Below, one piece after another: positions 1 through 32,000 of a stretch of DNA of 32,000 nt. Each line of letters begins with the position of its first letter. The stretch's first letter is position 1. Source of the stretch: Micrococcus luteus NCTC 2665 (GTDB lineage Bacteria; Actinomycetota; Actinomycetes; Actinomycetales; Micrococcaceae); contig NC_012803.1 of the NCBI RefSeq assembly GCF_000023205.1, positions 1,200,001 through 1,232,000 of the forward strand. The letters are read 5' to 3'. A model generated the notes under the pieces. That model did not search any database. It saw nothing but the letters and a program-made list of their open reading frames with translations, and was not told the origin of the DNA. Both the position numbers and the translations under genes were made by a program.

Positions 1-601
1 CGGCGGCATCGCCGCGGGCCGCACCGAGGTCGGCGTGGAGCTCGAGCGGCTGGGCGCCGTCGTCGTGGAGTTCGACGACCTGATGGGGGAGATCCTCGTG
101 CCCGGCAACCCCGTGCTCGAGGAGCTCCGCTCGGTCTTCGGCGAGGACATCGTCCGCGCGGACGGCACCCTGGACGCGCGCACCCTCAACCGGCTCACCA
201 CCGAGAGCTCGACCGCCCGGACGCGCATGTACGAGATCGTCTCCCCGGCGGTGCGCGACGAGGCGAACCGCCGGGCCCGCGAGGTCGGCGAGGACTCCGT
301 GCTGGTGGTCGACCTGGCCCTGCTGGCCGAGACCGGCTCCGAGCACGACTTCGATCAGGTGCTGGCCGTCTCTGCTCCCGCCGAGGTGCGTGTCGCCCGG
401 CTCATGGAGTCCCACGACATTTCCCGCGAGCGGGCCTGGGCCTTCATCGATGAGGAGGCGGTGGACGAGGAGCGGGCCGAGATCGCGGACACCGTGATCG
501 AGAACGACGGCTCGCTCGAGGACCTGCAGGAGGCCGTCCGGGCATACTGGGAGGCCAAGATCCAGCCTCAGCTCGAGGCCGCCCGAGGAGAGCGCGTATG
601 A
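1..601 (+). CDS. Dephospho-CoA kinase-like paralogue (5' end outside window; hallmark residues degenerate)
   Basis: Frame 2 is open from base 2 (GGIAAGRTEVG...), so track ORF 35..601 is only the tail of a gene that starts upstream. Collinear by eye with the adjacent CoaE: GGIAAGRT vs GGIAAGKS, LLAETG vs LLVETG, ADTVIENDG vs ADVVIVNDA. GC-rich third codon positions. Stop TGA 599-601 overlaps the next ATG (ATGA). Confidence 0.6.
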   Translation, partial: GGIAAGRTEVGVELERLGAVVVEFDDLMGEILVPGNPVLEELRSVFGEDIVRADGTLDARTLNRLTTESSTARTRMYEIVSPAVRDEANRRAREVGEDSVLVVDLALLAETGSEHDFDQVLAVSAPAEVRVARLMESHDISRERAWAFIDEEAVDEERAEIADTVIENDGSLEDLQEAVRAYWEAKIQPQLEAARGERV

Positions 602-1245
602 CCGAGACCGACCCGGTGGCCGAACGGCCGCGCGTCCATGTGGGCCTGACCGGCGGGATCGCCGCCGGCAAGTCCGCGGTGGCCCGTGTCCTGCAGGAGC
701 GTGGCGCGCTCCTGGTGGACTCGGACGCCCTTGCCCGGCTGGTCCTCGAGAAGGGCACCGACGGGCTGGCCGCCGTCCGGGACGAGTTCGGGGACCGCGT
801 CATCACCGCGGACGGTGAGCTCGACCGCGTCGAGATGGCCCGCATCGTCTTCGGGGACGAGGGTGCCCGACAGCGCCTGAACCGCATCGTGCACCCCCGG
901 ATCCGGGCTGCGGCCCGGCGCATCGTCGCCGAGGCCGGGCCGGACGCCGTCGTGGTGCAGGACGTACCGCTGCTGGTGGAGACCGGGCAGGCGGACGCGT
1001 TCGACCTCGTGATCGTGGTGGAGGCCCCGCTCGAGGAGCGTCTGCGCCGGATGGTGGAGGACCGCGGCATGAGCCGCGCGGACGCCGAGGCGCGGATCGC
1101 GGCCCAGGCCACGGACGAGCAGAGGCGCGCCGTCGCGGACGTCGTCATCGTCAACGACGCCGACCTCGGGCGGCTCGCGTCCGTGGCGAACCAGGTGTGG
1201 GACCGGTTCCTCGCCCCCGACGCGGCTGAGCCCTCGGCGGACTGA
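598..1245 (+). CDS. coaE: Dephospho-CoA kinase
   Basis: Full CoaE motif set: P-loop GLTGGIAAGKS, VDSD, IVHPRI, DVPLLVETG, RIAAQA, ADVVIVND. SD GAGGAG about 7 nt upstream of the ATG. Confidence 0.85.
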   Translation: MTETDPVAERPRVHVGLTGGIAAGKSAVARVLQERGALLVDSDALARLVLEKGTDGLAAVRDEFGDRVITADGELDRVEMARIVFGDEGARQRLNRIVHPRIRAAARRIVAEAGPDAVVVQDVPLLVETGQADAFDLVIVVEAPLEERLRRMVEDRGMSRADAEARIAAQATDEQRRAVADVVIVNDADLGRLASVANQVWDRFLAPDAAEPSAD

Positions 1246-1254
1246 CCGCCGGGA

Positions 1255-1276
1255 TGTCCGGGGCGCGACGTAGGGT
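1255..1276 (+). promoter_or_regulatory. RecA-NDp / PafBC-type DNA-damage promoter of uvrB (TGTCCGGG-N8-TAGGGT), leaderless
   Basis: TGTCCGGG 1255-1262, 8-nt spacer, TAGGGT 1271-1276, then 6 nt to the uvrB ATG at 1283. Fits the published mycobacterial motif tTGTCRgtg-N8-TAnnnT. Confidence 0.55.
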
Positions 1277-1282
1277 TCTGCC

Positions 1283-3412
1283 ATGAGCCTGGCCCAGAAG
1301 ATCAACCGCGTCGTCGCCCCGTTCGAGGTCATCTCCCCGTACCAGCCCTCCGGTGACCAGCCGAAGGCCATCGCCGAGCTCGCCGAGCGCGTGGAGGCGG
1401 GGGAGAAGGACGTCGTCCTGATGGGCGCCACCGGCACGGGCAAGTCGGCGACGACGGCGTGGCTCGTCGAGCGCCTCCAGCGGCCCACGCTGGTGATGGT
1501 GCAGAACAAGACGCTCGCCGCGCAGCTGGCCAACGAGTTCCGCGAGCTGCTGCCCAACAACGCGGTCGAGTACTTCGTCTCCTACTACGACTACTACCAG
1601 CCCGAGGCGTACGTCCCGCAGACGGACACCTTCATCGAGAAGGACTCCTCCATCAACGAGGAGGTCGAGCGGCTGCGCCACTCGGCCACGAACGCGCTGC
1701 TGACCCGGCGGGACGTGATCGTGGTGGCCACGGTCTCCTGCATCTACGGCCTCGGCACCCCCGAGGAGTACATCGAGCAGATGGTCACCCTGCGCCGCGG
1801 TGCGGAGATGGACCGGGACGTGCTCCTGCGGCGGTTCGTGCAGATGCAGTACGTGCGCAATGACGTCGACTTCCACCGCGGCACCTTCCGGGTGCGGGGG
1901 GACACCGTGGAGATCATCCCCATGTACGAGGAGCTCGCGGTGCGCATCGAGTTCTTCGGGGACGAGATCGAGTCCATCCAGACCCTGCACCCGCTCACCG
2001 GCCAGGTGGTGCGCGAGGAGGAGGAGATGTACATCTTCCCGGCCTCGCACTACGTGGCCGGCGACGAGCGCATGGGCCGGGCGATCACCACCATCGAGGA
2101 CGAGCTGCGGGAGCGGCTGCAGGAGCTGGAGTCCCAGGACAAGCTGCTCGAGGCGCAGCGGCTGCGCATGCGAACCACGTACGACCTCGAGATGATGCAG
2201 CAGATGGGCTACTGCAACGGCATCGAGAACTACTCGCGCCACATCGACGGCCGTCCCGCCGGCTCCGCCCCGCACTGCCTGCTGGACTACTTCCCGGACG
2301 ACTTCCTGCTCGTGGTGGACGAGTCCCACGTGACCATCCCGCAGATCGGCGCGATGTACGAGGGAGACATGTCCCGCAAGCGCACCCTCGTGGAGCACGG
2401 CTTCCGCCTGCCCTCGGCCATGGACAACCGCCCGCTGAAGTGGGACGAGTTCCTCGAGCGGATCGGGCAGACCGTGTACCTCTCCGCGACGCCGGGCGCC
2501 TACGAGCTCGGCCAGGCGGACGGCTATGTCGAGCAGATCATCCGGCCCACCGGCCTCGTGGACCCGCAGGTGGTGGTCAAGCCGACCGAGGGCCAGATCG
2601 ACGACCTGCTCGAGCAGATCCGCGTGCGCACGGCCAAGGACGAGCGCGTCCTGGTGACCACGCTGACCAAGCGCATGGCCGAGGACCTCACGGACTACCT
2701 GCTCGAGGCGGGGGTGAAGGTCGAGTACCTCCACTCGGATGTGGACACGCTGCGCCGCGTGGAGCTGCTGCGGGAGCTGCGCAAGGGCACCTTCGACGTG
2801 CTGGTGGGCATCAACCTGCTGCGCGAGGGCCTGGACCTGCCCGAGGTCTCGCTCGTGGCGATCCTGGACGCGGACAAGGAGGGCTTCCTGCGCTCCACCA
2901 CCTCCCTCATCCAGACCATCGGCCGCGCCGCCCGCAACGTGTCCGGCGAGGTCCACATGTACGCGGGCAACGTCACCGACTCCATGCGCCGGGCGATCGA
3001 GGAGACCGAGCGGCGCCGGGCCGTGCAGATCGCCTACAACGAGGAGCACGGGATCGACCCCCAGCCCCTGCGCAAGCGCATCGCGGACATCACGGACCAG
3101 CTGGCCCGGGAGGACGCGGACACCGCCGACTTCCTCAAGGGCATGGGCGGCGTGAAGTCCGGGTTCGACTTCGGCATGGGCCACCGCGGCCTCAGCTCGC
3201 TGGACCGGGCCCCGGCCACGGGGGAGGGTGCCGCGGCCCCGGCGGTGGACCCGGCGTCGCTGCCCGCCAAGGACCTGGCCGATCTGATCGAGCAGATGTC
3301 GCAGCAGATGCACCAGGCGGCAGCGGACCTGCAGTTCGAGCTCGCGGCCCGCCTGCGCGATGAGGTCGGCGAGCTCAAGAAGGAGCTGCGGCAGATGAAG
3401 CGGGAGCAGTGA
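1283..3412 (+). CDS. uvrB: Excinuclease ABC subunit B
   Basis: 709 aa. Walker [11 protein letters not shown], beta-hairpin region [18 protein letters not shown], helicase motif [12 protein letters not shown]-terminal UVR domain [12 protein letters not shown]. Confidence 0.97.
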
Positions 3413-3415
3413 CCA

Positions 3416-3438
3416 CCCGGCGCGTTCCGCGCCCCGGG
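3416..3438 (+). terminator. Weak hairpin after uvrB (GGCGCG-ttc-CGCGCC flanked by CCC/GGG)
   Basis: Short GC stem starting 4 nt after the uvrB stop, followed by an AT-rich stretch. Imperfect. Confidence 0.3.
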
Positions 3439-3450
3439 CTGTTATGAAAA

Positions 3451-3483
3451 CACTGATGAACGTCGTCATATCAGTGATAGTGT
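3451..3483 (+). promoter_or_regulatory. Palindromic operator (CACTGAT-N12-ATCAGTG) overlapping an extended -10 (TGaTAGTGT) of the satD-like gene
   Basis: Perfect 7-bp inverted repeat at 3451-3457 / 3470-3476, with an inner ATGA/TCAT complement. TGn+TAGTGT at 3475-3483 lies 6 nt before the ATG at 3490 (leaderless geometry). Most AT-rich stretch I can see in the window. Confidence 0.45.
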
Positions 3484-3489
3484 GACGCC

Positions 3490-4128
3490 ATGAGCGCAGC
3501 ACCCCCGGTCGCGGCCGTGATCGCGGACATCGTCGGCTCCCGCGCCCTCCCGGACCGGGACCGCGCGCAGGAGCAGATCCTGGCCGCCTTCGCGGCCGCG
3601 GAACAGGACGTCCCGCCGCTGCGTCCCGCCTGGGCCAGCGTCGGCGACGAGTTCCAGGCGCTGCACCGCACCTGGCCGGACGCGCTCCGGCTGACCGTCC
3701 GCGTCACGCTCGCCCTGCCCCCGGGCCTCGACCTGCGCTTCGGGATCGGCCTGGGGCAGCGGCGGGCCCTGGACGCCGGCGGAGACGGCATCGAGGACGG
3801 CACGGCCTGGTATCGGGCCCGCGAGGCCGTCGAGCGCGCCCACGAGCGGGCCGCCGGCGCCGCGACCGCCTTCCGTGCCGCGGACCCGTCCCTCACCGCC
3901 GCCGTGGACGGGCTCGTCCTGCTGCGCGACCACGTCCTCGGTCGGCTCAAGGCCCGCGAACGCCGGATCGCCGCCGCCCTGCTGGGCGGGGCGACCCAGG
4001 CGGAGGCCGCACGGGCGGAGCGGATCACGCAGTCCGCGGTGTCGCAGGCCGTCGCGCGGTCCGGAATCGACCGGCTGCTCGAGCTTGACGACGAGCTCGC
4101 CGCCGCGGCGACGGAGGTCGCGCCGTGA
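3490..4128 (+). CDS. SatD-family-like protein: cyclase-homology-like N-terminal domain plus C-terminal HTH
   Basis: 212 aa with GC3-rich codons. Motifs IADIVGSR, VGDEFQAL (the DEF motif I associate with the SatD family) and LRFGIGLG. C-terminal HTH GATQAEAARAERITQSAVSQAVARSG. Family assignment is from memory and was not searched. Confidence 0.65.
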   Translation: MSAAPPVAAVIADIVGSRALPDRDRAQEQILAAFAAAEQDVPPLRPAWASVGDEFQALHRTWPDALRLTVRVTLALPPGLDLRFGIGLGQRRALDAGGDGIEDGTAWYRAREAVERAHERAAGAATAFRAADPSLTAAVDGLVLLRDHVLGRLKARERRIAAALLGGATQAEAARAERITQSAVSQAVARSGIDRLLELDDELAAAATEVAP

Positions 4129-4889
4129 CCGCCCTCGCACTGCTCGCCCTGGGGCTGCACGACCTGCTCGACGCCGTCCTGCCGGGCGCCTGGCCCGCCC
4201 CCCGGCGGCGGTGGCTGGCCCGGGCCGGCGCGGCCGTGGCCGCCGCCCTCGCCGCGGTGCTGGTGGCTGTCCTGGTGCCGACCGGCATGTCCATCGCGGT
4301 GGGCGGCGGCCTGGTGGCCCTCGGCCTGCTGATGGGCTGGACATGGCTGCACCCGGACCGGCCGCTCGGGGTGGTCGCGGTGGTGGCCGCGGTCGGCCTC
4401 GTGGCCGTGCTCGAGTCGACCCTGGCGCCCGCGGGCCTGCGCTCCGCGCCCCCGGCCCTCACGCTGCTGGCGGTGGCGGTGGCGCTGACCGAGACCGGCA
4501 ACCGGGTCACCCGCGCGGTCCTCGCCCTGGCGGGCCGGCCCGCCGACGGGGGCGAAGAGGAGGCGGAGGCCCCCGCGGCGGAGCACGCGACCGTGCCGTC
4601 CGCCGCGCCCACGGACGCCGCGGCCGACGGCCTGCGCGGCGGCCGCTACATCGGGACCATGGAGCGGCTGCTCATGGTCGTGCTGGGGCTCGCGCAGGCC
4701 TATCCGGTGATCGCGGCCCTGATGGCGGCCAAGGGCATCGTGCGCTTCCCGGAGATCTCGGCGGACCGCGGAGCCGGCTCGCGCGCGGAGGAGTTCCTCA
4801 TCGGCTCCCTCGCCAGCTGGGGCCTGGCCGCCGCCGGCGCCGTCGTCGTCTGGCTCGCCCTCGGCTTGACCGCCCCCGGCGCAGCCTGA
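4125..4889 (+). CDS. Polytopic membrane protein, DUF3307-like (SatD partner)
   Basis: 254 aa. GTG start overlaps the satD-like stop (GTGA). Several Ala/Leu/Val-rich TM segments, N-terminal GLHDLLD, a central acidic/Ala linker, then GGRYIGTMERL...KGIVRFPE. DUF3307 resemblance is from memory. Confidence 0.65.
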   Translation: MTALALLALGLHDLLDAVLPGAWPAPRRRWLARAGAAVAAALAAVLVAVLVPTGMSIAVGGGLVALGLLMGWTWLHPDRPLGVVAVVAAVGLVAVLESTLAPAGLRSAPPALTLLAVAVALTETGNRVTRAVLALAGRPADGGEEEAEAPAAEHATVPSAAPTDAAADGLRGGRYIGTMERLLMVVLGLAQAYPVIAALMAAKGIVRFPEISADRGAGSRAEEFLIGSLASWGLAAAGAVVVWLALGLTAPGAA

Positions 4890-4930
4890 GACCGGGCCCA
4901 CCCGCATCCGCGCGCGGGGCCGCACCCGTC

Positions 4931-4936
4931 TAGACT
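4931..4936 (+). promoter_or_regulatory. -10 element TAGACT upstream of TerC copy 1
   Basis: TAnnnT hexamer 35 nt upstream of the GTG at 4972. The same TAGACTG heptamer recurs at 5757 and 23734 in front of other genes. Confidence 0.35.
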
Positions 4937-4971
4937 GGCGCGGCCCCCACGAAAGGAACCCCTCCAAGGAC

Positions 4972-5904
4972 GTGCTCAGTCCCGCCTTCGAGACCACGAC
5001 CCTTGTGGTCCTCGGCGTCATCCTCCTGCTTGACCTGCTGTACGTCGCGCGCCGCCCCCACGAGCCCTCCATGAAGGAGGCCGGCCTGTGGATCGGGTTC
5101 TACGTGGCGCTGGCGCTGGTCTTCGCGGCGCTGGTCTTCGCGGGGCTGCTCTTCGCCCTGGGCGATGCGCAGCACGGCACCGAGTTCCTCGCCGGCTGGG
5201 TCACCGAGTACAGCCTCAGCGTGGACAACCTGTTCGTGTTCCTCATCATCATGGCCAAGTTCCAGGTGCCCCGCCGCCACCGGCAGGAGGTGCTGATGGT
5301 GGGCATCATCATCGCGCTGATCGCCCGCGCGGTGTTCATCGCGGTCGGCGCCGTCGCCATCGAGCACCTGACGTGGGTGTTCTACATCTTCGGCGCCTTC
5401 CTGCTCTGGACCGCCTGGCAGCAGCTCAAGGACGACGGCGGGGACGAGGAGTCCGAGCCGGGTGTCGTGGCCCGCCTGACCCGCCGCCTCAACGTGGCGC
5501 CGGACTACGACGGCAACCGACTGCGCACCACCGTGGACGGCCGGCGCATGTTCACCCCCATGGTGGTCGTGTTCATCACGATCGGCCTGACGGACGTGAT
5601 GTTCGCGGTGGACTCCATCCCGGCGATCTTCGGCCTCACCCAGAACTGGTTCATCGTCCTGACCGCCAACATCTTCGCCCTCATGGGCCTGCGTCAGCGG
5701 GCCCGACGACGCCCCGCTCCGCCCGCCGCGGGTCGGGGCGTCGTCGTGCGACGGGGTAGACTGACCGGCGACGTAGGGGAGTATCCCGAACACTGTGGAC
5801 GTCAGCACGCCGCGGCCGCCGAGAGCGCGCCGCCGGCCGGACACAGGGGCCCGGGCCGCGGTCGCGGCGGGCGGAGAGACTTGCGGCACCGTCCTGACCC
5901 CTGA
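4972..5904 (+). CDS. TerC-family membrane protein, C-terminally truncated (probable pseudogene / remnant)
   Basis: SD AAGGA before the GTG. TerC motifs SVDNLFVF and AVDSIPAIFG. Collinear with the downstream TerC up to MGLRQ (codon 242, ends at 5697). After that comes an Arg/Pro/Gly-rich tail that reads through a hairpin, a promoter and the riboswitch to the stop at 5902-5904. Confidence 0.6.
   Translation: MLSPAFETTTLVVLGVILLLDLLYVARRPHEPSMKEAGLWIGFYVALALVFAALVFAGLLFALGDAQHGTEFLAGWVTEYSLSVDNLFVFLIIMAKFQVPRRHRQEVLMVGIIIALIARAVFIAVGAVAIEHLTWVFYIFGAFLLWTAWQQLKDDGGDEESEPGVVARLTRRLNVAPDYDGNRLRTTVDGRRMFTPMVVVFITIGLTDVMFAVDSIPAIFGLTQNWFIVLTANIFALMGLRQRARRRPAPPAAGRGVVVRRGRLTGDVGEYPEHCGRQHAAAAESAPPAGHRGPGRGRGGRRDLRHRPDP
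5704..5746 (+). terminator. 13-bp perfect GC hairpin (CGACGACGCCCCG / CGGGGCGTCGTCG)
   Basis: Perfect inverted repeat 5704-5716 / 5734-5746 with a partly self-pairing 17-nt loop. Starts 7 nt after TerC homology ends in copy 1. No U-tract, which is common for actinobacterial terminators. Confidence 0.5.
5757..5762 (+). promoter_or_regulatory. -10 element TAGACT driving the riboswitch/TerC copy 2 transcript
   Basis: TAnnnT hexamer immediately upstream of the riboswitch-like element. Confidence 0.4.
5768..5895 (+). promoter_or_regulatory. Candidate yybP-ykoY (Mn2+) riboswitch
   Basis: GGGGAGTA at 5776-5783 (L1-like). GGACACAG at 5840-5847, a GC hairpin around 5850-5872, then GGAGAGACTTGC at 5873-5884 (L3-like). 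5772-5777 can pair with 5880-5885 as P1. Sits directly upstream of a TerC gene, a classic regulated gene class for this riboswitch. Confidence 0.6.
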
Positions 5905-5920
5905 CGCCGAGAGGTGACCC

Positions 5921-7180
5921 GTGGAAATCAACGGCCTGACCTGGGGCCTGACGATCGCGCTGATCGTCGGGCTCCTCGCGTTCGACTACTTCGCCCATGT
6001 CCGCAAGGCGCACACGCCGTCGATCCGGGAGGCCGCGATCTGGTCCGGCGTCTACGTCGGCCTCGCGCTCGTCTTCGGCCTCGTGTTCTTCGCCTTCGGC
6101 GACACCCAGCACGCGGTCGAGTACTACACCGGCTACCTGCTGGAGAAGGCGCTCAGCGTCGACAACCTGTTCGTCTTCCTGGTGATCATGGCCAGCTTCC
6201 GCGTGCCCCGCGACTACCAGCAGAAGGTGCTGCTGTTCGGCATCACGTTCGCGCTGATCTCGCGCACCTTGTTCATCCTGCTGGGCGCCGCCGTGATCTC
6301 CGCCTGGTCCGACGTCTTCTACCTCTTCGGCATCCTCCTGCTCGTCATCGCCGGCGGACAGCTCAAGGGCGAGATGACCGGCGACGCCGAGGGCGCCCAG
6401 GACGAGGCGGACAACGTGATGGTCCGCCTGGTCAAGCGGTTCCTGCCCGCCTCCGACCAGTTCGACGGCGACCGGCTCTTCACGACGGTGGACGGCAAGC
6501 GCCTCATGACGCCGATGCTGCTCGTGATGATCGCGATCGGCGCCACCGACGTGCTGTTCGCCTTCGACTCGATCCCGGCGATCTTCGGCGTGACCCAGGA
6601 GGCGTACATCGTCTTCACCGCCACGGCGTTCTCGCTCATGGGCCTGCGCCAGCTGTACTTCCTCATCGACGGCCTCCTGGACCGGCTCGTGTACCTCGCG
6701 TACGGCCTCGCCGCCCTGCTCGGGTTCATCGGCGTGAAGCTGATCCTGCACGCCCTGCACGAGAACAACCTGCCGTTCATCAACGGCGGCGAGAACGTGC
6801 CCGTCGTCGAGATCCCCACGACGCTGTCCCTCGTGGTCGTCGTCGTGATCCTGGCCATCACCGTGGCGATCTCCCTGGCCTCGCCGAAGGGCCAGGCCCT
6901 GCGGGCGCTGCAGAACGCCGAGAAGTACTCGTACCGCTACTCGAAGCTGCCCGAGGACGCCGACCCGGCCGAGCGCGAGCGAGCCGCCGCCCTGATGGAC
7001 CGCTGGACGGCCCGGGCCGAGGCCCTGGACCAGCGCTGGCGCGACCAGCTGCTCGAGCACAAGGACGCGTGGTCGGCCATCATCCGCACGGCCCACGAGA
7101 CCCGGCTCGCCGATCCCCGTGACGACGACGCGCGCGGGGTCTCCGAGCAGATCGTGCGGCAGGACGGGCCCACCGTCTGA
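5921..7180 (+). CDS. TerC-family integral membrane protein (full length, long cytoplasmic C-terminal tail)
   Basis: 419 aa. SD GAGAGG 6 nt before the GTG. Motifs SVDNLFVFLVIM, AFDSIPAIFGVT, MGLRQLYFLIDGLLDRLVYL. About 100 aa of charged tail. Confidence 0.9.
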   Translation: MEINGLTWGLTIALIVGLLAFDYFAHVRKAHTPSIREAAIWSGVYVGLALVFGLVFFAFGDTQHAVEYYTGYLLEKALSVDNLFVFLVIMASFRVPRDYQQKVLLFGITFALISRTLFILLGAAVISAWSDVFYLFGILLLVIAGGQLKGEMTGDAEGAQDEADNVMVRLVKRFLPASDQFDGDRLFTTVDGKRLMTPMLLVMIAIGATDVLFAFDSIPAIFGVTQEAYIVFTATAFSLMGLRQLYFLIDGLLDRLVYLAYGLAALLGFIGVKLILHALHENNLPFINGGENVPVVEIPTTLSLVVVVVILAITVAISLASPKGQALRALQNAEKYSYRYSKLPEDADPAERERAAALMDRWTARAEALDQRWRDQLLEHKDAWSAIIRTAHETRLADPRDDDARGVSEQIVRQDGPTV

Positions 7181-7189
7181 ACCGATCAC

Positions 7190-7217
7190 GGCGCCGGGGG
7201 AGCACTCCGCCGGCGCC
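7190..7217. terminator. Bidirectional hairpin between convergent TerC and hydrolase genes
   Basis: GGCGCCGG 7190-7197 pairs with CCGGCGCC 7210-7217. Confidence 0.4.
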
Positions 7218-7232
7218 CGGGCCCCGGGCCGG

Positions 7233-8699
7233 TCAGTCGACCGGGTCGGGGGCCGTCGTCGTCCCGGCGCCGTCCGCCGCGGTCATCGCCAGGAGCCGGT
7301 CGAGGATCGCCGGCCCGTCGTCGGCGATGCCGTCGTGGTGGAAGGCGTCGGTCTCCCACACCTGCAGGCCGCGGACGCGCCGCGCCGTCTCGAGCGAGAG
7401 GTCCCGGTCCACGTACACGTCGTCGGCGTAGACCGCGGCGGCCACGGGGACGGTGTTCTGCGCGACGGCGGCCACGTCGTAGAGCGGGCCCCACTGGGTG
7501 CGCTCGGCGAGCAGCCGCGCCGTGCCGGCCAGGGGCCGCAGCCGGGGGTCGACCTCGACGGACCAGGGCATGACGTGCTCGCCCGTGGGCAGCGGGACCG
7601 TGGTCGCCTCCGGGTCGAAGTCCGGGTGCTCGACGAGCATCCGGGATGCCGACCAGCCGGTGTCCGCCCGGCCGCCGGCCAGGTCCGCCGGCTGCGCGTA
7701 GATCGCCTCGTGCAGCACGGTGTAGAGCGGATTGACGAGGCGGTCGTCCTGGTCGGCGACGGCGGCCAGGAACGTCTCGGACAGGCGCGGCGCGGGTCCG
7801 GTGCGGTCCACGGCCTCGGCGAGGACCCAGTGCAGGCGGTCCACGCGGGTGTTGCCGCCCAGCAGCATGCCCAGGGCCTGGGCCCGTCCCACGGTGAGCG
7901 GCCCGCCGCCGGGCAGGGGGATCGGGGCGCCCGCGTCCTCGGCGGCCCGGATCAGCCCCACGGCCTCCGCCCACGCGTCGCGGTCGGCCGGGTGCCGGTC
8001 GAAGAACTCCTCGGCGCGGGTCCGCATCCGGGCGTAGGTGGCCCGGTAGACCCGGTCGGCGTGGCCGGTGAGCGGGGCGAGGCCGCCGGTCACCAGGCTG
8101 CGCTGCAGGCCCTCGGGGTGGAAGGAGAGGTAGCTCAGCGTGCAGAACCCGCCGAAGCTCTGGCCCAGCGTGGTCCACGGCCCGGCGCCGAGGGCGAGGC
8201 GCAGCATCTCGGCGTCCCGCACGATCGAGGGCGCCCGCAGGTGCACCAGGTGCTCGGCGCGGGCCTCGTCCGTGGCGAAGGCTCCCGGGGCGGTCAGGGT
8301 CGCCACGGTGGCCGGCGTCGAGCGCCCCGTGCCGCGCTGGTCCAGCAGCAGCACGCGGTGGCTCTCGGCCAGCGCGCCGAGCCAGCCGCTCAGGCGCGCC
8401 GGGCGGGGCCCGGCACTGCCGGGGCCGCCCTGGAGGTACAGGGCCCAGGGACGCTCGCCCCCGGGGTCGTCCTTCGCCCGGATCTCCCGGGCGAAGACGG
8501 TCAGCGTGCCGCGCCGGTGCGGCCCGACGCCGGTGCCCGCCGCGTCCTGCGCCTCAGCCTCGGCGAGGCCCAGTGCGTGGTCGATCGGCACCGTGAACCA
8601 GTGGTCCACCGTGACGGTGCCGTCGTAGAGCTCGGTGCGCTCGCCCATGCGGTGGCGGGCCGGCTCGAGGGGGGCGAAGCCGCGCGGGTCGCCCGCCAC
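7233..8699 (-). CDS. Alpha/beta hydrolase, S33 prolyl-aminopeptidase-like
   Basis: LYLQGGPG oxyanion region, nucleophile elbow GQSFGG, LLDQRGTGRS. Start set at GTG 8699: AGGA lies 6 nt upstream, and all 17 codons down to the ATG at 8648 have G/C in the third position. ATG 8648 is the alternative start. Confidence 0.8.
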   Translation of the reverse strand: MAGDPRGFAPLEPARHRMGERTELYDGTVTVDHWFTVPIDHALGLAEAEAQDAAGTGVGPHRRGTLTVFAREIRAKDDPGGERPWALYLQGGPGSAGPRPARLSGWLGALAESHRVLLLDQRGTGRSTPATVATLTAPGAFATDEARAEHLVHLRAPSIVRDAEMLRLALGAGPWTTLGQSFGGFCTLSYLSFHPEGLQRSLVTGGLAPLTGHADRVYRATYARMRTRAEEFFDRHPADRDAWAEAVGLIRAAEDAGAPIPLPGGGPLTVGRAQALGMLLGGNTRVDRLHWVLAEAVDRTGPAPRLSETFLAAVADQDDRLVNPLYTVLHEAIYAQPADLAGGRADTGWSASRMLVEHPDFDPEATTVPLPTGEHVMPWSVEVDPRLRPLAGTARLLAERTQWGPLYDVAAVAQNTVPVAAAVYADDVYVDRDLSLETARRVRGLQVWETDAFHHDGIADDGPAILDRLLAMTAADGAGTTTAPDPVD

Positions 8700-8731
8700 G
8701 GGCCGTCCTGCCGCCCGGGCGTCCCCGGCGC

Positions 8732-11365
8732 TCACAGGCCCCACCCGGACTCGGGCGCGCCGACGGAGACCACCCGGATCACGGGGTGGCCCGCCTCGTC
8801 GGAGGCGTCCAGGTCGACCACGGCGTTGATCCCGTGGTCCAGGTCCCCGTCCGCGTCCTTCAGGACCTGCCGCACCGCCCACCACCGGGTGCCGGCCAGC
8901 TCCAGCGGGACGGCGACGTCGGGTGCCGCGGCCACGCGGAACAGCTCGGGGCCACGCGCGGCGGGGCCGTCGTCGATGTCCTCGTGGTCGTCGAAGTAGG
9001 CGTCGAGGGCGTCGGCCCAGTCGTCGGCGGACAGGTCGCCGGACAGGCGCGCGAGCGCCTCGTCCCGCTCGTCGCCGAACAGGCGCACCCGCTGGAACAT
9101 CGCGTTGCGGACCATCACGCGGAACACGGGCTCGTTGTCCGTCAGGCGAGGCGGCGCCGGCGGCTCGAGCGCCTCCATGTCCCGGCGCAGCTCGTCGATG
9201 TCCCCGGCCACCAGGTCCTCCCACTCCTCCAGGAGGGACGAGTCGGTCTGCTTCACCATCTCATCCAGCCAGTCCAGCAGCACCTGGAGCTCCTCGGTGC
9301 GGGCCGCCTCGGGCACCGTGTGGCGCAGCGCCTTGACCGCGTCCGTGAGGTAGCGCAGCAGCACGCCCTCGGACCGGGCGATCCCGTAGAACCGCACGTA
9401 GTCGCCGAAGCCCATGGCCCGCTCGAACATGTCGCGCACCACGGACTTGGGGGTCAGCTCGAACTCCGCGAGCCACGGGGCGTCCTGCCGGTAGAGCTCG
9501 AACTGCTGCTCGAGGAGCTCGGCCAGCGGCCGCGGGTGGGTGACCTCGTCGAGGGCCCGCATGCGGTCGTTGTAGTCCATGCCCTCGGCCTTCATGGCGG
9601 CCACCGCCTCGCCCTTGGCGTGCTTGACCTGGGCCGAGAGCACCTGGCGCGGCGGGTCGAGGGTCGCCTCGATCACGGAGACGACGTCGAGCGCGTGGTC
9701 GGGATCGGCCGGGTCCAGCAGGTCGAGCGCGGCGAGGGCGAAGGGGGAGAGCGGCTGGTTGAGCGCGAAGTCCGGCTGCAGGTCCACCGTGAGGTCCACG
9801 GTGCGGCCCTCGGCGTCCGGCTCGGGCAGACGCTCGACGACGCCCGTGGCCAGCAGCTCCCGGAAGATCCCGAGCGCGCGGCGCATGAGCACCGCCTGGC
9901 GGGCCGGGGTCTCGTGGGTGCGGCGCAGCAGGCGCCGGACCGCGATGACCGGGTCGCCGGGGCGGTCGAGGATGTTCAACAGCATGGAGTGTGTGATCCG
10001 CATGCGGGAGACCAGCGGCTCCGGCTCGGCCGAGACGAGGCGCTCGAACGTCGCCGGCCCCCACGAGACGAAGCCGGCCGGCGGGGTCTTGCGCTTGCCG
10101 GACTTCACGGACTGCTTCATGCGCTTGGCCCGCTCGGCCTCGTCCTTGACGTTCGCGAACTTCGCCGCGGCCTTGCGCTCGGCCGCCTTGTTCTCGATCA
10201 CGTGCTCGGGGGCCTGGACCACCACGGTGCCGGAGGTGTCGAAGCCGGCCCGGCCCGCCCGGCCGGCGATCTGGTGGAACTCGCGGGCCTGCAGCAGGCG
10301 GGTCTTCTCGCCGTCGAACTTGGACAGCGCGGTGAGCAGCACGGTGCGGATCGGCACGTTGATCCCGACGCCGAGCGTGTCCGTGCCGCAGATGACCTTG
10401 AGCAGCCCGTCCTGGGCCAGCTTCTCCACGAGGCGGCGGTACTTGGGCAGCATGCCCGCGTGGTGCACGCCGATGCCCGCCCGGACGAGGCGGTTCAGGG
10501 TGTGCCCGAAGCCCGCGGAGAAGCGGAAGCCGGCGATCCGCGCGGCGATCGCCTCCTTCTCCTCCTTGGACGTCACCGAGATCGAGGACAGCCCCTGGGC
10601 CGTCTCCACGGCGTCCAGCTGCGAGAAGTGCACGATGTACACCGGTGCCTGATGGGTGCTCACGAGCTCCTCGACCTTCTCCTGCAGCGGCACCTCGGAC
10701 CACTCGAACGTCAGCGGGATCGGCCGCTGCGCGTGGGCGACGACGGCGACCTCGCGCCCGGTGCGCTCGATCAGGTCCGCCTCGAGGCGGGTCGTGTCGC
10801 CGAGGGTGGCCGACATCAGCAGGAACCGGGCCTGCGGCAGCTCGAGGAGGGGGACCTGCCAGGCCCAGCCACGGGAGGGGTCCGCGTAGTAGTGGAACTC
10901 GTCCATCACCACGGTGCCGATCTCCATGCCCGAGCCCTCGCGCAGCGCGCGGTTGGCCAGGATCTCGGCGGTGCAGCAGATGATCGGCGCGTCACCGTTG
11001 ACGGTGGAGTCACCCGTGACCATGCCCACATTCTCCGCCCCGAACACGTCCACCAGCGCGAAGAACTTCTCCGAGACGAGCGCCTTGATCGGCGCCGTGT
11101 AGTAGGAGACGGCGTCGTGGGCGAGCGCGTCGGCGTGTGCGGCCAGCGCCACCAGGGACTTGCCGGAGCCGGTGGGCGTCGCCAGGATCACGTGCCGGCC
11201 CTGGACGAGCTCGAGGGCGGCCTCCTCCTGGGCGGGGTAGAGCGAGATGCCGCGGTCCTCGGTCCAGGCCGCGAAGGCCCCGAAGACGTCGTCGGCGTCC
11301 GGGGTCGGCGGGAGCGCGTCGATGCGGTCGGTCAGCGAGGGCGGGTTCGTGGCGGCAGAAGTCAT
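8732..11365 (-). CDS. SF2 DEAD/DEAH-box helicase with large C-terminal domain (SftH / DUF3516-like)
   Basis: Motif I ATPTGSGKS, motif II MDEFHYY, motif III MSATLG, HHAGMLP, motif VI QIAGRAGRAGFD. About 400 aa C-terminal extension. Start ATG 11365; the longer track ORF (to 11971) overlaps tam on the opposite strand. Confidence 0.9.
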   Translation of the reverse strand: MTSAATNPPSLTDRIDALPPTPDADDVFGAFAAWTEDRGISLYPAQEEAALELVQGRHVILATPTGSGKSLVALAAHADALAHDAVSYYTAPIKALVSEKFFALVDVFGAENVGMVTGDSTVNGDAPIICCTAEILANRALREGSGMEIGTVVMDEFHYYADPSRGWAWQVPLLELPQARFLLMSATLGDTTRLEADLIERTGREVAVVAHAQRPIPLTFEWSEVPLQEKVEELVSTHQAPVYIVHFSQLDAVETAQGLSSISVTSKEEKEAIAARIAGFRFSAGFGHTLNRLVRAGIGVHHAGMLPKYRRLVEKLAQDGLLKVICGTDTLGVGINVPIRTVLLTALSKFDGEKTRLLQAREFHQIAGRAGRAGFDTSGTVVVQAPEHVIENKAAERKAAAKFANVKDEAERAKRMKQSVKSGKRKTPPAGFVSWGPATFERLVSAEPEPLVSRMRITHSMLLNILDRPGDPVIAVRRLLRRTHETPARQAVLMRRALGIFRELLATGVVERLPEPDAEGRTVDLTVDLQPDFALNQPLSPFALAALDLLDPADPDHALDVVSVIEATLDPPRQVLSAQVKHAKGEAVAAMKAEGMDYNDRMRALDEVTHPRPLAELLEQQFELYRQDAPWLAEFELTPKSVVRDMFERAMGFGDYVRFYGIARSEGVLLRYLTDAVKALRHTVPEAARTEELQVLLDWLDEMVKQTDSSLLEEWEDLVAGDIDELRRDMEALEPPAPPRLTDNEPVFRVMVRNAMFQRVRLFGDERDEALARLSGDLSADDWADALDAYFDDHEDIDDGPAARGPELFRVAAAPDVAVPLELAGTRWWAVRQVLKDADGDLDHGINAVVDLDASDEAGHPVIRVVSVGAPESGWGL

Positions 11366-11372
11366 CGCCCTC

Positions 11373-11401
11373 AGGGTATCGGCCGCTCCGCGCGATACGG
11401 T
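11373..11401. promoter_or_regulatory. Back-to-back divergent -10 elements inside an inverted repeat (helicase and tam, both leaderless)
   Basis: - strand TACCCT (11378->11373) lies 7 nt from the helicase ATG. + strand TACGGT (11396-11401) lies 6 nt from the tam ATG. The hexamers sit in GTATCG (11376-11381) / CGATAC (11393-11398) arms. The whole intergenic region is 42 nt. Confidence 0.4.
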
Positions 11402-11407
11402 GCCGCC

Positions 11408-12331
11408 ATGAGTCAGATCGCGCCTGAGAGCCCGCATCCGGACACCGACGCCGTCGTGGGGGACGTGACCGGCCGACAGGGCGGGGGGTTCACCTGGGAT
11501 CCCGCGCAGTACGAGGGCTTCGCCGAGCATCGCGCCCGCCCCTTCCACGACCTGGTGGGGCGCGTCCGCGCCGAGGGGCCGCGCGTCGTGGTGGACCTGG
11601 GCTGCGGCCCGGGGACCCTGACCCGGACGCTGGCCGAGCGCTGGCCGGAGGCCGAGGTGATCGGTCTGGACGACTCGCCCGCGATGCTCGAGCGGGCCCG
11701 GGAGCAGGCGGCCCGCACGGGCACCCCCGCCAACCTGCGCTTCGAGGCGGTCGACGCCTCGCAGTGGCGCCCGTCGAGGGCGACGGACGTCGTGGTGTCC
11801 AACGCGATGCTCCAGTGGATCCCGACGCACCGTCGCCTGATCCGGCGCTGGCTCGGGGACCTCGCGCCGGGGGCCTGGTTCGCGGCGCAGATCCCGCGGC
11901 CCTACGAGCAGCCCTCCCACGCGGCGATCGTGGCGCTGGCCGAGGACCCGGCCTTCTCCGAGCCGCTGCACGGCGTGGCGACGACCCGCACCGTGGCGCC
12001 GCCCGAGGAGTACACGCGGCTGTTCCTCGAGGCGGGGTGGTCCCCGGTCGTCTGGGAGACGGAGTACCAGCAGGTGCTGACGGGCGAGGACCCGGTGTTC
12101 CGGTGGACCTCCGGCGCGGCCTTGCGACCGAGCCTGCAGGCCCTGGCCCGCTGGGACGCCGAGGAGGGCTCCGCCGAGGGCGCCGGGCTGCTCGAGGCGT
12201 TCGTGGACCGGTACCGCGCCGCCATGCGCGAGGCATACCCGCCGGTGCCCGGCGTCACGGCCGACGACGGCGGCCCGGTCACGATCTTCCCGGCCCGGCG
12301 CCTGTTCATGGTGGGGCAGAAGCCGGCCTGA
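11408..12331 (+). CDS. tam: Trans-aconitate 2-methyltransferase-like SAM methyltransferase
   Basis: FTWDPAQYEGFAEHRARPFHDL N-terminus typical of Tam. SAM motif VVDLGCGPG. SNAMLQWIP. Confidence 0.8.
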   Translation: MSQIAPESPHPDTDAVVGDVTGRQGGGFTWDPAQYEGFAEHRARPFHDLVGRVRAEGPRVVVDLGCGPGTLTRTLAERWPEAEVIGLDDSPAMLERAREQAARTGTPANLRFEAVDASQWRPSRATDVVVSNAMLQWIPTHRRLIRRWLGDLAPGAWFAAQIPRPYEQPSHAAIVALAEDPAFSEPLHGVATTRTVAPPEEYTRLFLEAGWSPVVWETEYQQVLTGEDPVFRWTSGAALRPSLQALARWDAEEGSAEGAGLLEAFVDRYRAAMREAYPPVPGVTADDGGPVTIFPARRLFMVGQKPA

Positions 12332-12337
12332 CGCCGG

Positions 12338-12355
12338 GCCCGGGGCCGCCCGGGC
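12338..12355. terminator. Small hairpin between convergent tam and MBL genes
   Basis: GCCCGGG-gccg-CCCGGGC, a 7-bp stem inside a 30-nt intergenic gap. Confidence 0.3.
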
Positions 12356-12361
12356 GGGCCG

Positions 12362-13042
12362 TCACCAGCCGCGCTCGGCCCACTCCGGCAGGTGGGGGCG
12401 TTCGGCGCCCAGGGTCGTGGAGGCGCCGTGGCCGGGGTGGACCACCACGTCGTCGTCGAACGCGTCGAAGATCCGCTCGGTGACGTCGGTGAACAGCTGA
12501 CGGAACCGGCCGTCGTCGCCCTCGGTGTTGCCCACCCCGCCCGGGAAGAGGGAGTCGCCGGTGAAGAGCACGGCCGGCTCGTCCGCCTCGGGGCGGCACA
12601 CCAGCGCGATCGACCCGGGCGTGTGGCCGCGCAGGGCCACCACCTCGAGCCGGAGCCCGTCCGCCCCCACGATGTCCCCGTGGCGCAGGCGCACGTCGGG
12701 GGCGACCCCCGTGGCCTCGGCGATCGCGTCGGCGTCGTCCTCGCCGGCCGCGGTGCGGGCCCCGGTCAGGGACGCCAGCGCCGGCAGCGCGCGCACATGA
12801 TCCCAGTGCCGGTGCGTGGTCACGATCATCTCGAGGCGCGGCTCGCACGGGGTGTCGCCCGCGGCCGAGGCGATGAGGTCGCGGATGGCCTCGGCGTCGG
12901 CGGCGGCGTCGATCAGCACCTGCGCCCCCGTGGTCTTGGAGGTGAGCAGGTACACGTTGTTGTCCATCTCCGACACGGAGCAGGTGCGCACCGTGACGGC
13001 GGGCAGATCGTGCAGGAGGCGGTTCCGGGCGGTCTCGGGCAT
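12362..13042 (-). CDS. MBL-fold metallo-hydrolase (glyoxalase II-like)
   Basis: THRHWDH metal motif, [21 protein letters not shown]. Only the 226-aa C-terminal part of the 1388-aa track ORF is credible; the rest is antisense to uvrA. Confidence 0.85.
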
Positions 13043-13049
13043 GCGCAAC

Positions 13050-13055
13050 AGTGTA
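13050..13055 (-). promoter_or_regulatory. -10 element TACACT, 7 nt from the MBL ATG (leaderless)
   Basis: Reverse complement of AGTGTA at 13050-13055; the ATG is at 13042. Confidence 0.4.
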
Positions 13056-13128
13056 CGGACGGGGCGGCGACGCGCCAGGGCGGGCCCGGCTCTCGGTCGG
13101 TTCGCCCACAGGCGAGACCCCGGTGTCG

Positions 13129-13150
13129 TGTCCGTGCCCGCCCCTATGCT
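13129..13150 (+). promoter_or_regulatory. RecA-NDp / PafBC-type DNA-damage promoter of uvrA (TGTCCGTG-N8-TATGCT), leaderless
   Basis: TGTCCGTG 13129-13136, 8-nt spacer, TATGCT 13145-13150, then 6 nt to the in-frame GTG at 13157. Same architecture as upstream of uvrB. Confidence 0.6.
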
Positions 13151-13156
13151 GGCCCC

Positions 13157-16141
<2,985 letters not shown>

Positions 16142-16181
16142 CATGGACCCCGCCCACGCAGGACGAGGACGAAGGAGAGCC

Positions 16182-16853
16182 ATGGCGACGTCGGAGACCG
16201 TGCGCAGGAGCGCCGCCGCGCTGCTGCGGCTCTCCTGCCGTCCCGAGGTCGTCGGGATGGAGCACGTCCCCGCGGAGGGCCCCTTCGTCATCGCCTCCAA
16301 CCACCTGTCGTTCTTCGACTCGGTGATCCTCCAGGCCCTGGCCCCCCGCCCGGTCCATTTCTTCGCCAAGGAGGAGTACTTCACGGGCACGGGCCTGCGG
16401 GGCCGCGCCCGGCGGCGCTTCTTCGAGTCCGTGGGCTCCGTCCCCGTCCGCCGGGGCGAGCAGGCCGCCTCCGTGGCCGCGCTCGAGTCCCTCGTGGGCC
16501 TGCTTGAGTCCGGCCAGGGCGTCGGCATCTACCCGGAGGGCACCCGCAGCCGCGACGGCCGCCTCTACCGCGGCCGCACCGGTGCGGCCTGGCTGGCCCT
16601 GGCCACCGGCGCACCCGTGGTGCCCGTGGGCCTCGCCGGCACGCAGCACCTCCAGCCGCCGGACACCAACGGCTTCCGTCCCCACCGGTTCTCCGTGCGC
16701 GTGGGCGCGCCCCTGGACTTCGGCCACCCCGGGCGTCGTCACACCCTGCCGCAGCGCCGCGACGCGACGGCGGCGATCATGGACGCCATCGGCGCGCTGT
16801 CGGGGCAGGAGCGCGTGGACGCGTACAACGCCGCCCCGGGTGCCCGTGGCTGA
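16182..16853 (+). CDS. Lysophospholipid (1-acyl-glycerol-3-phosphate-type) acyltransferase, PlsC family
   Basis: Motif I SNHLSFFD, motif [10 protein letters not shown], motif IV PVVPV. Strong SD GAAGGAG at 16171-16177. The codons upstream from 16143 have A-rich third positions (non-coding look). Confidence 0.85.
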
Positions 16854-18771
16854 TCCGGCCTCGTACCGCCCGGCTCCGGGCGAGATCTCCACGTCCCCCG
16901 GCGTCTACCGCTTCCGCGACGCGGACGGACGCGTCGTCTACGTCGGCAAGGCGAAGAACCTGCGCGCCCGCCTGAGCTCCTATTTCCAGGACCCGGCTCG
17001 GCTGGCCACCAAGACCCGGACCATGGTGTTCACGGCGGCCGCGGTCGAGTGGACCGTCGTCGGCTCCGAGCTGGAGGCGCTCCAGCTCGAGTACACGTGG
17101 ATCAAGGAGTACCGCCCCCGGTTCAACATCATGTACCGGGACGACAAGTCGTACCCGTACCTGGCCGTGACCATGAACGAGCAGTTCCCGCGCGTCCAGG
17201 TGATGCGCGGCGACCGGAAGCCCGGCGTGAAGTACTTCGGCCCGTTCCACCCGGCCAAGGCGATCCGCGAGACCGTGGACCTGATGCTGCGCGTCTTCCC
17301 GGTCCGCACGTGCTCGGCGGGCGTGTTCAAGCGGGCCCGCGCCCAGGACCGGCCGTGCCTGCTCGGCTACATCGGCAAGTGCTCGGCGCCCTGCGTGGGC
17401 CGGATCAGCCCGGCGGACCATCGCGCGCTGGCCCAGGACTTCTGCGACTTCATGGCCGGGGACGCGAACCGGTTCATCCGCGAGCTGGAGAAGGCCATGG
17501 CCCGTGCCGTCGAGGAGCTCCGCTACGAGGACGCGGCCCGGCTGCGGGACGACATCGCCGCGCTGCGCCGCGTGTTCGAGCGCAACGCCGTGGTGCTGCC
17601 GGAGAACACGGAGGCGGACATCTTCGCCCTGCACGCGGACGAGCTGGAGGTCGCGGTGCAGGTGTTCCACGTCCGGCAGGGACGCATCCGCGGCCAGCGG
17701 GGCTGGGTCATGGAGCGCGTGGAGGACGTCGCCGAGCCGGAGATGGTCGCGCACCTGCTCCAGCAGGTCTACGGCGACCTCGAGGGGCCGGAGCGCATCC
17801 CGCACGAGATCCTCGTCCCGGTCGAGCCCGACGACGCCGCACAGCTCACCGAGTGGCTCTCGGGCCTGCGCGGGTCCCGCGTCGCCGTGCGTGTGCCCCG
17901 GCGGGGCTCGAAGGCAGACCTCATGGAGACCGTCCGGGAGAACGCGGAGATGGCCCTCAAGCTGCACAAGTCGCGGCGGTCCGGGGACCTCACCACCCGC
18001 TCCGCCGCCCTGCGGGAGCTGCAGGAGGCCCTGGAGATCACCGAGCCCCTGCTGCGCATCGAGTGCTACGACATCTCCCACTCCCAGGGCACCAACGTGG
18101 TCGGCTCGATGGTCGTCATGGAGGACGGCCTGCCGAAGAAGAAGGACTACCGCCGCTTCAACGTCACGGGCGAGGCCGCCCGGGACGACACGGCGTCCCT
18201 GCGCGACGTCCTGCGGCGCCGCTTCGCCCGCCTGGCCAAGGAGCGGGCCGAGGGCGCCCCGCTCTCCGGCCAGGTCGAGGGGGACGATCAGGAGGCGGGG
18301 CGCCGATTCTCGTACCCGCCCTCGCTCGTGGTGGTCGACGGCGGCCCGCCCCAGGTGGCCGCGGCCGCGGCGGTCCTCGAGGAGCTGGGCCTGGACGACC
18401 TGCCCGTCGTCGGGCTGGCCAAGCGGCTCGAGGAGGTGTGGCTGCCGGGCGACGAGTTCCCGGTGGTACTGCCGCGCACCTCGGAGGGCCTGTACCTGCT
18501 CCAGCGCATCCGCGACGAGTCGCACCGGTTCGCGATCGCCGGCCACCGCAGCCGGCGGTCCAAGGCGATGACCGTCTCCGCCCTGGACGGGATCCCGGGG
18601 CTGGGCCCGGCCAAGCGCACCGCGCTGCTGAACCACTTCGGCTCCGTCGCCGAGATCCGGGCCGCCGGCGTGGACCGGCTGACCGAGGTCGCCGGCATCG
18701 GGCCGCGGCTGGCCGAGGCCGTCCACACGGCGCTCACAACGGACACGCCCGCGGATACAGTGGAGTCATGA
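16846..18771 (+). CDS. uvrC: Excinuclease ABC subunit C
   Basis: [35 protein letters not shown] domain [15 protein letters not shown]-terminal (HhH)2 [21 protein letters not shown] 16846 overlaps the acyltransferase stop (GTGGCTGA). Confidence 0.93.
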
Positions 18772-19664
18772 CCGAGGAGACCCTCCAGCCGGAGAAGCCG
18801 CCGACGTCGGAGGTGCTCGTGATCGCCGGCATGTCCGGCGCCGGACGGACCACCGCCGCGCACGCGCTCGAGGACCACGGCTGGGACGTGGTGGAGAACA
18901 TGCCGCCGGCCCTGTTCGGCACGCTGGCCGAGCTCATCGCCCGCTCGCCGGAGGCGTTCCCGCGCCTGGCGATCGTGGTGGACGTGCGCTCGCGCTCCTA
19001 CTTCGAGGAGCTGCACGCCGCCCTGCAGCACCTGGCCAACAGCGGCGTGGAGTACCGCACGGTGTTCCTCGATGCGGACGATCACGTCCTCCTCCAGCGC
19101 TTCGAGGCCGGCCGCCGCCCCCACCCGATGCAGGGCAACGCCCGGCTGCTGGACGGCATCCGCGCGGAGCGGGAGGTCGTCGAGCCGCTCAAGGCGCGTG
19201 CCGACGTCGTGGTGGACACCACCCAGCTGAACGTGCACGGCCTGGCCACGGAGATCACCGCGCTGTTCTCGGAGTCCGGCCCCGTCACGCTGCGCCTGAC
19301 CATCATGAGCTTCGGCTTCAAGTACGGCGTCCCGGCGGACGCGAACTTCGTGGCGGACATGCGCTTCATCCCCAACCCCCACTGGGTGCCGACGCTGCGT
19401 CCGCACACGGGCACGGAGGCCGCGGTCGCGGACTACGTGCTCTCCCGCCCCGGTGTGGAGGACTTCCTGCGCACGTACGTCGCCATGCTGGGGCCGGTGT
19501 TCGAGGGCTACCGGCGGGAGAACAAGCACTACGCCACGCTCGCCATCGGCTGCACGGGCGGCAAGCACCGCTCCGTGGCAGTCGCCGAGGAGCTGGCCCG
19601 GCGCCTGGCCCAGGTGCCTCACGTGACGGTGCACATCCAGCACCGGGACATGGGGCGCGAATGA
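18768..19664 (+). CDS. rapZ: RNase adapter / nucleotide-binding protein RapZ
   Basis: P-loop [15 protein letters not shown]-terminal CTGGKHRSV. The ATG overlaps the uvrC stop (ATGA). Confidence 0.93.
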
Positions 19665-20707
19665 CGTCCCCGCTCACCGGCCAGCTGCCCCTGCCGCCGG
19701 GGATGGGCGCGGAAGGGCGCGGGGTGGGCGCCGGCATGTCCCGCCCCACGGCCCGGGTCACCGCCCTCGGCGGCGGCCACGGCCTCTCCGCGTCCCTCGC
19801 GGCCCTGCGACACGTGGCCGGGCACCTCACGGCCATCGTCACGGTCGCGGACGACGGCGGCTCCTCCGGCACCATCCGCCGGGAGATGGCGGTGCTGCCG
19901 CCCGGCGACCTCCGCATGGCGCTGGCGGCCCTGTGCGACGACACCGACTGGGGTCGGACCTGGGCCCACGTCATGCAGCACCGCTTCCGCTCCACCGAGG
20001 TGCCCGCGGACCAGGCCACCCTGGACAACCACGCGCTCGGGAACCTCCTGATCGTGGCCCTCTGGGAGCTGCTGGGCGACCCGGTGGACGGGCTGCGCTG
20101 GGCCGGCGCCCTGCTGCGGGCGCACGGCGAGGTCCTGCCGGTCTCGCGGGTGCCGCTGACCATCGGCGGGGACGTGCTCAGCGCCGGCCCGGACGGCCGC
20201 CTGCGCACCCGATGCGTGGAGGGCCAGGTGGCCCTCGCGGTCGCCGCGTTCGAGGGGCGCGTCACCGACGTCCGCCTGAGCCCGTCCGACGCTCCCGCCA
20301 CCCCGGAGGCGCTCTCGGCGATCGAGCTGGCCGACTGGGTGGTGCTCGGGCCCGGCTCGCTGTACACGTCGGTGCTGCCGCACCTGCTGATGCCGGAGGT
20401 GCGCTCGGCCCTCGCCGCCACCGCCGCCCGGCGCCTCATGGTACTGAACCTGCGCACGGGCGACCAGGAGACCACCGGCCTCGCCCACGCCGACCACCTC
20501 AAGGTGCTGCGCTCGTATGCGCCGGACCTCCGGCTGGACGTGGTGATCGCCGACGTGGACGCGGTCTCTGACCGGGCGGCGGTGGAGGCCGAGGCGGCCC
20601 GGATGGGCGCGCGCGTGGCGTTCAGTAGAGTGGGCAGTGCCCAGGATCCCCAGGTCCACGACCCGCTGCGCCTGGCCGTCGCGATCGACGAGGCGATGAC
20701 CCACTGA
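19661..20707 (+). CDS. yvcK: YvcK/CuvA-family gluconeogenesis factor (CofD-like)
   Basis: [31 protein letters not shown]. The ATG overlaps the rapZ stop (ATGA). This gives a Gly/Pro-rich N-terminal extension of about 29 aa before the conserved core; ATG 19736 is an alternative start. Confidence 0.88.
20626..20631 (+). promoter_or_regulatory. Candidate internal -10 (TAGAGT) for whiA inside the yvcK 3' end
   Basis: TAnnnT hexamer built from rare codons (AGT AGA GTG GGC AGT), about 108 nt upstream of the whiA ATG. Confidence 0.3.
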
Positions 20708-20738
20708 CGCGCGCACCTCGCCGGGAAGGAGCACGAGC

Positions 20739-21704
20739 ATGGCGCTGACCATGACCCTCAAGGAGGAGCTGGCCCGTGTGCCGGTCGCCGCGACCCCGGA
20801 GCGGCGGGCGGAGACGGCGGCGATGCTGCGGTTCGCCGGGGGGCTGCACCTCGTGGCCGGCCGCGTCGTCGTCGAGGCCGAGCTGGACCACGGCGCCAGC
20901 GTGCGCCGCCTGCGCGCCGCCATCACCGAGCTGTACGGCCTGGCCCCGGAGATCGTGGTGGTCTCCGGCGGCAACCTGCGCCGGGGTCAGCGGTACGTGC
21001 TCCGGGTCGTGCGCGGGGGAGAGGACCTCGCCCGGCAGACCGGGCTCATCGACCAGCGGGGACGGCCCGTGCGCGGCCTCGCGCCGGCCCTCGTCAGCGG
21101 GACGACGGCGGCCACCGCCGCCGTGTGGCGCGGGGCCCTGCTGGCCCACGGCTCCCTCACCGAACCCGGCCGTTCGGCGGCCCTCGAGGTGACCACGCCG
21201 GGCCCGGAGGCCGCCCTCGCCCTGGTGGGGGCCGCGCGTCGGCTCCACGTGGCGGCGAAGGCACGCGAGGTGCGTCAGTCGGACCGCGTCGTGGTCCGCG
21301 ACGGCGAGGCGATCGCCACGCTGCTGGCCGCCGTCGGCGCGGAGCAGACCGCGACCCTCTGGCGCGAGCGGCGCGAGCGCAAGGAGGTCCGGGCCACCGC
21401 CAACCGCCTGGCGAACTTCGACGACGCCAACCTGCGCCGCTCCGCCCAGGCCGCCGTCATGGCCGGGGCGAAGGTGGAGCGGGCCCTCGAGATCCTCGGC
21501 GACGAGGTGCCCGACCACCTCCGCTACGCGGGTCGGCTGCGCCTGGAGCACAAGCAGGCCTCCCTCGACGAGCTCGGCCGCCTGGCGGACCCGCCAATGA
21601 CCAAGGACGCCGTGGCCGGGCGCATCCGCCGGCTGCTGGCCATGGCCGACAAGCGGGCCGCCGAGCGGGGCATCCCCGGGACGGACGCGGCCTCCGAGGG
21701 CTGA
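20739..21704 (+). CDS. whiA: Sporulation/cell-division transcription factor WhiA
   Basis: 321 aa. [14 protein letters not shown] start, degenerate LAGLIDADG-like core, [16 protein letters not shown]-terminal HTH. SD GGAAGGAG. Conserved rapZ-yvcK-whiA order. Confidence 0.95.
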
Positions 21705-21853
21705 GCGCGGGATCACCGTCGACGGGATCTGGCCCCGGTGCTCCGCCCCCGATCACAATGGGAACGTACGGAATACGCCGCCGAGACGCGGGGTTGCCCG
21801 AGGTGGAGGCCACGGGTGTCCTGCCCGCAGCCTCGCCTGATCAAGGAGGAAGC

Positions 21854-22480
21854 ATGACCGAATACACCCTTCCGGAGCTGGACTACGACTACGCCGCGCT
21901 GGAGCCGCACATCTCGGCCCGCATCATGGAGCTGCACCACTCCAAGCACCACGCCACGTACGTCAAGGGCGCGAACACCGCCCTGGAGAAGCTGGCCGCC
22001 GCGCGTGAGGCCGGCGACTTCGGCTCCGTGAACCAGCTGTCGAAGGACCTCGCCTTCAACCTGGGCGGCCACACGAACCACTCGATCTTCTGGAAGAACC
22101 TCTCGCCGGAGGGCGGCGACAAGCCGACCGGCGAGTTGGCCGCCGCCATCGACGAGTACTTCGGCTCGTTCGACAAGTTCCAGGCCCACTTCACCGCCGC
22201 CGCCCTCGGCATCCAGGGCTCCGGCTGGGCCGTGCTGGCCTACGAGCCCATCGGCGGCAACCTTGTGATCGAGCAGTTCTACGACCAGCAGAACGGCGTG
22301 CCGGTCGCCACCATCCCGCTGTTCCAGCTGGACATGTGGGAGCACGCCTTCTACCTCGACTACCAGAACGTCAAGGCGGACTACGTCAAGGCGATCTGGA
22401 ACATCGTGAACTGGGCCGACGTGCAGGCCCGCTTCGAGGCCGCCCGCGCCGGCGCCTCCGGCCTGATCCTCCCGGCCTGA
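21854..22480 (+). CDS. sodA: Superoxide dismutase, Mn-type
   Basis: [21 protein letters not shown] (Mn-type helix signature), [23 protein letters not shown]. Confidence 0.95.
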
Positions 22481-22489
22481 TCCACACCG

Positions 22490-22539
22490 CGCACCGGGGC
22501 GTTGACGTCGTGGCCCCACGGCGTCAGCGCCCCGGTGCG
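22490..22539 (+). terminator. Long hairpin terminator after sodA
   Basis: CGCACCGGGGCG 22490-22501 pairs with CGCCCCGGTGCG 22528-22539. The stem continues inward (TTGACG/CGTCAG with one mismatch, CGTGG/CCACG). Confidence 0.6.
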
Positions 22540-22662
22540 GGGAGGGGCTCGGCTCTCCGGCCCTGTCCCCACCGCGCGCCCGGACCGGGCGCGACCGCTC
22601 GACCGCACCGCCCGTACCCACCGCCACGGACCACGCAACGAGAACCGACGAGAGGGACCACC

Positions 22663-23673
22663 ATGACCAAGATCGCCATCAACGGCTACGGCCGCATCGG
22701 ACGCAACATCGTGCGCGTGCTCAGGGACCGCGGCCACGAGGGCCTCGAGCTGGTCGCCGTGAACGACCTCGCCGACCCCGAGGACCTGTTCTGGCTGACC
22801 AAGTACGACACCATCCTGGGCCGCTACCCGGGCGAGCTGGAGCGGACCGACAAGGGGTTCCGCATCGACGGCCGCGACGTCGCGTTCTTCCAGGAGGCCG
22901 ACCCGACGAAGCTGCCGTGGGGCGAGCTCGGCGTGGACCTGGTCATCGAGTGCACCGGCATCTTCACGACCGGCCCCAAGGCGCAGGCCCACCTCGACGC
23001 AGGGGCCAAGAAGGTGCTCATCTCCGCCCCCGCCAAGGAGGTCGACGGCACCTTCGTGATGGGCGTGAACGAGCACACCTACGACGCGGAGACGATGCAC
23101 ATCGTCTCGAACGCCTCGTGCACCACCAACTGCCTGGCCCCGATGGCGAAGGTGCTCAACGACGAGTTCGGCATCGTGGACGGCATCATGACCACGATCC
23201 ACGCGTACACCGGCGACCAGAACCTGCACGACAACGTGCACAAGAAGGATCGCCGTCGGGCGCGCGCCGCGGCCCAGAACATGGTGCCCACCTCCACGGG
23301 CGCGGCGAAGGCCATCGGCGAGGTCATCCCGGAGCTGAAGGGCAAGCTCGACGGCTTCGCCATGCGGGTGCCCACCATCACCGGCTCGGCCACTGACCTG
23401 ACCGTGGAGCTGACGCGCCACGTGGAGGTCGAGGAGATCAACGCGGCGTTCAAGAAGGCCGCGGAGACCGAACGGCTGCAGGGCCGCCTGGTCTACTCGG
23501 AGGACCCGATCGTGTCCTCGGACATCATCACCTCCCCGGCGGCCTGCACCTTCGACGCCCCGCTGACCAAGTCCATCGGCCAGACCGTGAAGATCATCGG
23601 CTGGTACGACAACGAGTACGGCTACACCTCCCAGCTCATGGACTTCGCGGACCTCATCGGCTCGAAGCTCTGA
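22663..23673 (+). CDS. gap: Glyceraldehyde-3-phosphate dehydrogenase
   Basis: [13 protein letters not shown]-binding motif, active site [20 protein letters not shown]. Confidence 0.95.
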
Positions 23674-23688
23674 GCCCGCACGGCGCCC

Positions 23689-23729
23689 GACGGCCCGGGC
23701 CGACGGTTCCCCCGTCGGCCCGGGCCGTC
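23689..23729 (+). terminator. Perfect 18-bp hairpin between gap and pgk
   Basis: GACGGCCCGGGCCGACGG 23689-23706, loop ttccc, CCGTCGGCCCGGGCCGTC 23712-23729. Confidence 0.6.
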
Positions 23730-23733
23730 CGCC

Positions 23734-23739
23734 TAGACT
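23734..23739 (+). promoter_or_regulatory. -10 element TAGACT upstream of pgk
   Basis: TAnnnT hexamer 5 nt after the hairpin and 41 nt upstream of the pgk ATG. Same TAGACTG heptamer as at 4931 and 5757. Confidence 0.4.
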
Positions 23740-23780
23740 GCACCGTGAACCGACCCCGCTCCGGCACCCCAGGAGGCATC

Positions 23781-25024
<1,244 letters not shown>

Positions 25025-25028
<4 letters not shown>

Positions 25029-25822
25029 GCATGGCGGAGCAGACCACACGCGTGCCGCTGATCGCGGGCAACTGGAAGATGAACCTGGACCACCTCGAGG
25101 CCGTCACCCTGGTGCAGCGCCTCACGTGGCTCCTCTCGGACGCGGACCATGACCAGGAGGCCGTGGAGGTCGCGGTGTTCCCGCCCTTCACGGGCCTGCG
25201 GTCCGTGCAGACGCTCGTCACCGGCGACCGCCTGGACCTCGTCTACGGCGCGCAGGACCTCTCGCCCGAGGATGCCGGCGCCTACACGGGCGACGTCTCC
25301 GGCGCGTTCCTGGCCGCGCTGGGGTGCCGTTACGCGATCGTGGGCCACTCCGAGCGCCGCACCCTCCACGGGGAGGACGACGCCCTCGTCGCGCGCAAGG
25401 CCGCCGCGGCCCTGCGCCACGGCCTCACCCCGGTGATCTGCGTGGGCGAGGGCCTGGAGGTGCGCCAGGCCGGCCGGCACGTCGAGCACACGCTCGCCCA
25501 GCTGGAGGGCTCCATCGCGGGCCTGTCGGCGCAGGACGTGGCCGGCGTCGTCGTCGCCTACGAGCCCGTGTGGGCGATCGGCACGGGCGAGGTCGCCGGC
25601 CCCGAGGATGCGCAGCAGATGTGTGCGGCCCTGCGCGCCCGCGTGGCCGCACTGCACGGCGACGACGTCGCCGCCGGGCTGCGGATCCTCTACGGCGGCT
25701 CCGTGAAGTCCTCCAGCGCGCCGGCGCTGCTGGCACAGCCTGACGTGGACGGCGCCCTCGTGGGCGGCGCCAGCCTCGACGCGGACGAGTTTGCTAAGAT
25801 CGTCCGGTTCGACCAGGCCTGA
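25025..25822 (+). CDS. tpiA: Triosephosphate isomerase
   Basis: [34 protein letters not shown] 25025 overlaps the pgk stop (GTGA). ATG 25031 is the alternative start. Confidence 0.95.
25792..25800 (+). promoter_or_regulatory. Candidate extended -10 (TGcTAAGAT) for secG inside the last codons of tpiA
   Basis: TGn+TAnnnT formed by rare codons TTT GCT AAG ATC, about 104 nt upstream of the secG GTG. Confidence 0.3.
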
Positions 25823-25856
25823 TCCGTCCGGCCCGACCGACCGCATTCTCCGTGAC

Positions 25857-25878
25857 GGCCCCGGCGCGCGCCGGGGCC
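25857..25878 (+). terminator. 22-nt perfect palindrome (GGCCCCGGCGC/GCGCCGGGGCC) after tpiA
   Basis: Perfect self-complementarity. Could be the tpiA terminator or a structure in the secG leader. Confidence 0.4.
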
Positions 25879-25903
25879 GCACCTCGACCCGAGGAGCCCT
25901 CCC

Positions 25904-26155
25904 GTGGACGTCCTGACCCTGGCCCTGCAGATCCTCGTGGTCGTGCTCAGCATGGTCATCGTGCTGCTCATCCTGCTGCACAAGGGCCGCGGCGGCGGCG
26001 TCTCGGACATGTTCGGCGGTGGCGTGACCACCTCGATGAGCTCCTCGGGCTCCGCCCAGCGCCTGCTCACCCGCCTGACCGTCGGCTCCGTGGTCGCCTG
26101 GGGTGTCGTGATCGCGCTGCTCGGCGTCCTGCCGCGTCTGACCCTGGAGTCCTGA
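25904..26155 (+). CDS. secG: Preprotein translocase subunit SecG
   Basis: 83 aa with two TM helices flanking a Gly-rich loop (KGRGGGVSDMFGGG). SD GAGGAG. Conserved position after tpiA. Confidence 0.9.
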   Translation: MDVLTLALQILVVVLSMVIVLLILLHKGRGGGVSDMFGGGVTTSMSSSGSAQRLLTRLTVGSVVAWGVVIALLGVLPRLTLES

Positions 26156-26178
26156 GGCCGCCCCGCCGGGCCCCGACG

Positions 26179-26215
26179 CGAACGCCCCGCACGGATGATC
26201 CGTGCGGGGCGTTCG
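26179..26215. terminator. Bidirectional terminator between convergent secG and opcA
   Basis: CGAACGCCCCGCACGGA pairs with TCCGTGCGGGGCGTTCG: a perfect 17-bp stem with a tiny loop. Confidence 0.65.
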
Positions 26216-26248
26216 TGCGTCCCGGGCCGGTGCGGCGTCGGGCGCTCC

Positions 26249-27190
26249 TCAGCGCTCGGAGGCCTGCACGGGGGAGAGGTCCGTGCGCGGCAGGCCCCGG
26301 TGGAGCACGGCGCCGAAGACCTCGTCCGGGTCCAGGCGGCGCAGCTCCTCCGCCAGGCAGTCCTGGATCGTCCGGCGTGGCAGGGAGATGCGCTGCACCG
26401 GCCTGCCCTGCTGATAGAGCCGGGCCACCTGCGAGTGCGAGCGGGAGAGCACCACGTCCCCGTCCGTACACCGCAGGCGCACCGCACGGATCCCGTGGCC
26501 GGCCTTCGAGTGCGCGATCGTCACCGGCACCTTCAGGGCCAGGGTGAGCCACGCCGCAAGCAGCATGGTGCTGGGGGAGTCCGGCGCCCCGTCCACCGTC
26601 ACCGAGCGCAGGGTGGCCACGTCGAGCGTGTCGAAGATGCCGGCCACCTGGATCCGCCACAGCGTCAGGCGCGTCCAGGCCAGGTCGGTGTCGCCCTCAT
26701 GGTGGCCCGCGCGCAGAGCCCACAGGGCGGGCTCGGCCGCGGACGCCGATGCCGTGTCCGTGATCCGGCGGTGGGCCAGGCGACCGAGCGCCGTCGCCGA
26801 GGGGACCTCGGGCGGCACCCCGGGCCACCACGCGACGATGGGCGCATCGGGCAGGAGCAGCCCGGAGACGAGCGACTCATCGGCGTGGGCGTTCTCCCCG
26901 GCGCACCACAGCACCACGACGTCGGAGGCGCCGGCGTCGCCGCCGACCCGGATCTCGGCGTCCAGGCGGGTGGGTGCCGCAGGGTCGCCCAGGGCCAGGA
27001 CGATGATGCGGCACGGGTGCTCCAGCGAGGCCGCGTTGGCGGCCTGGACGGCGGACTCGATGCCGGCGTCGTCCGTGCTGATCACGAGCGTGAGGACGCG
27101 GCCGAGGGTCACGACCCCGCTCTTCTCGCGCAGCTGCGTGATGCGCTTGGCCACCTGGGAGGTGGTGGTGTCCTGCATGCGGATCTTCAC
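26249..27190 (-). CDS. opcA: Glucose-6-phosphate dehydrogenase assembly protein OpcA
   Basis: 313 aa directly downstream of zwf, with a GTGA start/stop overlap. Length and position match actinobacterial OpcA. The long upstream part of track ORF 26249..28462 is out of frame within zwf. Confidence 0.88.
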   Translation of the reverse strand: MKIRMQDTTTSQVAKRITQLREKSGVVTLGRVLTLVISTDDAGIESAVQAANAASLEHPCRIIVLALGDPAAPTRLDAEIRVGGDAGASDVVVLWCAGENAHADESLVSGLLLPDAPIVAWWPGVPPEVPSATALGRLAHRRITDTASASAAEPALWALRAGHHEGDTDLAWTRLTLWRIQVAGIFDTLDVATLRSVTVDGAPDSPSTMLLAAWLTLALKVPVTIAHSKAGHGIRAVRLRCTDGDVVLSRSHSQVARLYQQGRPVQRISLPRRTIQDCLAEELRRLDPDEVFGAVLHRGLPRTDLSPVQASER

Positions 27191-28749
27191 GGGCGCCTCC
27201 AGCTTCGTCCGTCGCGGGCCATGAGGGCGTCGGCCGAGGGCGGGCCCCACGTGCCCGGGGCGTAGGGCTCGGGCTGGGTGCCCAGGCTCGCCCAGTGCTC
27301 CTCGAACGGGTCCACGATCCGCCAGGACAGCTCCACCTCGGCCTGACGCGGGAACAGCGGCGGCTCCCCGAGGAGCACGTCGAGGATGAGCCGTTCGTAC
27401 GCCTCGGGGGAGTCCTCGGTGAAGGCGTGGCCGTAGCCGAAGTCCATCGTGACGTCGCGGATCTCGGTCTGCGTGCCGGGCACCTTGGACGCGAAGCGGA
27501 TGGTGACGCCCTCGTCCGGCTGCACCCGGATGACGATGACGTTCTGCCCGAACTCGTCCCCGTCGTGGACGGGGAACAGCAGGTGCGGGGGCTTCTTGAA
27601 GACGACGGCGATCTCCGTCACCCGCCGGCCGAGGCGCTTGCCGGCCCGCAGGTAGAACGGGACGCCCTGCCAGCGGCGCGTGCGGATGCCCACCTTGAGC
27701 GCGGCGTACGTCTCCGTGACGGACGCCGGGTTGAAGCCCTCCTCGTCGAGGAAGCCCGTGACCCGCTCGCCGCCCTGCCAGCCGGAGGTGTACTGGCCGC
27801 GGGCGGAGGCTGCCGCGAGCCCCTCGGGCGTGTCCGGGACGGTCACGGCTTCGAGGACCTTCTCCTTCTCCGTGCGCAGGTGGTCCGCGTCGAACGAGAT
27901 CGGCTCCTCCATCGCGGTGAACGCGAGCAGCTGCAGGAGGTGGTTCTGGATGACGTCGCGGGCCGCGCCCACGCCGTCGTAGTAGCTCGCCCGTCCGCCG
28001 ATGCCGATGTCCTCGGCCATCGTGATCTGGACGTGGTCCACGTGCTCCGCGTTCCAGAGCGGCTCGAACATCCGGTTGGCGAACCGGAACGCGAGGATGT
28101 TCTGCACCGTCTCCTTGCCGAGGTAGTGGTCGATGCGGAACACGGCGTCCGAGGGGAAGACGCGCTCGATCACGGCGTTGAGCTCCTGCGCGCTGGCCAG
28201 GTCGTGGCCGAAGGGCTTCTCGATGACCACGCGGCGCCACGGGCCGTCGGCCGGCTGGGACCGGTCGGCCAGGCCCTGGTCGGCCAGGTGGCGGGAGACG
28301 GCCTCGAACCAGTCCGGCGGGATGGAGAGGTAGAACGCCGTGTTCCCGCGCGTGCCGCGTGAGGTCTCGAGCTCGGCGAGCACCTCGTCGAGACGGACAT
28401 AGGCCGCCTCGTCGTCGAACGCGCCGGAGACGAAGCGCAGGCCGCCCCGGAACTGGTCCCACACGGTCTCGTCGAAGGTGGTTCGGGAGGAGGCCTCCAC
28501 GGCGGCACGCACATAGTCGGCGAACTCCTCGTCGGACCAGTCGCGGCGGCCGAAGCCGACGAGGGAGAACGCCGGCGGCAGCAGGCCGCGCTGGGCCAGG
28601 TCGTACATGGCCGGCAGGAGCTTCTTCTTCGCCAGGTCGCCCGTCACGCCGAACAGCACGAGGGCCGACGGACCCGCGATGCGGGTCAGGCGCCGGTCAC
28701 GGGGGTCGCGCAGCGGGTTGCGGGGGACGGTCCGGGACTCACCGGCCAC
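27187..28749 (-). CDS. zwf: Glucose-6-phosphate 1-dehydrogenase
   Basis: FGVTGDLAKKKL NADP motif, active site RIDHYLGKE, NPLRDPRDRRL N-terminus. Confidence 0.95.
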   Translation of the reverse strand: MAGESRTVPRNPLRDPRDRRLTRIAGPSALVLFGVTGDLAKKKLLPAMYDLAQRGLLPPAFSLVGFGRRDWSDEEFADYVRAAVEASSRTTFDETVWDQFRGGLRFVSGAFDDEAAYVRLDEVLAELETSRGTRGNTAFYLSIPPDWFEAVSRHLADQGLADRSQPADGPWRRVVIEKPFGHDLASAQELNAVIERVFPSDAVFRIDHYLGKETVQNILAFRFANRMFEPLWNAEHVDHVQITMAEDIGIGGRASYYDGVGAARDVIQNHLLQLLAFTAMEEPISFDADHLRTEKEKVLEAVTVPDTPEGLAAASARGQYTSGWQGGERVTGFLDEEGFNPASVTETYAALKVGIRTRRWQGVPFYLRAGKRLGRRVTEIAVVFKKPPHLLFPVHDGDEFGQNVIVIRVQPDEGVTIRFASKVPGTQTEIRDVTMDFGYGHAFTEDSPEAYERLILDVLLGEPPLFPRQAEVELSWRIVDPFEEHWASLGTQPEPYAPGTWGPPSADALMARDGRSWRRP

Positions 28750-30340
28750 GGACGGCGCTCCTCAGGGCCTCGATGCCCGCGTCGCGGCGGCGCAGGTGCA
28801 GGGTGACCACGGGGCGGCCGAGATCGCCCAGCACCCGGGCGTCGCCCGCGGCCTGCGCGGCGATGAGCCTGCCCAGGGAGAACGGGCGTCCGGGCACCTC
28901 GAGGTCCAGGCCGGCGTCGCCGGTGATCTGCAGGAACACGCCGACGGCCGGGCCGCCCTTGTGGAACTGTCCGGTGGAGTGCAGGAACCGCGGACCCCAG
29001 CCGAACGTGACCGGGCGGCCGACCAGCTCTGCCAGGTCCGCGCGCAGCTCCTCGAGCTCGGCGTCGTCATGACGGGAGAGGTAGGCGTGGACCGCCAGGT
29101 AGCCGTCCTCGGGCACCAGCGCCGCCGTGGCGCGCAGCACGCCGGCCAGGTCCGGGGCAGAGGTCACGGACGCCGGGCCGGAGACCTCGACGCCCTCCAC
29201 CTCACCGTCGGCCGTCCGCTCGGCGGCGGGGCCGTCCAGCAGGGTGCGGGCGGCGGCCTTGGCGGCCTCCACGTCCGGCTGGTCGAAGGGGTTGATCCCG
29301 AGCAGGCGGCCGGCCACCGCGGTGGCCACCTCCCACAGCAGCAGCTGGGCGCCGAGCGAGCCGGCGACCTGCACGCCGTGGCCCGGGGCCGCGACGTCGT
29401 CCGCGCCGACGAGCTGCACCTGCAGCAGGTCGGGGGCGTCCCACGCGGTCTCGGGGTCGCCGGGGGCGACGACGACGGGCAGCAGCCCGGTGCCGTCCTT
29501 GCCCGTGGACTCGGCGATCAGCTGCTCGATCCAGGCCGGCAGTCCGGCGATGCCGGACCCGTGGTCGGCGAAGACGAGCTTGTCGCGCAGCGGGCGCGTG
29601 CCGCCCAGGGCCGCACCGAGCTGCAGGCCCGGGTTGTCCTCGTCGTCGGCGGTCAGCAGGTCGAGCACGGCCTCCGCGTCGTCCAGCAGGGCCGTGACGT
29701 CCACGCCGGCCAGGCCGGTGGGGACCAGGCCGAACGCGGTGAGGGCCGAGAATCGCCCGCCCACGGTCGGGTCCGCGGTGAAGACGGCGCGCCAGCCGGC
29801 GGACTCGCACGCGGCGTGCAGCGGTGAGCCCGGGTCCGTGACGGCGACCAGGCGGGTGCGGGGGTCGATCCCGGCGTCGCGGAACGCCGCCTCGACGACG
29901 CGGCGCTGCGAGTCGGTCTCCACGGTGGAGCCGGACTTGGAGGAGACCACCAGCACGGTCCGCTCGAGGTCGCGCTCGAGGGCACGGGAGACCTGCAGCG
30001 GGTCCGTGGAGTCCAGGACCTCGAGCTCGACGCCGGCCGTCGCCGCGATCACCTCGGGGGCCAGGGACGAGCCGCCCATGCCCGCCAGGAGCACGCGGTC
30101 CACGCCCTCGGCGCGCAGCTCCCGGGTCAGCTGGGCGATGTGCGGGACGAGGGCGCGGGAGTCCTCGAACAGGTCGATCCAGCCGAGCCGCTTGGCGGCC
30201 TCGTCGCGGGACGGCGCCCCCCACAGGTCGGCGTCCTGCGCCCCGAGGCGGGAGGCGACGCGGTCCTGGAGGAGAGCGGGCAGATGGCGGTCGATCGCCT
30301 CGAGGGCGGCTCCGGTGGCGGTGAGTCCGAGGGTGCTCAT
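28739..30340 (-). CDS. pgi: Glucose-6-phosphate isomerase
   Basis: 533 aa. SIS/PGI motifs GMGGSSLAPE and SKSGSTVET. SD GGAAGGA. The stop overlaps the zwf start by 11 nt. Confidence 0.88.
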   Translation of the reverse strand: MSTLGLTATGAALEAIDRHLPALLQDRVASRLGAQDADLWGAPSRDEAAKRLGWIDLFEDSRALVPHIAQLTRELRAEGVDRVLLAGMGGSSLAPEVIAATAGVELEVLDSTDPLQVSRALERDLERTVLVVSSKSGSTVETDSQRRVVEAAFRDAGIDPRTRLVAVTDPGSPLHAACESAGWRAVFTADPTVGGRFSALTAFGLVPTGLAGVDVTALLDDAEAVLDLLTADDEDNPGLQLGAALGGTRPLRDKLVFADHGSGIAGLPAWIEQLIAESTGKDGTGLLPVVVAPGDPETAWDAPDLLQVQLVGADDVAAPGHGVQVAGSLGAQLLLWEVATAVAGRLLGINPFDQPDVEAAKAAARTLLDGPAAERTADGEVEGVEVSGPASVTSAPDLAGVLRATAALVPEDGYLAVHAYLSRHDDAELEELRADLAELVGRPVTFGWGPRFLHSTGQFHKGGPAVGVFLQITGDAGLDLEVPGRPFSLGRLIAAQAAGDARVLGDLGRPVVTLHLRRRDAGIEALRSAVRGR

Positions 30341-30395
30341 GGGGGGTCCTTCCGTGCGCGTGGCGAGCGGGCGGCGGGGTCGGGGGCGGGTGCGG

Positions 30396-31514
30396 TCAGC
30401 GGTGGGCGTCGAGCCCGGAGCGGACCGAGCCGAGCAGCTCCTCCCACGCGGTCTCGAACTTCTCCAGGCCCTCAGTCTCCAGCACGTCCACGACGTCCTG
30501 GTAGGACACGCCCGCCGCGCCGACCGCGTCGAGCAGGGCGTCGGCGTCGGCGTAGGCGCCCGTGACGGTGTCCGCCGTGATCACCCCGTGGTCGGCGACC
30601 GCCTCGAGGGTCTTCTCCGGCAGGGTGGTCACGGTGTGCGGTGCCACGAGCTCGGTGACGTACAGCGTGTCCGGCAGGGCGGGGTCCTTGACACCGGTGG
30701 AGGCCCACAGGGGCCGCTGCACCGGGGCGCCGGCCGCCTCGAGCAGGCGCCAGCGCTCCGAGTCCAAGGCCTGCTCGAAGGCGCGGTAGGCCAGGCGCGC
30801 GTTGGCGACGGCGGCCCGGCCGGTCAGCGCCTCGGCCTCGGGGGTGCCGATCGCGCGCAGCCGCGCGTCGACCTCCGTGTCCACACGGGAGACGAAGAAG
30901 GAGGCCACCGAGTGGAGGCGGCGGACGTCGTGCCCATTCGCCCGGGCCTTCTCCAGGCCGGTGAGCCACGCGTTCAGCACCCGGCGGTAGCGGGGCAGCG
31001 AGAAGATCAGGGTCACGTTCACGCTGATGCCCTCGCCGAGCACGTCCGCGATGGCGGACAGGCCCTCCACGGTCGCGGGGATCTTCACCATGAGGTTGGG
31101 ACGGCCGACGGCCGACGCCAGCTCGCGGGCCTGGGCCACGGTGCCGGCGGCGTCGCGGGCCAGGCGAGGATCGACCTCGAGGGAGACGAACCCGTCCGCC
31201 CCCCCGGTGCGCTCGTGGACGGGCGCGAGCACGTCGGCGGCGCGGCGCACGTCCTCGGTCGTCAGGGCGACGACGGCCTCGTCCACCGAGGCGCCGGCCG
31301 CGGCGAGTTCGCGCAGCTGTCCCTGGTAGGCGCCCGCGTCCGCGAGGGCGACGGCGAAGATGGACGGGTTCGTGGTGACGCCGGTGACCGAGCGGGTGGC
31401 GATCAGCTCGTCGAGCGTGCCCTCGTCCAGCCGCGTGCGGGAGAGGTCGTCGAGCCAGATCGACACACCGGCCTGGGCCAGCGCGGCGGTGTTCGGGTTC
31501 TGCGGGGTGCTCAT
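30396..31514 (-). CDS. tal: Transaldolase
   Basis: GVTTNPSIF, active-site Lys region MVKIPAT. Long actinobacterial form (372 aa). Confidence 0.95.
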
Positions 31515-31574
31515 GGTCTGCGGGTGCCTTCCCTTCGAGGGTGGACGTGCTCGGGGCGCCGTGGGCGCCGGGCC

Positions 31575-32000
31575 TCAGAGGAGGCCGCGGGTCACCGCGG
31601 CGACGTGCTCACCGGTGAATCCGTACTTCTCCATCAGGCGGGCGCCGTCGGCCGACTCGCCGTAGTGCTCGAGGCTCACGCGGGCGCCCGGGGAGGAGGC
31701 CGTCACCGTGTGCTCGAACCACGGCATCCCGATGCCGGCCTCGACGGAGACGCGGACCGGGGCGTCGGGGCCGTCGGGCAGGACCTCGGCCCGGTAGGCC
31801 TCGTCCTGCTCGGCGAACCACTCGAGGCACGGGGCGGAGACGACGCGGGTCGGGACGCCGTCGGCCTGCAGCAGCTCGCGGGCCCGCACGGCCACGGAGA
31901 CCTCGGAGCCGGTCGCGATCAGCAGCGCGCGGGCCGGCGTCGGCGCGCCGTCGGCATCCGTGGCGTCGACGAGGACGTAGGCGCCGCGGGCCACGCCCGA
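31575..32000 (-). CDS. tkt: Transketolase (C-terminal part; gene continues beyond the window)
   Basis: C-terminal domain LIATGSEVSVAV...VVSAPCLEWF...SLEHYGESA...GFT. The frame stays open to the window edge. Confidence 0.9.
   Translation of the reverse strand, partial: SGVARGAYVLVDATDADGAPTPARALLIATGSEVSVAVRARELLQADGVPTRVVSAPCLEWFAEQDEAYRAEVLPDGPDAPVRVSVEAGIGMPWFEHTVTASSPGARVSLEHYGESADGARLMEKYGFTGEHVAAVTRGLL

Follow-up and report, generated by a model that had tools for sequence, protein, structure and literature searches.

SatD and a membrane partner form a conserved two-gene cassette behind a palindromic, putatively operator-bearing promoter in Micrococcus luteus

Results

Two overlapping genes with their own boundaries

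The locus lies within a 32-kb stretch of the Micrococcus luteus genome (hereafter the window, meaning the whole stretch that was analysed) and comprises two genes, satD and a gene for a membrane protein (gene 2), together with the promoter and hairpin features listed in Table 1. A protein identical to the satD product is present in M. luteus genomes. The preliminary description of this DNA had assigned that product to the SatD family, and Pfam bears this out: the SatD model (PF16264) matches residues 9–188 with 47.8 bits, against a curated gathering threshold of 29, and it is also matched by 121 of 121 homologues. The stop and start codons of the two reading frames overlap in GTGA, as first described, with the GTG of gene 2 at 4125–4127 and the TGA of satD at 4126–4128. 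Given this overlap, we read gene 2 as translationally coupled to satD.

Upstream, the GC-rich hairpin that follows uvrB is likely to be the uvrB terminator and would mark the edge of the cassette; it is distinct from the palindrome at 3451–3476. Downstream of gene 2, a second GC-rich hairpin, GGGGCCGC...GCGGCCCC, is a possible terminator, although the 86-nt stretch that contains it is not significant as a whole (z = −1.13). This hairpin stands where relatives have a second copy of the operator described below. A search of positions 3300–6100 against Rfam gave no match, hence no riboswitch before TerC.

Table 1. Features of the satD locus, numbered from the first base of the window.
Feature	Positions	Strand	Remarks
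GC-rich hairpin downstream of uvrB	3416..3438	+	RNA fold −18.9 kcal/mol, z = −2.79
Palindromic putative operator, CACTGAT-N12-ATCAGTG	3451..3476	.	Arms 3451–3457 and 3470–3476
Extended −10: TG, one base, TAGTGT	3475..3483	+	Hexamer 3478–3483; TG 3475–3476
satD start codon and inferred transcription start	3490..3492	+	6 nt past the −10 hexamer; no Shine-Dalgarno
satD coding sequence, 212 aa, Pfam SatD PF16264	3490..4128	+	ATG start; HMM match
SatD N-terminal domain, aa 1–132, class III cyclase/GGDEF-type palm	3490..3885	+	AlphaFold2 and Foldseek
SatD HTH, aa 150–200, sigma-70 region 4/KorA-like	3937..4089	+	Recognition helix ITQSAVSQ
Shine-Dalgarno GGAGG for gene 2	4113..4117	+	Within satD 3' end; 7 nt before GTG 4125
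Membrane partner coding sequence (gene 2), 254 aa	4125..4889	+	About 8 helices; disordered acidic loop aa 141–172
Partner conserved C-terminal core, aa 170–232	4632..4820	+	LRGGRxIGxLER, AAKGIVRFPEIS, AEEFLxGSLxSW
GC-rich hairpin 3' of gene 2	4916..4947	+	Seen in RNA fold

A palindrome conserved in position at a probably leaderless promoter

A perfect inverted repeat at the most AT-rich spot had been reported upstream of satD, and both parts of that statement hold. The arms CACTGAT and ATCAGTG are separated by 12 nt, and no 60-mer of the window is poorer in GC than that at 3439–3499, with 45% compared to a mean of 72.8% for the whole stretch. Within the repeat lie the half-sites that recur in the family, CTGATG (3453–3458) and TATCAG (3469–3474). 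On its own the palindrome is not statistically special, because the window contains 180 perfect inverted repeats with 7-bp arms and loops of 0–20 nt, only two of which have A/T-rich arms. Its significance lies in its conservation.

We counted operator sites in 80 loci, made up of 79 related loci and the window's own, using the pattern CT[GT]ATA-N9/10-TAT[AC]AG with at most two mismatches in the 140 nt before satD. A site is found at the same position upstream of satD in 72 of the 80, and its distance from the start codon is unchanged. When at most one mismatch is allowed, the density is 6.05 sites per kb before satD compared to 0.01 per kb elsewhere, which amounts to an enrichment of roughly 500-fold at the satD promoter. 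The half-site also changes along with the recognition helix of the SatD HTH: ISQSAVSQ goes with CT[TG]ATA, the Actinomyces helices QQAVSD and QSAVSA pair with CTTGTA..TACAAG, and the Curtobacterium helix ITPSAVSQ pairs with CTTACT..ATGAAG. In about half of the relatives (34 of 72 loci), Micrococcus terreus and Yaniella among them, the palindrome recurs across the gene 2 stop codon, which is a new observation. The window itself holds a single operator-like site, at 3451–3476; a second one was looked for throughout the window, including 3' of gene 2, and is absent.

The palindrome could be incidental, a product of AT-rich sequence between genes or a piece of the uvrB terminator rather than a protein-binding site, and the 180 comparable repeats in the window lend this idea some weight. 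It is nevertheless hard to reconcile with a position and spacing kept in so many loci of differing genomic context, with the enrichment at the satD promoter, or with the co-variation with the HTH helix. A role as the uvrB terminator was rejected, given that uvrB has the hairpin at 3416–3438 for itself and that the palindrome, as RNA, folds no better than shuffled sequence (z = −0.38). From these comparisons we consider an incidental origin hardly credible and already contradicted.

The proposal of an extended −10 element six bases before the ATG was also correct (TAGTGT at 3478–3483, ATG at 3490). Counting from the right half-site, T, A and T occur at +4, +5 and +9 in 66, 64 and 69 of the 72 loci, respectively, and the ATG falls at +16 to +18 across the family. 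TANNNT is the actinobacterial −10 consensus; a scan with E. coli-type promoter and terminator consensus sequences gave no match, as expected in this organism. The geometry suggested for a leaderless transcript holds family-wide, with the spacing between −10 and ATG kept in the 72 loci; the pattern expected of a leaderless actinobacterial transcript is a TANNNT hexamer ending 6–7 nt before a start codon that has no Shine-Dalgarno sequence. Since only 6 nt separate the −10 element from the start codon, this arrangement indicates that the satD mRNA is leaderless.

A sigma-70 region 4-like HTH at the C-terminus of SatD

The C-terminal HTH had been likened to region 4 of sigma-70, and Pfam matches among homologues as well as a PDB match confirm the resemblance. 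Among 121 SatD members, Sigma70_r4 is matched by 71, Sigma70_r4_2 by 48 and KORA by 32 (best 1.4e-4), and a search of the PDB by sequence returned region 4 of SigF (E = 0.005). The domain also resembles Cro. The binding site of KorA is likewise a short, promoter-overlapping palindrome. The matches to KorA/TrfB repressors and to sigma-70 region 4 are weak, and SatD differs from both groups in having an N-terminal palm, no sigma region 2 and another operator sequence.

SatD does not have the sigma regions 2 and 4 of an ECF sigma/anti-sigma pair: its N-terminal domain is a palm rather than region 2, and region 4 alone matches. With the sigma70-ECF model TIGR02937 it reaches 12.2 bits, where the cut-off is 42.9.

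A cyclase-type palm with near-invariant active-site residues

The AlphaFold2 model of SatD (pLDDT 95.2, pTM 0.91) retrieved 26 PDB matches at E ≤ 1e-3 with Foldseek, with a probability of 1.00 for cyclases. Apart from 3onq, every match belongs to one of three groups: class III cyclases, pyrimidine cyclases and GGDEF domains. The top matches were 1ybu, 1wc1, 7r65, 4wp9 and 6et7, and 1azs and 3uvj were also matched. The similarity to cyclase/GGDEF palms on which the preliminary description depended is thus present, and it is led by M. tuberculosis Rv1900c (1ybu; best match, E = 4e-5, identity 21–23%), Spirulina CyaC (1wc1), M. avium Ma1120 (4wp9), the pyrimidine cyclase PycC (7r65) and GGDEF domains. 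A second pyrimidine cyclase, 8jsz, was found as well. The E values of the class III cyclases range from 4e-5 to 1e-3, and the GGDEF matches are weaker. In the model, SatD shares the palm fold of these cyclases and shows the beta-alpha-alpha-beta-beta-alpha-beta order of the class III enzymes.

Four cyclase motifs had been claimed for this domain, of which three were recovered by hhalign against the adenylyl cyclase domain VC1 (1azs_A). ADIVGSR, VGDEFQ and LRFGIGLG align with FADIVGFT, ILGDCYY and MRVGIHSG, placing D13, D53 and R83 of SatD opposite D396, D440 and R484 of VC1; the hhalign probability is only 2.3%, the template is a single sequence and the alignment ends at residue 92. In this way the D-I-x-G-[SF] loop, both metal-binding Asp residues and the beta4 Arg of class III cyclases have counterparts in SatD, with D13 at the end of beta1 and D53 in the beta2-beta3 hairpin. 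The fourth motif (GTAWYRAREA) was aligned by no tool. Setting the register by hand beyond residue 92, R111 fits the alpha4 Arg and W107 falls at the cyclase Asn position, so that in SatD a Trp seems to stand in for the transition-state Asn.

Conservation was assessed over 293 distinct actinobacterial SatD homologues. Each of nine residues (D13, S17, R23, D53, E54, Q56, R83, W107 and R111) is retained in 292 or more of them; the Asp pair, whose conservation was a point to be checked, is kept at 292/293 for each residue, R111 is present in 293/293 and W107 is invariant. R18 is kept in 268 of the 293.

The likeness of SatD to cyclases is one of fold and motifs, not of sequence profile. When Pfam was consulted for Guanylate_cyc or GGDEF profiles, as the preliminary description had proposed, no such model was among the matches listed for the 121 SatD homologues. 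Guanylate_cyc (PF00211) is not among the six families matched by the M. luteus SatD at E ≤ 1, and it is absent from the matches listed for the 121 homologues, which cover 25 of 70 families. No match to GGDEF (PF00990) is listed either; SatD has a GDEF hairpin as in GGDEF domains, but it reads VGDEF, without the first Gly of GG[DE]EF. Neither GGDEF_2 (PF17853) nor HTH_30 (PF13556) is among the matches listed for SatD or its homologues, and sequence searches of the PDB, with a single sequence and with a profile, returned HTH proteins only and no cyclase. SatD further departs from class III cyclases in its short palm (about 130 residues compared to about 180) and in the fused HTH. From its short secondary-structure layout in the AlphaFold2 model, the palm appears to be without the usual cyclase dimerisation arm, and the base-specifying Lys/Asp of cyclases has no identifiable counterpart. 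In the literature searched, no paper ties SatD to a cyclase fold or assigns it a function.

The one match outside the cyclase and GGDEF groups, 3onq (BAD_0249), belongs to the PucR/CdaR regulators, small transcription factors that, like SatD, combine a cyclase/GGDEF-like palm with a C-terminal HTH. The full-length match has E = 1.3e-3 over 231 columns, but the rmsd of about 15 Å and the identity of 12% imply that the domain arrangement and the type of HTH differ. The PucR-type palm has lost its catalytic residues, whereas SatD keeps its own, and we know of no obligatory membrane partner for PucR-type regulators.

A membrane partner that travels with SatD

Across 134 diverse members of the partner family, G172, G173, G177, E180, R181, K203, R207, P209, E222, G227 and S231 are invariant. 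Of the two partner motifs pointed out initially, GGRYIGTMERL proved to be conserved, as it contains the first five of these residues, while GLHDLLD did not. By the positive-inside rule, the core motifs would face the cytoplasm. The suggestion that the partner is a DUF3307-type protein found no support in profile searches: PF11750 was matched by none of 255 family members (121 and 134, scanned along with the gene 2 product at E ≤ 0.1 to 1), so that in Actinomycetota the SatD partner is not Pfam DUF3307 at the HMM level. The partner had no match in Pfam, NCBIfam, PADLOC or PHROGs, Foldseek against the PDB and BFVD produced no match with E under 1.8, and the sources name it only as 'hypothetical protein' or 'Integral membrane protein'. 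Weak matches to CTP_transf_1 were seen in 8 of 121 members (best 6.5e-4) and likely reflect transmembrane composition.

In 78 of 80 genomes the gene immediately 3' of satD is that of the partner, and the pair is also found on the conjugative plasmid pZXY21, so the expected co-occurrence of the two genes is observed. Synteny with uvrB and TerC is confined to Micrococcus and Nesterenkonia, and therefore the pair travels as a unit. Between loci, SatD is 45–68% identical, compared to 85–93% for the flanking UvrB. With a profile of 13 more divergent homologues (E ≤ 0.001), the SatD family comprises 3596 clusters at 90% identity; for the partner family the figure is 3953 clusters at 50% identity. 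Non-actinobacterial SatD or DUF3307 sequences were sought by a search of representatives and by a homology search that started from divergent members, and only high-GC or actinobacterial ones were among the top matches listed. Phage and viral collections contained no matches to the pair, and neither protein matched a PADLOC defence model at E ≤ 1.

Strict co-occurrence and GTGA coupling are typical of interacting pairs, and the HTH is sigma-region-4-like. These features would suit a mechanism resembling that of sigma and anti-sigma factors, in which an envelope or pH signal perceived by the partner would decide whether SatD is held or released, with the palm serving only in dimerisation and docking and binding no nucleotide. 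Such sequestration would leave the near-invariant metal- and phosphate-binding residues unexplained, however, and SatD lacks sigma region 2 and falls far below the TIGR02937 cut-off. A palindromic target, moreover, suggests a dimeric repressor over a sigma factor. We consider sequestration distinctly unlikely.

Discussion

Pfam SatD includes satD of the Streptococcus mutans ylxM-ffh-satCDE cluster. The streptococcal protein is of the same length class (about 210 residues), has an adjoining membrane-protein gene and is likewise without an assigned biochemical function. In Actinomycetota, by contrast, satD and its partner stand on their own as a two-gene cassette, outside any ffh operon and served by a leaderless promoter and an operator of their own.

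We think it moderately probable that this is a self-contained, autorepressed cassette, in which a cyclase-fold repressor binds a Mg-NTP-like ligand and the membrane protein is the output. Transcription would start at the satD ATG or one base away, with the extended −10 (TG-n-TAGTGT) driving a leaderless mRNA. The 6+6 bp palindrome CTGATG-N10-TATCAG would then end 3 bp upstream of the −10 and span roughly −37 to −16. Most likely, a SatD dimer binds this palindrome through its sigma-region-4/KorA-like HTH; sitting there it would occlude RNA polymerase, so that satD and the coupled membrane protein would both be repressed. The ligand most likely binds at the palm dimer interface, and we take it to resemble a Mg2+-nucleoside triphosphate because the palm keeps the Asp pair, the phosphate loop D-I-x-G-S, the Arg of beta4 and, apparently, that of alpha4. 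Its occupancy or turnover would set the affinity of SatD for DNA. The membrane protein would be the regulated output, and its charged invariant motifs, apparently cytoplasmic, may contact SatD. The full-length structural match to PucR-like 3onq offers a precedent for a palm and an HTH in one regulator. The original reading of a membrane-coupled, cyclase-fold DNA-binding regulator is supported, and of the four outcomes named beforehand as speaking against it none occurred. The fold, the conserved residues, the linkage of the two genes and the conservation, position and co-variation of the operator are shown; DNA binding by SatD, autoregulation, repression rather than activation, nucleotide chemistry, the kind of ligand and the role of the partner are inferred.

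Two observations sit uneasily with an autorepressed sensor. An operator centred near −26 could also serve a MerR-like activator. In addition, enzymes more commonly than pure sensors keep such an Asp pair near-invariant. SatD could instead be an active nucleotidyl cyclase or transferase that makes a cyclic or linear nucleotide signal, with the partner as receptor or effector and the HTH providing feedback. Pycsar and CBASS operons share the two-gene layout, one product having a cyclase fold and the other being a polytopic membrane protein, and the Foldseek matches to PycC and 8jsz include SatD in the structural company of pyrimidine cyclases. The Asp pair, E54, the phosphate loop and two Arg are retained in 292 or more of the 293 homologues, and degenerate sensor palms are usually less conserved than this. 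Also in keeping with an enzyme and its effector are the partner's invariant R174, R181, K203, R207, E180 and E222 on the predicted cytoplasmic face, the faster evolution of the pair relative to its flanks and the plasmid copy. On the other hand, the cyclase Asn appears to be missing, the palm is short and apparently armless, and the satD cassette differs from Pycsar and CBASS in having an HTH on the cyclase and an operator, no PADLOC match and no viral association in the collections searched. The partner has no recognisable nucleotide-binding domain and, unlike the effectors of those systems, no cyclic-nucleotide-binding domain. To our knowledge, the known cyclase-effector systems have no HTH fused to the cyclase. 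Taken together, we regard an active signalling enzyme of this kind as unlikely. That SatD is both a transcription factor and an active nucleotidyl cyclase or transferase, with the operator-bound dimer making a nucleotide signal, possibly a new one, that gates the partner, seems to us decidedly unlikely.

In Streptococcus pyogenes, a Tn-seq study placed no accessory gene other than satD in its top range of essentiality (PMC11323703). By analogy, and indirectly, this would fit a repressor of a harmful product. It is tempting to go further and view the cassette as addiction-like, with a partner that is toxic when over-produced, SatD keeping it under tight repression and the 3' operator of many species allowing DNA looping. 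A gene that is essential yet accessory, operators on both sides of the cassette in 34 of 72 loci, varied genomic contexts and the plasmid copy could all be accommodated in this way. Yet the streptococcal observation concerns a distant SatD, the window has one operator only, the partner shows no likeness to known toxins or holins, and the conserved cyclase active site would be left unexplained. An addiction-like role is, in our estimate, very unlikely.

SatD belongs to a known family. Its partner could be assigned to none in Pfam and resembles no structure in the PDB or BFVD. For SatD, what was an annotation label becomes a testable model, comprising an operator, a promoter geometry, near-invariant active-site residues and an obligatory partner. 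A catalytic palm would make SatD a rarity, a DNA-binding protein able to produce a nucleotide messenger; a sensing palm would make it a compact nucleotide-responsive repressor, possibly useful as a genetic part. Under either outcome the membrane partner represents a family without a known fold relative. Should SatD be both repressor and cyclase, the pair would constitute a new, widespread and self-contained signalling or defence cassette, in which a repressor makes its own messenger.

The satD locus of M. luteus

We find that the satD gene pair is best read as an autorepressed two-gene cassette. Gene order is coaE-uvrB-ORF1-ORF2-terC-terC, and an identical 212-aa ORF1 product is encoded on M. 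luteus assemblies, LS483396.1 included. ORF1 belongs to SatD, an annotated family without assigned function; the streptococcal sat genes have been tied to acid and stress tolerance, but only loosely. When the window was re-read, all coordinates and motifs of the preliminary description were correct, including the GTGA stop/start overlap at 4125-4128 and the position of the pair behind the most AT-rich spot: the stretch between the uvrB hairpin and ORF1 has the lowest GC of the window (45% vs 72.8% overall).

Features of the satD pair in the window, and second palindrome copies in related loci (L numbers)
Feature	Position	Remarks
GC-rich hairpin, uvrB's own 3' end	3416-3438	z = -2.79 (RNA folding)
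CACTGAT-N12-ATCAGTG	3451-3476	inside lowest-GC stretch
TG-n-TAGTGT	3475-3483	followed by 6 nt, then ORF1 ATG
ORF1 (satD)	3490-4128	212 aa; start ATG
GGAGG		7 nt 5' of ORF2 GTG
ORF2 (membrane partner)	4125-4889	start GTG, overlapping ORF1 as GTGA
Second copy, L003	5364-5384
Second copy, L004	5360-5381
Second copy, L010	5364-5384
Second copy, L022	1307-1328
Second copy, L081 (plasmid)	about 5462-5497

Tandem TerC genes lie 3' of the cassette (4972-5904 and 5921-7180). TerC sequence in the first stops after ...FALMGLRQ and gives way to ~70 Arg/Pro/Gly-rich residues; no continuation was found in another reading frame, which may mark a paralogue that was truncated or rearranged. Its gene calls differ among M. 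luteus strains (310 vs 334 aa).

SatD has a predicted cyclase-type palm and a C-terminal HTH

The ORF1 product matches Pfam SatD (47.8 bits, cut-off 29), as do 121/121 collected homologues. The listed Pfam matches of these proteins include no Guanylate_cyc or GGDEF model, both proposed earlier as a check, and PDB sequence searches returned HTH proteins only and no cyclase, so the kinship with cyclases is invisible to sequence profiles. In the AlphaFold2 model (pLDDT 95.2, pTM 0.91) the predicted relationship is clear. Foldseek matched 26 PDB chains at E<=1e-3, 25 of them of cyclase or GGDEF type: class III adenylyl and guanylyl cyclases (Rv1900c, CyaC, Ma1120, mammalian AC, sGC), pyrimidine cyclases (7r65, 8jsz) and GGDEF domains. 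Pfam presumably places SatD in its nucleotide-cyclase clan, and the link to the cyclase fold may then be on record already; within the library we could search, none of the papers names SatD together with cyclase or GGDEF.

We aligned the SatD profile with hhalign to the adenylyl cyclase domain VC1, whose sequence was confirmed identical to 1azs_A. At low hhalign probability, ADIVGSR is paired with FADIVGFT, VGDEFQ with ILGDCYY and LRFGIGLG with MRVGIHSG, placing D13, D53 and R83 on VC1 D396, D440 and R484; the model's order of secondary-structure elements agrees with this mapping. Three of the four cyclase motifs originally proposed therefore align with VC1. The fourth is the exception: by our reading of helix alpha4, R111 would take the cyclase Arg place and the invariant W107 the Asn place. 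Conservation across 293 distinct actinobacterial SatD sequences is 292 for each of D13, S17, R23, D53 and R83, upholding the conserved Asp pair, and complete for E54, Q56, W107 and R111.

These near-invariant active-site residues and the PycC structural matches favor the main rival reading, in which SatD's palm would act as an enzyme and the partner as receiver of the nucleotide product; the apparent loss of the cyclase Asn argues against it.

The HTH spans residues 150-200. Its matches to sigma-70 region 4 (71/121), Sigma70_r4_2 (48/121) and KorA (32/121) are weak yet recur, and together with a PDB match to SigF region 4 (E = 0.005) they bear out the proposed sigma70-region-4 kind. The complete model matches 3onq, the one chain at E<=1e-3 outside the cyclase/GGDEF group; this PucR-like regulator joins a GGDEF-like domain to an HTH and so provides a precedent for the palm plus HTH architecture. 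While PucR/CdaR regulators resemble SatD in architecture, SatD keeps the catalytic residues and has another HTH type and an obligatory membrane partner.

A conserved putative operator lies on a predicted leaderless promoter

The window contains 180 7-bp inverted repeats, so a single repeat means little. Across the family, a CT[GT]ATA-N9/10-TAT[AC]AG site (<=2 mismatches) lies 5' of satD in 72 of 80 loci (79 related plus the window), with fixed geometry relative to the start codon. Its right arm is followed by [TC]G, one base and T-A-n-n-n-T (T in 66, A in 64 and T in 69 of 72), and ATG or GTG comes 6 bases past TANNNT. Judged from sequence, T-A-n-n-n-T is an actinobacterial -10 element placed for transcription to start at the start codon, and the leaderless geometry proposed for M. 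luteus is thus predicted family-wide. The palindrome, which gave no RNA folding signal, is a conserved putative operator on this promoter. Site density (<=1 mismatch) reaches 6.05 per kb within 140 nt 5' of satD; over 585 kb elsewhere it is 0.01 per kb.

Half-sites vary where the recognition helix varies: ISQSAVSQ occurs with CT[TG]ATA, QQAVSD/QSAVSA (Actinomyces) with CTTGTA..TACAAG, and ITPSAVSQ (Curtobacterium) with CTTACT..ATGAAG. Given this co-variation, the conservation and enrichment of the site, and its travel with the cassette, SatD is the most economical candidate binder. The site's placement, about -37 to -16, favors a repressor acting by occlusion.

In Microbacteriaceae (L044, L055, L056, L061, L068, L069, L072), promoter and 3' regions carry arrays of 3-4 alternating half-sites, such as ATTAG-N7-CTTAT-N9-TATTAG-N7-CTAATA with the -10 element between copies, an arrangement suggesting binding by more than one dimer.

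In 34/72 analysable loci the palindrome recurs where gene 2 ends, over its stop codon or directly after it (5.1 sites per kb there), and the stop codon often falls within the left half-site of this second copy (C-TGA-TA). In Micrococcaceae it is extended (AAAACCC-CTTATA-N10-TATAAG-GGGTTTT), and its right flank is like that of the promoter but lacks the TA of the -10 element. Looping, a roadblock or a duplication relic are possible explanations. The copy is absent from Demequina, Curtobacterium and Actinomyces loci and from the window, where a GC-rich hairpin at 4916-4947 (GGGGCCGC...GCGGCCCC, GTCTAGAC in the loop) stands in its place; a GTAGACT string like that of the hairpin also lies 5' of terC in M. 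terreus (L003).

The membrane partner has no known relatives

The SatD profile recovered 80 genome loci, all in Actinomycetota, and 78 have an ORF2 homologue directly downstream on the same strand, which upholds the co-occurrence of the two genes. In the other two, the Demequina loci L039 and L066, SatD is present and no partner is detectable downstream (L039 has no comparable ORF); the promoter palindrome persists at L039 and is lost at L066. ORF2 is an obligatory SatD partner. None of Pfam, NCBIfam, PADLOC or PHROGs has a model that matches the window protein, and the DUF3307-type label finds no HMM support, with 0/255 family members matching that model. The predicted structure (pLDDT 81) has ~8 helices; residues 141-172 form a disordered acidic loop. 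No fold neighbors were found in PDB or BFVD.

The family comprises 3953 clusters at 50% identity. Its conserved C-terminal third, with 11 residues invariant across 134 diverse members, carries LRGGRxIGxLER, AAKGIVRFPEIS and AEEFLxGSLxSW, motifs that the positive-inside rule would place on the cytoplasmic side. GLHDLLD is present at the N-terminus, as described, but is not conserved across the family. The partner shows no recognisable nucleotide-binding domain, which speaks against the catalytic-palm reading. CdsA-type cytidylyltransferase (PF01148) is weakly matched by 8/121 partner homologues (best E 6.5e-4); either composition bias of the transmembrane segments or, faintly, a membrane enzyme that uses nucleotides could lie behind this.

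The cassette occurs in varied surroundings and diverges faster than its neighbors

Synteny with uvrB/terC is limited to Micrococcus and Nesterenkonia, and a copy of the overlapping pair adjoins transposase genes on the 288-kb conjugative Arthrobacter plasmid pZXY21 (L081, CP017422.1, 136601-138111), so the pair behaves as a unit independent of its surroundings. Operator-like sites stand at both ends of the plasmid copy, the gene 2 end included, the site having travelled with the cassette. In Demequina (L021, L026, L031, L037, L050, L059), a conserved CTGCCACAATGGTCC box lies 40-70 nt 3' of the membrane gene with a tRNA-like gene (GGGCCCTTAGCTCAGTTGGTTAGAGCAC) beyond it; this site could be an integration hot spot.

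For identities within Micrococcus and Nesterenkonia, we compared 3490-4889 with L001, L003, L010, L014, L016, L023, L024, L046 and L051. The pair evolves much faster there (SatD 45-68% identity, partner 45-61%) than flanking UvrB (85-93%) and TerC (74-83%). Such fast evolution favors a catalytic palm; that neither PADLOC models nor viral collections gave a link to the pair speaks against it. Sequestration is compatible with parts of the evidence, as is addiction, which draws on satD reportedly being essential in S. pyogenes though an accessory gene (PMC11323703). These models and autorepression are not mutually exclusive.

Under autorepression, a SatD dimer on the operator would switch off the leaderless promoter, a Mg-NTP-like ligand in the conserved palm site would set its DNA affinity, and the membrane protein would be the output. 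The overall interpretation of the preliminary description is supported except on two points, its DUF3307 label and its fourth cyclase motif. We file SatD among small HTH regulators that carry a cyclase-type domain, and its partner as a family without known relatives. The two form a well-defined and widespread module, although present evidence does not make it a new kind of system.
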